A stretch of 59,799 nucleotides of DNA, the filler included. It is 7 parts of 7 records of this genome, joined end to end, with 100 filler letters (N's around TTAATTAATTAA, not from the genome) between each part and the next. Parts side by side here need not be neighbours in the genome. Positions count along the whole stretch, not along the records: positions 1 to 9,000 come from DRR723986_41054; 6 more parts are not named here. The stretch is one strand, 5' to 3'. Made by a program: the position numbers and the translations under genes. Below are positions 1-59,799 of the stretch, piece by piece. Position 1 is the first letter of the stretch. Each line of letters begins with the position of its first letter. The notes under the pieces were generated by a model that did no database searches, had not been told where the DNA came from, and saw only the letters and a program-made list of their open reading frames with translations.

Positions 1-105
1 AATCCATGTTAATCGGATTTAAGGTCTCGGGCCCCCGAACCTGAAAAATGGTCTGTCTGGATTAGAATGTTTCAATCCCTGTTAATCGGGATTTAAGTCC
101 GCCGC
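1..105 (-). CRISPR. Edge of a CRISPR array: one full ~37-nt repeat (69-105), one ~36-nt spacer (33-68) and a second, variant repeat truncated by the window start (1-32)
   Basis: Minus strand reads GCGGCGGACTTAAATCCCGATTAACAGGGATTGAAAC, then a spacer, then GCCCGAGACCTTAAATCCGATTAACATGGATT at the edge. Period is 73 nt. The first repeat ends in ATTGAAAC, and both have an internal AATCC(C)...(G)GGATT hairpin. Only two repeats are visible and no cas genes. Confidence 0.65.
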
Positions 106-1861
106 TAGAAATAGGCGTCTTCTTAATCACTCCAACAGACTCTAATCGCTTGATATTCCTGGGCTCACGCCACACCTTCATTCGCGTTTGCTTTTTATTT
201 TTGGTCTGCTGAACTTTATTGTCCGCTGAGTTAACAAGACCGCCTGGACCTCCGTCTAGCGCCAGTCCTGGTGCGGGTTTGCGCTCGAAGACGAAGTTGA
301 TTACACTGTTTCCAACCATGAGGTTATTCGGCGTGATTGAGTCACCTAGAAAAGCAGTAATTATCTGTCGCTTAATCTCGGAATTACTGCGTTTATACAG
401 TGCACCGATGTCTGCGAGTGTTGACAGACAGTCGATGTTTTCAACTGTTAGTGGCTTCGATTTCTGTTTAAGCTCATCAAGAGCCATCTCTGCCAGCTGC
501 CGCTCCTTTTCGAGCTTGCTACTAAACTGTCGATAATCCCCCGCTTCGAGATTGCCATCAAGATAGTCTGCTTTGACTCTCTCAATCTTCTTGATGATTA
601 TGCCCAGTGTCTTTTTCTGACTGTCTAACTTCTCCTGCGTACCCGTATCAATCTGATCGATGTGTTTCTGAATCAAGCTTTTGAATAGATCGAAGTTCTC
701 CTGCCTGAATGTTAAAGAATCAAACAAACTCGTCAGATCCTGTTCAATGTCCTGCATGCGATGATTGACTCGGCATTTCTTGCAAATCAAGTAGTGATAC
801 ACTTTTGGGCCACTGGCAAGCTTGTGATGTTTGCGCATGGGGTAAAGGTTGCGTCCGCAGGAGCAGCGCATGAGTCCCGTGACTGCAACGTCAGCTGCCA
901 ATTCGTCATCTTTAACCCGACTTGTTTTCTTGACAGTCCAGCGATTGTTTGCCTTCTGCCATCCTTTCTTTGAAACAATTGCCGAATGTTTTGCATCGGC
1001 AACTCTGGGAGCATCTGTGCGTGTGTCCAGACGCATCTTGCCCATGTACACTTCGTTCTTAATAATTCGTTCCATCTTCACCGGAAGATTCTCAGTGTCA
1101 TAGTGTTCTTCCAGAATCCGGCGTCTAATCGCTTGCAGGCTGAGGTTGGTCGTTTGTGCCAGTTCGAATATGCGTTTGACTGTCTTGGCCCGCGTCGGGT
1201 GTAGCTCCAGTACAGAATAACCATCTTGCTGAATGTAGCGATAACCGTATGGCGGTTTGCCGTGTACATAACCAAGGGACGTTTTCTTCTTAACACCCGC
1301 TCGCACACTCTCACCGCGCTTCATATTTTCATTCTGAGCCATTAGTGCCAAAATGCTGCGAGGTAGAAAGTCCGATGAGTACGGCGAATATGTGTCGCAG
1401 GTGACAACCGCGATACCAGCCTGTGCGAGTCGATCAGATGCGTATGAACTTTCGGAAAAGACTCGGCTGAGACGATCTGAAGTAATTGCGACAATTGCCT
1501 CTACTTCCGGATGCGTTTTGAGATATTCAAGCAGCTGCAACCAGGCAGGACGGTTCATACTTTTGGCACTGCAGTGGTCTTCGAAAGTCGGGCCAACCCA
1601 CTCAAAACTGTTGCGTATCCCAAACTCCGCAATAGTATCTCGCTGCGCCATGAGCGAAAAACGCTGCGCCTGGTCCTCGGTGCTGACGCGAATATACCTC
1701 AGTGCTTTTTTCACCCGCTTCGAATCCGCAATGTTCTTTTTCAGCAAGGGTGACGAATGGTACTTGCCATCTGATACTTCTGCGACCTGAACAAGCAGAT
1801 CGATTGCTTTCTCGCGTTCGCTTTTTTTGCTCTGCCTATTTCTGCGTGCTTTAGAACTCAT
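62..1861 (-). CDS. Large serine recombinase (resolvase catalytic domain, recombinase domain, zinc ribbon, coiled coil)
   Basis: Motifs YIRVSTEDQ (catalytic Ser), DRLSR, PPYGY and CSCG...CKKC, followed by a coiled coil. The ATG at 1861 sits next to the upstream stop (ORF track start is 1873). Confidence 0.92.
   Translation of the reverse strand: MSSKARRNRQSKKSEREKAIDLLVQVAEVSDGKYHSSPLLKKNIADSKRVKKALRYIRVSTEDQAQRFSLMAQRDTIAEFGIRNSFEWVGPTFEDHCSAKSMNRPAWLQLLEYLKTHPEVEAIVAITSDRLSRVFSESSYASDRLAQAGIAVVTCDTYSPYSSDFLPRSILALMAQNENMKRGESVRAGVKKKTSLGYVHGKPPYGYRYIQQDGYSVLELHPTRAKTVKRIFELAQTTNLSLQAIRRRILEEHYDTENLPVKMERIIKNEVYMGKMRLDTRTDAPRVADAKHSAIVSKKGWQKANNRWTVKKTSRVKDDELAADVAVTGLMRCSCGRNLYPMRKHHKLASGPKVYHYLICKKCRVNHRMQDIEQDLTSLFDSLTFRQENFDLFKSLIQKHIDQIDTGTQEKLDSQKKTLGIIIKKIERVKADYLDGNLEAGDYRQFSSKLEKERQLAEMALDELKQKSKPLTVENIDCLSTLADIGALYKRSNSEIKRQIITAFLGDSITPNNLMVGNSVINFVFERKPAPGLALDGGPGGLVNSADNKVQQTKNKKQTRMKVWREPRNIKRLESVGVIKKTPISSGGLKSRLTGIETF
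143..155 (-). promoter_or_regulatory. IHF-consensus site in the putative CRISPR leader
   Basis: Minus strand TATCAAGCGATTA fits WATCAANNNNTTR and lies about 40 nt upstream of the first repeat, a position known for IHF sites in some CRISPR leaders. Confidence 0.4.
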
Positions 1862-1862
1862 A

Positions 1863-2024
1863 CTATTTCTCACTGGTATGTTTGTGATCGTTCCGATTTA
1901 AGTTAACGATTAAGGTGGCGAAGAGTTTTGCTAACTCGCCAATGTTGTTTGCAAGTATTTGAGATTCCTCATCTGAAAGTTCAGGATGTTGCAGTTTTAC
2001 TGCAGATAATAGTTCTTTCTCCAT
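1863..2024 (-). CDS. Small helical protein translationally coupled to the recombinase (possible accessory or directionality factor)
   Basis: 53-aa ORF MEKELL...TSEK whose stop is 1 nt from the recombinase ATG. Function is inferred from position only. Confidence 0.5.
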   Translation of the reverse strand: MEKELLSAVKLQHPELSDEESQILANNIGELAKLFATLIVNLNRNDHKHTSEK

Positions 2025-2189
2025 TGCTACGCCTTCGAATATTTCGTGCGAAATGGAGGGGTCCAGTACAAAAGAAACGATAAAATTGATGAATATCAAC
2101 GGCAAAACGCGAAAGTGTTAACCGATGTTATGATTTTGGCACTCTGGGTATTGCATCGCGCTTGAATCGAGCCGTAAATTGCGTGAGCG

Positions 2190-3152
2190 GTGGCCCCCCA
2201 CCACACAATTTATGGATTTACGATAGTGAAAAATTTTAGCGCATTTGGTCCTGTTCATGCAGCACCAAAGTTTCTGTACAAGGTATGCGCAAAGCATAAC
2301 AAACTTGTTGACTTAAACGCAATTACTCTGCTGGCACGGCTTATGTACCTTTGCCTGGATGAAGAAGACGGAAGAGTGTTTTGCACGTATGCGTCGCTTG
2401 AGGAATCTCTTGGCTTAACGAAAAATCAGTCTCAATCGGCAGTCAAGCGATTGAAAGCACAGAATTTAATTACTACTGAACCCGCACAGAATGGACGATA
2501 TTATTTACCTAACATGCCGTTTCTGCGTCACTTGGCAGATCTGTGCAATGGTCAAAAACAAAGAGGTAAAGCTCCTCTAAAACAATTTGACACACCCGTG
2601 AAAACTATGTGGAAAGAGTGTGGAAAACTTAAATCGGGGGATGCTGTAGAGCACCGGGGGGATACGCTGGAACGTACTACACCCATAGGCTGCAACGTAC
2701 CTCAAAAAGCTCCTATTCCTTTTAAAGCAAATAAAAAAGAAAAAACAGACCCTTCTAGAGTGTTGGAAGAGTTTGGCATGGAGCGGTTGAATGATCCCGA
2801 TGAGGCTACAAAACTTTTGATGCGGTTTGCGAAAGAGTCCTGCTCGTTTTCACATTCACACTGGAAAAAGTTTTTCCGTGAAGCTCAAAACTGTCGGAAA
2901 GCCGACGGATTCCTGCTCACGGTCGAGTCCAGGCATGAGTGGATATACAACATCAACCCGATCTTGCTCAAAGAGGCAGTTACGTGCGTAATCGAAAAAA
3001 CCACGCATCCAACCGTCAACGAAATTGCTACTACCCTGCTTCGTGACCGGGCCATTCTGGAACAGCGGTGCAGGACACGTTTCACGCAGTATTTCAATTG
3101 GCGAAAGGCCTGGGAGTTAAACAACATTCCCACGATCGAGGAAATACAATGA
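2190..3152 (+). CDS. Helix-turn-helix protein resembling mobile-element/phage replication initiators
   Basis: N-terminal winged-HTH-like segment (CTYASLEESLGLTKNQSQSAVKRLKAQNLI), low-complexity linker, helical C-terminus; divergent from the recombinase. Confidence 0.5.
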   Translation: MAPHHTIYGFTIVKNFSAFGPVHAAPKFLYKVCAKHNKLVDLNAITLLARLMYLCLDEEDGRVFCTYASLEESLGLTKNQSQSAVKRLKAQNLITTEPAQNGRYYLPNMPFLRHLADLCNGQKQRGKAPLKQFDTPVKTMWKECGKLKSGDAVEHRGDTLERTTPIGCNVPQKAPIPFKANKKEKTDPSRVLEEFGMERLNDPDEATKLLMRFAKESCSFSHSHWKKFFREAQNCRKADGFLLTVESRHEWIYNINPILLKEAVTCVIEKTTHPTVNEIATTLLRDRAILEQRCRTRFTQYFNWRKAWELNNIPTIEEIQ

Positions 3153-3338
3153 AACTTCGATCTATTAACATCGTCAGATTGCAGCGCCTGTGCCGAAGCC
3201 CGTGCTTGCTTTTTGATTTTTTTGCTTAGTTGTTGAATGGGGAATGCTACAACACGAGAGTTGACGTTGAGCTGAACTGCAGTTGAATAGTGCAGACAAG
3301 AGGCTGCGGTGTTGAGTCATGCGAGCAACAAATAGCCA

Positions 3339-3626
3339 ATGAAAACATTGGAACTGTTTAACAGGCCTGAGCCTTACCTCCACAGTTTTGCGCATTGCCT
3401 GGAACCCAATTGGGAATTCACTCCGAGTCGTAGCCAACCTGCCGCACATGTATTTGCACGTATGACGAAGGCAGATGAAGAGCAAACCACGTTCTCGCAG
3501 GCAGCAATACACTCTCGTGCTTTGTACGGAAGTGAGCCAACGCTTAGAGTGCAGATTAAGGATGAACTGTATGGTCAGTTACAGCGTTACGCTGCGCAAT
3601 TCCTGAGTGTGATTCCAGCTCATTAG
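3339..3626 (+). CDS. Hypothetical protein
   Basis: 95-aa ATG ORF with no recognisable motif. Confidence 0.3.
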   Translation: MKTLELFNRPEPYLHSFAHCLEPNWEFTPSRSQPAAHVFARMTKADEEQTTFSQAAIHSRALYGSEPTLRVQIKDELYGQLQRYAAQFLSVIPAH

Positions 3627-3887
3627 TGTTTGAGATGTTCCGCTTACTTGAAGGTGATGAAGAAGTTATGCGCGTAGTTCTCCAATCTCGTCTGGCAAAA
3701 CAAGAGTATTTTTTCGATACAACGATCACTCTCACACGAATCAGCGAAATGTCTCACCTGAAAACTTTTAAGAAAGAATATAAGAGTTGAGTAATCGGTT
3801 CAGTGGCCTATTTGATTTGTGGACTAACGGTTGCAAAGATGCAAAAGCAAATAGAGCAGATTGCTGAGCTTACCTTTAAGCACGATA

Positions 3888-3915
3888 ATCGCACCTGAAG
3901 GCGGTTGTGTAAAGT
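3888..3915 (+). repeat. dif-like Xer site 1
   Basis: ATCGCACCTGA-AGGCGG-TTGTGTAAAGT, 11-6-11 architecture; 20/28 identical to site 2. Confidence 0.55.
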
Positions 3916-4105
3916 GAATTTTGGCTGTTCTGTTGTTTCACTTGATCAAAGGAATGTCACCGATACCCATTTTCCTGAATTTGCACGGAGTTGTGTCCCA
4001 CAATTGCTCAAAATACGTATTGACTACGTATTTCAATTTTTTCGAAGATTGAGTATCATACCAATAAACTCTTTTCACTGTTTCCCTTTTTTTGGAGAAA
4101 AGATA

Positions 4106-5035
4106 ATGTCCACACTAGCGACAGAAACCACATCAACGCCTGAATTGGATTTTGTATGGCTTGAACTCACAAATCGTTGTAATCTACACTGTGTACATTG
4201 TTATTCAGAATCGAGTCCCTATACAGGTGAACAGGACATATTGAAAGAGTCGGACTATATAAGATTGATGAAAGAAGTTCGTGCTCTTGGATGCGAGAAT
4301 ATTCAGTTTATCGGTGGTGAACCAACCTTAAATCGTAGTCTTCCTCGCCTGATTGAAGAAGCAGCTAATCTGAAATTCCCATTTATTGAAGTATTCACAA
4401 ATTTGCATCACTTAAGCGAAAACCTGCTCGGCACGTTTGTTAAGTATGATGTAGCAATTGCGACATCATTTTACTCCGATGATCCAGAAGTTCATGATGC
4501 AATAACGACCCATTCTGGTAGTTTTCATCGCACCGTCAAGAACATGCGCCGTGTACTTGCTGCAGGACTTCGCCTGAGAGCCGGAATAATTATGATGGAG
4601 CAAAATCAGGCTAGGTTTAATGAGACGTGGAAGTTTCTTGAAGAACTTGGCATTGAGAACATTGGAACAGATCACGTACGAGAATTTGGCCGAGCAAATG
4701 AGGCTTCGAGTTGTGGAATGGAAGAGCTTTGTGGAAGCTGTGCCGGCAACATCCTTTCAGTGGGGCCAGATGGAATAGTGGCACCATGTAACATGTCAAA
4801 ATCATGGTCTGTGGGATCTGTTCTCGAAAACAATCTCACGGATATTGTGAGATCCGAGAAGCTTACACAAACCAGGCACAAAATTGGTGAAAGTGTTAAA
4901 GAAAAGCTGAAGGAAGCCCCGCATGCGGTTTGCCCGCCGAAAACATGTGCACCTTACTCGTCTTGTTGCCCTTCAACTCAAAGTTGCAATCCATGTGCTC
5001 CAAACGGTTGTAATCCTTGCTATCCTAAAGGTTGA
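4106..5035 (+). CDS. Radical SAM/SPASM(twitch) protein with a C-terminal Cys/Pro-rich (C-x-P)x7 tail
   Basis: CNLHCVHC (CxxxCxxC), GGEP, and a SPASM/twitch-like CGSCAG...GPDGIVAPC...VGSV segment. GGAG RBS precedes the ATG at 4106. Tail: CPPKTCAPYSSCCPSTQSCNPCAPNGCNPCYPKG. Confidence 0.9.
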   Translation: MSTLATETTSTPELDFVWLELTNRCNLHCVHCYSESSPYTGEQDILKESDYIRLMKEVRALGCENIQFIGGEPTLNRSLPRLIEEAANLKFPFIEVFTNLHHLSENLLGTFVKYDVAIATSFYSDDPEVHDAITTHSGSFHRTVKNMRRVLAAGLRLRAGIIMMEQNQARFNETWKFLEELGIENIGTDHVREFGRANEASSCGMEELCGSCAGNILSVGPDGIVAPCNMSKSWSVGSVLENNLTDIVRSEKLTQTRHKIGESVKEKLKEAPHAVCPPKTCAPYSSCCPSTQSCNPCAPNGCNPCYPKG

Positions 5036-5091
5036 TCAATTAGCTGACTTTTTGAGAAACTGCATAATCACATTAGTGAGTTCTGAGAGTT

Positions 5092-6189
5092 TTGGGCAAT
5101 AACATTCTTCGTCTACTGCTTAGAGTCTACGGAATGACGTGCGTTGCGCTCGTTGTCATTCTTATTGCCCAAAACTGGTTTGTCATGTCGCCTGAAGAAT
5201 ACGCCCCAGCGGACCAATTGAGAGTTGAGTTTCATAATAGGCAGGTCATTGGCCAACTTGTTGCTGGCACCCTGGTTCTATTCGGTTTGTACCTCACTTG
5301 GCGCCGCATGTTGGCAATTGAACGAAGTTCAACAACTGCTGAACATTCGCAAATAACACAAAGTTTTAATGATGCCATAAGTCAATTAGGCAGCAAAAAA
5401 ACACAAGGAAGAATGGGAGGTTTGTATGCCCTTGAAAGAATCATGCATAATTCAGAAGGAGATATATCTGCGATCGCAGAAGTAATTTCAAGATTTGTTA
5501 GAATCCAATCACCATATAATAGACCGACCGAAGAAATAGGCACTCAGGTTGAAGAGCGTGAATCGGTCGATCGCAGATATGTTTCAGCTGCAAAACATTC
5601 TAAGCTTGGAGAGGATGTCAAATCCGCACTTAACATACTAGGCCGCAGACCCAACATAGAAAGCAAGCTGATCAGAATATTTTTGCATGAGGCTGACCTT
5701 AGTCATGCAGTGTGTTTAGAAGCCAATTTTGAAGAGGCTGAATTTTGGAGTTCGAATCTTCAGTTCGTGAACTTCTGGATGGCCAATCTAAGACAAGCGA
5801 GTTTTTGGTGCTCTAACCTGAGTGACGCACACTTAGTTGGAGGGAATTTTGCTGGTGCGGATTTTTGGGGAGCCAATTTGCGAAATTCAGAATTGACTTA
5901 TGCTAACCTATGGGCTGTTGACTTACGCGAAGCTAATTTGGAAGGTGTAAACTTTGAGGAAGCATTTCTGGCTATGGCGGATCTTATAGGTTCAAAGGGA
6001 GTTACAGTTGAGCAATTGCTTTCAGCAAACAGTCTCTACAAGGCAAAAATCGACTCCTCAACTAAGGAAACTCTATACAAAAAGAAGCCTAGGCTTTTCG
6101 AAAAACCAGCGCGTTTTGATGAAATACAAGGATTACACTATACCTATGCCACACGATTTGAATATCCATTCAACGGCAAAGCCACCTAA
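5092..6189 (+). CDS. Membrane-anchored pentapeptide-repeat protein
   Basis: Two N-terminal hydrophobic helices, the RMGGLYALERI segment typical of this family, and A(D/N)(L/F)xx repeats (ADLSH, ANFEE, ANLRQ, ANLRN, ANLEG). Confidence 0.85.
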   Translation: MGNNILRLLLRVYGMTCVALVVILIAQNWFVMSPEEYAPADQLRVEFHNRQVIGQLVAGTLVLFGLYLTWRRMLAIERSSTTAEHSQITQSFNDAISQLGSKKTQGRMGGLYALERIMHNSEGDISAIAEVISRFVRIQSPYNRPTEEIGTQVEERESVDRRYVSAAKHSKLGEDVKSALNILGRRPNIESKLIRIFLHEADLSHAVCLEANFEEAEFWSSNLQFVNFWMANLRQASFWCSNLSDAHLVGGNFAGADFWGANLRNSELTYANLWAVDLREANLEGVNFEEAFLAMADLIGSKGVTVEQLLSANSLYKAKIDSSTKETLYKKKPRLFEKPARFDEIQGLHYTYATRFEYPFNGKAT

Positions 6190-6206
6190 TGGAGGTTATG
6201 TAAAGC
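6179..6206 (+). repeat. dif-like Xer site 2 (its TAA is the pentapeptide gene's stop codon)
   Basis: AAGCCACCTAA-TGGAGG-TTATGTAAAGC; right arm resembles XerD arms (TTATGTTAAAT, TTATGTAAACT). Confidence 0.65.
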
Positions 6207-6478
6207 TGTATAATGATGCACTCCTCCGGCTACGGAATATTGTGTTCCTTTATGGGATTTAATCCATTTACCAAAAGTTGGCATTTTTCGCAGCTACCCG
6301 GTCATTACCCCTTCAATGATTGACAAGGGGCATTTCAGGCCAAAACCTACGCTTAGAAGTACAGTGACTTCACCAAACCGTAGGTTTTCGTTTAGATGCC
6401 TCCGCTGGTCGATACTGTTCGTCCGCATACGGCGATCAGGTATTTCCCGCCGTATGTTATGGGCTGGTTTCCTTCGTG

Positions 6479-7855
6479 TCACTTTACTTTCACGATTATA
6501 CTGCGATGCAATACTTGCCCTTTGTCTCCCGTGAGTGTTATAATGTAAACACCTGCAGGTTGTTCACTGATGTCAAGTGTGCTTACGTTTTTCTTGTAGA
6601 CAACAATTTGTCCTCTTACGTTTGTGAGTTGCACGTTTGATTGAACAGAAAAATTTATTGTGCTGTTAGTTGGGTTGGGGTAAACCAAGATGATGTTACT
6701 TTCATTAATTACTGACAAAGGAGAACACAACGAACTTAAACCTGCCGTCAGAACAGGGCTGTTTCTTTGAATGGTTGTTCCATCTCCTAATTCCCCGTAG
6801 TTGTTCCACCCACATGCCCATAGAGTGCCGTCATTTTTTAGAAAGAGTGAATACCATCCACCAGCAGCAATCAAGGCAATATCTGCAAGAGAACCTAACT
6901 GTACTGGAGAGGATTGACTAATAGTTGTTCCTATACCCAATTCTCCAGATCTATTTCGTCCACAAACCCAAACAGTGCTATCACTTTTCAAAAATACAGC
7001 ATGGCTCCAACCTGTAGCAATAGCGGTGACTCCTGTAAGAGAATTAACCTGTACGGGGATTGAAAAATTGGTAGTTGAGCCATTGCCCAACTGTCCGTAA
7101 TCATTTTTTCCACATGCCCAAACAGTGCTATCATTCTTAAGAAAAAGAGAAAACCATCCACCGCCCGCAGCAATAGAGGTGATTCCCGTGAGAGAGATTA
7201 CCTGAACAGGAGAAGATTGACTGGTTGTTGAACCATCCCCTAATTGACCATCTCCATTATTTCCACAAGCCCAAGCAGTACCATCACTTTTCAGGAATAG
7301 AGAATGAGCATATCCTGCCGCAATAGCGGAGATATCTGTGAGTAAATTTACCTTGACAGGAATGGGTTGACTTGTAGTTGTTCCATTCCCTAACTCTCCT
7401 GAGCTGTTGTTTCCACAAGCCCAAACGGTACCATCATTTTTCAGAAAAAGAGAGTGATATTCTCCTGCTGAAATGGCAATAATGTTTGTAAGAGAGCTTA
7501 TCTGTACAGGCATAGCTATACTTGTACCTACACTATTTCCTGATTGCCCATACTGATTACTTCCACAAGCCCAAACTGTGCCATCATATTTAAGAAAGAG
7601 TGAATGGTCTCTTCCTCCTGCAACGGAAATGATACCTTTAAGAGAATTTACCTGAACGGGCATGTTTTGTTGAGTGAATGTTCCATTTCCCACTTGACCA
7701 TAATGGTTGTATCCCCAAGCTATTACTGTACTGTCACCGCAAATAAAGAAAGAGTGAGCATCTCCACAGATAACTGATTGTGCAATTGTAATATTGTTCA
7801 ATCCAATCAATGCAAATATTGCTATTGAAATTGATACTTTTATGTGCTTTATCAT
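6479..7855 (-). CDS. Secreted RCC1-repeat beta-propeller protein with a T9SS C-terminal sorting domain
   Basis: Signal peptide, about seven HSLFLKxDGTVWACGxNxxGQLGxG repeats, and a C-terminal VYPNPT...GVYII... Por-secretion tail. Confidence 0.92.
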   Translation of the reverse strand: MIKHIKVSISIAIFALIGLNNITIAQSVICGDAHSFFICGDSTVIAWGYNHYGQVGNGTFTQQNMPVQVNSLKGIISVAGGRDHSLFLKYDGTVWACGSNQYGQSGNSVGTSIAMPVQISSLTNIIAISAGEYHSLFLKNDGTVWACGNNSSGELGNGTTTSQPIPVKVNLLTDISAIAAGYAHSLFLKSDGTAWACGNNGDGQLGDGSTTSQSSPVQVISLTGITSIAAGGGWFSLFLKNDSTVWACGKNDYGQLGNGSTTNFSIPVQVNSLTGVTAIATGWSHAVFLKSDSTVWVCGRNRSGELGIGTTISQSSPVQLGSLADIALIAAGGWYSLFLKNDGTLWACGWNNYGELGDGTTIQRNSPVLTAGLSSLCSPLSVINESNIILVYPNPTNSTINFSVQSNVQLTNVRGQIVVYKKNVSTLDISEQPAGVYIITLTGDKGQVLHRSIIVKVK

Positions 7856-8274
7856 TTTGATTTTCTTTTAAAGTTTTTTTAATCATAAGGCTTTAGGTGT
7901 CGCCCCGTTTTTGAAATGGTTGCTGGTCTCCATTTTTAGAAATGATAGTTTGTTGTCAGTCAGAAAAGACTGCCAGGATGTTTCAAAATGAAAAGTCGGC
8001 GGCTCTCTTGACTGCCGCTTTCCATTGTGCTGTGTCGTTTTAAACTTACCTATAACATTCGCATATCACGAATGACATTCATGTTATCCTTGCCTCTTAC
8101 ACAAGTTTTATTCAAGATGCTCTTAAAATATTGAGAGTAAAGTATATAAAACGGATTCAATAACCCAGTACGAACATCGCCTTACTTCAGGGTGTGATAA
8201 AAACGTTGATCTATTTGAATCACGTTTAAATCAGCACTTTTTAAAGTGTAAAAGTTTTTGTCGGGTACCGTGCG

Positions 8275-8302
8275 GGCGCACCTAATCAAATTTATCTAAA
8301 GT
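8275..8302 (+). repeat. dif-like Xer site 3
   Basis: GGCGCACCTAA-TCAAAT-TTATCTAAAGT. Confidence 0.6.
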
Positions 8303-8581
8303 AGCGCATGGGTATACCAGCAATACTTTCTGTGTCCTGCCTCAGCTTGGGATAATGAGCAAATCCAATTTATAGAGTTTGACTTCCTTGATCTATATCC
8401 GAAGCTTGAAAAATGGGATAAAACATCAAGAGACGATTTAGAAAATATCATAAAGACAATAGACGACGCTTTCGAAGAAGGAGAAAAAGATGCTAATGAT
8501 TGATCCCAAGTCGAATCGTTATTAAGTGAGTATTCTAGCAGATCTGGCTCAGATCTGAAGTAAATTTTCGCGACTACTTTA

Positions 8582-8609
8582 AAGCCCTCTAATAAACCTT
8601 ATGTATAGT
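8582..8609 (+). repeat. dif-like Xer site 4
   Basis: AAGCCCTCTAA-TAAACC-TTATGTATAGT. Confidence 0.55.
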
Positions 8610-8668
8610 TGTAATCAGTCTTGTGGATACTATTCCATACTGATGAAGCTCTCGAACTTCACTCTAGA

Positions 8669-8810
8669 GTATGCCCAATCCCAGTGAAAATGACCGCCTA
8701 ATCCCATTGAACGTGACCGATTGCATTCTGTCAATGAGCGGTAGTTATTCAAAGATAGAAAATTAGTTTGTACACTTCACGATCGGTCATTTTCGTGAGA
8801 TGGGGCATAC
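8669..8810. mobile_element. 142-bp non-autonomous element (MITE-like) with IS21-like terminal inverted repeats
   Basis: Left end GTATGCCCAATCCCAGTGAAAATGACCG versus reverse complement of the right end GTATGCCCCATCTCACGAAAATGACCG. An internal second copy (ATCCCATTGAACGTGACCG) recalls the reiterated ends of IS21-family elements. No ORF. Confidence 0.55.
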
Positions 8811-8831
8811 CTAACCGATGTTGTGTGCAGG
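8804..8831 (+). repeat. Degenerate dif-like site 5, overlapping the MITE right end
   Basis: GGCATACCTAA-CCGATG-TTGTGTGCAGG. Confidence 0.3.
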
Positions 8832-8971
8832 AGTGGTCCTAATATCGCTGGTGGAGACTCTCAAAACAAGATGGCGGTGGTTTGTTCGACGTGTTCAGCG
8901 TGAAGCACATGAGTATAAATTGCGCGGTAGCCAATTGTAAACTGCAGTGCCAAAGCAATCGGCGAATTAGT

Positions 8972-9000
8972 TGCCCCATCTCACGAAAATGACCGCCTAA
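8972..9000 (+). mobile_element. Start of another copy of the IS21-like end, cut by the end of the piece
   Basis: 8972-8995 is the exact reverse complement of 8784-8807 and continues CCTAA as in the copy at 8669. Confidence 0.55.
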
Positions 9001-9100
9001 NNNNNNNNNNNNNNNNNNNNNNNNNNNNNNNNNNNNNNNNNNNNTTAATTAATTAANNNNNNNNNNNNNNNNNNNNNNNNNNNNNNNNNNNNNNNNNNNN
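9001..9100. other. Artificial contig linker (also at 15521-15620, 33077-33176, 39611-39710, 47711-47810, 53623-53722)
   Basis: 44 N + TTAATTAATTAA (stops in all six frames) + 44 N, repeated identically six times. Confidence 0.99.
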
Positions 9101-9232
9101 GCTATACGTCCGTGCGACTCGCACTAGTCAGGCGCCGCGTCCACTTCAAAGTCTGTAAACCGGCTCGCCCGGGCCACAGTCCGCTGTGCTCAATGAAAGC
9201 CAGCTCTTATTGAGTCAGCTTGTACTGAACCA

Positions 9233-10444
9233 GTGTGGCGGGCCGATAACGGGACAAGTCAGCAGCCCCCCTTTGGGAACAATTGCGTGCAACCTAACCC
9301 AAACGGCACGGATGAATCAGGTCCAGATCAGGCTGGCCCAGATTATTCAGCACGTTGCAGTCGTCTTCGAACTGCAATTGGCTCGCTCGGTGCGGACGCC
9401 ATGCTGGTGACCAATGAAACCAACGTCCGCTATTTGACTGGTTTCACAGGCGACAGCAGCTATTTATTGTTGCGAGGCGACGGGCAGGTTATTCTGAGCG
9501 ATCCGCGATACGACGAGCAACTCGCTGAGGAGTGCCCTGACTTCGCCAAACAACTGCGGTCACCCAAGGATTCGATTTCTGCATTCACGCTCGAGTGCTT
9601 AGACGAAGCTGGTTGTAAGAGCGTAGCCGTTGAAGCGTCGCATATGACGTTGAGCCAAGCGGCCGTTTTTCGAGATCGAGGAATCAAACTGGTTGAGTCC
9701 TCGGGTGAGGTCGAGAAACTGCGTGCGATCAAGGACGACTATGAAATTACATTGCTGCGCCAGGCTGTGGATATTGCCCAACGCGTGTTCCGCAGCGTTG
9801 TACCGCGTCTGCACGCTGGATGGACGGAAAAGCAAATTGCCAACGAAATCGACCGACTGATCCGCGAACTTGGCGGCACCGGATGCAGCTTTCCGGTGAT
9901 TGCCGCCGCGGGCGCAGATGCGGCCAAGCCCCATGCCGTGCCTGGCGACTCCACTCTCGGCGAAGCAACGCACCTCTTATTGGATTGGGGCGCGACCTTC
10001 CAGGGCTACCGGAGCGACTTGACGCGAGTGCTGCTGACAAGTAGAATCCCCGCCGAAATTTCGCAGGCCTACGAGGCGGTTTTGGCCGCTCAAGAGGCGG
10101 CAATTCGTGCAATTCGCCCAGGTGTTTCGACCTGCGAAGTTGACGCAGTTGCCCGGGACGTGCTTGGATCCTTCGGACTTGCCGACCACTTCACTCACGG
10201 TTTGGGGCACAGCATCGGCTTGGACATCCATGAAGAGCCAATGATGAGGCCCAATTCGGGAGCAAATTCAGCGGACTCCACTCTGGCCGCGGGAATGGTG
10301 GTTACGGTAGAACCCGGCGTCTACTATCCTGGTGTCGGCGGAATACGCATCGAGGACGACGTGCTCGTCACTCCCGATGGCTGTCAGGTGCTTAGCAGCC
10401 TGCCAAAGGCGATGGCCGACAGTCAATTGGAGCTGTTTGCGTAG
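9233..10444 (+). CDS. Xaa-Pro aminopeptidase/prolidase, M24 family
   Basis: Creatinase-like N-domain and metal-ligand motifs LLDWG, YRSDLTR, HGLGHSIGLDIHE, TVEPG, GIRIEDD. Exact start uncertain. Confidence 0.9.
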   Translation: MWRADNGTSQQPPFGNNCVQPNPNGTDESGPDQAGPDYSARCSRLRTAIGSLGADAMLVTNETNVRYLTGFTGDSSYLLLRGDGQVILSDPRYDEQLAEECPDFAKQLRSPKDSISAFTLECLDEAGCKSVAVEASHMTLSQAAVFRDRGIKLVESSGEVEKLRAIKDDYEITLLRQAVDIAQRVFRSVVPRLHAGWTEKQIANEIDRLIRELGGTGCSFPVIAAAGADAAKPHAVPGDSTLGEATHLLLDWGATFQGYRSDLTRVLLTSRIPAEISQAYEAVLAAQEAAIRAIRPGVSTCEVDAVARDVLGSFGLADHFTHGLGHSIGLDIHEEPMMRPNSGANSADSTLAAGMVVTVEPGVYYPGVGGIRIEDDVLVTPDGCQVLSSLPKAMADSQLELFA

Positions 10445-10531
10445 GCTGAGTGTAAAGCGTCAGCCCTGGAACTCGAATCATTTCGCCCACAACGAATCGT
10501 CAAACTCAATTAGACCCCATCAGGAACTCAG

Positions 10532-11014
10532 ATGGCTAAAGCAGCAGGAAGTGCGTCAAAGAGCGATGTTTTTGACGTGGAACGCATTCGTGACCTTATC
10601 GATCTCATGGAAGAGCGTGGGCTGTGCGAGTTGGACTTGAAGCAGTCCGACCAACAAGTTCGGTTGGTTCGAGGCACCGTTTCCGCCGCTCCCGCTGCGG
10701 CACCGGTTGCTGCACCTGCACAAGCCGCCGCAGCTCCTGAAGCTGCCGCCCCGGCCGCCGACGCCGCGAACATTACGACGATCAGCGCCCCGATGGTCGG
10801 ATCGTTCTACAGCAAACCGAATCCAAACTCGCCAGCATTTGTGAAAGTTGGAGACCGCGTCTCGGCAGACACAGTCGTATGCATTATCGAGGCGATGAAG
10901 GTGTTCAATGAAATTCCCGCTGAGGTTAGCGGAGTGATCACCGAGATCATGGTTAGCGACCAGGATGCAGTCGATTTCGGCAAGCCTCTGTTTAAGGTCG
11001 ACACCAGCGCCTAG
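10532..11014 (+). CDS. accB: Acetyl-CoA carboxylase biotin carboxyl carrier protein
   Basis: Ala/Pro linker, APMVGSFY, and EAMKV biotinylation motif; upstream of accC. Confidence 0.97.
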   Translation: MAKAAGSASKSDVFDVERIRDLIDLMEERGLCELDLKQSDQQVRLVRGTVSAAPAAAPVAAPAQAAAAPEAAAPAADAANITTISAPMVGSFYSKPNPNSPAFVKVGDRVSADTVVCIIEAMKVFNEIPAEVSGVITEIMVSDQDAVDFGKPLFKVDTSA

Positions 11015-11098
11015 CTTCCGGCGCAATCCGTGGCCCCCCTGTCAGCCTTCTCTCCGCGCTCGCACCGTTAACTATTCACTGAGTCTGATTGGCGTTCA

Positions 11099-12442
11099 AT
11101 GTACAACCGAATCCTGATTGCCAACCGTGGTGAGATAGCCCTTCGCGTTATCCGAGCTTGCAAAGAGCTGGGGATCGAATCGGTTGCAGTTTTCAGTGAA
11201 GCTGACCGCGATTCGGCTCACGTGCGATACGCAGACGATGCCTACTGTGTCGGGGCAGCCAAGAGTGCTGATTCGTACCTGAAGATTGAACAAATCATTG
11301 CGGCGGCTGAGGTCAGTGGAGCTGAAGCGATTCACCCCGGCTACGGCTTCTTGGCAGAGAACGCCCACTTCAACGAAGTTTGTCGATCAAGCGATTTTGA
11401 CTTCATCGGTCCATCACCCGAGGCAATGGAGCAACTCGGTGATAAGGCGACGGCGCGTGGTGTCGCGTTGGCTGCAAACGTTCCTGTCGTCCCCGGAAGC
11501 GATGGGCTCATTGCCGACGAAGCGCATGCGGTCAAGGCGGCTGAAGAGATCGGCTATCCGGTTCTGATCAAAGCGACCGCAGGTGGCGGCGGTAAAGGAA
11601 TGCGTGTTGCGACGGATGAAAAGCAACTGCGTGTGGCCCTGCAGCAGGCACAAACCGAAGCTCAGGCTGCATTTGGTAACGCGGGCGTTTACCTGGAGAA
11701 GTTCATCGATCGGCCTCGCCACGTCGAAGTGCAGGTCATTGCTGACAACCATGGAAATGTTTGCCACTTGTTCGAACGCGATTGCTCGGCCCAGCGACGC
11801 CACCAGAAACTGATTGAAGAAAGCCCATCACCTTTGCTTCCCGAGGAGACTCGCACAGCAATTTGTGACGCGGCGGCTCGCATGATTCGCCAGGCGGATT
11901 ACCAGAACGCTGGCACCGTCGAGTTTATTGTCGATGCCAACAACGATTTCTACTTTATCGAAGTCAATGCCCGAATTCAGGTGGAGCACCCTGTAACGGA
12001 AATGGTTACAGGAATCGACCTCATCCAGTCGCAGATTCGCGTTGCATCGGGAGAAGAGCTGCCATTCAAGCAGGAAGATATCCAGCTTAACGGCGCCTCG
12101 ATGGAATGTCGCATCAACGCGGAAAACCCCGCAAAGAACTTCCAACCCTGCCCGGGACATATCAAGAGTCTGTTCATCCCAGGCGGCTTGGGCGTTCGTT
12201 TCGACTCACACGTCCAAGCTGGATACACGGTGCCTCCTTTCTATGACTCGATGATCGGCAAGCTGATTGTCCACAAGCCGACTCGTGAGGAAGCGATTTT
12301 GACCATGATTCGCTGCTTGGAAGAGCTGGACGTTGAGGGAATCGCCACCACGGCGTCCTTCCAAATCGAAATTCTGAAATCGGAAGCTTTCCGAAGCGGC
12401 ACGATCGACACCAAGTGGGTTGAACGCGATCTTCTCGGCTAA
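11099..12442 (+). CDS. accC: Acetyl-CoA carboxylase biotin carboxylase
   Basis: [55 protein letters not shown]. Confidence 0.97.
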
Positions 12443-13037
12443 GCTCGCAAGGCTTCTTCGTTGCCAGCAAAACTGCTTACGGCCGGGCGAGCCCACCGAA
12501 ACGCCCCTTAGCGTGCCCTAATCTACCAAAGTGAGCGAGCGGGTTTGCCTACGGACCTGGCACTGCTTCCCAGCAGCCCTGATCCATCTCATCCCGCTAG
12601 CAATGAGCCGCTTTGCCGCTGGTGGACCGTCCACCGAGCCCGGTGAAGCGGCACAAGTTTGACCGCTGGTTCTTGGCCGCTAAATCTTCTTTTGGCCGCA
12701 AAGACGTCCTTGCGTGCTACTTGCAAGTGGCCAATGAGTGGTGTCAGCAGGTGTTCAAATGGGCTGTTTGGGTAGAAAGTTCCGGTTTGGTGGACTTTAC
12801 GGTGGGCGTCCCGTTGACAGTCGAAGTCTGAGCGATAACCTAACGGCCAGCTTCCTTAGATTACCCAGATCGCTTGATCGTTATTTCTTGCGATCAGTGG
12901 TTCCGGGCAGAACGCCTCAGGCGTGTCCCGGCGGAAGGAAGCCCAACTAAACAACCTATGAAACAGGCGGAGTCCCGCCCAGATAGCTCAACGGTTGAGC
13001 TATCGACATGAGTGTTGGTAACCTTTGGAGGTATCCG

Positions 13038-13718
13038 ATGAATCGAGTTCTTGTTGCGGGCATCGCTGGCCTAGCCATGCTTTTCTCTGCAAGTCTAACG
13101 TCGCAAGAGGCACACGCCGGCTTGCGTAACCGATGTGGTGGTAAGACTGATTGTGCATCTTCGTGCGGTGGCGCACGTGGTGGACTTTTCAGCCGTCTCG
13201 GCCAATCTCGTTGTGGTGGTCAAAGCGACTGCTGCGGCGAACCTGCTCCAGTTTGCTGCGAGCCAGAACCAGTATGCTGCGAGCCAGAGCCAACTTGCGG
13301 ATGCAAGGGCAAGCGCGAAGGCCTTCTAGCTAAGTTGCGTGCTCGTCGCGCTGCTAAGAAGTGCTGTGGCGAACCTGAGCCAGCTTGCTGCGAACCAGCT
13401 CCTAGCTGTGGATGCGAAGCTCCTGCACCAGCTTGCGGCGGATGTGCTGCACCAGCTCCAGCTTGCGGTGGCTGCGCTACGCCAGCTCCTGCATGCGGAT
13501 GTGCAACTCCAGCTCCAGCTTGTGGCGGATGTGCAACAGCATCTCCATGTGCAACTGCTTCGCCTTGCGGATGCAGCGGTGCAGTCATGACAACTGCTCC
13601 ATGTGCAAACTGCAGCACTACAGTTGACAGCGGAAGCGTTGTTGAAGAAGCAGAAGCTCCAGCGGCTGCTCCTCCAGCTCCAACTCCAGACGCAGCAGCT
13701 GACGCTCCAGCAGCGTAA
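13038..13718 (+). CDS. Secreted Cys/Pro-rich repeat protein (planctomycete type)
   Basis: GGAGG RBS, signal peptide ending AHA, about 31 Cys in CCEPEP and APAPACGGC repeats, acidic Ala/Pro tail. Confidence 0.8.
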   Translation: MNRVLVAGIAGLAMLFSASLTSQEAHAGLRNRCGGKTDCASSCGGARGGLFSRLGQSRCGGQSDCCGEPAPVCCEPEPVCCEPEPTCGCKGKREGLLAKLRARRAAKKCCGEPEPACCEPAPSCGCEAPAPACGGCAAPAPACGGCATPAPACGCATPAPACGGCATASPCATASPCGCSGAVMTTAPCANCSTTVDSGSVVEEAEAPAAAPPAPTPDAAADAPAA

Positions 13719-14120
13719 GTACTTTCCCCGACTTATCTGGGGAACTGCACACTGAAATGAAGTCAGGCTGTCGACACTAGTTGGCAGCCTTTCTTTATGC
13801 GCTCAGCGGGCTTACAGATCCCTGCCGGACGAAGCCGAAAACGCACCTTTCCAACACCCGCACGGCTCACTCTTGGGCTGGACGGCCGCGAATGCCGAAA
13901 ATGTCCAGCGTCACGACTCTTGCCCGCCTGGTCGTACTATCGGTCGAAGAGCGTCTAAGGTAGGATTTGAGCTCACAAAAGTAGCTTCCAGAGCCTTGTC
14001 GGTGAACGTGTAGCTGACAGCACACAGGCCCGATCAACTTGTACCAGCGTTGATGGCTCGCCTCGATATTTTAGTTGCTGGCAGGACGACAAGTCTCGCG
14101 AGCCCAAGGAGTTGACTCGT

Positions 14121-15404
14121 ATGCGTCGTAGGGTCGTTGTCACCGGGATGGGGATGATCAATCCCCTGGGGCTAGATGTAGCCACCGTATGGGACGCACT
14201 GGTAAATGGCCGCAGTGGCGTTGGTGGAATCACCGTCTTCGACGCTTCCAAGTATCCCACGAAGATTGCTGCCGAAGTAAAAGGCTGGGACATTACCGAT
14301 TGCGGTGAAGACGCTCAGTTGTGGGCCAAACGCGGTCGTCACTCGAAATTTGCCGCTGGTGCTGCAAAGCAGGCGGTTGCCGACTCTGGAATTCTTGACA
14401 GCATCACCGATCGCAATCGAATCGGGCTTTACTTCGGCGCTGGCGAAGGCAATCAAGACTTTGCCAATTTCACTCGCATGGTGGCCGCGGCAACTCAAGG
14501 CGAAGATATCGACATCGATGCCTTCATGCGAACTGGGCTCGAAATCCTCGACCCAGAACTGGAGCTTCAGCAAGAGCCCAGTATGCCTAGCGCCCAAGTC
14601 GCAGCCATGTTGGACGTTCGCGGTCCAAACCTCAATTGTCTAACCGCTTGTGCCGCTAGTAGCCAGGCTGTTGGCGAAGCGACTGAGCTGATTCGTGGCG
14701 GAACTGTGGATGCGATGGTCGCCGGTGGTGCCCACAGCATGATTCACCAATTCGGACTGACCGGATTCAGTCTGCTCACAGCGCTGTCCACCAACAACGA
14801 CGACCCAACCGGCGCGTCGCGCCCGTTCGACAGACTGCGAGACGGTTTTGTGCTGGGTGAAGGTGCCTCGGTCGTCATCTTGGAAGAATACGAGCATGCC
14901 AAGGCCCGCGGGGCGGAAATCTACGGTGAAGTGCTTGGATACGGCTGCACCGCAGACGCTTACCGAATCACAGACATTCACCCAGAGGGCCGAGGGGCAA
15001 TTGGCTGCATGACAGCCGCTCTGAAGGATGCCGGAATCTCGGCGGACGAAGTCGGCTACGTGAACGCTCACGGAACCAGCACGACCGTCAACGACAAAGT
15101 CGAAACAGTTGCGTGCAAAGCTGTGTTTGGTGACCGTGCGATGCAAGTGCCAGTGTCCAGCACGAAGAGCATGATGGGTCACTTAATCGCGGCTGCTGGC
15201 GTCACCGAGATGATTGTTTGCTTGCAAGCGATTCGAAACAAGGTGCTTCCACCGACGATTAACCTGGAAAACCCTGATCCGCTTTGTGACCTGGACTACA
15301 TCCCGGGTGAAGCTCGCGAGGCCGACGTGTCCGTGGCACTTAACAATTCGTTTGGTTTCGGTGGGCAAAACGTCACGCTAGCCGTTGGCACTTGCCGCGA
15401 TTAA
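14121..15404 (+). CDS. fabF: 3-oxoacyl-ACP synthase II
   Basis: RRVVVTGMG start, TACAAS (catalytic Cys), HGTST, GHLIAA, NNSFGFGG; AAGGAG RBS before the ATG at 14121. Confidence 0.9.
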   Translation: MRRRVVVTGMGMINPLGLDVATVWDALVNGRSGVGGITVFDASKYPTKIAAEVKGWDITDCGEDAQLWAKRGRHSKFAAGAAKQAVADSGILDSITDRNRIGLYFGAGEGNQDFANFTRMVAAATQGEDIDIDAFMRTGLEILDPELELQQEPSMPSAQVAAMLDVRGPNLNCLTACAASSQAVGEATELIRGGTVDAMVAGGAHSMIHQFGLTGFSLLTALSTNNDDPTGASRPFDRLRDGFVLGEGASVVILEEYEHAKARGAEIYGEVLGYGCTADAYRITDIHPEGRGAIGCMTAALKDAGISADEVGYVNAHGTSTTVNDKVETVACKAVFGDRAMQVPVSSTKSMMGHLIAAAGVTEMIVCLQAIRNKVLPPTINLENPDPLCDLDYIPGEAREADVSVALNNSFGFGGQNVTLAVGTCRD

Positions 15405-15439
15405 CCAATCGCCACCTCACCTTCCCAATTGCAATCGCC

Positions 15440-15520
15440 GTAGGGTGGGTGAACCCCACCAACACGCCCTCCATCTTTAAAGGCAGCGTAAAACGGTTTG
15501 TAGTACCGGCTTTAGCCGGA
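15440..15520 (+). repeat. Two GTAG-type REP-like hairpins
   Basis: GTAGGGTGGGTGAACCCCACC (15440-15460) and GTAGTACCGGCTTTAGCCGGA (15500-15520), each a GTAG followed by a short palindrome. Confidence 0.45.
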
Positions 15521-16007
15521 NNNNNNNNNNNNNNNNNNNNNNNNNNNNNNNNNNNNNNNNNNNNTTAATTAATTAANNNNNNNNNNNNNNNNNNNNNNNN
15601 NNNNNNNNNNNNNNNNNNNNTGCTTGCAATTTGTTGGTGGGGCATGTTTCTAACCCAAAGACTATCAGACTGGACTCAAAGCCCCCAAGCGAGGCTCACT
15701 GAGTAATCGATAACCGGCCGGAAGCGTTTCGTTACGGTATACAATGCAATTACCGCAAGTCACCCCCTACCCATTAGTCTCTTAATCTTCACAGGCTATT
15801 CTCAGGTTCACGCTGAGGCAGGACTACTTCAAAATCACAATTTTAAGGCAAAGAAATCACTCCTCCCTTCACCACGCACCCATCAACCAAAAGTCTCAAA
15901 ACCTCCCGCCTGATATCCCAACAACTAACAAAAACAAAAAAACAAGCGACGTGACAAGACCGCCAGGGATGGAGCGGGGCGAAGTGCCTCAGGCCTGCAG
16001 AAATCGA

Positions 16008-18806
16008 TTAGGGCATGACAGTTGTTAAAACCGAAGTTCGAGTGCTGCCGTCCGAGACTTCGATCACATACACGCCGGTGGGTAGACTACTAAAGTCTAA
16101 TGCGTGCGGGCTTGGCGCGTGACCGGCAATGCTCAACTCGTCGCGAAGAACGGACTGGCCGACGGTGTTAAACACCTGAATTGTAAGACGCGCGGGCCTC
16201 GGCGAGTACAATGTTAAACTGAACAGATTATTGGCCGGGTTGGGGCCATAGTTAACAATCGATAGTGCATTGGCATTCTGTGAATCGAGAACAGAGGTCT
16301 CAAACTTGGGGAGTGTTTTAAATTCAAAAGTATTCGACCATTTGCCGCTGGCGCCGTGACGGATATAACGTGCTCGCGCGTGGACTACAGTGCTATCAGG
16401 AAGGTCATTAAACAGTTCAATGCTGCGTGGATTAACAATTTCATGCTGACTAAGGATCGAACAAAACGCCCCGTCGGCTGCGAACTGCAGTTCCAGAGTT
16501 TCGGCGTCAACCGGGTTCGTGATGCGCAGTTCAAAGGCTTTGGGGTCGTAAAAAGCGAGATCCTCGGTCGCTTCCAGCTCTGTGGTGGGCGGCATGTTAA
16601 GTACGTCGGCAGGTTCGGTGCGCAGATCAAAATCAAAAGTTCCTCCGGCAACAATTGCAGAGTGATCAATCATGCCGCTCGTAAATTCCTGACCGTTTAA
16701 CAGCACACGCTCAACAAACTTATCACCTTGCGCGCTTGGCTTGGCCGTAATCACAAAGGACTTCCCGGGATAATAACGCTCGTCCAAATGTAGCGTCACC
16801 TTGTTAAATAGTGGGCCCGTCACAAGATACGTCGGAGATCCGGGGTTGTCAGGATAAAACCCCAGAGCGGCGTACATGTACCAGGTGGAAAGACAGCCGG
16901 CGTCATCGTTCTGCGGAATTCCGTTCCAGGCGGTTGAAAATGCAGACGACATCAGCGTGCGCGACTGTTCAACACTACGCCATTGCTCACCTGCCACATA
17001 GTTAAACAAAAAGGGATAAGCCAGATTGTGCTGATTCCACCAGTAATGCCCTTCCGTGAAATACTGCTGCAATACTTGTGAATATGCATCCGGGCCGCCA
17101 AACAACTCGATTAACTCTGCCTGCGCATGCGGAACAAAAAAGCGGTAGTTCCAGGCAGTACCTTCCGTAAATCCTGCGCCACCCATATGCTTGTACCCAT
17201 CTTCAAAAACATGCGTATCAGCATCGGGGTCAAAGGGAGTTAACCATTCGCCGGAGGGCAGGCGCGGCCTAAAGAACTTTGTAGTGTGATCAAAGTTCTG
17301 CAGAAAAAATCTGGACCGTTGCTTTAAACGTTTTACATCCTGCGGGCGGCAAAAACTGGCAGCCATATTTGCTGCGCCGGCATCCGCCAGACAATACTCC
17401 AGTAGCAGCGAAACACTCGCATCCGTATAGAACAACCATTCGTCCGAGTAAGGAATAAATCCGCGCTCGCTGAAAGTCCTATTTTCGGGCCGCGATGGAA
17501 AACCATTATCATTTACGAACGAATGCCGCTTAACAGCTTCATAGGCCAGATCGACATCAAAACCGCGCAAACCACGACTGTAAGAATCGCAGATCACAAT
17601 GTTAGCCGGATCGCCGTTCATGACATACGTGTCCGTGCCGACAATCTCCCAGAGCGGCAAAGAAGCAGTTTCTTTGTAGTGTTCCAGCATCGACTGCAGC
17701 ATGTCGTTCTGCTGCTCGGGATACATCAATGTTAAAAAGGGATGTACTGTGCGGTAGGTGTCCCACAGTGAATACAAGGTATAACGCGTATAGTTTTCGG
17801 CCGTTTTAACAATGCCATTTTTACGATCCGGATATTCGCCATTGACATCATTAAACACATTGGGATGCAGTAAGGTGTGATACATTCCCGTGTAAAAGAT
17901 GGTCTTATTCTCTACATTGTCATCTTCCACCTGAATGCGCGAAACAGTTGCATTCCACTCGTCATAGGCAGCGTCGGCCACGCCGTCAAAGTCCCAATCC
18001 GGCAGCTCGGCTTCGAGGTTAAGTTGCGCATTGTTAATGCTCACATAAGAAATGCCAACCTTAACAAGGATCTGTTCACCGGCCTGTGTGTTAAAACGCA
18101 TAAACCCGCCAACGTCCCTGCCCTCGGCACTCAGAACTTCCGCAGGCTGCACTTCCCCGTCCTTAAACACACCCGCACTCGATACCGCTTTTGAAAAACG
18201 CGCATAGAAATAGATCGTTTCACTGGTTTCATAACCGCAAAAAATACCGCCCGTCTTAAACCCAACCAAGGTCGAATCATCTCTGACTTCGACATAAGCA
18301 TTCTCGGTTCGAGTCAGGCCGCCGGTCACATGCATCAAAATATTGGCATCACCGGCCTGTTCTTCAAAAGTGAAACGCGAAATCCCCACTCGTTTAGTAC
18401 TCGCAATCTCCGCATCTATAGCATAACTATGTAAACGCGTCGAAAAGTAGCCCGCACGCGACTCACTATCCGCGGCTGCATAACGCGACGAAAACTCAAT
18501 TTTTTTTGTTAACACTGGACCGCGCGTAGCCATTAACAAAAGATTGCCCAATCCCGTACACCCAGGACCGCTCACATTTGTATGCACAAATCCATAAATA
18601 CGGCTGGCCCGGGCATAAAACCCACTAACTGTTCCAAAATTGGTATGCGGCGCAAGATTCACCATCCCCCACGGCCGCGACGCCCCGGGAAAGGTATTCC
18701 CAGTCCCCTGCGTCCCAATCATCGGATCAATATACTGCGCATAATCAGCCTCCTGCGCACACAAATTTGCACACATAATTCCCGACAGAAGCAGCAGCAA
18801 AACCAT
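16008..18806 (-). CDS. GH92 family alpha-mannosidase with a T9SS C-terminal domain
   Basis: YIDPMIGT..GNTFPGA..PWGMV, SLWDTYRTVHP, EGTAWNY, NDDAG.LSTWY...LGFYP; C-terminal GPNPA...GVYVIEV tail. Start placed at the signal-peptide Met. Confidence 0.9.
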   Translation of the reverse strand: MVLLLLLSGIMCANLCAQEADYAQYIDPMIGTQGTGNTFPGASRPWGMVNLAPHTNFGTVSGFYARASRIYGFVHTNVSGPGCTGLGNLLLMATRGPVLTKKIEFSSRYAAADSESRAGYFSTRLHSYAIDAEIASTKRVGISRFTFEEQAGDANILMHVTGGLTRTENAYVEVRDDSTLVGFKTGGIFCGYETSETIYFYARFSKAVSSAGVFKDGEVQPAEVLSAEGRDVGGFMRFNTQAGEQILVKVGISYVSINNAQLNLEAELPDWDFDGVADAAYDEWNATVSRIQVEDDNVENKTIFYTGMYHTLLHPNVFNDVNGEYPDRKNGIVKTAENYTRYTLYSLWDTYRTVHPFLTLMYPEQQNDMLQSMLEHYKETASLPLWEIVGTDTYVMNGDPANIVICDSYSRGLRGFDVDLAYEAVKRHSFVNDNGFPSRPENRTFSERGFIPYSDEWLFYTDASVSLLLEYCLADAGAANMAASFCRPQDVKRLKQRSRFFLQNFDHTTKFFRPRLPSGEWLTPFDPDADTHVFEDGYKHMGGAGFTEGTAWNYRFFVPHAQAELIELFGGPDAYSQVLQQYFTEGHYWWNQHNLAYPFLFNYVAGEQWRSVEQSRTLMSSAFSTAWNGIPQNDDAGCLSTWYMYAALGFYPDNPGSPTYLVTGPLFNKVTLHLDERYYPGKSFVITAKPSAQGDKFVERVLLNGQEFTSGMIDHSAIVAGGTFDFDLRTEPADVLNMPPTTELEATEDLAFYDPKAFELRITNPVDAETLELQFAADGAFCSILSQHEIVNPRSIELFNDLPDSTVVHARARYIRHGASGKWSNTFEFKTLPKFETSVLDSQNANALSIVNYGPNPANNLFSLTLYSPRPARLTIQVFNTVGQSVLRDELSIAGHAPSPHALDFSSLPTGVYVIEVSDGSTRTSVLTTVMP

Positions 18807-19184
18807 CTTGTTAGTCACGGAGTGAAAAATGTCAAGTCGCTCAATCATCAGTCTTCCTCGTCACCGAAACCGGATCAATTTATCGTCTGGTCCAGGCTTT
18901 GAACCAGAGCAAAGTCAGAGAAGTATGCGTCGATTTACAGTTGGGGGTGGATTCAATATACTAAAAGTACAGGAGTTGTGTTTCCCTGCTCTTGTCACAT
19001 GCACATTCACAGGGCCGGGAGTCTGCTTAACAACACAGGAATCGCGAGTGTGGTGCGTGTCAATCGGCCCGGTGCATATATCTCACAATCGCTTGCATGC
19101 GGAGATGCATTTCATCATCCGGCGAATTTTTCCTATTCTAGGGGTATTCCAACATTCCAATTCCAACATTCTACAAACTACACC

Positions 19185-21944
19185 ATGAAGAACTTGACCC
19201 AAACTGCCTGCTGTTGCGGGCGCAATGGCCTGTTGAGTATTGTGTTTTTTCTGCTGCTGTCCCTGCATGTGGCCAACGCGGCTCCGCAGAGCAAAGACAG
19301 CAGCCCGATTACGACAACATTAAATACCGCAGCCAAAAACCCGCTGCCCTTGCCGAGCAGCATGCCGCTGGCAGACTTTGAGGAAAAGGTTTTTGACTTC
19401 CTCAACGCACGCACATACGAGTCCCTAAAGTGGGCGCGTGACAAAGGTATCCGGCCGACGGGGCCATTTATAGACGGCAAGTCCTTCAATAACCACCCAG
19501 CTGTGCGTATCTACTACTCGCCCGGCATGATAAAATGGCTTGTAGACGGGCGCAAAGATCCAATCCCGCAGAATGCGATGATCATCAAGGAGATGCACAA
19601 CGCACCCGCACAACAGTATTACGTGGATTCTACGCTAACATATCAGAACCAGGATCTGATTCAAAAGAACGTTGATGCCGGCTTTTCGGCCTGGACAATT
19701 ATGATCCGCGATACCGCCGGCGCACATGACGGCTGGTACTGGGGTTTTGTCTTTGGCGACAAAGGTGATCAGGAACCCGACACAAACATGTTTGAATATC
19801 CCGATCAGGGATTTGGCCAATACTGTACGCGCTGCCACGCATCAGCCGCAGATCAGTTAACATTTTCGGCTCTGAGTAATATTGAAGGTTTTGACGGCGA
19901 CCCGATTACCTACACTAATGACGCTTCGTGGATGAAACATCAAACCAGCGTACATGCAGAGCTGATGTCCTCACACCAAAACCTCTTTGAAACTGACGAG
20001 TTTTTCACAGAACAACTGGGCAAATTTGCCAAGGTGTCCAAACCGGATGCACATGCCGAATTTATCAAATACATCTCCTATGGCGCCGAACCACCGGAAC
20101 TTAACAGTGTGGTTGCGATTCCGCCGGTAGGGTATGACCACGTCGTTTCACAAACCGGCACAAAAGAGCAGTTTATCACATCCGATCAATGCCTTGGCTG
20201 CCACTCAGGTTTCCAGGCAGTTACCGGCTGGGAAATGTTTAATGTGGCGGATAAAGACACGGCCAACCTCTCGCCCTACGGTGAGTGGCGCTGGTCAATG
20301 ATGGGCCTGGCGGGTCGCGATCCCGTCTTTTTTGCGCAGCAGGAAAGTGAACGTGTGCTGCAGCCCAAACATGCCGATGAGATTACCGACCTCTGCTTCC
20401 GTTGCCACGGTGTGATGGGCCAACGCCAGTTCCACCTGGACACGGATGATGACGACCAGCTGTTCCGCGAGGAGTATGTGTTCGCGACTCCGGCGACGGA
20501 TGCAACACATGCCAAATACGGCGCTCTGGCACGCGATGGAATCTCCTGCCTGGTTTGCCATCAAATGGTGGACGATGGTGCTAGTACGATTTTCCCAATT
20601 GAAACTGGCCAGTTTAAGGTTGGCAGTCCCGATACTTTACATGGTCCCTACGAGTTAGTAGCCGCACATGCGATGCAGGAGAGTATTGGAATTACGCCAG
20701 TCTATAACCCATACATCAAATCTTCACGTGTTTGTGGTTCCTGCCACACCGTGCACCTGCCTGTGTTTAATGCCCAGGGTGATAAAGTCGGCGAAAAATT
20801 TGAACAAACGACCTATCTGGAATGGCTTAACAGCGCCTATTCAGATGAGAACCCGGATGTTGCTCAGAATGCGGATTATTCTGAAGACCTCACACCGAAG
20901 TCCTGCCAGAATTGCCACATGCCACAGACTTATCACGGGCGCACATTAGGTTTTAAGATTGCGACAATTGAAGACCAGGACTATCCAACTGCGGACCACC
21001 TGGCTCCAATGGAAAATATCGTGGTGCGCAACCGCAATGAATATAGCCGCCACACCTTGCTTGGTGTTAATGTTTTTGTGATGGAGATGTTTAACCAATT
21101 CAACGAGATTCTGGGTGTGCGCCTCTCCGATTATATGAGCGGACGCAGTGATGGGCTCGACCGCGCTATCAAAAATGCGGACGAACTTGCCAAAAATGAA
21201 ACAGCAGAACTTACATTAAAAGAGGTCGACCGCAGCAAGGGCAGCGTAGATGTTAAAGTCCACGTACAAAACCTTGTAGGCCACAAATTCCCGTCCGGCG
21301 TTGGCTTCCGGCGTGCCTTCCTGCGTGTAGAACTGATCGATACCAAAAAGAAAACAACACTCTGGGCTTCGGGACGCAGCAACGCTGTCGGCGTGATTGT
21401 CGATGAGAATGACACCCCCCTGCCCTCTGAATTCTTTGAGGAAGTTAACGGCAAACAAGTCTTTGAGCCGCATTATGAACTAATAAGTAAACAGAATCAG
21501 GTTCAAATCTATCAGGAACTGGCCCTTAATCCGGAAGGCGAGTTTACGACCAGTTTTGTGGCAATCAATGAAGTCCCCAAAGATAACCGCCTCCTGCCGC
21601 GCGGCTGGAGCGCCAAACATCCAGATGCCGAACTGACCAAAGCCGAAGGACGTGCCGCCAAAGACCCGCTGTACAAGAACGGCAGTGGTGCGGACGAACT
21701 GGTTTATCGTATTCCACTTCCCAAGGGACAGTCGAAAAACCTGGAAGTACGTGCTTCCCTCTTTTATCAGTCGATTCCGCCTTTTTACCTGCGGGATCGA
21801 TTTACGACCGAGAAAGACGGCAAACGCGCTATTGACGGGGACGACACGCAGCGCCTGCTCTACCTGGCGAGTCACATTGACTATACTGACACACCCGCCG
21901 ACGGTTGGGTCTTGCAGATAACATCAGAGAAACTTGCCCTCTAG
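19185..21944 (+). CDS. Secreted cytochrome P460-domain/multiheme cytochrome c fusion
   Basis: Signal peptide, P460-like segment (AMIIKEM...WTIMIRD...GWYWG...CTRCH) and six CxxCH motifs in total (CTRCH, CLGCH, CFRCH, CLVCH, CGSCH, CQNCH); GHKFPSG in the C-terminal domain. Confidence 0.85.
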   Translation: MKNLTQTACCCGRNGLLSIVFFLLLSLHVANAAPQSKDSSPITTTLNTAAKNPLPLPSSMPLADFEEKVFDFLNARTYESLKWARDKGIRPTGPFIDGKSFNNHPAVRIYYSPGMIKWLVDGRKDPIPQNAMIIKEMHNAPAQQYYVDSTLTYQNQDLIQKNVDAGFSAWTIMIRDTAGAHDGWYWGFVFGDKGDQEPDTNMFEYPDQGFGQYCTRCHASAADQLTFSALSNIEGFDGDPITYTNDASWMKHQTSVHAELMSSHQNLFETDEFFTEQLGKFAKVSKPDAHAEFIKYISYGAEPPELNSVVAIPPVGYDHVVSQTGTKEQFITSDQCLGCHSGFQAVTGWEMFNVADKDTANLSPYGEWRWSMMGLAGRDPVFFAQQESERVLQPKHADEITDLCFRCHGVMGQRQFHLDTDDDDQLFREEYVFATPATDATHAKYGALARDGISCLVCHQMVDDGASTIFPIETGQFKVGSPDTLHGPYELVAAHAMQESIGITPVYNPYIKSSRVCGSCHTVHLPVFNAQGDKVGEKFEQTTYLEWLNSAYSDENPDVAQNADYSEDLTPKSCQNCHMPQTYHGRTLGFKIATIEDQDYPTADHLAPMENIVVRNRNEYSRHTLLGVNVFVMEMFNQFNEILGVRLSDYMSGRSDGLDRAIKNADELAKNETAELTLKEVDRSKGSVDVKVHVQNLVGHKFPSGVGFRRAFLRVELIDTKKKTTLWASGRSNAVGVIVDENDTPLPSEFFEEVNGKQVFEPHYELISKQNQVQIYQELALNPEGEFTTSFVAINEVPKDNRLLPRGWSAKHPDAELTKAEGRAAKDPLYKNGSGADELVYRIPLPKGQSKNLEVRASLFYQSIPPFYLRDRFTTEKDGKRAIDGDDTQRLLYLASHIDYTDTPADGWVLQITSEKLAL

Positions 21945-21980
21945 AGTCAAAGCGGGCAACAAATGATCTAGTATTCAGCG

Positions 21981-22014
21981 AGCCGCCGGAGTTAAACTTC
22001 CGGCGGCTTTTTTT
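21981..22014 (+). terminator. Rho-independent terminator
   Basis: AGCCGCCGGA...TCCGGCGGCT stem followed by a T run, just after the cytochrome gene. Confidence 0.85.
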
Positions 22015-22200
22015 GTTTTGAGTGTAAAAATTCAACACTTGAAACAAGCCACAAATCGTGCACCCGTTTTTGGGTCATTATTGGGTACATGCGCATTGCA
22101 AGTCAGTTGTCATTTGCTCTACAGCTCTGCAATTTCTATCTTGTGTGGCGCACTCAACGATCAGATACTCCACTGTCGTTGATAATTCCTAAGAGGGAAT

Positions 22201-23121
22201 ATGAAGTTCTTAAGCATTCCGATGACGGTTCTGCGCCGTACAAAACGCTTCTTTAAGGAAATCAAAAAGAAGTTTGAGCTTCAGCCAAAGATCAAGTCTT
22301 TGCTTGCGGCGAATGCCGCCTTCTTTGGCTTGTATGGCTGTATTATTGGGGCGTTTAACGGATTGCCCCAGGCCCTTTCGTCAGCGGTTAAGTTGCCGCT
22401 TCTGTTTCTGTTAACTTTGGTGGTTGCATTTCCGACCCTCTACATTTTAAACTTGTTACAGGGCAGCAAAAACACGATTGGACAGTATTTTGCCTTGATT
22501 CTGGGCTCAACAGCGGTCACCAGTATCTTGCTGCTCGGATTTGCGCCGATTACCATTCTGTTTATGATTACGTCGGATCACTATCAATTCTTCAAAATTT
22601 TGAATGTGATTCTGTTTGCATTCTCCGGATTTGCCGGGATGAAGTTCTTTTACCAGGGAATGCACAGGATTGGAGATCAGCCGACAAGACCGGAGTTGAT
22701 AGACACAAAACCACGACGCTCAAACGCTGCAGCGCGCCCGGTTAACAGTGAGGTACGCCGCAAAGCCCAAATCACCCAGGATGCAAGCGGCCAAGCGAGG
22801 CCACAAGCGCAACAGCCGGCGTCCGCTGCAGCGCAAGCTTTTATTGGCCCCCAAGAAAGCGGAACGCAGATCAAAACACACAAGTCCAGGAAACACCATG
22901 ACCACAAGGAACTTAAACAACTGAAGAAGGACGCTCTGGCACGCAAAAGGACTTTACGTGCCTGGGTAGTACTATACGGATTAATTGGCAGTCAGCTGGC
23001 CTGGGTTCTACGGCCGTTTTTTGGTGCGCCGGGTGAAGAATTTGAGATTTTCCGCAATATCGATGGCAACTTCTTTACGAATATCCTTGAAGCGCTGGCG
23101 AGCATCTTTGGTTTTCGTTAA
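22201..23121 (+). CDS. Multi-pass membrane protein, copy 1 (basic Ala/Gln-rich loop)
   Basis: About five TM helices, SSAVKLPLLFLLTL and W..LYG.IGSQLAWVLRPFFG motifs; near-identical to copy 2 outside the loop. Confidence 0.85.
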   Translation: MKFLSIPMTVLRRTKRFFKEIKKKFELQPKIKSLLAANAAFFGLYGCIIGAFNGLPQALSSAVKLPLLFLLTLVVAFPTLYILNLLQGSKNTIGQYFALILGSTAVTSILLLGFAPITILFMITSDHYQFFKILNVILFAFSGFAGMKFFYQGMHRIGDQPTRPELIDTKPRRSNAAARPVNSEVRRKAQITQDASGQARPQAQQPASAAAQAFIGPQESGTQIKTHKSRKHHDHKELKQLKKDALARKRTLRAWVVLYGLIGSQLAWVLRPFFGAPGEEFEIFRNIDGNFFTNILEALASIFGFR

Positions 23122-23418
23122 GCCAACCCAGGCGCTGTAGACTACACTTTCAATGCAAACAACTTTTGGACGACTCTTTGGCCGCCGGTCCACCCCCTCC
23201 CCGGCGGCTACTATTATGCATTTCGATAAATGTGATGTCGATCCAAGTTCCCGACGTCCACCCTGTCTTTATTGGGTACATGACCTGCAAAACCGGCTAA
23301 ATACTTGCACCTCACTAAACCTTTCTATATCTTATCGCCACCTGTTCTACTGCTTCTAAATTTCACACACATGGATTTTTGTTACTTCTGCAGCTCTTGA
23401 TTAACCAAGGAAAAAAAC

Positions 23419-24339
23419 ATGAAGTTCTTAAGTATACCAATGACGGTACTGCGCCGCACTAAACGCTTTTTTAAGGAAATAAGAAAAAAAGTTGAAATCG
23501 AGCCAAAAATTAAGTCCTTACTAACTGCCAACGCCGCATTCTTTGGCCTATATGGCTGTATTATTGGCGCATTTAGTGGATTGCCTCAGGCTCTGTCTTC
23601 GGCCGTTAAGTTGCCGCTTCTGTTTCTGCTTACCCTGGTGGTTGCGTTTCCGACGCTGTACATATTAAACTTGCTGCAGGGCAGCAAAAACACGATTGGG
23701 CAATATTTTGCCTTGATTCTGGGATCTACAGCAGTCACAAGTATTCTGTTAGTCGGTTTTGCACCGATAACCATTCTGTTTATGATTACGTCCGACCACT
23801 ACCAATTCTTCAAAGTCCTGAATGTTATTTTGTTTGCCTTCTCCGGCTTTGCTGGAATGAAGTTCTTTTACAAGGGAATGCACAAAATTGGAGATCAGCC
23901 GACAAGGCCGGAGTTGATAGACTCAAGGCCAAAGTACGCGCAGGTTGAGCCCTATGAAAGAGAAGGTGAAGACGAGGACGACGCCGAATTGGAAGAACAT
24001 GAGGCTGAATGGGCCGAAGAAGAAGAGTTTCCAAGCGATTCAGATGAATATGCTATGACTGTAGAACAGCAGGAAGAAAAGACACAGATCAATAAGCACA
24101 AGTCCAAGAAGAACTATTCGTATAAAGAACTTAAACAGTTCAAAAAGGATGCATTAACACGCAAGCGCACACTGCGTGCCTGGGTAGTTCTCTACGGATT
24201 AATCGGAAGTCAGCTGGCCTGGGTGCTACGGCCATTCTTTGGCGCACCGGGTGAAGAGTTTGAAATTTTCCGCAATATAGATGGCAACTTCTTCACGAAT
24301 ATTCTGGAAGCGCTGGCAAGCATTTTTGGTTTTCGTTAA
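23419..24339 (+). CDS. Multi-pass membrane protein, copy 2 (strongly acidic loop)
   Basis: Tandem paralogue of 22201-23121 with the same 306-aa length; AAGGA RBS. Confidence 0.85.
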   Translation: MKFLSIPMTVLRRTKRFFKEIRKKVEIEPKIKSLLTANAAFFGLYGCIIGAFSGLPQALSSAVKLPLLFLLTLVVAFPTLYILNLLQGSKNTIGQYFALILGSTAVTSILLVGFAPITILFMITSDHYQFFKVLNVILFAFSGFAGMKFFYKGMHKIGDQPTRPELIDSRPKYAQVEPYEREGEDEDDAELEEHEAEWAEEEEFPSDSDEYAMTVEQQEEKTQINKHKSKKNYSYKELKQFKKDALTRKRTLRAWVVLYGLIGSQLAWVLRPFFGAPGEEFEIFRNIDGNFFTNILEALASIFGFR

Positions 24340-24428
24340 GTCGGTAAGCTGCCAGATAACATTTGTATGCGTAATGGTACGCCGTTAAATCAATCGGTAT
24401 TTTTCATGAGGCGTTCCAGCGGAGGGCC

Positions 24429-24716
24429 TCATGAAAATACTTGTATCACCAGGTAGACAATCAAAATACTGACAATCGAAGTTACGAAGTAACGCGTCCA
24501 GCGGATGTCTTCGCGCGACTCGGGGCTGAACTCATCATTGACGATTTTGCTGGCGATGCTGCGCAGTTCACTCGCCGGCAGATCGCTGTAGTGTTGGATT
24601 GAAGCGACAATGATGTCAACGCGTTCCTCGCGATTCTGCGCCTCACGCAGTTCTTGCTCGCGCGAGACGACACATTCGTGAATGCGGGCGTAGATGCCCT
24701 GATCGATCGTATTCAT
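24429..24716 (-). CDS. Small hypothetical protein with a C-terminal TM helix
   Basis: 95 aa, helical N-part, hydrophobic C-terminus; AAGGA upstream. Confidence 0.55.
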   Translation of the reverse strand: MNTIDQGIYARIHECVVSREQELREAQNREERVDIIVASIQHYSDLPASELRSIASKIVNDEFSPESREDIRWTRYFVTSIVSILIVYLVIQVFS

Positions 24717-25259
24717 AATAGAAACAAATCCTTGTTAGTGTTGGCCGGAACAGAGCTATGGGAAGAAAGCTGCACCGGAAAATGCCTGAATATTAATGCG
24801 GCATGTTGGCTGCGCTTAATGTACGCAGACTTACGCACTTTCTCAAGCTAATTAACCAGTACCTGCGGCATACGACTGTCGGTAGTACAATTCGGCGGAT
24901 GATCGGTTCAGGGAATTGCGGCGGAATCGGGGATTGTACGTCAGTTTTTTTGCGGCAGGCGGAGGGGGTGATGGTTTGAAGTCTGGAGGCAGGCTGGTGG
25001 ACCGGCGTGCAAATATTTGCGGCAAAAATACTTGAAGGCTGAAAGGTTTGAGGTTTTTGACTCGGTGCAAAACAAGATGGTTTGGTATGGAGTATACATC
25101 AGAAATTTTGCTAAGATGTAACGTTAAAAATGCGTGGAAAAATAGTCAGCCTACATGGCTCAGAACTTATTTGGCACAATGCCAGAGCTACGCACAAGAT
25201 TTCACGCAGCCCCGGCATTAATGCCTCATCGCTTCATTGTCAATCTGATCGAACGGGTT

Positions 25260-27464
25260 TTAGTTACCAAGCTTAACATTACGGACAATTGTGTGTTGTG
25301 CCGCACGCAGAGCCAGAATGTAAACTCCAGAAGAGAATTCCGCCAGGGAGGCCTCCAAAATGTGCTCCCCTGCCGCAAACGCGCGCCCAGAGAATAGCGT
25401 TTTAACACGTTTACCCTGAGCATCAAACACAAGCAATTCCACGTCATTCTGGTTTTCAGCAAATTGAATTTGCACGCTAAACGCGCCGGTCGTTGGATTG
25501 GGCTGCGGGAGCGACATTACAATTCCCAGCTCGGCGGCTTCATTAAACAAAGCATTGTTTAACTCGGCGCTGGAGATATCGGAACCGGAATCAGAGCCGT
25601 CGTCCTGTAAACCCTTGATTACGTCATCATCGCCCGGATCAACAAAAAAGCCACGCGTAAATTCATAGCAGATTAAAGTGTCACAGGTAACGCAGTTCTC
25701 ATCCGTGAATTCATATAGAACACAGAATCGAATCTTATCGCGGCAGCCGCGACTGGGGCCGGGCAGGAAGCTGAGATCCAGTTCAAATTCGGCATTGCTA
25801 AAATCAACTCCGCAGTTGTTAACACCCCAATAGATGCTGTTGCTCGATGGATAGTTTGGATCGGCATATGGCTGCGTTGGACCGGGAAGCGGTGCGCTCA
25901 GCACTCCCCCATTTATAAAACCACAGGCAGGCTGGACACTCACGATTTGCCCCGGCGTACAGAAGTAGCGATACAGGACCGAACTGACGAGGGTAGCACG
26001 TGCCGCCGACATCGACTGACTAAACCCGATGAAAGTGGTATTTACTGTAGCTCCACCACCAGGAGTTGGACGAATGATGTTTTCCACCTTAACGTCATCA
26101 AAGAAGGTATCACAACAACCCTCACAGTTCGGCAGACGGAAACAAATTGTGTCCGGCGGACAAATCCACAACGGCGTGCCGTCCGCACTAGGCGGGCCAT
26201 ACATAATGATTTCAATGCAAACCTGCGTCCCCGGTAGAGTCCCCAGACCACTCAACCCGAAGTTTAACGGGCCAGAAGAGGCCCCGGTTGTTAAACTCGG
26301 AGAAAATACTTGTTGTGTTGGCGAAAGTGCGACACCTGGAGTGAGACTGTTAACAAATACTCCATGTGCGGCACCCAAAGTTCCCTGCCAGGTAAGGTCA
26401 AGATCCAACTCGTAGGAGTTGCCATGCTGACCGGGCTCACAGCATTCAACTTTTGTTTTGATGTCCAGCGCGCAGCTGTCGCCCACCGAAGTTGTATCAC
26501 AGTTCAGGAAAACCTGCACAAGACTGGAGCCGCCAGGCGACACGTTAACAGTGTGACTGCCTGTTGGAAAAGTTTGGATCCATCCCGGCTGACCGATTTC
26601 GGTAATTGTATAGGTGCCGGCCGGCAAGTTTGAGAAGTAGGCATAACCATTTGCATCACTGGTTGCCGATTGCGTGCCACCGTTAAGCTGGAACGTCCAA
26701 CCTGACATAGGTTGATCGCCGCTGTCAAGGATGCCGTCACAGTTTTTATCGTCGTATTTACGTACTACAATTGTTCCGCTGGTATTACAACAGAGTGGAT
26801 CGGCCAGTTCATTATTTGGACTATACAATAAACCCTGGATGTTAAGTCCCATGGCAACACTGAAAATGTTCTCCAGTTCAATGCGAATACAATTTTTTCC
26901 AGCCGGAAGCTGTAGAGAAGATATGATTGAAGTCGTAACCTGAAAGGCCAGATCCAGCGGTGGTAAGTTCGTGGAAGAGCCGATCAACACGCCGTTGAGG
27001 TACACGTCGGCGTCATCATCCGCCAGCATATTCAGGTCAATATCAATATGCGCAGTCGTGCTGCCGGGCGCGGGACAAACACAAAAACAGTATTCAAAAA
27101 TGTAAACCCCGTTAGTGTCATTTTCGCTGGTCGGGTACGCAGAAATCCATTGACTGCCGTTCTGTGCTGGGCCCCATGAGGTACCACCAAGTTGCACATA
27201 TTGCGGAATCACAGCTGCCGGGCGTGGCTCAGTAGTGTTAGCTGAAGGGTCCTGCACGACAGTCCAGTAAGAATCAAACTGGCCAATCGAATAGATCGCA
27301 TTTGTCGAATGATCGTAGCCGGTGCTGATGTTAAGTTTGTCAGTTAAACAATTCGGATCGGTACACGGGTCAACTGGGTTGGGGTTTTGCGCCACTGCCA
27401 AGCCTGGCAGTGCAGCAAAAAAAAGCAGGAGCAGAATACGAGACAATAGGTTGCGTCGGCACAT
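25260..27464 (-). CDS. Secreted Cys-rich multidomain protein (jelly-roll-like N-domain, SdrD-B/Cna-like domain, T9SS tail)
   Basis: Signal peptide, ADDDADVYLNG, KYDDKNCDG..D.GD..MSGWTF and GTYTITE motifs, and a PQPNPT...GVYIL C-terminal tail. Confidence 0.8.
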   Translation of the reverse strand: MCRRNLLSRILLLLFFAALPGLAVAQNPNPVDPCTDPNCLTDKLNISTGYDHSTNAIYSIGQFDSYWTVVQDPSANTTEPRPAAVIPQYVQLGGTSWGPAQNGSQWISAYPTSENDTNGVYIFEYCFCVCPAPGSTTAHIDIDLNMLADDDADVYLNGVLIGSSTNLPPLDLAFQVTTSIISSLQLPAGKNCIRIELENIFSVAMGLNIQGLLYSPNNELADPLCCNTSGTIVVRKYDDKNCDGILDSGDQPMSGWTFQLNGGTQSATSDANGYAYFSNLPAGTYTITEIGQPGWIQTFPTGSHTVNVSPGGSSLVQVFLNCDTTSVGDSCALDIKTKVECCEPGQHGNSYELDLDLTWQGTLGAAHGVFVNSLTPGVALSPTQQVFSPSLTTGASSGPLNFGLSGLGTLPGTQVCIEIIMYGPPSADGTPLWICPPDTICFRLPNCEGCCDTFFDDVKVENIIRPTPGGGATVNTTFIGFSQSMSAARATLVSSVLYRYFCTPGQIVSVQPACGFINGGVLSAPLPGPTQPYADPNYPSSNSIYWGVNNCGVDFSNAEFELDLSFLPGPSRGCRDKIRFCVLYEFTDENCVTCDTLICYEFTRGFFVDPGDDDVIKGLQDDGSDSGSDISSAELNNALFNEAAELGIVMSLPQPNPTTGAFSVQIQFAENQNDVELLVFDAQGKRVKTLFSGRAFAAGEHILEASLAEFSSGVYILALRAAQHTIVRNVKLGN

Positions 27465-27770
27465 GTTAACACACCTCTGGTTGGAGTAAGTATTTAGTGA
27501 TTGTCAGTGAAGTCGGCTGCGTAGGTACGTTGCATGTGGCGGGCTGCGATTTGGGCGGTGGGCACCACACTACCACCACAAACCGCAGCCAAACCGCGCA
27601 CATGCAGCACAAATGTACGCAGTTAACGCGTTCAGTCGGTGAACTTGAAAATCAGTATTTTGTCAGTAGAGGTCGGCAAACATAAAAGTGCGGCGACTGG
27701 TGAGGCCGCCGCGCACAAAACGTCATTCTGTGAGTGTGATTCGCAATTCCTGGACAAACAGCTCGCAAAC

Positions 27771-30095
27771 TTAACGGCGCAATACCGTGCCTTCAAACAC
27801 TCGCTCAGCCACGTGTAAACGGTAGAAGTAGACACCAGCTTCAAGACCCTGCGGCAGTGTGACTTGCAGTGTGGGCTGCAAGGACGCGATAAGCGTTTGC
27901 CGCAGGACAGTCCCGCCGCGAAGATCGCTGATGTGCAGCTCAACTTGGCCTGAAAGGCTCAAGTTTTGCGGTAATGTTATCGTGAGCTGATCGTCAAAAG
28001 GATTCGGATAAACGGTAAGTGCCACGGCGGATGCGTTTAAGTCCGGCAGCTCCGGCTTATGAACCTGGTCATGCGCCACACTACTTATAACTCCATCGTT
28101 AATCCAGAGTTCGCGGCCATCGCGATAGGCGAACATGTGATCTCCGTGTTGAAACAGGCGTGCATTGTAGAAGCATTCTGGAAACTCGTGAGTCACATCG
28201 ATCCATTGACTGCCTTCCAACTGTAGAATGTATCTCTGCCAACTCTCGCCCTCGCGTTGAATGCTGGCGTGTAAATAGGCTTTGTCCGCTATCACATAAG
28301 CGAAACCTAGTTCATGTTTCCCAAATGTGCCGCCCAAATCAAAGGGATCGTTCTGTTCTTCCCAGGTCTGACCGCCGTCACGGCTAATGGCAATGTCTTG
28401 GTGCTCGCCGTCAATTGCAAGCTGAATCTCAGCATTTCCGAACAGACCGGTCGCGTATTCCGAGACATCCCACCAGTTGTGAACAAACTCCCATTGCTCT
28501 TCCCCATGTTTTAACAGCATAATAGATTCACTCGATTCCGGCGTACGCGATTTGGCAAGCAGGCCTGCAGTCGTTGGTAATAAACTTTCAATCGGCATCG
28601 GTACACTACTGCCGCGTTGCAAATTGGCACTTATGTCTGTCCAGGTTTTGCCGCCATCGCTGGAACGATGTACACCGCCAAAGATCCAGCTTTTTTCGAT
28701 GCTGTGTGTGCCGTCCTCGTAAAAGGTATACGAACTGCCTTCGAATGCCACGTAAAGATTGCTGCCATCATGTGCTACAGCAGAAATGTATCTGGTCTCA
28801 TCCATTTCTGCATTTAGAGTCGTTCGCGTCACCTCAATCTCATTGTTAAGTGCGGTCCAGCTTTCACCTTGATCAGCGAAACTCTGCAGGACCCGGGAAG
28901 CGGCAGGGTTTCCAGGCCCAACGGACCACTGCGCAAAAAGCGTTTTATCACCATATGCAACGTTGCGATTGGTCCCGAGTCTTGCCACCGTCCAGCTCTC
29001 TCCATTGTCGAGTGATTTGTACATCACATTTTCGGAATGTGCGATCAGTGCATTTCCAGCCGAGACGAATTTGAGAAAACGCGCAAAAAAACCTTTGTTA
29101 AGTCCCTCCCAACTCGCACCAGAATCTCTTGACACAAAGACGCCTTCATTTGAGTAAGCGAGCAATTCATCACCACGGAATAACAGTCCTTTGAAATTAA
29201 GTGGAGTAGTAATTTGCTCCCATGCTCCGTCGTGGAACTTCAGAATGCTCGACTCAAATGGCAGCAAAAGTTCTGAATTTCCAATTACCGCATTGCGAAA
29301 CTATGGATATTGTCCCTCGGAGTTCTTTGGTAACCCAGCATTAACTTCCTCCCAGGTCTCACCGCCATCAAGAGTTTGAAACACTCCGTCCTGCCGGTTT
29401 TGCGCCAGGATTGACTGCCCCAAAACATACAGATGTGAAAATTCTGATGAACCTGTGGGAAGTGTAATATCATTTAACAATTCCCCCTTAGAATCAATCT
29501 GTTTAAGCACTAGCTGCCCTTGCTGCCGAACCAGAAGTCCCTCGTCTACACCCATCAGGCGATTGCCCATCAGTCGATTAATGGTACCATCCAGAGGATT
29601 CAGCTCAGCAAACAGACTCCAATTCTGCCCATCCTCGCTGAAGTAGACCTGGTGATTCACCCCCACGTACATCCGCTCACTTGTTACATGTACCGTGGGC
29701 ATTTGGCCTTGTGTTGGCTTATAGTCAGTTAAGTTTGGAAGATCGGCAGCAACCCAGTCTTGCGTAGTTGCTTGGTATAACATCAACCGGAATTCAAAGC
29801 CGGCAACACTTTCCAATCGGTACAAATCGCCACGCCACGCCAACAAGTACACGTTGTTTAGCTCAACCTGGCCCGGCTTACTCAAAGCCGGACTCCATGT
29901 GCCGCTAAAATTTTGATGTAATTTGCCATCTGCAACACAATACAAGCCAAATGTTCCGACGGCCAACGACGTCACCACCCCGCCACTCGGCCCCTCCAAT
30001 TGGCGCCATGCGGCAGTCAAATGTGTAAAACTCATCGCCGAAAGAATGATTGACAGAATGATTGGCAGAGTGATTAACTGAAAGGCGAACTGCAT
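27771..30095 (-). pseudogene. BNR/sialidase-like repeat T9SS protein interrupted by one in-frame TAG (29301-29303)
   Basis: ORFs 29301-30095 and 27771-29267 are in the same frame (GQYP*FRNAVIGNSELLLPF). The joined frame is 775 codons and collinear with the intact neighbour. It has SxDxGxxW Asp-box repeats and a VYPNP tail. Confidence 0.8.
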
Positions 30096-30428
30096 GGATC
30101 ACTCCCGAATAGAACAGTAAAGTCCAGCGGAATTTGCGAGTGCGCGGTGCAAATTGCTGCCAATAAAAATTAACAAATGTAGCAGTGTCAACTTCCCAGG
30201 TCCGAGCCCCACGTTTCCAGTGCAGTTCGAACAACGAAGGTAGGACCAAGCCGCCGGCAAGGCAGTAATGTTGCCCAATGCCGGCTCCAGCATAAACTGT
30301 TAACAAGGTATGCTTAAGGTAATATTCGAATTGGTCTGCAGCGCGAACACAACAATCGCATTCGCGTTACTAAGCGTCCTGGGAAAAATCACAGTGACCT
30401 TTGCAATCCAGCCTTTAGTGCTGCATTC

Positions 30429-32756
30429 TTAACGCGTGACAAATGAGGTATTGTACTGTAATCCGCTGCCCGACATTTTAACAAAATACAGGCCAGGATG
30501 TAGTGTTTGCGGTAAATTCAGCCGTAGCGTCAGCCCCGTCGGCGGTGTAATTGATTGGTGCAGAACGCCCCTTCCATGCACGTCAAATACGGCAATATCC
30601 AGTGCCACAGCGCCAACCGTGGCCACCGGTAATTCGATATTGACGTGATCCTCGCCAGGATTTGGATACACATTTAATGGCAGTTGAATCGCCGGATTTT
30701 CGCTGACACTCGTAGCAATAATATCGCTGCTCCAAATACCTGCCGACTCCTTAAATGCATACAGGCGGTCATCATGCTGAAAGAAATCCACTGGAGCAAA
30801 ATCAGCGGGAAACTCAGAGGTCTTGTCGATCCAGCGCCACTCACTACCAAGATATTCCAACTCAAAGATTCTTTGGCTGCTGATATTATCTACAAAAACG
30901 GTGGCCTGCATATACGCGCCACCCCTGACGACATCAATCTTGTTTATCCGGCCTACCATTCCGGTCTCAGCCGTCCTGAAGACATCATTGTCAACCGACC
31001 ACGAACGTCCACCATCACGGCTGTGAGCCACCTGATTGCTGGGCTCATGAACCGCCACCTGCATACCCAGGTCACCATATAGCTGAGTCGAATATTGATT
31101 AACATCTTCCCACTCAAACACAGCACGCCAGCTGTCTGTGCCATTTTCAAGTAGGAACATTTGCTCCTGCTGTTCTTCGGTCGACGTTATAATCAATACG
31201 CCCAAGAAGGTTTGCATCATCTGCGCCACAGGCACCGCTATTCCGCCGCGCGAGGGTAAATTGGCACTAAGGTCGGTCCAATTCTCGCCTTCATCCTCCG
31301 ATACCTGCACGCCACCGAACATCCATTCACGTTGTTCGCTGCGCACTCCGTCCGCATCGTAGCTGTATTCACTTGCGGAAAAAGAAGCATAAATGCCACC
31401 GCCCGGCCGCTTGTTAACCGACGTCATAAAAAACAGCGGGTTCTCACCTTCGTTAAGCTCCGTTTCCACAAAGTCAAAATTGGCGTCAATAAATGACCAG
31501 GTATCTCCAAGGTTTGAGGATCGCGCAAATCCATCAGGACGGAACATCACCGTGGAACGTCTTCCCCAACGGGCAAAAATACTGTTATCACTGATAAAGT
31601 AATCCGTGCTCAAACCATACTTAACAATTTCCCAGCTTGCGCCACCATCCAGCGACCTGTACAATATCTCAGGCGTAATCGCAAAAATAGCGTTCGGCAA
31701 AGCAAAGATTGTGGCATCCTTCAGGTACAGCCCTGCATTCCTTGGTTCCCAGCTTCTGCCAAAGTCACTTGACACAAAAACACCGTGCGGAGAGTCGGCA
31801 ATGACATCACCGTCCGCCCATATCAGATTGTTAAACTCCATCGGCGTGCTATTGAAGCTCCAATTATTTGCGCTAAATTGATAGTGCCAAAGCCGTTTAT
31901 CACTTGCAAGTAGAATTCCATCGGCATAAATTACGGCACGGTCAAAACTGGGTGACCTGCCTCTGCTATCCTTGCGAAGATTTGCATTCGCCTCTTCCCA
32001 GGTCTCGCCACTATCACCTGAGCGATACAAACCGTCTTCAATGTTAAACACATAAATATAACTGTCTGTCGAAAGCACATGGTCAAATGGCGCACCAAAT
32101 TCTGGTAACCTCAGCTCCGCCAGTTCAAATCCCCGATAGTTAAACTGCCGCAGTATTAAACGGTGGTGCTGATACACAAAGATGGAATTAACACCTTTGC
32201 TAATTCGCTCAATATTACCTCTCCAGGACTCAAGCGACACAAGCAGCTCCCAGTTAACACCGTCCTCCGAGGTATAAACATCACTACCAACCCCAATAAA
32301 TGCGGCGTCCTCTGTAAAACATAAACTTGGCATCAGGTAAGCGCGCGCAATTCCAGACGTCATATCCGGAAGATTGGCCTCCTGCCAGGATTCCCCCTTC
32401 GTCGTCGAAACCATTAACCGGCTCGGCTCAAGCGCACCTTCACTGCGGCTAAACAAAACTCCGCGCCATTCACGCAAATGTGAATTCCTGTACCAAAAAC
32501 TCTCCGCCTCTGCATTCCCAGCTGCCGGCTGCCAGACTCCATTCTCAAAACGCTGGATTCTGCCGTTGGCATATCCAAACATCAATTCCGCATCACCCGC
32601 CAATGCCTGAAACTCAGCTCCATTGGGGCCATTTAACTGACGCCATTCGGCTGCCGCGATCTCACATGTCACAACGCAACACAAGAGCAAAACAAGTAGA
32701 GCATGCATATCTGAATTTCCAGGTTTACTTCCAGGTGTTTTTGATTGTGTTAACAT
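30429..32756 (-). CDS. BNR/Asp-box beta-propeller protein with a T9SS C-terminal domain
   Basis: Signal peptide, WRQLNGPNG start, repeated SxDxGxxW boxes, VYPNP...GLYFVK tail; tandem paralogue of the interrupted gene. Confidence 0.85.
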   Translation of the reverse strand: MLTQSKTPGSKPGNSDMHALLVLLLCCVVTCEIAAAEWRQLNGPNGAEFQALAGDAELMFGYANGRIQRFENGVWQPAAGNAEAESFWYRNSHLREWRGVLFSRSEGALEPSRLMVSTTKGESWQEANLPDMTSGIARAYLMPSLCFTEDAAFIGVGSDVYTSEDGVNWELLVSLESWRGNIERISKGVNSIFVYQHHRLILRQFNYRGFELAELRLPEFGAPFDHVLSTDSYIYVFNIEDGLYRSGDSGETWEEANANLRKDSRGRSPSFDRAVIYADGILLASDKRLWHYQFSANNWSFNSTPMEFNNLIWADGDVIADSPHGVFVSSDFGRSWEPRNAGLYLKDATIFALPNAIFAITPEILYRSLDGGASWEIVKYGLSTDYFISDNSIFARWGRRSTVMFRPDGFARSSNLGDTWSFIDANFDFVETELNEGENPLFFMTSVNKRPGGGIYASFSASEYSYDADGVRSEQREWMFGGVQVSEDEGENWTDLSANLPSRGGIAVPVAQMMQTFLGVLIITSTEEQQEQMFLLENGTDSWRAVFEWEDVNQYSTQLYGDLGMQVAVHEPSNQVAHSRDGGRSWSVDNDVFRTAETGMVGRINKIDVVRGGAYMQATVFVDNISSQRIFELEYLGSEWRWIDKTSEFPADFAPVDFFQHDDRLYAFKESAGIWSSDIIATSVSENPAIQLPLNVYPNPGEDHVNIELPVATVGAVALDIAVFDVHGRGVLHQSITPPTGLTLRLNLPQTLHPGLYFVKMSGSGLQYNTSFVTR

Positions 32757-33176
32757 GCAGATACAACTCTGGACCTAACAGAATCAAATCCAAAAGTTAA
32801 CAGATCTTCGCCTGTTGTGCACACAATTGAGTTTTTGGTCTGGATGGACCCATTCTCACTCCAGAGCACTTCGCAATATGGCTAAATTTACGCGTTTATT
32901 TTTATTGGAGCGGGGGGATTGGAACAACACACTTTGGCCCGGCACGTTACATCGCGGCTGGCAGTCGCAGCGCTTTCATGTGGTGGCAGCGGCCGTCTCT
33001 CCTGACTTCTCAGCCTGCACGGTCTGTGTTTCCTTGCACTCTTGACCGCTTTGAGCCCTGCGCATGGCTTGGTCTCNNNNNNNNNNNNNNNNNNNNNNNN
33101 NNNNNNNNNNNNNNNNNNNNTTAATTAATTAANNNNNNNNNNNNNNNNNNNNNNNNNNNNNNNNNNNNNNNNNNNN

Positions 33177-33204
33177 GTAGGTTCAAATCCTACTCCCGCA
33201 ACCA
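33177..33204 (+). tRNA. 3' 28 nt (T arm, acceptor strand, CCA) of tRNA-Met(CAT), initiator type; att-site fragment
   Basis: GTAGGTTCAAATCCTACTCCCGCAACCA. Confidence 0.85.
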
Positions 33205-33342
33205 ATTAAAGGATCGGCTCCCATCAAGGGGACCGGCCCTTTAATTTTGTTACGTGAACATGGTGAATAGAGCTATGTTCATATGCAGCGAAGCGGAGCA
33301 ACGCGAACTCCTAAAACGAGCAAAAAGCTCCATCATCTTAAT

Positions 33343-33370
33343 CTAAAACATTCAATATTGATTGTTTTAG
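33343..33370. promoter_or_regulatory. Palindromic operator 1 (putative TetR site)
   Basis: CTAAAACATTCA-ATAT-TGATTGTTTTAG, one mismatch; same core as the sites at 37061 and 38014. Confidence 0.6.
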
Positions 33371-33592
33371 TATTTTATTTTAGTCTCAATGTCTTAGGTA
33401 CTGAATAGTTTGAGCCAATGGTTGCCAAGTAGGGGAAGTTGTATATTGAAATGCTCTGGTAAACTCGACTAGGGAGTTGATAATGTATGGATTTGAGCGG
33501 CAAAAAATGGCCATGTTTCAAGCTATCTGATCCCTATGTTTTGAAATTTAGCTTGTAATTATATACCGCATCGTGCCGCCAAGGATGAAAGC

Positions 33593-34102
33593 ATGAAACT
33601 ATCAATATTGAATAGCAAGTTGCCAGAGAATGCACTGAAGACAGTGCTGCTCGCTTTTTGCTGGACTCTGGATTTTCCTGCAAGCTACGCAAACGAACTG
33701 TCGTTTAAAACGGTGACTACTAAAGCTGAGAATGAGCAGCCAAAATTTGAGAAACGGTTGCTCGTTTTGCTGTCACAAACCAAAGTGGACCGACCCAAGC
33801 GAGATGTTCTCGCCAACCTTCAAAAAGGACATCTCGGTAACCTACGCAAGATGGCGGAGGCAGGCTACCTGCTGGTGGCAGGCCCAACACAAGCCATGCA
33901 AAAAGATGAATCTCCCCTTGCAGGTGTGTTGATATTTAAACTCGATGGGCCGGATGACCAGAAAGTCATCAATCAAATGCTATCACAAGACCCAATGATT
34001 AAAGCCAAACTATTAAAACCATTGAGTTATTCATTCTTTTTTGAAAACGGCGACAATTTGTATGAGCGCCATAGCAGGGGAACAAAAAATGGATCAGATT
34101 AA
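33593..34102 (+). CDS. YCII-related domain protein, probably exported
   Basis: GHLGNLRKMAEAG.LLVAGP...GVLIF...DPMIKA pattern of the YCII family; hydrophobic N-terminus. Confidence 0.7.
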   Translation: MKLSILNSKLPENALKTVLLAFCWTLDFPASYANELSFKTVTTKAENEQPKFEKRLLVLLSQTKVDRPKRDVLANLQKGHLGNLRKMAEAGYLLVAGPTQAMQKDESPLAGVLIFKLDGPDDQKVINQMLSQDPMIKAKLLKPLSYSFFFENGDNLYERHSRGTKNGSD

Positions 34103-34496
34103 CTTTTTAGGAGCCATGATTGGCGGTGTAGCAGCATTTTTTTTAGGAGGTTTGTGGTATTCACCCTTACTATTCGGCAATACATGGGCTGAGGTCTGCG
34201 GTTTAACTAGCGATCAGATTAAGGCGGCCAGCGTTGCTGGCATGATTGGAAAAACTCTGCCTTTATCTATACTCGCCTCTTTAGTTTTTGCAGCCTTTCT
34301 CGGGAGAGAAATAGATATAGTTTTCGGTGCATCTGCTGGGGTTGCTGCAGGTTTGTTTTGGGTAACCGGATCGCTCGGAATCAACTATGCCTTTGAGCAG
34401 AAGCCTTTCAAGCTATTTTTGATCAACGGTGGCTATCATACAGTCCAATTTGGTCTTTACGGAACCATTATTGGAGCCACAAATTCTGTCTTTTGA
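34089..34496 (+). CDS. DUF1761-like membrane protein
   Basis: INFLG...FFLGGLWYSPLLFG..W and FEQKPFKLFLINGGYH motifs; four TM helices. Confidence 0.8.
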   Translation: MDQINFLGAMIGGVAAFFLGGLWYSPLLFGNTWAEVCGLTSDQIKAASVAGMIGKTLPLSILASLVFAAFLGREIDIVFGASAGVAAGLFWVTGSLGINYAFEQKPFKLFLINGGYHTVQFGLYGTIIGATNSVF

Positions 34497-34537
34497 AGCG
34501 TAAGATTAATTCTGTGCGCCTAGCCTGAAGGCGAAGT

Positions 34538-35563
34538 TTATTTGGCTTTGGTCAAGTAAGCTTTGACTAACTGGTATTCTTCTAGAGACAGGGCATTAAA
34601 CGCCCTGTAAAATTTTGCATCTGCAACTGCTCCCGCCATCGAATTGATGGACATACCTTGCGAGGTAGCAACGAAATTTTCAGTGTTAGTAGGCTCAATT
34701 AAGCCAAGCTCGACTAATTCTGAGAATGCTCGTGCACAGCTCTTAAATGAGTGCCCCCAATGTTCACGAGAACTGCACATTTCAGTAGTTGTAAGCCATC
34801 CACCCGTAACACCATCAAGAAGTTCAACGCTTAACGGTGTTTTGGGTTGAACAATAGGCGTGTTTGTCTCCCCCAATAAATCGAAACGATTGTGCGCTAT
34901 GAGATTTCGAGCTGCTAGAAAATCAAAGAAAATATCAAACTCATGATCTGCTCCATTGGGGAGCCTATTGAGCCTGAACCTGTTTCGCAGTCTATGGGCA
35001 TACGGAAAGTCCAAAGTGTCTATCTCTAGTTCAAGCGCTTGCGTAATTTTGCTCAATGCGGCGAGTACAGTAAGCGGCGTGTGCAATCCTCTCTCCTGTC
35101 TTGCTTTCATAAGAACTTGAAGTAATTCGGTTGCCTTATCGCTAAACCGAAAAACATCACCATCTCTTAGTAACAAGCCAGAAGCATGAAGTGACAGAAT
35201 CCGTTCTGTCACAATCGATGGATTATAATGAGGGTATCTTCGCAGAACCAGATCAAGGCTGATTGTTTGACCGTCAAAATATAAGCCATAACGGAATAAT
35301 AGCCGAATATGCCCTTCTTGTAGGTCCGCAGATTTTGCGAGGTTTTGATATAAGCGTGGTGGTAGATGTTGCCTTTCTTGGGTGCTCGCGACTTGCCAAT
35401 AGTGGTGCCAGATTTGATCATTTTCTGCACGTTCTGCCACAGAGACTGGACCTTCTATAGAGCTCAGTCTTGCATTAAATGTTGCGGGTGCAGTGTGATC
35501 GACAGATTCTGCACGCATTGCCCCGGACAGGAGTAACAGAATGAAAATTCGGATCATTGGCAT
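34538..35563 (-). CDS. Hypothetical exported protein
   Basis: 341-aa ORF with a signal-like N-terminus, overlapping the stop of the upstream gene. Confidence 0.65.
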   Translation of the reverse strand: MPMIRIFILLLLSGAMRAESVDHTAPATFNARLSSIEGPVSVAERAENDQIWHHYWQVASTQERQHLPPRLYQNLAKSADLQEGHIRLLFRYGLYFDGQTISLDLVLRRYPHYNPSIVTERILSLHASGLLLRDGDVFRFSDKATELLQVLMKARQERGLHTPLTVLAALSKITQALELEIDTLDFPYAHRLRNRFRLNRLPNGADHEFDIFFDFLAARNLIAHNRFDLLGETNTPIVQPKTPLSVELLDGVTGGWLTTTEMCSSREHWGHSFKSCARAFSELVELGLIEPTNTENFVATSQGMSINSMAGAVADAKFYRAFNALSLEEYQLVKAYLTKAK

Positions 35564-37026
35564 TTATCCTTGGCGGTTAGGTCTACATGAACCGTGTCAC
35601 TCACTTGGTTACAAACCGCTCCAACTTTGCCATGAAACCATATTTCTAATCGGCTTACTTTAACCCCGGGCTCAATGCCGAACATCATTATCGGTACTGT
35701 TTGGCTTCGTAGACTGGAACTGCCTGCAGTGTGCCTATATAGCGCCTGGCCGTTATCTGTCCTCGCAATTGCACTAACATTAAACGCAGCCTGTTTGCCT
35801 CCATTGCTGACAGAAACGATAAGGGTTTGCCCTTTTGCGTTTGCAGACAGGTCGTTTCGGAGAATTAAATTGCTCCGCTCATCCCAGATGGCAACTGCGA
35901 TGTCTGGGTCCCCATCAAAGTCAATGTCCGTTGAAGATATCCCTGAGCTTGCAGAGCCCATCGCTGGATAGCTCGGGTGTTCGATTTCCTGCACTAAATG
36001 AAAAGTTGTTCCTTGGTTTTCGAAAACCTGAATCGGCCCATCATAATTGCCCGTTGCAAAGTCTATGTCTCCATCAAGGTCGAAGTCATTTGTAGAGACA
36101 GCCCATGTCTGTAACTTGTGGGCAGCTAAAAAAGGCTGGTTAGTCATAATGAAACAACCACTTTGGTTCTCGAGTACAACTGTCGGCCCGCCGAGTTTTG
36201 CCAAAATAAGGTCAGGGTCGCCGTCATTGTCAATGTCTGCCCATGCAGCGCCAGCTGAAATTCCTTGACCAGTATCAAAGTCACAATTTGTTTTTGCGTG
36301 CTTTACGAACCTTCCATCGCCCAGGTTACGGTAAAGCGTATCAGCTCCAGCTGGGCTGGAAATAAACAAATCAGGCCAGCCATCCAAATTGAAATCAGCA
36401 GTGACGCCGCTACCTTGAGGTGTTTCTTCACTTGTCCACGGATAAAAGGGCTTATCCGAAACGTCTTTAAGGCCGTCGCTGTTTATTTCATAGACCTTTG
36501 AAGGGCCTGCAAGATCGAAGAAAAGCAATTGATGCTTACCATCATTGTTCAAATCTTCGAAGCTACAATGGTAGTTGTCACCTGTATTCAAGGACGCATC
36601 ATGCAACTCATGAGTCTCACCGTCACGTATGAAGTAGACTCTGTTCGGTTCCCCGTTCTGATTTGCCTCAGCAAAGACTATTATATCTTTTTCCCATCCG
36701 TACCCCCAGCATAGCCCAGATGTACTGGTGCCTTGAAAGTTTATGCCGGAAAAAAAAATGCCCTGACCGACCGCAAAGCCTGCAGGTGACTGTGAGAGGA
36801 CGTGGGAGGCGTTTTGCCCACTATGAGCATTAGCAAATAGTAGGGAGAGATTGTTGTCTTGGCCTGAAAACCACGTTGCGCCGCCAGAAAACCCACCAGA
36901 ACTCTCTAACTCAATAGCTGTAAATGGTTTTTGCGCGTAAACAGCTTGCAGGCTTCCCGCAAGCCACGTCAAAAAAACGGTGATGGTTACAAAACGCTGC
37001 ATTGTTTGCCCCATAGTTTCCTCCAA
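35554..37026 (-). CDS. FG-GAP/VCBS-repeat protein with an ASPIC/UnbV-like C-terminus (CRTAC1-like)
   Basis: Repeated DxDxDGxxD motifs (DFNLDGWPDL, DIDNDGDPDL, DFDLDGDIDF, DIDFDGDPDI); C-terminal SSLRSQ...FGI...LEIWF. Confidence 0.8.
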   Translation of the reverse strand: MEETMGQTMQRFVTITVFLTWLAGSLQAVYAQKPFTAIELESSGGFSGGATWFSGQDNNLSLLFANAHSGQNASHVLSQSPAGFAVGQGIFFSGINFQGTSTSGLCWGYGWEKDIIVFAEANQNGEPNRVYFIRDGETHELHDASLNTGDNYHCSFEDLNNDGKHQLLFFDLAGPSKVYEINSDGLKDVSDKPFYPWTSEETPQGSGVTADFNLDGWPDLFISSPAGADTLYRNLGDGRFVKHAKTNCDFDTGQGISAGAAWADIDNDGDPDLILAKLGGPTVVLENQSGCFIMTNQPFLAAHKLQTWAVSTNDFDLDGDIDFATGNYDGPIQVFENQGTTFHLVQEIEHPSYPAMGSASSGISSTDIDFDGDPDIAVAIWDERSNLILRNDLSANAKGQTLIVSVSNGGKQAAFNVSAIARTDNGQALYRHTAGSSSLRSQTVPIMMFGIEPGVKVSRLEIWFHGKVGAVCNQVSDTVHVDLTAKDKCQ

Positions 37027-37060
37027 TTTGTATGCTCATGACAAAGTGAGAAAGATATCT

Positions 37061-37102
37061 GTTAAACCATAAACATTCAACTATGAATGTTTATGGTTTA
37101 AC
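37061..37102. promoter_or_regulatory. Palindromic operator 2 (putative TetR site)
   Basis: Perfect 19-bp inverted repeat GTTAAACCATAAACATTCA-ACTA-TGAATGTTTATGGTTTAAC upstream of the FG-GAP gene. Confidence 0.75.
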
Positions 37103-37133
37103 TATAACTGCTTGGACAAAATTGGAGTATTTC

Positions 37134-37799
37134 CTACTTAAGCTTTTGGCAGATTTGGTTTAGCCGTGCGTCAAAAAGGGGCGTTACACTCTCAATCACC
37201 TTAAGAGTTTCTTTCTCTGACCTGACAACTTCCATAATTTTAATCCCGCGGAAGAAATCCGCAATTGCTTCTAGAAAAGGGTATGCTTCTTTTTCGACAA
37301 CACTTGGGTTAAATATTTCTCGCAAAACCACCTTTCGGTGTTCCGCAAACCGGCTTGATTGAATCATCCATTCTTTCTGAAGGATTGCATCATGCCTGGA
37401 TAGCAACATCATTTCATAGCCAGCATAGAATGATTCTGGATAGGCTTGTTTCCATATCCGGGTGTATACGTCAGATGGTCTATCTGGGGAAAACAAACTG
37501 CGTATGCCTTCAGAGATTTCTGCTTGCGCCTTCTCGACCATTAAAGCCACTGCGCCAGCAATGAGGTTCTCTCTAGTTTTAAAGTGATGTAAATATGCGC
37601 CGCGAGTGACGCCAGCTTTTTTAGCGATGGAGGTTGTATTAGTGTAGGCGACCCCGTTCTGCGTAAAACATTCGATAGCCGCCTCCAAAAGCTTAAGTCT
37701 TGTTAACTCACTGCGCGGCTGAATTGCTGGCTCGATTAATTCCGAAGGTGGTATTTGTGGTTGATCTGGCATACATCCGGACAATTGAAAGTAGAACAA
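37134..37799 (-). CDS. TetR/AcrR family transcriptional regulator
   Basis: TRLKLLEAAIECF..NG...T.T..IAKKAGVTRGAYLHHFKTRENL HTH. Confidence 0.92.
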   Translation of the reverse strand: MFYFQLSGCMPDQPQIPPSELIEPAIQPRSELTRLKLLEAAIECFTQNGVAYTNTTSIAKKAGVTRGAYLHHFKTRENLIAGAVALMVEKAQAEISEGIRSLFSPDRPSDVYTRIWKQAYPESFYAGYEMMLLSRHDAILQKEWMIQSSRFAEHRKVVLREIFNPSVVEKEAYPFLEAIADFFRGIKIMEVVRSEKETLKVIESVTPLFDARLNQICQKLK

Positions 37800-38013
37800 T
37801 GTTGTTGGTTCAATTGTTACACAAAACTATTGCGACAGTCACTAACTCTTGAGATGACATGATTAGAATAAAATTTAGCTACGTCACTTGTCTAATTGAG
37901 CTCGCTAAATGGCCCGCCATCTTCATTCCTTTGTTTTTTAGAGGAACCCGAAAACACTCATTTAAACGGTAATTTGAATTTTCCAGCTCGAACTCAGTGG
38001 TGAATAAACTGCC

Positions 38014-38049
38014 AATTTATAAACATTCAGTATTGAATGTTTATAAATT
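38014..38049. promoter_or_regulatory. Palindromic operator 3 (putative TetR site)
   Basis: Perfect 16-bp inverted repeat AATTTATAAACATTCA-GTAT-TGAATGTTTATAAATT between tetR and the divergent SDR gene. Confidence 0.75.
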
Positions 38050-38122
38050 AATGGATAGCTTTTCACGAGGCATGTCATTTCGAGGGAATGCATGTATTGG
38101 ACACATATTAGAGTAGGTAGCA

Positions 38123-39289
38123 ATGAATCGGCGTGAATTTTTGATTTCAGTATCAGCTGCTGTGGCGGCAGGCTTTTTGTCTTCGACAACTTTGGCTAGA
38201 ACACCGGTGAAGATTGATGTTCGAGACTTCTCCACCCTCTATCTAGCAAAGGCAGATAAGCCTTTGAATATACTTTTTCTCGGGGGCACCAATTTTGTTG
38301 GGCCTCCCACTGTACAGCGGCTGCTAGATCGCGGACACAATGTAACGCTCTTCAACAGGGGGCAAACAAATTCATTTCTTTTCCCAGAATTGGAGAAGCT
38401 GCGCGGTAATCGCTATCCTGCACGCGGCAAGGGATTATCTGCGCTATTTGGAAACCGTTCCTGGGATGTTGTCATTGATACTTGGCGTCAAAACCCGCTT
38501 GCGGTTGATGAAATGATTTCACTTCTAAAGAATCGGGTGCAGCACTACATATACGTTTCTTCAATTGCGGTTTACGGGAACAATAATTACGAGAATGTCT
38601 CTCCGATTGACGAACAGACGCCCTTGCCTGAGGTCACACACCCGACAAGCATAGATGAAGATGTTGGATACCGGCGCTCAAAAATTTTGGCAGATCAATC
38701 GGTTCTCAATATGGGGAATCAAGGTATTACCGTGCGGGCGCATGGAATATATGGCTATTATATGGGCGATGACACAGATGGTCAGGCCTATTGGCCAGTT
38801 CGTTTAGATCGAGGCGGTGATATTCTTTGTCCTGGCGATGGCAGTGACGGGTTTCAGTTTATTGATGTCCTAGATTTAGCAAAATTTGTTGCGCAACTCT
38901 CAGAAAATGGCGGTTATGGAGCATATAACACATGCGACAGACTATTATTTCGAGAACTCTTAACCCGGTTGCAAGGGATTGCGACAGAAGCTTCTCAGTT
39001 GCATTGGGTGCCAGAGTCAATTCTCTCACAAGAGGGAATTAGGCCTTTTTCAAACCTACCTGGTTGGGTTCCGCGTCGTCGAGGGCCAGGTTTTCACAAT
39101 ATTTCCGATAAACGTGCCTTATCGGCAGGGCTGGAATATAGAAAAATGGAAGATACGTTCCAGAGGGTGATAGATGGGCTGTATGCCCGAAAAGGAAAAG
39201 ATTTTACTTTCGGAACTCCCATTGTGTCGGATTTAGAAAGCTCTCGGGTCTTGTCCAAGCACGGGTTTATCGAGAATTTCAAGCAGTGA
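38123..39289 (+). CDS. Tat-signal NAD-dependent epimerase/dehydratase (extended SDR)
   Basis: MNRREFL twin-arginine signal, LGGTNFVG Rossmann motif, YVSSIAVY, YRRSK. Confidence 0.85.
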   Translation: MNRREFLISVSAAVAAGFLSSTTLARTPVKIDVRDFSTLYLAKADKPLNILFLGGTNFVGPPTVQRLLDRGHNVTLFNRGQTNSFLFPELEKLRGNRYPARGKGLSALFGNRSWDVVIDTWRQNPLAVDEMISLLKNRVQHYIYVSSIAVYGNNNYENVSPIDEQTPLPEVTHPTSIDEDVGYRRSKILADQSVLNMGNQGITVRAHGIYGYYMGDDTDGQAYWPVRLDRGGDILCPGDGSDGFQFIDVLDLAKFVAQLSENGGYGAYNTCDRLLFRELLTRLQGIATEASQLHWVPESILSQEGIRPFSNLPGWVPRRRGPGFHNISDKRALSAGLEYRKMEDTFQRVIDGLYARKGKDFTFGTPIVSDLESSRVLSKHGFIENFKQ

Positions 39290-39588
39290 TCAGTTTGCTG
39301 ATGTTAGGTCGTTTGATGCGAATTCTCATTATAAGTTTCTCTTGTGAGGCATCACATAGATTTGGGTTTTAGAGTCTTTAAATAAGAGAGTATCTGAATT
39401 CATTTGTTAACATTATGCAGTTACCTTTGATCATTATATTTTATTTAAGGCTGTGTTAAAAACCAAAGATTAGTACTCATACCGCTTTAAAATGGGTTTT
39501 CCAATTCGCAGTTTTATCAGATTTTCTATCACATTATTTTTTAATGAAATTTATTATCCAATTATATCAATAGTTATAGGCCTATCAA

Positions 39589-39610
39589 TCAGGCTCATAA
39601 CCTGAAGGTC
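39589..39610 (+). tRNA. Anticodon arm and variable region of tRNA-Met(CAT) without the 5' half; att-site fragment
   Basis: TCAGG-CTCATAA-CCTGA-AGGTC; the upstream sequence is not tRNA-like; continues exactly into the fragment at 33177. Confidence 0.8.
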
Positions 39611-39710
39611 NNNNNNNNNNNNNNNNNNNNNNNNNNNNNNNNNNNNNNNNNNNNTTAATTAATTAANNNNNNNNNNNNNNNNNNNNNNNNNNNNNNNNNN
39701 NNNNNNNNNN

Positions 39711-39956
39711 CCAGTAGGCGTACATTTTTGCCACGGCATAGGGGGAGCGAGGGTGGAAGGGCGTCGTCTCGCGTTGGGGAACTTCCTGCACGAGGCCGTA
39801 GAGCTCGGAGGTCGATGCCTGGTAGAAGCGCGCCTTGTCGGTCAGATTCAGAAAGCGAACGGCTTCCAGGAGCCGCAGGGTGCCCATGGCATCCACGTCT
39901 GCTGTGTATTCGGGGGCCTCGAAGCTCACAGCCACGTGGCTCTGAGCGCCGAGGTT
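39711..39956 (-). pseudogene. gmd: Internal fragment of GDP-mannose 4,6-dehydratase
   Basis: [18 protein letters not shown]...[11 protein letters not shown]...PRSPYAVAK; 5' part is replaced by unrelated sequence. Confidence 0.85.
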
Positions 39957-40095
39957 AGAGGCGTCTAGTGGCTTGCCCAATTGCACCGAGGCAAACTCAA
40001 GTATGTTGAGTTCCACACTCGAAGCCGCCGGCATCGAATTCATCGGAACGCCGGATGACCGTCCCGGCATCCGCATTGGGTCCCCGAAGACCTGA
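39952..40095 (+). pseudogene. C-terminal fragment of an XRE-family regulator
   Basis: RLEASSG...[22 protein letters not shown] typical of alphaproteobacterial XRE proteins; start missing. Confidence 0.55.
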
Positions 40096-40153
40096 CTGAA
40101 ACTGGCGTCGCGCAGCAGACACTTCTTCAACGGGACAGTTCCAGATCGCCACC

Positions 40154-40786
40154 ATGGATACGGCCTTCTTCATCCTCTCAAAACTCATCGTGATCGGTCT
40201 GCGGGTCGAGACGTGGGGCATTCTTGTTCTCGCTCTGGCCTTCTTCTCGGCTCTGCGCGGACGGAGGCGGCGAAGCGCGAGCTTGCTGGCAGTGCTGATC
40301 ACGGGCGCCCTTCTCATTGGTGCCTTTCCCCTGGGCAACCTTCTTCTTGCGCCCCTCGAACAACGCCACGCGATCCCGGCCGCGGTCGAGACCCCCTCCG
40401 GCATCATCCTTCTAGGGGGAGGGGAGGAAGCGAGACGGGCCCAGGACGCCGGTCTTCCGGAACTCAACGAGGCCGGAGATCGCGTCCTCTACACGCTGAT
40501 CCTCGCGAACAGATTTCCAGAGGCCCCGGTTCTCTTCACCGGAGGCAGCGCGAGCCTGATCGACCGGGAGGGTTCGGGAGGCCACGCCATGTCTGCCCTC
40601 TTTGACCTCGCAGGGATAGGGAGAGACCGCGTCGTGATCGAATATCAGGCCCGGAACACGGCCGAGAATGCCGCGTTTCTTGCCGAGATGGTGGACGATC
40701 CAGCGGCGGGTCCCCGTGGTGTTGCCAGAACCTCACTGATTGGCTCTAGATGCACGACCACCTGTAGAGATGTCCTGCTCAGCTGA
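40154..40786 (+). pseudogene. YdcF/DUF218 family protein, C-terminally truncated near 40714
   Basis: GIILLGGG, FTGGS and ARNTAENA are present, but the expected LVTSAFHMPR motif is replaced by unrelated sequence. Confidence 0.7.
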
Positions 40787-40849
40787 TCCAAGACACATGC
40801 AACCTGCGCTCCGATCCCACTTCTTGACGAACAAAGAGATCCAATAACC

Positions 40850-41812
40850 ATGAAAATTACCATGATCGGAACGGGCTATGTGGGCCTGGTCTCTGGTGTC
40901 TGCTTCTCTGACTTCGGACACGAGGTCATCTGTGTGGACAAGGATCCCGGAAAGATCGATCTCCTCAATGAGGGCAAGACGCCGATCTTCGAGCCCGGTC
41001 TCCAGTCGCTGATGGCAAAAAATGTCGAGGCGGGCCGGCTCAGTTTCACGACGGACCTCGCGCGCGCCGTCGATGGTGCAGATGCCATTTTCATCGCCGT
41101 TGGCACGCCCACCAGAAGAGGAGACGGGCACGCCGATCTCACATACGTGATGGCAGCGGCAGAGGACGTCGCTCGGGCCCTCACTGGCTACGCCGTGATT
41201 GTCACCAAGTCCACGGTCCCCGTCGGGACAAACAGAAGGGTGAAGGAGGTCGTTTCAAGGACTAATCCTGAGGCGAGCTTCGACGTGGCCTCAAACCCTG
41301 AGTTCCTTCGCGAGGGCGCCGCCATCGACGATTTCATGAAACCCGATCGCGTCGTTCTGGGCGTGGAAACCGAGCGCGCCTCGAAAGTCATGTCGGAAAT
41401 CTACCGACCCCTCTATTTGCGCGACTTCCCAATCGTGACGACGGATCTCGAGAGCGCGGAAATGATCAAGTACGCCGCGAATGCCTTCCTCGCGACGAAG
41501 ATTACCTTCATCAACGAGATTGCCGCGCTCTGCGAGCGTGTTGGTGCGGATGTTAAGGAAGTCTCAAAGGGCATGGGTCTCGATGGAAGGATCGGCAAGC
41601 TCTTCCTTCACGCGGGCCCGGGATACGGCGGCTCCTGCTTCCCAAAGGATACGTTCGCGCTCGCCCGGATAGGTCAGGAGAACGCCGTACCGCAGAGCAT
41701 CGTGGAAACCGTTATTCGTGTGAACGAGAGCGTGAAATCCAGGATGGTTGAGAAACTGCGCGATCTCTGCGACGGCAGTTTTAACGGCAAGAGGGTGGCT
41801 GTCCTCGGGGTG
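40850..41812 (+). pseudogene. ugd: UDP-glucose 6-dehydrogenase, truncated in the C-terminal domain
   Basis: IGTGYVGLV, SNPEFLREG, KYAANAFLA, GYGGSCFPKD; similarity stops abruptly at AVLGV. Confidence 0.85.
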
Positions 41813-41837
41813 ATCCCTCCAAAGCCAAGGCTGAGCT

Positions 41838-42435
41838 TGGCTGAGGGCGGCGCCGGGGTGCACAACGATGCGCTTCACCTGGAACCGTGAGCCGACCACG
41901 AGGCTCTCAAACCAGCCCCACGGGCGATAGTCGCGCGGAAGCGTCTCCGCCTGGCTAGCTGCCTTTGCCTTAAGGGCAGCGACGGCCTGCTTGACGTCCT
42001 GCGCTCGATCCCTGTGAGCCACGAGCACGGCATCTGGCATCGCGACGGCGATGATGTCCGTGAGCGCGCCGCATCTGGGATCACGTGATCGGAGGGCGCG
42101 ACGAGCATGAGAGCTCCCGGCGTGCGAGCCTCTAGCGCCAGGGCGGCTGCGCAAATCGCGGCGGCAGTATTCTTCGCCGCGGGCTCGATCAGAATATCTG
42201 AAGGGGCAATTTCGAGTGCAGCGAGCTGCTCAATCACGATGAAGCGGAAGTCAGCCGCGGTTACAATCATTGGTGCCGCAAAGCCAGTTCCGGACAGGCG
42301 CTGAGCTGACGCCTGATAGAGGCTTTCCTCACCCGTCAGCTTTACGAATTGCTTAGGGTAGGATTTGCGAGAGAGGGGCCAGAGGCGCGTGCCGGCGCCA
42401 CCACAGAGAAGAACGGGATGAACTGTAGGGATCAT
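41838..42435 (-). pseudogene. manC: Mannose-1-phosphate guanylyltransferase/isomerase in two fused pieces (internal deletion with frameshift near 42065, 3' truncated)
   Basis: PVLLCGGAGTRLWPLSRKSYPKQF...APSDHVI in one frame, then DAVLV...YRPWGWFESL...FQVKRIVVHPGAALS in another. Confidence 0.85.
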
Positions 42436-42444
42436 GAAATTCTC

Positions 42445-42858
42445 CTACTCCCGGAATGTGTCAAGATTTTGCAGAAACCACTGATATGTCTCACGAACTC
42501 CCTCCTCGAGGGGAGTGCTTGCTGACCACCCCATCTCTGCCAGGCGGGAAACATCCATGAGCTTGCGCGGCGTTCCGTCAGGCTTCGTCGGATCCGTTGC
42601 GATGCGCCCCTGAAAGCCCGTGACCTTCGCAACCAGCTGGGACAGCTCAAGAATGCTGACATCCACTCCTGAGCCAACATTGACGTGCGAGAGCATGGGC
42701 TGGGTGTTGGCCGCATAGGTTTCCGCGGAAAGTTCCATCACGAAGAGGGATGCCTCGGCCATGTCATCGACGTGCAGGAACTCCCGGCGCGGTGTGCCCG
42801 TGCCCCAGATCACGACCTCCTCCAACCCCGCTTCCCGCGCCTCGTGAAAGCGGCGAAT
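42445..42858 (-). pseudogene. fcl: GDP-L-fucose synthase, 3' fragment
   Basis: IRRFHEA...IWGTGTPRREFLHVDD...NVGSG...KPDGTPRKLMD. Confidence 0.85.
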
Positions 42859-43024
42859 GGCCTCATGCATTCCGACGATGCCTTCGCCCACGAGGACATT
42901 CTTGCTCGCGTCGCTCGGACCTTTGAGGACCCAGACATCGATGGTGTATACGGTGACCTGGACTACGTCTCCGCGAGCGATGACACGCGCGTGATCCGTC
43001 ACTGGAAGTCCGGCCCCTATCAGG
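42859..43024 (+). pseudogene. GT2 glycosyltransferase, middle fragment (continuation of 43866-44111)
   Basis: GLMHSDDAF...VYGDLDYV...VIRHWKSGPY. Confidence 0.7.
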
Positions 43025-43762
43025 GAGTTCATCTTTGTGACCGCCCGCGGAAAGAGTGCGCTCGAGGATTATTTCGACGTTGCGCCCGAACTTGAGCAAA
43101 CTCTGCGCAGGAAGGGAAAAAAGGATCTTCTTCAGACGCTCAAATCCACCAACATGGAGTCGGGCCAGATCGCCTATGTCCGCCAGAACAAGGCAATGGG
43201 CCTTGGTCACGCGGTGTGGTGCGCGCGCCGTCTGCTGGGCAATGAGCCCTTCGCGGTGATCCTGCCCGATGACGTGATCGCAGCAGAAACACCCTGCCTG
43301 CAGCAGATGGTCGAGGCCCATGCGGAGCACGGCGGCAACATGGTCGCCGCAATGGAGGTTCCGCCCGAAATGACATCGTCCTACGGCGTTCTCGATGTGC
43401 GCGAGGACTTGGGCGCGGTCGTTTCGGTCAAGGGCATGGTGGAAAAGCCGCCGGTGGGCGAGGCACCGTCGAATCTCGCGATCATCGGCCGCTATATCCT
43501 GACGCCTGAAATCATGCGCAACCTGAACAAGGCGAAATCAGGGTCTGGCGGGGAAGTCCAGCTGACCGACGCCATTGCGCAGGAAATCGTGAATTCCGAC
43601 AATGTCTATGGCTTCCGCTTCCGTGGCCAGCGCTATGACTGCGGCTCGAAGGCTGGCTTCTTGCAAGCCACCGTCGCCTTCGGCCTTGCAAGAGAGGATC
43701 TGCGTGGAGAGCTATCACAGTTCCTCGAGGGCATTTCGGGGCGGCGGAAGGCAGCCGAGTAG
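43025..43762 (+). pseudogene. galU: UTP-glucose-1-phosphate uridylyltransferase lacking its N-terminus
   Basis: EFIFVTARGKSALEDYFD, GLGHAVWCA, MVEKP, GEVQLTDAI, RYDCGSKAG; the N-terminal GxGTR motif is missing. Confidence 0.85.
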
Positions 43763-43865
43763 GCGTGGAACCCTCTCAATGAACCAGAATTAGGCTCAGT
43801 CGACACCCAGCCTGACTTCCTTCGAGCGGCACGTCTGCTTCCCAGCACACCAAAAGCAGGATTTC

Positions 43866-44111
43866 ATGAAAATTTCCGTTGTCACAGCCGTCTACAATCG
43901 CGCCTCCACGATCGGGCAGGCCATTGAGAGTGTTCAGGCTCAGACCCACGCTGATGTTGAGCACGTTGTGCAGGATGGCGGTTCCACCGACGGAACGCTG
44001 GAAGAGATCACGCGTCTCGCCAATCAAGCAACCCGCCTCTCGTCTGAGCGGGACGAGGGCCTCTACGACGCCATCAACAGAGGAATTTCTCGTACAGAGG
44101 GCGATGTCGTT
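43866..44111 (+). pseudogene. GT2 glycosyltransferase, 5' fragment
   Basis: [11 protein letters not shown]...QDGGSTDGT...[18 protein letters not shown], then an abrupt switch. Confidence 0.8.
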
Positions 44112-44384
44112 GACATTGGCCTCGATCATCAAGTTTTCGTAGAGGAAGTCTGCTGGATAGGAGTTGTTGGCGTGAATGCCACCCACCTTGGCCGCGGCCA
44201 GGATCACGGCGTCGGGGGCCGCATCATACATGAAGCAGGCGACCTCATCCTGATTGGTGAGGTCGAGCTCTGCGTGGGTGCGTGTTACGAGCTCAAGGCT
44301 CTCTCCCGCCTCCTGACGTGCCCTTAAGCGTCGCAGGATGGCGCCGCCAACCATGCCACGGTGGCCTGCTATATAGATCTTCAT
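44112..44384 (-). pseudogene. fcl: GDP-L-fucose synthase, 5' fragment
   Basis: [16 protein letters not shown]...[30 protein letters not shown]. Confidence 0.85.
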
Positions 44385-44393
44385 CTCTCTTCC

Positions 44394-44520
44394 TCAGCCT
44401 TCAATCGAGACGGGCATGTCATAGCCGTTGGCTTTCAGGAAGGCGTGCCGACGAGCTGCCTTGAGGTCTTCGGCCACCATCTCCGCGCACATCTCCTGCG
44501 CCGTTATCTCGGGCACCCAC
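44394..44520 (-). pseudogene. gmd: GDP-mannose 4,6-dehydratase, 3' fragment directly upstream of fcl
   Basis: [33 protein letters not shown], the usual Gmd C-terminus. Confidence 0.75.
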
Positions 44521-44943
44521 CGGCCCGATGGTGCACGCCATCCTCGCCACCATCCGTCGCCTGCGTGCGCCTCCATCATGCGCGTGGCAGTGATCCAGAC
44601 CCAAACTGAACGAAAGCCGCAGGACAGGTCTGTCCGTCGCGCTGAAACACGGAGCCGCCAGGCCAGGATGCATCGGGTTCACGGCCCGATCCGCCCAACT
44701 TCGGGCGATTGCGCGATCGCAGACGCCGATCGGGGTGAAAAACACTTGTTCGACGGGCAAATTGAGGCGATCTTGACGTCAGAAGGGAGCCCACTTGGGG
44801 AATGTCGGTTTAGGGGCAGATTTTTTGACTGGAACTCTGCACAGTACGGATCTAGCTATCCCCTAATTACCTACCCAATTCGCCAACTCGCACTTGGCCC
44901 CATTCACAGATAGCTTTGCCTCAGAAAAGAAACGAGGACACAC

Positions 44944-45255
44944 ATGACCGAAATTGACCTGAATGCCCTTTCCATTGGCGACCTCAGACAGCTCAAGAAA
45001 GATGTCGAAAAGGCCCTCAGCACCATCGAACAACGGCGCAAACAGGAAGCTCTTGCCGCCGCAGAGGCCGCTGCAAAGGGTCTGGGGTTTTCATTGAGCG
45101 AGCTCACCAGATCGAAATCGCCACGATCGATCAATGCGCCGAAATTCCGCCATCCGGAAAACTCAGACCTGACCTGGAGCGGCCGCGGCCGTCGTCCGGA
45201 CTGGTTCAATGAAGCCCTGGCAGGCGGTGCCAAAGAAGATGATCTCTTGATCTAA
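44944..45255 (+). CDS. H-NS family nucleoid protein
   Basis: Coiled-coil N-terminus and PKFRHPEN..LTWSGRGRRPDWF DNA-binding motif; GAGGA RBS. Confidence 0.9.
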   Translation: MTEIDLNALSIGDLRQLKKDVEKALSTIEQRRKQEALAAAEAAAKGLGFSLSELTRSKSPRSINAPKFRHPENSDLTWSGRGRRPDWFNEALAGGAKEDDLLI

Positions 45256-45356
45256 TCGCTTGAATTTTGATGCGGCGGCGCTGCAATTGATATCTGCCGC
45301 ATTAGATAGCCCGTGGTCTTTCCCGAAGCAGGACGTGCGGGAATAATTGGACCTCT

Positions 45357-45632
45357 ATGGTTCCACCAAACCCCGTCACAACGCTCGGCCTTGCCTGTAG
45401 CCGATATGGCAATCGCCCCTTCGGTATTCGGCAATCCGATCGTCTTTTGCATCTCTGTGTGATCGGCCAAACCGGAACCGTCAAGTCTACATTGCTCGGG
45501 AATATGGCACGGCAGGATGCGCTGGCCGGGACAGGCTATTGCCTGATTGATCCGCATGGTGACCTCGCCGCGTCGCTCACGCAGGAGACCGTGGGCGATG
45601 CCCTCTATTGGGACGTCGCCGATCCTGGCTGT
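45357..45632 (+). pseudogene. N-terminal fragment of a coupling-protein/HerA-like P-loop ATPase
   Basis: FGIRQSDRLLHLCVIGQTGTVKSTLL (degenerate Walker A) and CLIDPHGDL; similarity ends after about 90 codons. Confidence 0.6.
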
Positions 45633-45844
45633 CATGAATTACGAAGCTTTCAGAGACAAGCTACAGTAATAACACAAGCGTCCCGTGAGTCTGTCTAGGT
45701 TACACTCCTTTAAGGCTGCGATTAACCAGAACCCCTCCGGCGTTCAAATCCTCAAATTTGTCCCAAAGGCGCTGACGTCAGACACATAACACCATACTGG
45801 CCTCAAGAGGCGCGAAATCAGCTCTCCACTTCGACGTTGGAGTT

Positions 45845-46597
45845 TTAGGAAGCTTCGAGAAAGGATACAGATCCATCCGGAGTAATCGCTGCAACGGTGA
45901 GCCGGTTCGAAAAAACGGCGCCTGTGTCAATTGAGATAACCCCGTCTTTTATTCTTGGTTTATTGACAACTATATGGCCGTGGGCAATCCAGGTGCCGTC
46001 GTTTCTGGGAGAGTTGCCAAACTCTGGATGCCCCCAAAGCAGCGTTTTTTTTGTCTGATCTGACACAGGCCGCTTGGGATCTGCGCCAGCATGCACAACG
46101 CATAGATTTTCCTCGTTCCAATAAAGGGGTAAGTCATGCAGCCAGTTCACGAGATGCCCCATCCTCTCGCGCAGTTGTACTGCGCCAGATTGAAGATCGG
46201 CTGGCGTCGGCGCTTCTCCAAATCCCCTCATCCCGACCCTAAAACTTGCAAGCGTTTGAAGTCCTCCGTTCCGCAACCAGCGACGTCCATTCGCGACAGG
46301 GTCATTCAGGAAACCAAGCAGCATGTCCTCGTGATTTCCCATGAGGCACGTGACATTTTCGGGCCAGTCAGTGGTCAGCTCACATAAGCGCTGCAAAACT
46401 TCAGCGCTTTGTTCTCCCCTGTCGATATAATCACCTGCGAAAATCAGACGTGGATCACTGTGCCCCTTGCGGACAATATCATCGTCAATTTTTTCAAGAA
46501 TTTTCTCAAGCAAGTCAAACCGACCGTGAATGTCGCCGACGACATACGTGCATTGCAAAAGGGAAATACGGTCAAGCTGGGAAGAGATATGAGCCAT
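45845..46597 (-). CDS. Metallophosphoesterase (Ser/Thr phosphatase-like)
   Basis: GDIHG, GDYIDRG, GNHE, HGH and IDTGA motifs; start moved to the ATG at 46597. Confidence 0.88.
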   Translation of the reverse strand: MAHISSQLDRISLLQCTYVVGDIHGRFDLLEKILEKIDDDIVRKGHSDPRLIFAGDYIDRGEQSAEVLQRLCELTTDWPENVTCLMGNHEDMLLGFLNDPVANGRRWLRNGGLQTLASFRVGMRGFGEAPTPADLQSGAVQLRERMGHLVNWLHDLPLYWNEENLCVVHAGADPKRPVSDQTKKTLLWGHPEFGNSPRNDGTWIAHGHIVVNKPRIKDGVISIDTGAVFSNRLTVAAITPDGSVSFLEAS

Positions 46598-46948
46598 TAG
46601 CCTTTGTTCGTGAGGACGTGCACTTCTGCATACACACCATATTGCTTCAAGAGGTCGCGCACAACAGATCCATTCTGTTTGGTTCGCCTGGGAGCGCTTC
46701 TTTTTTGCGGCGTCGAGCTGGGCTGATCTGGCCACCAAGCCTAGCCGCGCGCTGCCCCGCATCCCAGGGGCCGGATGGTGATGGCATCCCCTGCCCTTAC
46801 CTTTTTAAGAACACTTCTGCTCGAGGCCGCTCGTCGTTATTTCCTAGTTGTTGGATTGTTTCGCACAAACCTCAGTCTTCCGGGTATCGTTGTTTGAGGG
46901 CTGTTCCGTTTCTAGCGCCCTTGGAACAACAGTTGGGCCACAGTTAAA

Positions 46949-47668
46949 TTGGAACCTGATGAAGACGACCACCACAGCATAAGGCTACGTCTTCGGATCT
47001 ATTCTGAGGAGGAGTTCGATGCGCTCTTATATCTGATCCGGAGAGTACCCGGGCACCGCCTGCACGTGCATACCCTGATGCGTGATTTGAGCAATGTTGT
47101 CGGGCCGTTCCATAAGACGTTGAATGAAGAGGCGGAGTATTGGGCGGAGGCGGCTCAATTCGATATGCGGCCAAGAGAGGTGGTGAGGGCATTGAGAACG
47201 GCGGCCGACGCAGAAAACCCATTGGAAGACGGCCTCATCCCGCGTGACGCCATTTCCCGGGTGAACAAGAAACTGCGGGCGACTTGGGGCGCTCGCTGGA
47301 GCGTCGAAGGTCGTCCAAACACGCCCTCGCTTCAGAACTTGCGGTGGTCTGATCTGACCAGTGCCGAAAAGCGCGACCTAAAGGCGATGCTCAGCGACCT
47401 GGCTTTTTACTCACAAGCTTCTGTCAGGGTTGGCGTTCCCAAAAGAGACGAGCTCGACACCGTGCTCATTGATTTGGCCCAGATCTGGATCGAACAGACT
47501 GGACAAACGCGGCCAATTGAAAGCCTAGAGGCCAACAGAAATAGCCGGTTTGTGAGGTTTGCATCGCAAGCGTTGTTACCAGCGGTAGGACACTTCGGGG
47601 GCAGCGTGGACGCAGTTTCCAATCGCTGGCGCCGGTTCAAGAAAGGCTTGAACCCAGAAAACTCCTGA
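46949..47668 (+). CDS. Hypothetical protein
   Basis: 239-aa ORF with no motif recognised. Confidence 0.5.
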   Translation: MEPDEDDHHSIRLRLRIYSEEEFDALLYLIRRVPGHRLHVHTLMRDLSNVVGPFHKTLNEEAEYWAEAAQFDMRPREVVRALRTAADAENPLEDGLIPRDAISRVNKKLRATWGARWSVEGRPNTPSLQNLRWSDLTSAEKRDLKAMLSDLAFYSQASVRVGVPKRDELDTVLIDLAQIWIEQTGQTRPIESLEANRNSRFVRFASQALLPAVGHFGGSVDAVSNRWRRFKKGLNPENS

Positions 47669-47913
47669 TGCTCGCATTATGTGAATTAGTCTCGATGTGA
47701 TCTGACACCGNNNNNNNNNNNNNNNNNNNNNNNNNNNNNNNNNNNNNNNNNNNNTTAATTAATTAANNNNNNNNNNNNNNNNNNNNNNNNNNNNNNNNNN
47801 NNNNNNNNNNGTGACAAACAAAAAAATCAAAAAGCCTGAGCCGAACATCAGTGAGAGCTCAAAGCGATCTTCGCCAAGTCCAAAACAGCAAAAACTTGGC
47901 CCACAATCCAGGC

Positions 47914-48291
47914 CTAACGCAGCCCACGCAGCACCACATCCGCCAGCCAGAATGCCATCAGTGAAAACACAAGACTGGCGCCCATGTACGCGCAGGCCAA
48001 GGCCAAATGCCCATCGCGTAGCAGCTGCACAACTTCCATGCTAAAGGTGGAAAAAGTGGTGAATCCGCCGCAAAATCCGACTGCAGCCCCCAAACGGACC
48101 GCCTCCGGAAGAGCGTCCGCACGCCGCAGAGTCCACAGAATAATCAGTCCAATCAGAAAAGACCCGAGCACATTTACCGTGAGCGTGCCCCAGGGAAATA
48201 AGCCGCCCACACGCCGCGAGAGCAAAAGCGAAACCAGGTAACGCGCCACGCTGCCCAGGCCGCCGCCGATAAAAATTGCGAGGAGAACCAT
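47914..48291 (-). CDS. crcB: Fluoride efflux channel FluC/CrcB
   Basis: GGGLGSVARY, PWGTLTVNVLGSF, GFCGGFTTFSTF; start at the ATG 48291. Confidence 0.93.
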   Translation of the reverse strand: MVLLAIFIGGGLGSVARYLVSLLLSRRVGGLFPWGTLTVNVLGSFLIGLIILWTLRRADALPEAVRLGAAVGFCGGFTTFSTFSMEVVQLLRDGHLALACAYMGASLVFSLMAFWLADVVLRGLR

Positions 48292-48412
48292 GCCCGTTTC
48301 ACGCCTTGCAAGTACTGGAATCAATGCCGAATTTGTTGGCCGGGGTACGTTCTGAACTATTTCCAGACCGCCCCAAGAGCTTCCCCAAGAGCTGGTAAGA
48401 ATCGCCGTTGCA

Positions 48413-49444
48413 TTACCAAATGTTGACTTCGGTCTGCAGCTCAATACCAAAACGCTGCTGCACAGAGTCGCGAATCGCCTGCGCAAGCTCGTAAACCTCT
48501 GCGCCGCGTGCACCACCATAATTGACCAGGACCAACGCCTGCCGATGGTACGCACCTGTATTGCCAACGCGTTTGCCCTTCCAGCCGCACTGCTCAATCA
48601 GCCAGCCCGCCGGCACCTTAACTTGCGCCTCGTCAACCGGGTATGAGGGCACGTCCGGATGTTCGCGCTGTATCTGCTCGAACATTCCGCGCTCAATGAT
48701 TGGATTCTTGAAAAAACTGCCTGCATTGCCGATTTCTTCGGGGTAGGGCAGCTTGGAACGACGGATGCGGATCACGGCTTCGCAGACATCTTTACAGGTG
48801 CGGCGGGCCGGAGCGATTGCACTCAACTCCTGCTCAATGGCACCATAATGTGTGCGCAGCGGTGCGTTTTTGTAGAGCTGCAGACTTACGCGCGTGATGA
48901 TCATGCGCTCACGCCATTCGCGCTTAAAAATGCTGTCGCGGTACGCAAAACGGCACTCGTCCGGCTGCAGATGGCGCACCTGGCCTGTGGCGCGGTCGTA
49001 GGCTTCAACGCCGGCGAGCACATCACAGAGTTCCACGCCGTAGGCGCCGATGTTCTGCACGGGAGCCGCGCCCACCAAACCGGGGATCAGCGCCAGGTTT
49101 TCGATGCCGCCCCAGCCGCGCTCCACGCAGTACAGCACCAACTCATGCCAGTTTTCACCGGCGGCGGCATGCACCAGAACAGCGTCGGGATTTGAGGACG
49201 AACGCGCGGACTCCTGAGCCTCAATTCCGCGCATGCCAATCTGAATCACCGCGGCATCCAGATCATCCGTCAGCAAAATATTACTGCCGCCACCCAGGAT
49301 GCGCGGCTCGCTGTTGAGCGCGTTGGCCAGCGCTAGTGCCTCTGTCAGCTCAGCCGCAGATTCCACGACGATCAGACGTTTTGTTCGCGCAGCTACGCCA
49401 AATGTGTTATATGATTCAAGGGCCTGATTATCGAAAATCTGCAT
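48413..49444 (-). CDS. murB: UDP-N-acetylmuramate dehydrogenase
   Basis: YNTFGV, LGGGSNIL, GIENLALIPG.VGAAPVQNIGAYG, YRDSIFK, GNAGSFFKNP, QALVLVN. Confidence 0.96.
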   Translation of the reverse strand: MQIFDNQALESYNTFGVAARTKRLIVVESAAELTEALALANALNSEPRILGGGSNILLTDDLDAAVIQIGMRGIEAQESARSSSNPDAVLVHAAAGENWHELVLYCVERGWGGIENLALIPGLVGAAPVQNIGAYGVELCDVLAGVEAYDRATGQVRHLQPDECRFAYRDSIFKREWRERMIITRVSLQLYKNAPLRTHYGAIEQELSAIAPARRTCKDVCEAVIRIRRSKLPYPEEIGNAGSFFKNPIIERGMFEQIQREHPDVPSYPVDEAQVKVPAGWLIEQCGWKGKRVGNTGAYHRQALVLVNYGGARGAEVYELAQAIRDSVQQRFGIELQTEVNIW

Positions 49445-49878
49445 ATCGTGCGTTGTCGATCCTATGAAAAGCGGCGAATTCCGGCTTAAATGACTGATTA
49501 TTTAGCAGCATTTGATCCGCATATAGTAACAGTGCAACAATCAAAAATGCGCTTCACTCCGCAAAAATTGATTATCCCGCTACCAAACACTATCTTCTGA
49601 GTTCTTCGTTAGAGCTTAATAGCAGGAAACAAGGCATTTTTAGATGTCGTTTCGCGTGCCGTCACATATGCGCGGCACGTTGGGTGTGCGGAACCCAAAT
49701 TATGAAATAAACACCAGTCGGCCGGTCCCCCAGGATTTAGGGTGCATCTCTAAATGTGGCAGACCATGTTGATCGGTTCCGTTAGCTCCTGCATTAATGC
49801 CATCATCTAGCCAGCCAGTCAGTACGTGCCATGCATCGTTTGCATGGGCGCGAATTAGCCAATTGAGTAGGAATTTCT

Positions 49879-52800
49879 GTGAACGCTCAAGCCACTGTCT
49901 TACCTATAAGTGCACAACCAGCCCTTGTTGCACTCCTAAGTCTATTCCTCTTTTTTACTGTATCGGATTTGCCGCTGATTGCACAGGCGTCGGAAGCTAC
50001 GGCGCAGGCCGGCAGTCAGGAGGCCGGTTCGCAACAGGCAGATAACGAGCTGCATGAGTCCAGTCATGCGGGACACTCGCACCACGATGCACATTCGGTA
50101 ACGGCGGAAACGCACAGTTCCGGGTCTGCGGACTTTGCGCCAGTTCCGCTGGAAGCTGGCAATGCGGGGCTGAAAAATGTTCTTGAAGTTGGACCGATAC
50201 TCGAATCGGTATCCGGGGCGGGGCAGCTACCCGACTGGGCGACATTTCTGCGGGATGGCCTGGCGGCGGCAACAGCATGTGACGCAAATCTGGGGACGGA
50301 CGGTGCTACAAATTATACGCTTTTTAACTCAGTGCCACGACCTTCCGGCGCCGACAGTTTGCCTGCGAACCTCACGTTTGTACAGGTCAATCCGGTCGAA
50401 TTTACGCTGCAGCTTGACGGCTATGCCGTCGCTGTTCCAAGGCATTTTTGTTTGCCGTTGAGTCCAACACAAACAGTACGACTGTCTCTTGAGCGCTTCC
50501 ACGTCCTAAACGACGACGCCAAAGTACGTGTGGCCGACGGCGACGGCGAGCTGCCAATTGATCCGGACCCGGCGCTTTTCCTGGAAGGCAGCGTTGACGG
50601 CATTGAGGGTTCACATGTCTACCTGGCGGTATTTGAGCGTTACGCCAGCGGGTACATCGAAATCCCGGCCACAGCAACATCTGCGGCGCGCCAATATATG
50701 ATTGCGCCGCTCGGGGATCCGGGCGACCAGACTTCGACGCTGGTGGTGTACGATAGCGAACTTGTGGATTTGCCCACGCGCGCCGGCCACGGCGTGACCG
50801 AGCAAAATACGGGCTGCGCCAGTGAACACCTGAGCGACTATGAAGAGCGCAGCCGGGAGTCAGTCTTCGAATCGCAGATGCAGCGCAAAGGCCAAAAAGA
50901 CCGTGTGCAGAGCAGTGAAATCCTGATTACAGAAATTGCCGTGGACTGCGACTCACAGTATTACGTGGATCACGGCTCCAACCTTTCGCGTTCCGTCAAC
51001 TACGCGCGCACCGTTATGGGCGCGGCCTCGGCACTCTACAAACGCGATGTGAACATGCGCCTGCGCGTGCCCTACCTGCGCATCTGGCGCAGTGGTGATC
51101 CCTACGATGACAACAACGCAACTGAAATGCTGTTTGACATGCGACCGCACTGGAACACGAATATGCGCGACGTCAGTCGCGGCCTGGCGCATTTGTTCTC
51201 CGGACGCAACGGCATTGGCGGCGTCGCCTGGGTCAATGTGCTGTGTGCGAGCGTGACGAATGGCTTTGGTTATGGCGTGAGCGGGCTGCGTAATAACGTC
51301 AGTTACCCCACCACGGCCTACGTTTGGGATACGGACGTGACGGCGCACGAGCTGGGCCATAACTTCGGTTCGCCGCACACGCACAGCTGCAACTGGGGCA
51401 CGGCGATCGACTCCTGCTGGGACGCCGAAGGCGGATGTTTTCCGAATCGGATTAATCGGCGCGGCACAATCATGAGTTACTGCCACCTGCAGTCGGCCGG
51501 CAAAGGCCTTTACATTCACCCGATTGTCGCCAGTACAATTCGTTTCCGCGCCGAAGCGGCTTCCTGCACGTACCGCGAAAATAAGTCAGCCACGAATGAC
51601 GTAGCCGTGATGAGCGTTGAACTTCCCGCGCCGGGCGCTTCCATCGAAGACTCAATCAAGTTCGTTCCCGAAGTCGTCGTTAAAAACGTCGGTACAGCCG
51701 ATAAAACCGACCTGGAAGTCACCTTCCTGATTGAAGAATTTGACGGTACGGATGTCTGGAGCAACAAGGACACCGTGGACCTGGACGCCGGCGAAGTCCT
51801 GCATGTAAAATTCGACTCAACTTCACTCAACACCGTCGGCGACTACTTTGCGTCAGGCGAAATTGCGCTGAGCGGCGACTCCAAGCTGGTCAACAACGAG
51901 AAGAAACACCAGTTTGCCGTGGTGACAAGTTTCAGCGGCACACTCGACCTGGAATCGCATAACCACGATACAACGTATGTATCGGGCTCGACCAGCAAAA
52001 TCGAGTGGGACCGCAGCGGCATCTCACAGGTGACGATTGAGTTTTCGCCCGATGACGGCGCCAATTGGTTTGCCGTGCGCTATTCGCAGACGGCAAGCAC
52101 AGAAGAATTTAACTGGACGGTTCCGGCCGTCAATACGGACCTGGGCCGCATCCGTATTTTCGATCGTAATAATGCGGGCTTGTACGATATCAGCGATACA
52201 ACTTTCAGCGTGAGCGTCGCCAGAGACATCGAAGTACGCGAAATTCTCTACCCCGTCTCAACCGGCGATGACACGGCGTCGTTTGTGCCGCGCGTAGAAG
52301 TACACAACAATGGCAGCGAGGTAGCCAACAACGTCCCGATCAGTTTCCGCCTGGTGAACCAGGTTTTGCGCACAGAAACATTCATTACGACGGGCACAAT
52401 TACGAGCATTGCCGCCAACACGATTGACACGGTCGATTTCCCCGAAGCCAGCATCCTGCAGAATGGTCGCTACATCATGTACGCACGCGCCTTCCTGCCT
52501 AACGACACGGATGTGAGCAATGACTCCGTAGCACGCTATAACGACTTGATTGCGCCGACGGTCCTTGTTCAGGAACCAAATGGTTTTGAAAATTGGCAGG
52601 TTGGCTCGATCCAGACGATTGAATGGGACAACAACATTGGTAAAATTGCCGCTGTGCGCCTGGACTATTCGACCAACAGCGGCGCCAGTTGGAACAAAAT
52701 TGAACGTTCAACTGCCAACGACGGCAGTTATGACTGGCGCGTGGCGGACGCCGTGGGCAGCGACCTGCGCGTGCGCGTCGCCGACTCCAAACACGCCTTC

Positions 52801-53622
52801 ATCTGGGACCAGAGCAACATCGACTTCACGATTTCGCCGATGCCCAAACCCAACAATATTGCGGTCGTGACAGATGGCGACAGCGTCAAAGTCACATGGA
52901 CGGCCAGCGGCGCGCAGGACCTGACGGGATACCGCATTTACCGCGGAACCTCAGCCGGTGCACTGAGCCTTATCGCGGAAGTTGCTGCTGCGTCCCTGGA
53001 GCACAAACACGGCGCTCTAAGCTCGGGTCAGCGCTATTTTTACGATGTGCGTTCACTCGCAGGTCCCTATGAATCGGATGGCGCAACGCCGGTAGAGTAC
53101 TGCCCCTTTGAACCAACAATCTTTGCTGAAAGCACGACTGGTCTGTGCACCGGCGAGTCAGTGGTCCTGGATGCCGGAGCCGGCCACGCCAGTTACTTGT
53201 GGAATACCGGCGCTACAACGCGAAAAATCACGGTTTCGCAGGCCGGAGCTTACTCGGTTGATATCACGGCAGCGGGTGGCTGCCAGGCGATTACTCCGGC
53301 CGTAGACGTGACAGTTTCCAAGCTGCCACGACCCGAGATAAGTGCGGACGGCCCAACTACATTCTGCCTGGGCGTTAACCGAATTCTGGACGTGGGCAGC
53401 ACATTTGCCAGCGTTAAATGGAGCAATGGGTCTGTTAACAATTCCATTGCAGTCTCAACACCCGGCATCTACAGCGTGACAGTCACGAATGCGAATGGCT
53501 GCAGCGCTTCAACTACTATTCAGATCAGCCTGCATCCGCAGCCGCGGCCTGAGATAAGCAGCGACGGCCCAACAACATTCTGCGAGGGTGAAGACGTCAC
53601 ACTCGACGTCGGCACAACGTTT
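49879..53622 (+). CDS. Large secreted metzincin (M12B/reprolysin-like) protease with CARDB/Ig-like and FN3 domains; 3' truncated
   Basis: TAHELGHNFGSPHTH zinc motif and GTIMSYCH Met-turn, Ig-like repeats, FN3-like VTWTAS...GYRIYR...YFYDVRS, and YLWNTG repeats; runs into the linker. Confidence 0.88.
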
Positions 53623-53723
53623 NNNNNNNNNNNNNNNNNNNNNNNNNNNNNNNNNNNNNNNNNNNNTTAATTAATTAANNNNNNNNNNNNNNNNNNNNNN
53701 NNNNNNNNNNNNNNNNNNNNNNA

Positions 53724-56700
53724 GGAGGAGGAGGAGGAGGGGCGGCGGCCGAGTGGACCTCGGTGACGCTGGCGGACGATCCCCCCGCGACGGGGCACAA
53801 GATCGAGGGCCTCCGGGCCGGGACCGCGTACACGGTGCAGGTGCGCGGCAGCAACGATGGGGGCAAGTTCTGCTGCGCGGACTGCCCGAACGCCAAGTGC
53901 GGCTGGAGCACGCTGTGGAGCCAGGAGGCGGTGGCCACCACCAAGGACATTTGCACGGTGCACGTGTGCACGCCGCTGCTGGCCAACGGGTGCTACGAGT
54001 CGGGCACGTGCTCGCCGGACCCCAAGGACTCGTCGCGGCCGGTGTGCACCAACCCCAGGAAGCCCGACGGGTTCCACTGCGGCTTCGACGCGGACGGCGA
54101 CCACAAGTCGTGCTGGTCCGGCGTGTGCTACGTCCCCACGCCCGAGCTCAGCGCGTTCGCCGACACGTGGCGCGTCGCCAACCTGTCGCTGTCCAACTTT
54201 GGGCAGGAGACGGACGGCACCCTGGCGGCGGCGTTCGCGGCGAGCCGCGCGCGCGGCGAGTACGGCCCGCTCACCGTGGGGCGCGACTTCTCGGAGGTCC
54301 GCATGACGGCCGTGCCCGTGGAGAACACCACCACGTGCGAGTTCATCGGCGCCAACATGAAGACCACCAAGACGGGCGTCAAGACGGACGAGGGCGCGCC
54401 CGCGGTGCAGTTCTCCAGCGTGGTGTCCATCGCGTACGGGGAGACGGTCGAGGTGGAGGTGGACTGCGTCGCGCAGGACGGGCGCCACGACAAGCAGTAC
54501 ATCGTGGCGTACACGCGCGAGACGCCCGTGCCGTCGCCCTCGAGCACGCCCTCGGCCACGCCGTCGGTGACGCCGACGTCGAGCAAGAGCCCGTCGCCGT
54601 CGATCTCGGTGACGCCGTCGTCGTCGTACGTGCCCACCCCCACGCCGATCCCCGCCGAGCAGTGGCTGTCGCTGCCGGGCAAGGTCTACTCGCCCGTGCT
54701 CGCGTTCGGCGACGCCAAGGACAACCTGGCGCGGCTGGGCTGCAAGTTCCCCGAGACGCTGCAGGAGTGCCAGCACCGCTGCCAGTTCGACGACACGTGC
54801 TCCAACGTCCAGTTCTTCGCCACGGGCCCCGACCAGGGCCGCTGCTGCACGCGCGACAGCCAGGTGGGCCTGACCAACTTTGCCTACGGCACGACGTACG
54901 TGCGCGTCAAAAAGGACATCTCCCCGCTGATCGGCGCGTGGGAGCTCACGTACTCTGGGCACGAGGCGGAAAAGTACAACATCCGCGTGCTGGGCAACGG
55001 CACGGTGATCCTGGAGGGCTCGTCGCCGGGCGTGGACGCCACCGTGGGCAGCGTGCGCAAGGTGTACGACCCCACCTCCGCCGACCCGATGGCCATCCAC
55101 CGCTGGAAGCTGACGGGCATCCACCCCAACTACGACGGCGAGGCGTCGGTGGAGCGCGTGCTCGTCACCGAGGACGGCGGGCTCGTGCTCAAGGGCGAGT
55201 GCCCCGTCGCCGACTTTGTCGCGCTCGAGGCGTGCCACCCCAGCTACGGCCCGGGCATGTGCTGCTACGGCACGGGCGTGCGCACGCGCGCGACCACGCG
55301 CCCGCTGGACGAGGCCAGCATGTTCGTTCGCGCGGCCCGCTACGTGCGCGCCGTCGCCGCGGCCGCGGCCCCCGCCGGCGCGTACGAGCGCACCGCCGGC
55401 GACACGTTCGTCGTCCCCGCGACGGGCGGCGACAACGACATGGACGCGCTGACCCTCGCCGACTTGCGCACGGGCACGCAGGCGGGCAACTTTGCCGGCC
55501 GGTTCAGCGGCAACCTCACCGAGGCGTTCGTCGAGTTCACGCTCACCAACGGCGACGCGTTCCTGCTCACCGACGTGACCGTGGGCACCGGCTCTGGCGC
55601 GGGCGGTGGTGGCAGCGGCGTGGTGGAGATGACGCTGTCGCGGCGCGAGACGGTGGACTCGCCGTGGGAGCCGGTGGTCGAGGTGGTGGCGGGCACCAAC
55701 ACGAGGGTGGTGCTGCCGGAGGGCCTGTCCACGGGGGCGGTGTGGCGCTTCCACGACTTCCGGCCCGAGGGCCGCGCCTCGGACCCTGACCTGGCGGCCA
55801 TGTCGGTGGTGGTGGGGCCGTTCTCCGCGCACGGCTACTTCTTGGCCACGGACCTGAGCAGCGACAGCAGCGTGCAGCAGGTGACGGGGATCGTCGACGA
55901 CGACCTCACGGAGCTCAAGGTGCTCAAGTTCAAGGAGGCCGAGCTCGCGTTCGACCCCGCGTTCGACCCCGCGCGGCGCGCGTACGAGGTGTTCGTCGAC
56001 AACGCGGTGGACCAGGGCACGCTGCTGGTGGAGCCCGCCCACGGCGCGAGCGCGTCGTTCGACGGCATCGACTTCAACGCCACGGCCCCCGGCGAGGGCA
56101 TCGTGGTGGAGTTCAAGGAGGCCACGTACGGCGCCAACGAGGTGGAGGTGGTGGTGACCTCGAAGAACGGGCGCCACCGCAAGTCGTACACGGTGTACGT
56201 CACGCGCCAGGACTCGCGCTACACCTCGTTGGTGTGGCTGGACGGCAGCACGGCGCCCCGCAACCGGTGGTTCGACTACATCGAGGGCAAGGCCAACGAG
56301 GTGTACGGCATCATCACCGGCACCACGCTGGAGCCCAACGACGGCGCGCTGGGCTTCGCCTCGGACTCGGACAGCGTGCGCGTGATCGGCGTCGACATTG
56401 GGCCCACGGCGATGCCCGAGGTCACGGTGGAGGCGTGGGTGCGGCTGCGCAGCTTCGCCACCAACCGCGGCACGGTGGTCAGCAACGACATGGGCGACGA
56501 CCTCGGGCGCGCGCTGTTCCTGCACGACACGCGCTTCGGCAACGACCACGGCATCGGCCTGCCCGGCATGAAGGCCGGGTACATTTACGACTCGGAGCTG
56601 CCCGTCGTCGCCCTCGGCGAGTGGGTGCACATCGTGGGCGTGTGGCAGCAGGGCGGCAACTCCACCGTCTACGTCAACACGGTGCCGCAGCTGGTCACCG

Positions 56701-59700
56701 ACGAGACCGAGAACCTGGACGGCTACTCGTACGCGATGGTCGGTCGCAGCCCCAAGAACCCCAACGAGTTTTTGGACGGCGTCGTCTCCGCCGTGCGCAT
56801 CTACGACTACGCCATGGAGGCGGGCCGCGTGCTGGACCTCTTCAACGCCGGGCGCCCGTACGTCACCCCGACGCCCACGCCCACCCCGACCCCGACGCCC
56901 ACCCCAACTCCCACCCCCACCCCGACCCCGACGCCCACGCCCACCCCCACGCCCGTGGCGATGGGCCTGGCGGACCTCCTGCCCCACTTTTCGCTGGTGA
57001 TGGTGGGCACCGGGCACTCGCCGGCGCGCTTCGTGCTGCCGGGCGAGCAGGACCGCATGGGCAACACCGTGCGCGGCCTGTCGCTGCCGGGCTCGTCGCT
57101 CGACTCGTGCATGACGCTGTGCCACCTGGACGTCGCCGCGGCCGAGTTCCAGTGCGCGGGCATCGTGCTCGACCACTACTCCAACTGCCACCTGGTCGGG
57201 CGCCTGGCCACTCTGGCGGACAAGGCGGACCAGTCGCAGAGCTGGGCGCGCACGGACACGCACGTCCCGCCCGTGCCGCACTCGTCGTGGAAGTTTGAGA
57301 ACGGGGTGGCGGTGGACGTGGTGTCGGGCGCCACGCCGCGGCTGGTGGGCAACGCCGAGGTGGACCGGGAGACCGGGTCGCTGTACCTGCCGCCGGACTA
57401 CCCCGTGCCGCGCCGCGGCCTGGTGCTCGACCTGAACCCGCAGAACTTTGAGCACGCGCCCACGCAGGCGTCGGACTTTGCGTCCGGGCTCGAGTTCCAG
57501 CTGCTGGGCAAGGCCGCGCTGGCCCGCGACGACCGCGGCGTGCTGGCGTGGGACCTGCGCCAGGGCTACCTCAGCCCCGTGCGCGGCTCGCGGCCCGTGC
57601 GCGTGCCCGACACGTACACCATTTGCGTGTGGGTGCGGTGGGCGGACGACGAGCGCGGCAAGTACCTGCTGCGCGCCGGCGCGGCGTCGGGCGGCAGCGT
57701 GGGGCTCGTCGTGCCGCGCCGCAGCACGAGCCTCAGCATCTACGACTCGCGCGAGAGCTTCGTGCTGGTGGACACCGAGCACCGCGTGGAGCCGCGGTCC
57801 GGGTGGAACCTGGTGGTGCTCACCGGCAACCGCACCGCCGGCGCCGCCACGGGCGAGGGCGAGGGCGACCTGTACGTCGGCGAGGGCGGCACCGAGGGCG
57901 GGCTCCGCAAGGTCAACTCGCTGCCGCTGACGCGCTCGTTCGCGGGCCTGCCCATCCTCGACGTCGGGGGGCTCGACTTTTACCCGGGCTGGGTGGGCGG
58001 CGTGTACGTGTACGACCGCATCCTCAGCGGCGTGGAGATGTCGGTGATGTGGAACGGCAACAAGCGCCTGTTCAACATCTCGTCGACGTGGAAGTTCCAG
58101 GACAACGAGTCGCCCGCCGTGTCGGCCAAGTCGTGCATGGCGCTCGAGGCGTCGGGCTCGGCGTGGGTGCGCAAGGAGGGCCGCAAGTGCGCCGCGTCGC
58201 GCGTGGGCGACGGCGGCGCGTGCGTGCAGCAGGACTTTGAGACGGCCGAGCGCACGTGCACGGACATGGGCGCGCGCCTGTGCGAGGCGTTCGAGCTGAC
58301 GCTGGGCATCGCCGCCGACACGGGCTGCTCGCAGCTCAAGGACGTGTGGACGCGCCAAGGGTGCGAGGGCAACCGCGGCGCGTGGACGGCCGGGTACGAC
58401 CCCGCCGACGACCTGCCGCAGCTGTGCGTGCTCAAGAACGAGACGCGCGGCGTGGCGTGCTGCGGCGACGTGGTCACGAGCAACCGCACCACCATGCGCT
58501 GGCAGAGCGACGGCTACCCCGGCCGCGTGTGCACGTCCAACTTTATGGCGGTGCCCGGATCCCTGGCGCACGTCGACGTGCGCCTCTCCACGGTGCAGGG
58601 CTGCGACGACAACACGGACCCCACGCGCTGCGTCGAGGGCAAGCTCGGGGAGGTGGACAGCGCGCCGAACCTCGAGGACTGCAAGGCGGTGTGCGAGAAC
58701 CACCCCCGGTGCCGGCGCGTGTCGTTCACGCCGCGCTACGGGTGCCGCGTCTCCACCAAGGGCTACTGCGGCGCGTCGGACATGAGCGACCGCGGCGTGT
58801 GGTCCGCCGCCGAGGAGGAGGGGAGCGTCGTGCTGACGATGCTGGGCGACGTGAACATCGTGCTGGACACCGAGGACGCGTCGTCGTCGGAGATGGTCAT
58901 CGAGGGCGACTGGGAGACCACCGTGCCGGCCGCCGGCACCGCGGTGGAGGGCCAGAGCTACCTCGTCGACATGAACCGCGACAAGGGCCACATGAGCGTG
59001 ATGTTCCTGCCCGCCGTCCCCGCCGCCGGGCGGTACACGGTGCGCCTGTCGTACGTCGCCGGCCCCGACATGGCCAGCGCCGTGCCGGTGGACATTGCGC
59101 ACTCGCGCGGCACGGACCGCGTGTACGTCGACCAGACGCACGGCAAGGGCCACCAGTGGGTCAACCTCGGCGACTACTACTTTAGCGACGGCGAGTGCGG
59201 CTCGGTGCGCGTCGCCACCGAGGGCACCGACGGCATCGTGTGCGTCGACGCCCTCAAGCTCAGCGCGCAGGACGCCGGCCGCTTCCAGGACCAGGTCATC
59301 GTGTCGTGCGTGCAGGCGCCGGCCACCGGCCTCTACCGCCTGAAGCCCACCGCGTGGCCCCACGAGCCGTTCTGGGCCTACTGCTTCATCGAGGACGACA
59401 GCGCGTGGGTCAAGGTCAACGCGTTCGACGGCGAGGTGGAGACCAACCCCAACGCCTACGGCACCGTCGCCGAGTGCTCGCAGACCGGCATGGGCAAGTA
59501 CTCGGACGAGCAGATCAACAGCATCACTGGTGGAAGCGGTGGTAGCGAGGATGAGGGAGAGGGCAACGGCGAGGAGGGACCGTCCGACGAGATCGTGCGC
59601 GTGTTCCGCATCATGCACAAGGACAGCGACACCAAGCTGTTCGTGCGCACGCCGAGGCCCTACTCGGACCCCAAGCTCGCGTTCGGCCTGCTCGAGCCGG

Positions 59701-59798
59701 GGGCAAGGTGGAACGCCACGGCGACGGTGGCCGAGACGTGGTCGCTCGCCACGGCGCCGGGGGCGGGCACGACGGGCGCGACGGGCGCGACGGACCGT
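53724..59798 (+). CDS. Partial (both ends open) giant extracellular multidomain protein, probably from a GC-rich eukaryote
   Basis: The frame from 53724 translates without a stop for about 2025 codons, with G/C at almost all third positions. Recognisable pieces: FN3 end (HKIEGLRAGTAYTVQVRGSN), Cys-rich modules, cadherin-like beta-sandwiches, LamG-like (VTVEAWVR...EWVHIVGVW...VRIYDYA), PAN/Apple-like, golvesin-like (GRYTVRLSY...WVNLGDY...VDALKL) and fibrinogen-like start. Confidence 0.8.
56865..56954 (+). repeat. Coding tandem repeat (Thr-Pro)x15 linker
   Basis: ACN-CCN hexamers in frame with the large + strand ORF. Confidence 0.9.
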
Positions 59799-59799
59799 T

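Follow-up and report, generated by a model that had tools for sequence, protein, structure and literature searches.

Four 28-bp sites in direct orientation were found to partition a row of small modules on a 9000-base DNA fragment, and we consider that they may be the junctions of recombinase-less modules inserted in tandem by an Xer-type tyrosine recombinase pair, a reading to which we assign a probability of roughly one half. The array itself is non-random, with its sites sharing a common orientation and lying in intergenic DNA at the borders of compositionally distinct modules, and it is best read as IMEX-like or dif-module-like rather than integron-like. Its sequence suggests that genes may be inserted one after another by the Xer enzymes, with which the cell unlinks its chromosomes.

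Organization of the site array

The window (the whole stretch of DNA analysed, 59,799 nucleotides in length) is made up of seven unrelated pieces with GC contents of 0.43-0.71, joined by N/TTAATTAATTAA spacers. The array lies wholly within piece 1 (positions 1-9000), which is exactly 9000 bases long; this piece is a Bacteroidota-like metagenome fragment from an uncultured organism, and it provides one instance of the array. The four clear sites of the original prediction were recovered at the same positions and with the same sequences, all of them on the + strand (Table 1). All four have an 11-6-11 layout, in which a 6-nt centre is enclosed by two 11-nt arms, and site 1 reads TGA/TTG at the inner ends of its dyad, compared to TAA/TTA in the other three. 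Across the array, the left arm keeps the conserved pattern SC-M-Y-CTRA. The right arm departs from its consensus at one position each in sites 1, 3 and 4. The 6-bp spacers are different in all four sites, with central dinucleotides of GC, GA, AA and AA in sites 1 to 4, respectively. Conservation among the sites ends at the limits of the 28-bp core, the flanks being unconserved, and the sites do not fold, their folding energies equalling those of shuffled sequences (z-scores -0.3 to +1.3).

None of the four sites falls within a long ORF; by the sum of ORF lengths, approximately 74% of the piece is coding. As had been predicted, site 2 supplies the stop codon of the pentapeptide gene (TAA, 6187-6189), and this codon is the only part of the site that overlaps the gene. 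A further 391 bases separate site 4 from the end of the piece. The placement of the sites at module boundaries was also supported, and the borders separate modules of different composition: the backbone genes have a GC content at third codon positions (GC3) of 0.51 and 0.46, the module 1 genes of 0.35 and 0.37, and the module 2 gene of 0.30.

The rarity of the motif relative to shuffled sequence was assessed by searching the 59.8-kb window with the arms of site 2, allowing up to three mismatches. This pattern had four matches, which were exactly sites 1-4, with none in the other 50 kb, compared to a mean of 0.06 matches in shuffled sequence; 0 of 100 dinucleotide-preserving shuffles reached four. 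In leave-one-out scoring, each site ranked fourth of 17,946 positions in 1-9000, preceded only by the three sites from which the matrix had been built, and the left-out sites scored 18-27 bits while the next best position scored 4-11 bits.

Table 1. Positions of the sites, genes and other features in piece 1 of the window.
Feature	Position	Strand	Sequence or evidence	Remarks
Large serine recombinase, 603 aa	62-1873	-	Pfam Resolvase 1.4e-20, Recombinase 6e-10
Winged-helix protein, 320 aa	2190-3152	+	Pfam MarR_2, DnaD_N below cut-off
Site 1	3888-3915	+	ATCGCACCTGA-AGGCGG-TTGTGTAAAGT	Left border of module 1; intergenic, 190 bp before radical SAM start codon
Radical SAM/SPASM enzyme	4106-5035	+	Pfam Radical_SAM 8.5e-20, SPASM 9.9e-8	Module 1, gene 1
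Pentapeptide protein	5092-6189	+	N-terminal membrane region; Pfam Pentapeptide 2e-21	Module 1, gene 2
Site 2	6179-6206	+	AAGCCACCTAA-TGGAGG-TTATGTAAAGC	Border of modules 1 and 2
RCC1-repeat protein	6479-7855	-	Pfam WD40_RLD 2.3e-90, RCC1 x7, Por_Secre_tail 7.5e-10	Module 2
DUF805 RNA motif (RF03081)	7872-7938	-	65.8 bits (gathering score 51.1), E 1.1e-10	Full-length
Site 3	8275-8302	+	GGCGCACCTAA-TCAAAT-TTATCTAAAGT	Border of modules 2 and 3
Module 3	8303-8581			279 bp, GC 0.376; recognisable gene absent
Site 4	8582-8609	+	AAGCCCTCTAA-TAAACC-TTATGTATAGT	Final site before piece end
Inverted-repeat unit	8784-8995		Perfect 24-nt arms, 8784-8807 and 8972-8995	212 bp; 164 nt between arms

Comparison with Bacteroidota dif

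A dif reference was derived independently from other Bacteroidota genomes, and the dif of the host itself may differ from it. The motif TAA-N6-TTATGTAAAG with one of the recurrent spacers TATAAA, TATATA or TTTATA was present in 45 of 131 sampled Bacteroidota genomes, and in 44 of the 45 it occurred as a single copy. A matrix was constructed from 12 full Bacteroidota dif sites, whose 3' ends consist of TTATGTAAAG/C plus one base, this base being T in nine. At 11 such dif loci, GC skew was higher on the left than on the right in 10, and changed from + to - in seven.

The right arm of the array, TTATGTAAAGT, corresponds to the XerD-side arm of Bacteroidota dif, with 9-10 of 11 positions identical; the individual sites agree with TTATGTAAAGT at 10 of 11 positions, and the right arms of the sites scored 15.1-17.6 of a possible 20.7 bits on the 12-site matrix. 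The right arm of B. subtilis dif is printed as TTATGTAAACT in PMC3025954. The left arms, which are of the CACCTAA type, scored -7 to +2 bits on the same matrix of other Bacteroidota, compared to 11-16 bits for real dif sites. No dif with a left arm of the array type was found among 301 sampled Bacteroidota, and the look-alikes of this arm in the sampled genomes lay within coding sequence; among 151 Chloroflexota, four had candidate dif sites with a CACCTAA left arm. Neither canonical dif nor xerC or xerD was found in the 9-kb piece, and no site in 1-9000 combined a dif-type left arm with an AT-rich spacer. In their architecture, the sites conform to Xer/dif cores. The proposal that the array was built by host XerC/D was not supported: the right arm is of the XerD-side type, but the left arm is unlike the XerC-side arm of any dif found in the 301 Bacteroidota. 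If the sites are active, their pairing of a right arm of host type with a left arm peculiar to the array would prompt one to ask which protein recognises the latter.

Genes of the modules

The gene content originally described, a radical SAM and a pentapeptide gene followed by an RCC1 gene with a T9SS signal, agrees with the Pfam matches. The radical SAM/SPASM enzyme has a Cys-rich C-terminal tail, reached no NCBIfam equivalog, and was matched at E<=1e-30 in 0 of 401 Bacteroidota genomes. The best homologue of the pentapeptide protein in a collection of 5.8 billion proteins is 30% identical. The RCC1-repeat protein, predicted to be secreted, has a T9SS C-terminal sorting domain, and its nearest Atlas clusters are mostly Bacteroidota. 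The RCC1 gene has the DUF805 RNA motif as its 5' leader, and module 2 thus brings its own regulatory region. Module 3 contains no ORF with a start codon of at least 60 aa, and a 66-codon startless frame within it had no credible relative (one match, E 3.5e-4).

No recombinase domain was detected in the module genes by Pfam search, and no replication, capsid, transfer or other viral genes were detected in the modules by Pfam and PHROG searches. The earlier statement that the piece encodes no tyrosine recombinase was borne out for the main ORFs of 1-9000.

Searches for related arrays

Elsewhere, the exact motif was matched five times in viral contigs, 21 times in genomes and 67 times in metagenomes, in each case with one exact site per locus; no second array was found, and the source contig was not among the matches. 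Neither a close homologue nor a second context was found for any module in the collections searched, and the gene capture suggested in the original prediction gained no support. Seven RCC1 homologues with 37-46% identity were identified in 7 of 401 genomes, and no such sites were present within the 1.5 kb flanks of these distant relatives. Since the array is represented once, on one orphan metagenome fragment, its value is that of a well-defined lead.

Proposed mechanism of tandem insertion

In the preferred reading, the four 28-bp sites would be core sites for an Xer-type pair, each with its 6-bp crossover region between a left arm and an XerD-type right arm, and they would have been left by successive insertions of small circular modules carrying no recombinase of their own. 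XerD and a partner are presumed to bind and cut the sites; the modules would have arrived by insertion and may be able to move. If each module carries one site and enters at a resident site, then it would come to lie between two directly repeated hybrid sites, as happens in IMEX tandem arrays and with dif modules. In principle, a module could exit again as a circle, taking one of its flanking sites along. Because the 6-bp centres are unlike, two-strand exchange between neighbouring sites would be inefficient, and we propose that the array is stabilised as a result; differing centres would also be expected if crossover takes place at the arm/spacer boundary, as in CTX-type IMEXs. The four differing spacers also count against the reading, as they would hinder the canonical XerC-then-XerD reaction between sites. 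A second point against it is that modules with no replication or transfer function leave the persistence and travel of the circles unaccounted for.

Phages at dif (IMEXs) are known cargo of Xer recombination, as are the resistance modules that it moves between Acinetobacter plasmids. Should the sites described here be active, Xer-driven modular exchange would extend to ordinary non-viral genes and to Bacteroidota, as well as to sites in direct repeat, from which one would predict excision as circles and not inversion.

Comparison with known systems

IMEXs (integrative mobile elements exploiting Xer), such as CTX/TLC/VGJ of Vibrio cholerae, are described as having no integrase of their own, as being flanked by directly repeated dif-like hybrid sites, and as being stacked in series with crossover regions that differ between sites (PMC9226527, PMC4246890, 10.64898/2026.06.12.731946). 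The array resembles them in its lack of module recombinases, its direct dif-like repeats, its stacking and its differing centres. However, known IMEXs are phages, satellites and genomic islands, which are replicable or packageable and are found at chromosomal dif, whereas the array modules contain one or two ordinary genes, or none, in a piece without canonical dif and with a left arm unlike the dif of the sampled phylum.

Acinetobacter dif (pdif) modules are likewise small and recombinase-less, with 28-bp XerC/XerD-type sites and variable spacers (PMC13141974, PMC6449649, PMC11705084). The modules of the array are comparable in being small (0.3-2.3 kb) and accessory and in adjoining a replication-type backbone. 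Acinetobacter modules are bounded by inverted sites that alternate between C/D and D/C, whereas all four array sites are direct, belong to another phylum, and bound modules for which no second context was found. Closer in taxonomy are the microvirus-related proviruses of Bacteroidetes, which are recombinase-less and bounded on either side by imperfect direct dif-like repeats, and for which the use of host XerC/D was proposed (Krupovic and Forterre 2011, PMC3091885). They share with the array the phylum, the absence of a recombinase gene and the direct dif-like repeats, but they are complete viral genomes of 4.7-6.3 kb, whereas the array modules are non-viral and number at least three in series.

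The description of the array as integron-like was not sustained. A row of small gene units between recombination sites, including an apparently empty unit, is indeed reminiscent of an integron. At one end of an integron are IntI, attI and a promoter, and the promoterless cassettes are in one orientation; attC sites are imperfect palindromes, roughly 60-140 nt in length, which fold in single-stranded form. In the piece, by contrast, IntI and attI are absent, the sites are 28 bp long, non-folding and of double-strand type, and the genes face both ways, with the RCC1 gene on the - strand having its own leader RNA. The directly repeated layout is a better fit to tandem IMEX-type insertion than to an integron.

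Alternative explanations

It is possible, though unlikely, that the sites are served by a dedicated tyrosine recombinase of Xer-like or integrase-like type, whose gene would lie outside the 9-kb piece but within the element, in which case they would be labelled crossover points or a cassette platform independent of host chromosome dimer resolution. A left arm conserved in the array but unlike sampled Bacteroidota dif is what would be expected of such private specificity, and a fragment of exactly 9000 bases may have been cut. However, a private system need not keep a right arm identical at 9-10 of 11 positions to the host-type XerD arm, and no such gene was seen in the piece.

Rather doubtful, in our view, is an integrase-free form of gene-stacking in Bacteroidota, in which small non-viral modules, each combining a host XerD arm with a left arm of private type and a 6-bp centre of its own, would be inserted in tandem by host XerD together with either a specialised partner or XerC acting on a non-dif arm. 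If true, it would parallel the cassette arrays of integrons, but with Xer enzymes and double-strand sites.

We think it quite improbable that the 28-mers are binding sites of a non-recombinase protein (regulator, partition or silencing) that happen to resemble dif, or else dead Xer relics. Two arms with a 6-bp gap match a known class of recombinase site, down to the dif-type right arm; the sites stand at module borders, separated by kilobases, and not in clusters at promoters, and promoter and terminator scans showed no enrichment. The relic reading could draw on the right-arm deviations in sites 1, 3 and 4, which could be decay, and the regulator reading on the location of all sites in intergenic DNA, where regulators bind; both could draw on the fact that recombination between the sites is a proposal made from their sequence.

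An SCC-like composite island, in which the serine recombinase at 62-1873 would move the modules and the 28-mers would be repeated attachment cores, is very unlikely. SCC composite islands of staphylococci, mobilized by the CcrAB large serine recombinases, contain tandem elements, some without recombinase genes, with direct repeats between them, and here too a large serine recombinase adjoins tandem modules with direct repeats, 2 kb from site 1 and weakly similar to CcrB, XisF and phage integrases. Serine recombinases cross over at the 2-bp dyad centre, which is identical in both partners, whereas the repeat centres of the array are unlike and the central dinucleotides differ. Furthermore, only 28 bp are conserved, in the 11-6-11 geometry of tyrosine recombinase sites, and there is no extra copy of the site beside the serine recombinase gene. 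Finally, chance similarity or an assembly artefact, for which one might cite the small number of sites, can be dismissed for practical purposes, as none of the 100 shuffles had four matches, the leave-one-out ranks back all four sites, and the imperfect 28-bp copies have neither the length nor the likeness that would mislead an assembler.

Other features of the piece

The large serine recombinase and a replication-initiator-like gene in the piece were both missing from the original prediction. The serine recombinase is part of the backbone or of an adjacent element, and the 28-bp sites are probably served by a different enzyme. It matched NCBIfam XisF and CcrB below cut-off and the phrog_95 integrase family at 3.6e-58; one closer relative was found in the protein collection (51% identity), the others being 22-26% identical, and these relatives are too distant for testing a link between the enzyme and the sites. 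The winged-helix protein is possibly a replication initiator, on the weak evidence of matches to PHROG replication-initiation families at E 7.5e-5 to 7.6e-4; no homologue was found at E<=0.001, and its Atlas matches serve as leads only.

The fifth site claimed at 8804 proved to be at chance level, with a score of 7.8 bits compared to 7.4 bits for the best chance match in the other 50 kb, and it is located inside one arm of the perfect 24-nt inverted repeat. The 212-bp unit bounded by this repeat is possibly a small non-autonomous transposable element, and not an Xer-type site.

Identification of four dif-like sites

The window does not represent a single stretch of genome but seven pieces (GC content 0.43, 0.57, 0.49, 0.44, 0.58, 0.56 and 0.71) whose joints are N44-TTAATTAATTAA-N44 spacers. 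Two pieces, of exactly 9000 and 8000 bases, may have been cut from longer records. The site array is confined to piece 1 (positions 1-9000, GC content 0.43), where four clear 28-bp sites, each made up of an 11-bp left arm, a 6-bp spacer and an 11-bp right arm, were confirmed at the coordinates and with the reading of the original prediction (Table). When the arms of site 2 were used as a pattern, allowing up to 3 mismatches, exactly four matches were obtained in the whole window, namely sites 1-4, all on the plus strand. The non-randomness of the motif was borne out by 100 dinucleotide-preserving shuffles, which gave a mean of 0.06 matches, with none of the 100 reaching four. Since the site 2 pattern was drawn from the sites themselves, leave-one-out scoring was added, in which each site was scored against a matrix of the other three over 17,946 positions of piece 1. 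Every site ranked fourth of the 17,946, at 18-27 bits, and the next best position scored 4-11 bits. The observation of four sites is real.

An alignment of the four sites with 30-nt flanks showed that conservation ends at the 28-bp core. All four lie outside long ORFs, in a piece that is approximately 74% coding by the sum of ORF lengths. The spacers of sites 1 and 2, which bound module 1, agree at 4 of 6 positions (AGGCGG and TGGAGG), an agreement that is not significant with six site pairs being compared. A fifth, degenerate site had been proposed at position 8804; it scored 7.8 bits, against 7.4 for the best chance match in the other 50 kb, and was dropped. A perfect inverted repeat with arms of 24 nt (8784-8807/8972-8995) includes position 8804 in one of them.

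Gene and module content of piece 1

Features of piece 1, with positions counted along the window
Feature	Position	Strand	Description
Hairpin-forming unit, first copy	1-26		26 nt, AATCC-N-GGATT type
Large serine recombinase	62-1873	-	Resolvase and Recombinase domains; phrog_95 'integrase', 3.6e-58
Hairpin-forming unit, second copy	74-99		26 nt
Winged-helix protein	2190-3152	+	320 aa, weakly replication-initiator-like
Small orphan ORFs	between winged-helix gene and site 1
Site 1	3888	+	28 bp; central dinucleotide GC
Module 1	between sites 1 and 2		radical SAM/SPASM gene (4106-5035), then membrane-plus-pentapeptide gene
Site 2	6179	+	28 bp; central dinucleotide GA
Module 2	between sites 2 and 3	opposite to module 1 genes	RCC1-repeat protein with T9SS sorting domain
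DUF805 RNA motif (RF03081)	7872-7938	-	full length, 65.8 bits; directly upstream of RCC1/T9SS gene
Site 3	8275	+	28 bp; central dinucleotide AA
Module 3	8303-8581		279 bp between sites 3 and 4, no recognisable gene
Site 4	8582	+	28 bp; central dinucleotide AA
Inverted-repeat unit	8784-8995		212 bp, right of site 4, followed by the end of piece 1

Third-position GC content shifts at the sites: the backbone genes left of site 1 have 0.51 and 0.46, those of module 1 have 0.35 and 0.37, and that of module 2 has 0.30. The TAA stop codon of the pentapeptide gene is the inner end of the site 2 left arm. Within module 3, a start-less frame of 66 codons has one match (E 3.5e-4), and no homologue of the winged-helix protein was found at E<=0.001. 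The T9SS domain, the DUF805 motif and, as a lead only, the Atlas neighbours indicate an origin in the Bacteroidota, broadly defined. Piece 4, which is close to piece 1 in GC content, provided no hint as to taxonomy.

The radical SAM/SPASM protein has a C-terminal tail rich in Cys and Pro, CPPKTCAPYSSCCPSTQSCNPCAPNGCNPCYPKG, and its gene gave only generic radical-SAM (viperin-type) matches against a defence-system library. The pentapeptide protein encoded downstream of it is membrane-anchored, and the pair has no close relatives. The DUF805 RNA motif here precedes the RCC1/T9SS gene and not a DUF805 gene.

Comparison of the arms with Bacteroidota dif

In order to have a dif reference that was derived without use of the window, TAA-N6-TTATGTAAAG was searched in 131 sampled Bacteroidota genomes, giving 96 matches in 70 of them. 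One of three spacers was found in 46 of the 96 matches (TATAAA in 19, TATATA in 20 and TTTATA in 7), and these 46 were spread over 45 genomes, with a single copy in 44. Examples of the full 28-mers are TTGTTGTATAA-TATAAA-TTATGTAAAGT and AAGTCATATAA-TATATA-TTATGTAAAGT. GC skew was determined at 11 of the recurrent-spacer loci: its left-hand value exceeded the right-hand one in 10, and it switched from plus to minus in 7; a switch of this direction is expected at the replication terminus. Given the recurrent spacers, the near-single copy per genome and the skew pattern, these loci are the chromosomal dif sites. Kono et al. (PMC3025954) predicted dif in 19 of 19 Bacteroidetes, in agreement with the derived sites.

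On an arm matrix built from 12 of the derived dif sites, the right arms in the window scored 15.1-17.6 of 20.7 bits, and the right-arm consensus of the array, TTATGTAAAGT, matches the right arm of dif exactly. From this score and identity it follows that the right half of the sites is the Bacteroidota XerD-side arm, and the four sites are of Xer type. The left arms scored -7 to +2 bits on the same matrix, versus 11-16 bits for real dif of the sampled Bacteroidota. The left half is conserved within the array as CGCACCTRA or AAGCCMYCTAA, and differs from the XerC-side arm of every sampled Bacteroidota dif.

Paired sites were seen in some Bacteroidota genomes. One locus (L104, in G131:C1) has two full dif sites in inverted orientation 4 kb apart, at 8599-8626 (+) and 12629-12656 (-) and both intergenic, enclosing four genes, for a DUF4403 protein, an NAD-binding protein, a protein of unknown type and a radical SAM protein. 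The arrangement resembles an invertible dif module of the Acinetobacter kind. At other loci, a further site in inverted orientation lies near dif; its right arm is perfect and its spacer differs from that of dif. The distance is approximately 565 bp in L105, L107 and L108 (G020, G025 and G015) and approximately 50 bp in L106, L109 and L129 (G103, G016 and G035). Both arrangements are conserved within their group of Bacteroidota genomes.

The large serine recombinase encoded next to the array might be supposed to use the sites, but this is unlikely, since the centres of the sites are GC, GA, AA and AA and a matrix scan of piece 1 revealed no further copy near its gene. Serine recombinases exchange strands at a 2-bp centre that is necessarily the same in both partners. 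The sites are also not attC, terminators or a longer repeat element, because they do not fold as single-strand hairpins (z-scores of -0.3 to +1.3) and only 28 bp are conserved. The array does not qualify as an integron.

The CACCTAA-type left arm in other genomes

A recurrent CACCTAA-type site was not found in 301 Bacteroidota genomes at up to 2 mismatches, a scan in which the control-pattern counts were, by eye, of the same order as the match counts. Five of six CACCTAA look-alikes in Bacteroidota fell in long open frames, and the flanks of CACCTGA-TCATCC look-alikes vary like codons, marking these as coding sequence. A few Chloroflexota have candidate dif sites with the CACCTAA left arm. One such conserved 28-mer, TAACCACCTAA-CGCACT/CGAATT-TTATGTAAAGC, is intergenic, between convergent ORFs, in eight metagenome contigs and in two species of Dehalococcoidia (loci L013, L019, L032, L046, L058, L068, L070, L074, L078 and L088). 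It is probably their dif, and its left arm belongs to the type found in the array. An arm of this type is therefore readable by some Xer protein, which does not identify the host of the array. Chloroflexota were rejected as the origin of the left-arm type (matches in 11 of 151 genomes at up to 2 mismatches, and in 4 of 151 with a shorter exact pattern).

Search for related arrays and modules

Scans with the exact motif CACCTAA-N6-TTATGTAAAG revealed single matches and no array: metagenome contigs gave 67, a set of 185,579 species genomes gave 21, spread over phyla, and viral contigs gave 5. The array's own contig was not among the matches. Six of the 67 metagenome loci have one added match at 3 mismatches and none has three matches; four of the six are one and the same locus, with the added match on the opposite strand. 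Further candidates were discarded, as the paired sites of one locus (L094) lie in paralogous ORFs and the second site of two others (L102/L103) lies in a conserved ICMT-family ORF.

The DNA of piece 1 showed nothing similar in plasmid and phage collections with either search mode, except for a spurious 43-bp match. Against the same collections the Rep-like protein had no match and the serine recombinase had matches below 26% identity only. Neither the recombinase nor the pentapeptide protein had relatives in viral contigs; one relative of the recombinase (P0121) was found at 51% identity, and none of the pentapeptide protein above 30%. The rSAM protein was matched at 1e-30 in none of 401 Bacteroidota genomes, and RCC1 homologues of 37-46% identity were present in 7 of the 401. 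It had been expected that module homologues would end at such sites, but none of the 7 RCC1 homologue loci was flanked by them within 1.5 kb, a result of little weight with homologues this distant; two of the 7 have one weak single site match each. The search for relatives is the weak side of the case, and the assessment rests on one orphan instance.

Comparison with known systems and proposed mechanism

The array has the same layout as IMEX tandem arrays. According to PMC3091885, microvirus proviruses of the same phylum are recombinase-less and have direct dif-like repeats at their flanks, a layout shared by the modules of piece 1. Unlike IMEXs and these proviruses, each of these modules holds one or two ordinary genes or none at all, and viral and replication functions are missing from them. 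In size and content they resemble the Acinetobacter dif modules. Acinetobacter dif modules are bounded by inverted sites, whereas the sites of the window share one orientation.

Site geometry, an arm of XerD type, a shared orientation and placement at borders in composition all fit a row that most likely arose by successive site-specific insertions of small circles. A small circle with one site would, on insertion, give a module flanked by two direct hybrid sites, and the row could be built by repeated insertion at an end site. If a CTX-type route was followed, the crossover would occur at the arm/spacer boundary, and every internal site would be a composite, taking its left arm from the left-hand module and its spacer and right arm from the right-hand one. 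This would account for the spacers all being different. Complete exchange between neighbouring sites with unlike spacers would also be inefficient, which is the suggested "locking" of modules by their spacers, a plausible effect. The left arm might be read by host XerC, if the host dif is of such a type, or by a specialised partner. The proposal that host XerC/D built the array by integron-like gene capture is possible but extrapolates beyond the data.

Other repeats in piece 1

The 212-bp unit right of site 4 has its perfect 24-nt inverted repeat around 164 nt, and resembles a small, non-autonomous transposable element. Its arm motif, GAAAATGACCGCCTAA, recurs as a partial third copy at 8688 (within 8686-8707) and once more at the extreme end of piece 1. 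The two 26-nt hairpin-forming units are located at the 3' end of the gene for the serine recombinase: the coding end contains one, and the other lies downstream.

Follow-up and report, generated by a model that had tools for sequence, protein, structure and literature searches.

A radical SAM protein with a C-terminal Cys-x-Pro repeat tail as a candidate self-substrate enzyme on mobile DNA

Closest described radical SAM systems

To our knowledge, the characterised radical SAM enzymes that modify peptides or proteins all act on a separately encoded substrate, usually by means of a leader peptide and an RRE. The pairing of a radical SAM/SPASM maturase with short Cys motifs in repeated copies is familiar from the CXXX-repeat, ACGX-repeat and SCIFF systems of Haft, the precursors of which are encoded by separate genes, unlike the fused tail described below. 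The sulfatase maturase anSME is a radical SAM-SPASM enzyme that acts on proteins without an RRE and recognises a short motif beginning C/S-x-P (C/S-x-P/A-x-R), and BtrN performs an anSME-like two-electron oxidation. A modifying enzyme that carries the core peptide at its own C-terminus is known from the borosins (e.g., OphMA), albeit the latter are SAM methyltransferases and not radical enzymes.

SkfB, the sporulation killing factor sactisynthase, makes a Cys thioether in a peptide and was found to be the best PDB sequence match of the protein studied here (6EFN; profile E-value of 1.2e-30) as well as the top Foldseek match (TMq of 0.71). SuiB, BlsE (rank 5), anSME, CteB and PqqE followed in the Foldseek search; BlsE modifies a nucleoside, while the other structural relatives modify peptides or proteins. 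SkfB combines a radical SAM barrel and a twitch domain with one auxiliary cluster, as is predicted for our protein, and its crystal structure contains an auxiliary site with an open coordination position (PMC6231123, available in excerpt). On the other hand, SkfB bears an N-terminal domain of approximately 110 residues before the core and acts on a separate precursor, SkfA, whereas our protein has no such N-terminal domain and bears a fused C-x-P tail. The auxiliary ligands differ as well: SkfB uses CX33CXC, with two Cys after the α2' helix (excerpts of PMC6231123), while our protein has two Cys before the hairpin and one after it.

CrpC of Methanococcus voltae is a radical SAM-SPASM enzyme that installs thioether (ranthionine) crosslinks on the repeated Cys motifs of CrpA (PMC13692751, 2026, available in excerpt). 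According to the same excerpts, the modified motifs lie in the C-terminal region of a full-size protein and not in a short peptide, and one of them starts with C-P (CPLV), but CrpC and CrpA are archaeal, have separate genes, and rely on the motif C-x-x-Q/D in 17-residue repeats. Finally, MoaA (GTP 3',8-cyclase) possesses a three-Cys CX2CX13C [4Fe-4S] cluster with one iron free for the substrate (excerpts of PMC6231123). MoaA was among the top NCBIfam matches of our protein (67 bits against a cut-off of 284), yet it has no Cys-Pro tail, uses GTP as its substrate, and belongs to the housekeeping genes, whereas the gene described below is sporadic and mobile.

The gene and its setting in mobile DNA

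The window, i.e., the whole 59.8-kb stretch of DNA analysed here, contains the following features around the gene of interest.

1..9000, no strand: low-GC island (GC of 0.37-0.48 against 0.55-0.58 in the flank; composition profile), the left end of which lies outside the window
62..1873, minus strand: large serine recombinase/integrase of the island (PF00239 and PF07508; phrog_95 integrase, 3.6e-58)
2190..3152, plus strand: wHTH/DnaD-like, replication-initiator-like protein (weak matches only)
4094..4097, plus strand: putative ribosome-binding site GGAG, read from the sequence 8 nt upstream of the ATG
4106..5035, plus strand: radical SAM/twitch gene with the C-x-P tail, 309 aa (open frame and translation; homologues align from the same ATG)
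4163..4636, plus strand: radical SAM core, residues 20-177 (PF04055, 72 bits; AF2 pLDDT above 90)
4730..4789, plus strand: first half of the twitch/SPASM domain, C209-x2-C212-x15-C228, with a β-hairpin (PF13186 match; invariant columns)
4856..4912, plus strand: helix after the hairpin, residues 251-269, α2' of the twitch domain (AF2 secondary structure)
4931..5032, plus strand: tail, residues 276-309, with seven C-x-P units and 8 Cys (translation; predicted to be disordered)
5092..6189, plus strand: downstream gene for a protein with two N-terminal hydrophobic segments and pentapeptide repeats (PF00805, 75.6 bits)

The coding frame (4106-5032, stop codon at 5033-5035) was translated without interruption into 309 aa. 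The first-pass annotation had read the gene as a radical SAM enzyme with a SPASM/twitch-like domain, and this reading was borne out by scores above the cut-offs of both PF04055 (72 bits against 29.5, placing the protein in the radical SAM superfamily) and PF13186 (32.6 bits against 21.5; residues 212-276, profile positions 3-63 of 67). The CX3CX2C motif is represented by C25-x3-C29-x2-C32 (nt 4178-4201), all three Cys being invariant among 148 sequences. No Pfam domain was found before residue 20 and an N-terminal RRE (PqqD-like) is absent: the core begins at around residue 15, aligning from residue 113 of SkfB, and the first AF2 strand comprises residues 16-20. Altogether, the gene product is a small, self-contained radical SAM enzyme made of a barrel, a twitch module, a helix and a tail predicted to be disordered.

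We compared the protein with the models of named systems. No NCBIfam model reached its cut-off among the best 25 of 72 matches, including those of the Cys-repeat systems mentioned above. The scores with the models of sactipeptide and ranthipeptide maturases lay far below the cut-offs (SkfB, 63.4 bits against 300; StsB, 66.8 against 625; AlbA, 59.4 against 850; WgkB, 67.1 against 650), and the hallmarks of these maturases, an RRE and an adjacent precursor gene, are lacking in the protein and its surroundings. The self-modifying radical SAM RiPP proposed in the first-pass annotation is supported in part: SkfB, a thioether-forming RiPP maturase, is the closest solved relative, and the RRE is absent. 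PHROGs returned generic radical SAM families only.

The neighbours in the window are the large serine recombinase (XisF/CcrB-like, below cut-off), an 80-aa ORF, the DnaD-like protein (MarR_2 and DnaD_N below cut-off; phrog_270, phrog_678 and phrog_186 with E-values of 7.5e-5 to 7.6e-4), and, after the radical SAM gene, the membrane pentapeptide-repeat protein and an RCC1-repeat protein. Judged from the 54-nt gap, in which no terminator-like site was found on the plus strand, the pentapeptide-repeat gene is probably co-transcribed with the radical SAM gene. A pentapeptide-repeat protein with TM segments likewise follows the radical SAM gene in the closest accessible relative of the window (L001), but the two pentapeptide proteins share no detectable homology outside the repeats (BLASTP E-value of 0.16). 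As such a neighbour occurred in only 2 of the 44 family loci, namely the window and L001, we rejected it as a family-wide partner, although it may accompany the subfamily of the window. The first-pass annotation had placed the gene on a mobile module together with this membrane protein; the mobile DNA was confirmed, while the pairing was not. Family members came from plasmids (17 records) and IMG/VR viral contigs (14 loci) and were also seen beside recombinases, and genomes carry them sporadically (8 of 401 in one phylum sample, 4 of 401 in another); a single-protein scan of genome contigs retrieved 3 true relatives among 80 loci. The gene is cargo of mobile DNA, i.e., of plasmids, prophage-like contigs and recombinase islands, and of a low-GC island in the window.

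Such a setting is also what one may expect if the enzyme modified a small molecule or a nucleic acid as a cargo function, for instance in defence or counter-defence, and the tail had no chemical role, being a disordered Cys/Pro-rich linker or anchor for disulfide/redox sensing or for attachment to a membrane or partner. Besides the mobile and sporadic distribution, a hydrophobic, TM-like segment after the tail of one homologue (L087) and the matches of viperin models to the radical SAM core (35-56 bits) are in line with this idea. Nevertheless, the viperin and PADLOC matches cover the generic core only, the C-x-P motif is enriched and retained in a manner more suggestive of a recognised motif than of a spacer (four-fold over shuffles, kept in 134 of 142; see below), and the twitch domain and the nearest structural relatives point mostly to peptide or protein substrates. 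We give this possibility very little credence. Membership in the prokaryotic viperins was rejected separately, as residues 19-167 matched positions 4-149 of the 257 positions of pVip with 56.5 bits, corresponding to the generic core.

Partner genes and separate substrates were sought in 44 family loci, totalling 373 kb, in all six frames. No other frame with 5 or more C-x-P units in 40 aa was found in these loci, and no gene for a substrate, protease or transporter, nor any small gene, was conserved beside the radical SAM gene. The first-pass annotation had noted no separate precursor, protease or transporter gene nearby, which proved correct for positions 1-8000 of the window. Clustering the neighbours of 30 loci yielded no cluster present in more than 2 loci; with 44 loci, the largest cluster was an XRE-type regulator (7 loci; judged from the L083 annotation). 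In the Pfam tally of 63 neighbours, the maximum was 2, and no sulfatase family was among the 25 commonest. Split versions, in which a free C-x-P peptide would accompany a tail-less radical SAM protein, had been suggested there as something to look for but did not emerge: the three forward frames downstream of two tail-less homologues (L107 and L108) contained no C-x-P peptide, and a word search with residues 262-309 against proteins 30-168 aa long, which detects only near-identical words, yielded no candidate.

The C-x-P tail and the auxiliary-cluster site

The translation agreed exactly with the 8 Cys in seven C-x-P units that had been reported at the end of the protein; the 34 residues read CPP-KT-CAP-YSS-CCP-STQS-CNP-CAP-NG-CNP-CYP-KG. 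In the six-frame translation of the window, no 40-aa stretch other than the tail exceeds three C-x-P units (7 in the tail; 3 in the runner-up). Tandem Repeats Finder returned no rows for positions 3800-6300, so the tail in the window is not a recent repeat at the DNA level. With AF2, residues 271-309 received a pLDDT below 50 in contrast to the core (above 90) regardless of whether the deep alignment (148 sequences) or the subfamily alignment (37 sequences) was used, although AF2 models no metals and such a low pLDDT is compatible with metal-dependent folding. A prediction of the complex between the core (residues 1-270) and the tail (residues 271-309), with two 4Fe-4S clusters and SAM and with alignments unused, gave a score of 0.02 and a mark of 0.34, which favours neither reading of the tail.

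The family is large and has no curated model: 665 homologues were found at E-values of 1e-3 or lower in one search, and 545 clusters at 50% identity at 1e-30 or lower in another. Among 142 representatives, 134 possess at least three C-x-P units in their tails (range of 0-62) and 8 possess fewer than three; two of the low-unit representatives (P0138 and P0168) look frameshifted by eye. The 142 tails contain 988 units in total, a four-fold excess over 200 composition-preserving shuffles (228 ± 12, maximum of 260). In a redundant set of 261 sequences, 1805 of the 1917 Cys after the hairpin (94%) are inside C-x-P, and the units are 3-49 residues apart. Any CxPC (i.e., CX2C) occurs in just 39 of the 142 tails; in 65 of 135 tails, the closest pair of Cys has a spacing of 5 or more, and in 14 of the 135 every pair is at least 7 residues apart. 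P0233, P0238, P0258, P0261 and P0158 have tails made of clean tandem repeats (9-20 aa, a single C-x-P in each), and the longest tails extend to approximately 400 aa (62 units in P0268; P0271 and P0272 are similar). A search for longer fused forms recovered P0271 and P0272 alone, in which the same enzyme carries a very long C-x-P tail and no new domain. The tails are rich in Pro (22.6%) and Cys (15.8%), and hydrophobic residues make up 14% of them, compared with 37% of the core. The residue after Pro is most often Asn (17%), followed by Cys (12%), Asp (11%), Lys (10%) and Ser (10%), and Arg is at +4 in 8% of the units. Because no acceptor residue is conserved, the partner of a thioether is undefined. 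C-x-P is the sole feature common to the tails. The variation in number, spacing and sequence with C-x-P being kept was what the first-pass annotation had predicted, and fixed cluster ligands would not behave in this way.

The subfamily of the window (37 sequences with an overall identity of 48-72%) differs in this respect. Nowhere in the protein is conservation higher than in the tail, where 17 of the 34 positions, all 8 Cys and 7 Pro among them, are invariant (51 of 275 outside the tail), and no indels were found in 36 of the 37 rows, while the columns of the linker between the helix and the tail (residues 270-275) vary. Strict Cys spacing, which the first-pass annotation had regarded as evidence against its proposal, thus applies to the subfamily but not to the family as a whole, where the spacing ranges from 3 to 49. 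The invariant framework in the subfamily favours the tail as a site of metal or cluster ligands, although a defined core peptide would also be in keeping with it.

Only six Cys are invariant family-wide (148 sequences), namely C25, C29 and C32 of the SAM-cluster motif and C209, C212 and C228, the only ones outside it. C212-x15-C228, with G223-x4-C228, conforms to the motif of the SPASM first half (CX9-15GX4C). The second half of a canonical SPASM domain comprises CX2CX5CX3C and, behind the helix, one last Cys. No such second half is present family-wide, as no Cys after C228 is invariant in the 148 sequences. The tails of the window subfamily have a fixed CX2CX4CX2C, and related subfamilies retain CX2C-X4-7-C-X2-5-C; a local remnant of the SPASM second half is conceivable in the window's subfamily. 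In the HMMER alignment, C209, C212 and C228 fall on the CX2CX13C stretch of MoaA, a stretch that is not significant by itself. The presence and invariance of the motif suggest a three-Cys CX2CX15C auxiliary site arranged as in MoaA. Since the tail starts exactly at the position where twitch/SPASM domains place the ligands after the helix, at least the first Cys of the tail may be a ligand.

These observations bring up the idea that the tail is a cluster- or metal-binding appendage and the substrate of the enzyme is some other cellular molecule not linked to it. The first tail Cys would then complete the twitch cluster, and the other Cys would bind a SPASM-like Aux II, additional Fe-S clusters or, much as metallothioneins do, soft metals. 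Besides the invariant framework of the subfamily, the last four Cys (CX2CX4CX2C) are reminiscent of the SPASM CX2CX5CX3C, and the Pfam SPASM match, which ends at profile position 63 of 67, extends as far as the first Cys of the tail. When the tail alone was searched against the ESM Atlas, the leads were weak (scores of 0.84-0.87) and pointed to C-terminal fragments of radical SAM/SPASM proteins (leads only: DUF3463 in 25% of the top cluster, SPASM at rank 9). Furthermore, the tail sits at the post-helix ligand position of SkfB and BtrN (excerpts of PMC6231123), and CrpA, a Cys-rich radical SAM substrate, is itself a suspected metal binder (excerpts of PMC13692751). On the other hand, Cys number (0-62) and Cys spacing (3-49) both lack conservation across the family, CX2C is confined to the minority of tails given above, and 400-aa tails with 62 units or tandem 18-aa repeats with a single Cys are not cluster sites. 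The great majority of the tail Cys (94%) precede x-Pro; we know of no Fe-S or metallothionein signature of the form Cys-x-Pro. The tail has no predicted structure, and no conserved neighbour hints at another substrate. Altogether, we regard a ligand-binding tail as the main rival of the reading given below, less likely than the latter but by no means negligible.

The tail as a candidate tethered substrate

We consider instead that the enzyme modifies its own tethered tail at Cys, the thiolate being held by the open iron of the auxiliary cluster, a reading to which we lean with a confidence just short of even. It is favoured because C-x-P alone is common to the tails while their number and spacing vary, because the six invariant Cys leave a three-Cys auxiliary site, because the RRE is absent and no partner gene was found in 44 loci, because the tail is predicted to be disordered and is rich in Pro and Cys, and because the closest solved relatives modify peptides or proteins, with CrpC/CrpA as a precedent. 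From these we infer that the tail is modified at all, that the chemistry is of the thioether type, and that the open iron has a role in it. The small thioether ring per C-x-P unit, as envisaged in the first-pass annotation, is speculative.

In such a scheme, the tail would be the enzyme's own substrate, in cis or between copies, and the tethering would stand in for recognition through a leader and an RRE. The thiolates of the tail, one at a time, would bind to the auxiliary [4Fe-4S] cluster at its open iron, and the 5'-deoxyadenosyl radical generated at the SAM cluster would take a hydrogen within or beside the C-x-P unit in question, the Pro setting a local turn that presents the C-H bond. 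A C-S (thioether) bond would then form with a loss of 2 Da per unit. What would result is a protein whose Cys-Pro tail is rigidified and depleted of thiols, or a peptide after unspecific proteolysis, and a function of this product as cargo of the mobile element is possible.

Some of the observations count against a tethered substrate. These are the invariant framework and the SPASM-like last four Cys in the window's subfamily and the post-helix position of the tail, along with the weak ESM Atlas leads, the lack of a split pair, the tail-less L107 and L108, the 8 of 142 representatives with fewer than three units, and the lack of a conserved acceptor.

The tail may also be a substrate for a chemistry other than crosslinking. 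In an anSME/BtrN-like two-electron oxidation, a hydrogen would be abstracted from the Cys Cβ and a thioaldehyde would give formylglycine (about -18 Da per unit), the outcome being a poly-aldehyde tail that could, for instance, serve in covalent attachment. The sulfatase motif has C-x-P as its first half, the anSME-peptide complexes 4k38 and 4k39 are among the structural neighbours (TMq of 0.62-0.63), BtrN, a twitch enzyme with a single cluster, is among the PDB sequence matches, and the lack of a conserved crosslink acceptor is easier to reconcile with oxidation. Nevertheless, the substrate of anSME is a separate sulfatase with Arg at +4, which is seen in just 8% of the units here, and the sequence match to anSME (5e-10) is much weaker than that to SkfB. 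No anSME model was among the 25 best NCBIfam matches, and no sulfatase among the 25 commonest neighbour families. The auxiliary clusters of anSME (two) and BtrN are fully ligated (excerpts of PMC6231123), whereas the three-Cys site suggests otherwise for our protein. We thus regard oxidation of the tail as improbable, and membership of the protein in the sulfatase maturases was rejected on the frequency of Arg, the neighbours and the NCBIfam matches.

Returning to the tethered substrate, we tentatively propose, with more doubt than confidence, that the protein is the first self-substrate radical SAM enzyme: a one-gene, leaderless system in which C-x-P repeats would be threaded processively past an open-iron cluster and receive one modification per unit (a thioether ring on the scale of three residues or a Cys-derived aldehyde), with up to 62 units in relatives, and which would travel as stand-alone cargo of plasmids, prophages and integrative islands in at least six phyla. 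Our literature search on the family or on any fusion of a radical SAM enzyme with its substrate found no paper, most subscription journals being outside its coverage.

How auxiliary clusters engage the thiolates of substrates has long been debated for sacti- and ranthipeptide synthases. If the proposal is true, this family would provide a natural single-gene system for such engagement, and a substrate welded to its enzyme would bring a novel biosynthetic logic to radical SAM chemistry and amount to a compact, portable tag-and-modify module. If the tail is a variable metal or cluster site instead, the family would present an unusual C-x-P metal-binding repeat on a radical enzyme carried by mobile DNA.

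The radical SAM gene and its island

The open reading frame and the seven C-x-P units (Cys, any residue, Pro) described at its end by the first-pass annotation were confirmed by translation. The gene sits in an island of low GC content (0.37-0.48 up to approximately 9 kb vs. 0.55-0.58 further on), of which positions 1-9000 are seen and the left end falls beyond the window; no tRNA was found across the whole window.

Features of the island (coordinates, strand, description)
62-1873, minus: large serine recombinase (phrog_95 integrase match, 3.6e-58)
2190-3152, plus: DnaD/replication-initiator-like protein, weakly so (weak PHROG and Pfam matches)
8 nt before the ATG at 4106, plus: GGAG, read from the sequence
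4106-5032, plus: radical SAM gene, 309 open codons; stop codon at 5033-5035
54 nt 3' of the radical SAM gene, plus: two N-terminal hydrophobic segments and pentapeptide repeats (Pfam)
6479-7855, minus: 458-aa product, N-terminus signal-like, RCC1-type repeats numerous (PHROGs)

A longer frame could start from a TTG at 3905, but the ATG at 4106 is where the alignments with the homologues begin. No terminator-like site was found on the plus strand between the radical SAM gene and the pentapeptide-repeat gene. The PHROGs hit by the protein of 6479-7855 include phage tail proteins and a phage "regulator of chromosome condensation"; the C-terminal segment of this protein resembles, by eye, a T9SS sorting domain.

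The 309-aa product genuinely belongs to the radical SAM proteins and has a twitch-like module. It carries C25-x3-C29-x2-C32 and matches PF04055 over residues 20-177 (72 bits) and the SPASM model PF13186 over residues 212-276 (32.6 bits), the latter match ending at profile position 63 of 67. Residues 276-309 read CPP-KT-CAP-YSS-CCP-STQS-CNP-CAP-NG-CNP-CYP-KG, with 8 Cys in seven C-x-P units, and a six-frame translation of the whole window gave no other place with more than three such units per 40 residues.

Conservation and variability of the C-x-P tail

The tail is a trait of a protein family and not a local oddity. A word-indexed search retrieved 665 relatives, the best 120 of which span 94-100% of the query, and HMMER, run exhaustively over 1.84 billion representatives, yielded 545 clusters at E<=1e-30. 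No NCBIfam model came near its cut-off (67 bits at best vs. cut-offs of 284-650). Where the sequence extends at least 45 residues beyond the conserved Cys of the twitch/SPASM hairpin (261 sequences), x-Pro follows 1805 of the 1917 Cys in that region (94%). A less redundant set, comprising the window and 50%-identity representatives (142 usable), contained 988 C-x-P units vs. 228 +/- 12 in composition-preserving shuffles, and 134 of the 142 possess at least three units (range, 0 to 62). It is quite improbable that such a tail is nothing but a linker or an anchor.

The motif is short and its surroundings are loose. Among the 261 sequences, successive units are 3 to 49 residues apart; the middle position is unconstrained (S, G, N, A, T and others), Pro is followed by N (17%), C (12%), D (11%), K (10%) or S (10%), and Arg occupies the +4 position in 8%. 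An anSME-like oxidation of the tail to formylglycine, with the tail as substrate, appears improbable. CxPC is present in only 39 of 142 tails, and every Cys pair is at least 5 residues apart in 65 of 135. The tails are rich in Pro (22.6%) and Cys (15.8%), and hydrophobic residues amount to 14% vs. 37% in the core. In several tails, units of 9-20 residues, each with one CxP, recur as clean tandem repeats. Three long proteins, P0268 (685 aa; 62 units), P0271 (661 aa) and P0272 (650 aa), have tails of approximately 350-400 residues (350-380 for the latter two), and that of P0271 is built on a regular unit of approximately 12-14 residues with one CxP per unit.

Some members depart from this pattern. 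The C-termini of P0138 and P0168 are rich in Pro, Arg and Ser, lack Cys and look like a frameshifted C-x-P-coding region; if so, some "tail-less" members are artefacts of sequencing or gene calling. In locus L087 (1396-2604, plus strand), a hydrophobic, transmembrane-like segment follows the C-x-P units, and thus this tail may be membrane-anchored. Three IMG/VR contigs (L176, L177 and L179) share a conserved extension of approximately 20 residues after the units, ending in GTDC, and have in common a small gene downstream (126-150 aa). A full-length member with 8 units was found in a Patescibacteria MAG (L003; genome G003, approximately 0.8 Mb); its presence in a very small genome is consistent with a self-sufficient gene.

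Predicted structure and the role of the tail

AlphaFold2 with 148 sequences gave a mean pLDDT of 88.8, with core blocks at 95-99 and a confident helix at 251-269, and left residues 271-309 at approximately 49 with no secondary structure. With the subfamily alignment only (37 sequences, gap-free in the tail), the tail remained at 34-48. The tail is thus predicted to have no autonomous fold, albeit AlphaFold2 omits metals and the low values are compatible with metal-dependent folding. Foldseek against the PDB placed SkfB at the top (TMq 0.71), followed by SuiB, BlsE, anSME with bound peptides, CteB, PqqE and MoaA. SkfB also led the profile matches by far (1.2e-30; next best, 1.4e-15), and the alignment starts at SkfB residue 113: the query core begins at approximately residue 15, and the protein has nothing equivalent to the leader-binding domain at the SkfB N-terminus.

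The sole invariant Cys in the 148 aligned sequences are C25, C29 and C32 of the SAM cluster and C209, C212 and C228, the latter forming CX2CX15C about the twitch/SPASM beta-hairpin and including G223-x4-C228. HMMER aligned these three to the CX2CX13C stretch of MoaA; this short stretch alone was not significant. The MoaA cluster has an open coordination site that serves the substrate, the open site of Aux I in the sactisynthase CteB is taken by a substrate Cys, and SkfB and BtrN draw ligands from Cys following helix alpha2' (SkfB structure paper, PMC6231123). As the C-x-P tail follows the equivalent helix, a tail Cys would be a natural fourth ligand, permanent or transient.

We tentatively favor, at somewhat less than even odds, the tail as a tethered substrate of thioether-type chemistry. 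The short motif is kept while unit number, spacing and length vary freely, and some tails expanded by tandem repeats. The three-Cys auxiliary site, the absence of an RRE (the leader-binding domain of RiPP maturases) and of a partner gene, the predicted disorder and the peptide-modifying nearest relatives point in the same direction, as does CrpC, which introduces crosslinks at repeated Cys motifs of an entire protein (PMC13692751).

Alternatively, the tail is a cluster- or metal-ligand region and the substrate is unlinked, which we regard as less likely but as the main rival. Half of the tail positions (17 of 34), among them those of all eight Cys and of seven Pro, are invariant in the subfamily of the window (48-72% identity overall), vs. 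51 of 275 elsewhere; the tail is free of indels in 36 of 37 rows, and the linker directly before it is variable. The last four Cys form CX2CX4CX2C and sister subfamilies retain CX2C-X4-7-C-X2-5-C, recalling the second half of SPASM, and the tail sits at the usual place of twitch ligands (PMC6231123). An atlas look-up with the tail alone returned weak leads, C-terminal fragments of radical SAM proteins. Nevertheless, orthologous RiPP cores also show a fixed framework, so the subfamily invariance is not decisive. The first-pass annotation had set a fixed Cys spacing against the tail as substrate; this spacing is found in the subfamily of the window but does not hold family-wide. A mixture of the two is quite possible: the first tail Cys would act as a ligand and the rest of the tail as substrate.

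Gene neighborhood, distribution and known systems

We compared 44 loci (3 genome contigs, 4 genome-handle loci, 19 metagenome contigs, 3 plasmid records, 14 IMG/VR contigs and the window), of which all except L107 and L108 (42/44) encode C-x-P tails. No other frame with at least 5 C-x-P units per 40 residues was found in their 373 kb. By all-against-all BLAST of 208 neighbors, the most widespread neighbor family reaches 7 of the 44 loci; it is an XRE-type HTH regulator, seen in actinobacterial loci and lying 2-4 genes upstream in L083, L112, L175, L179, L181, L184 and L186. The only annotated one, L083 of Streptomyces, combines the regulator with an "ATP-binding protein" and a DUF397 protein, a set that resembles a WhiJ/BldB-like regulatory trio. 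The Pfam tally of 63 neighbors peaked at 2, for AAA_21/AAA_15 ATPase and for pentapeptide repeats (the window and L001); these two proteins, opposite in architecture, could not be aligned outside the repeats (E 0.16). A phosphotransferase-like gene lies downstream in 3-4 loci.

Downstream genes in individual loci
L082 7870-8697, L102 2925-3743 and L184 6902-7807: phosphotransferase-like, directly downstream, same strand as the radical SAM gene
L178 5813-6637: phosphotransferase-like, second gene downstream
L083 7895-9025 and L187 6894-8024: annotated protein-L-isoaspartate O-methyltransferase, directly downstream

These two kinds of genes are possible subfamily-specific tailoring partners.

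Homologues were detected on 17 PLSDB plasmids, mostly of Streptomyces, and integrases or recombinases lie near the gene in L002, L082 and L083. Two phylum samples contained 8 of 401 (E<=1e-35; tails in 5 of the 8) and 4 of 401 matching genomes, and the source names cover Acidobacteriota, Actinomycetota, Pseudomonadota, Nitrospirota, Gemmatimonadota and Patescibacteria.

The protein falls outside the curated maturase families, missing all cut-offs and having neither an RRE nor a separate precursor; identity with anSME or viperin was rejected. The systems most alike in working are the sacti-/ranthipeptide synthases and CrpC, from which this family differs by carrying its putative Cys-repeat target on the enzyme itself. 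Such a fusion of target and enzyme occurs in borosin methyltransferases. A search of full texts in a mainly open-access literature turned up neither the family nor any radical SAM-substrate fusion. The family is of high interest for radical SAM and RiPP specialists, since a single gene makes the hypothesis directly testable.
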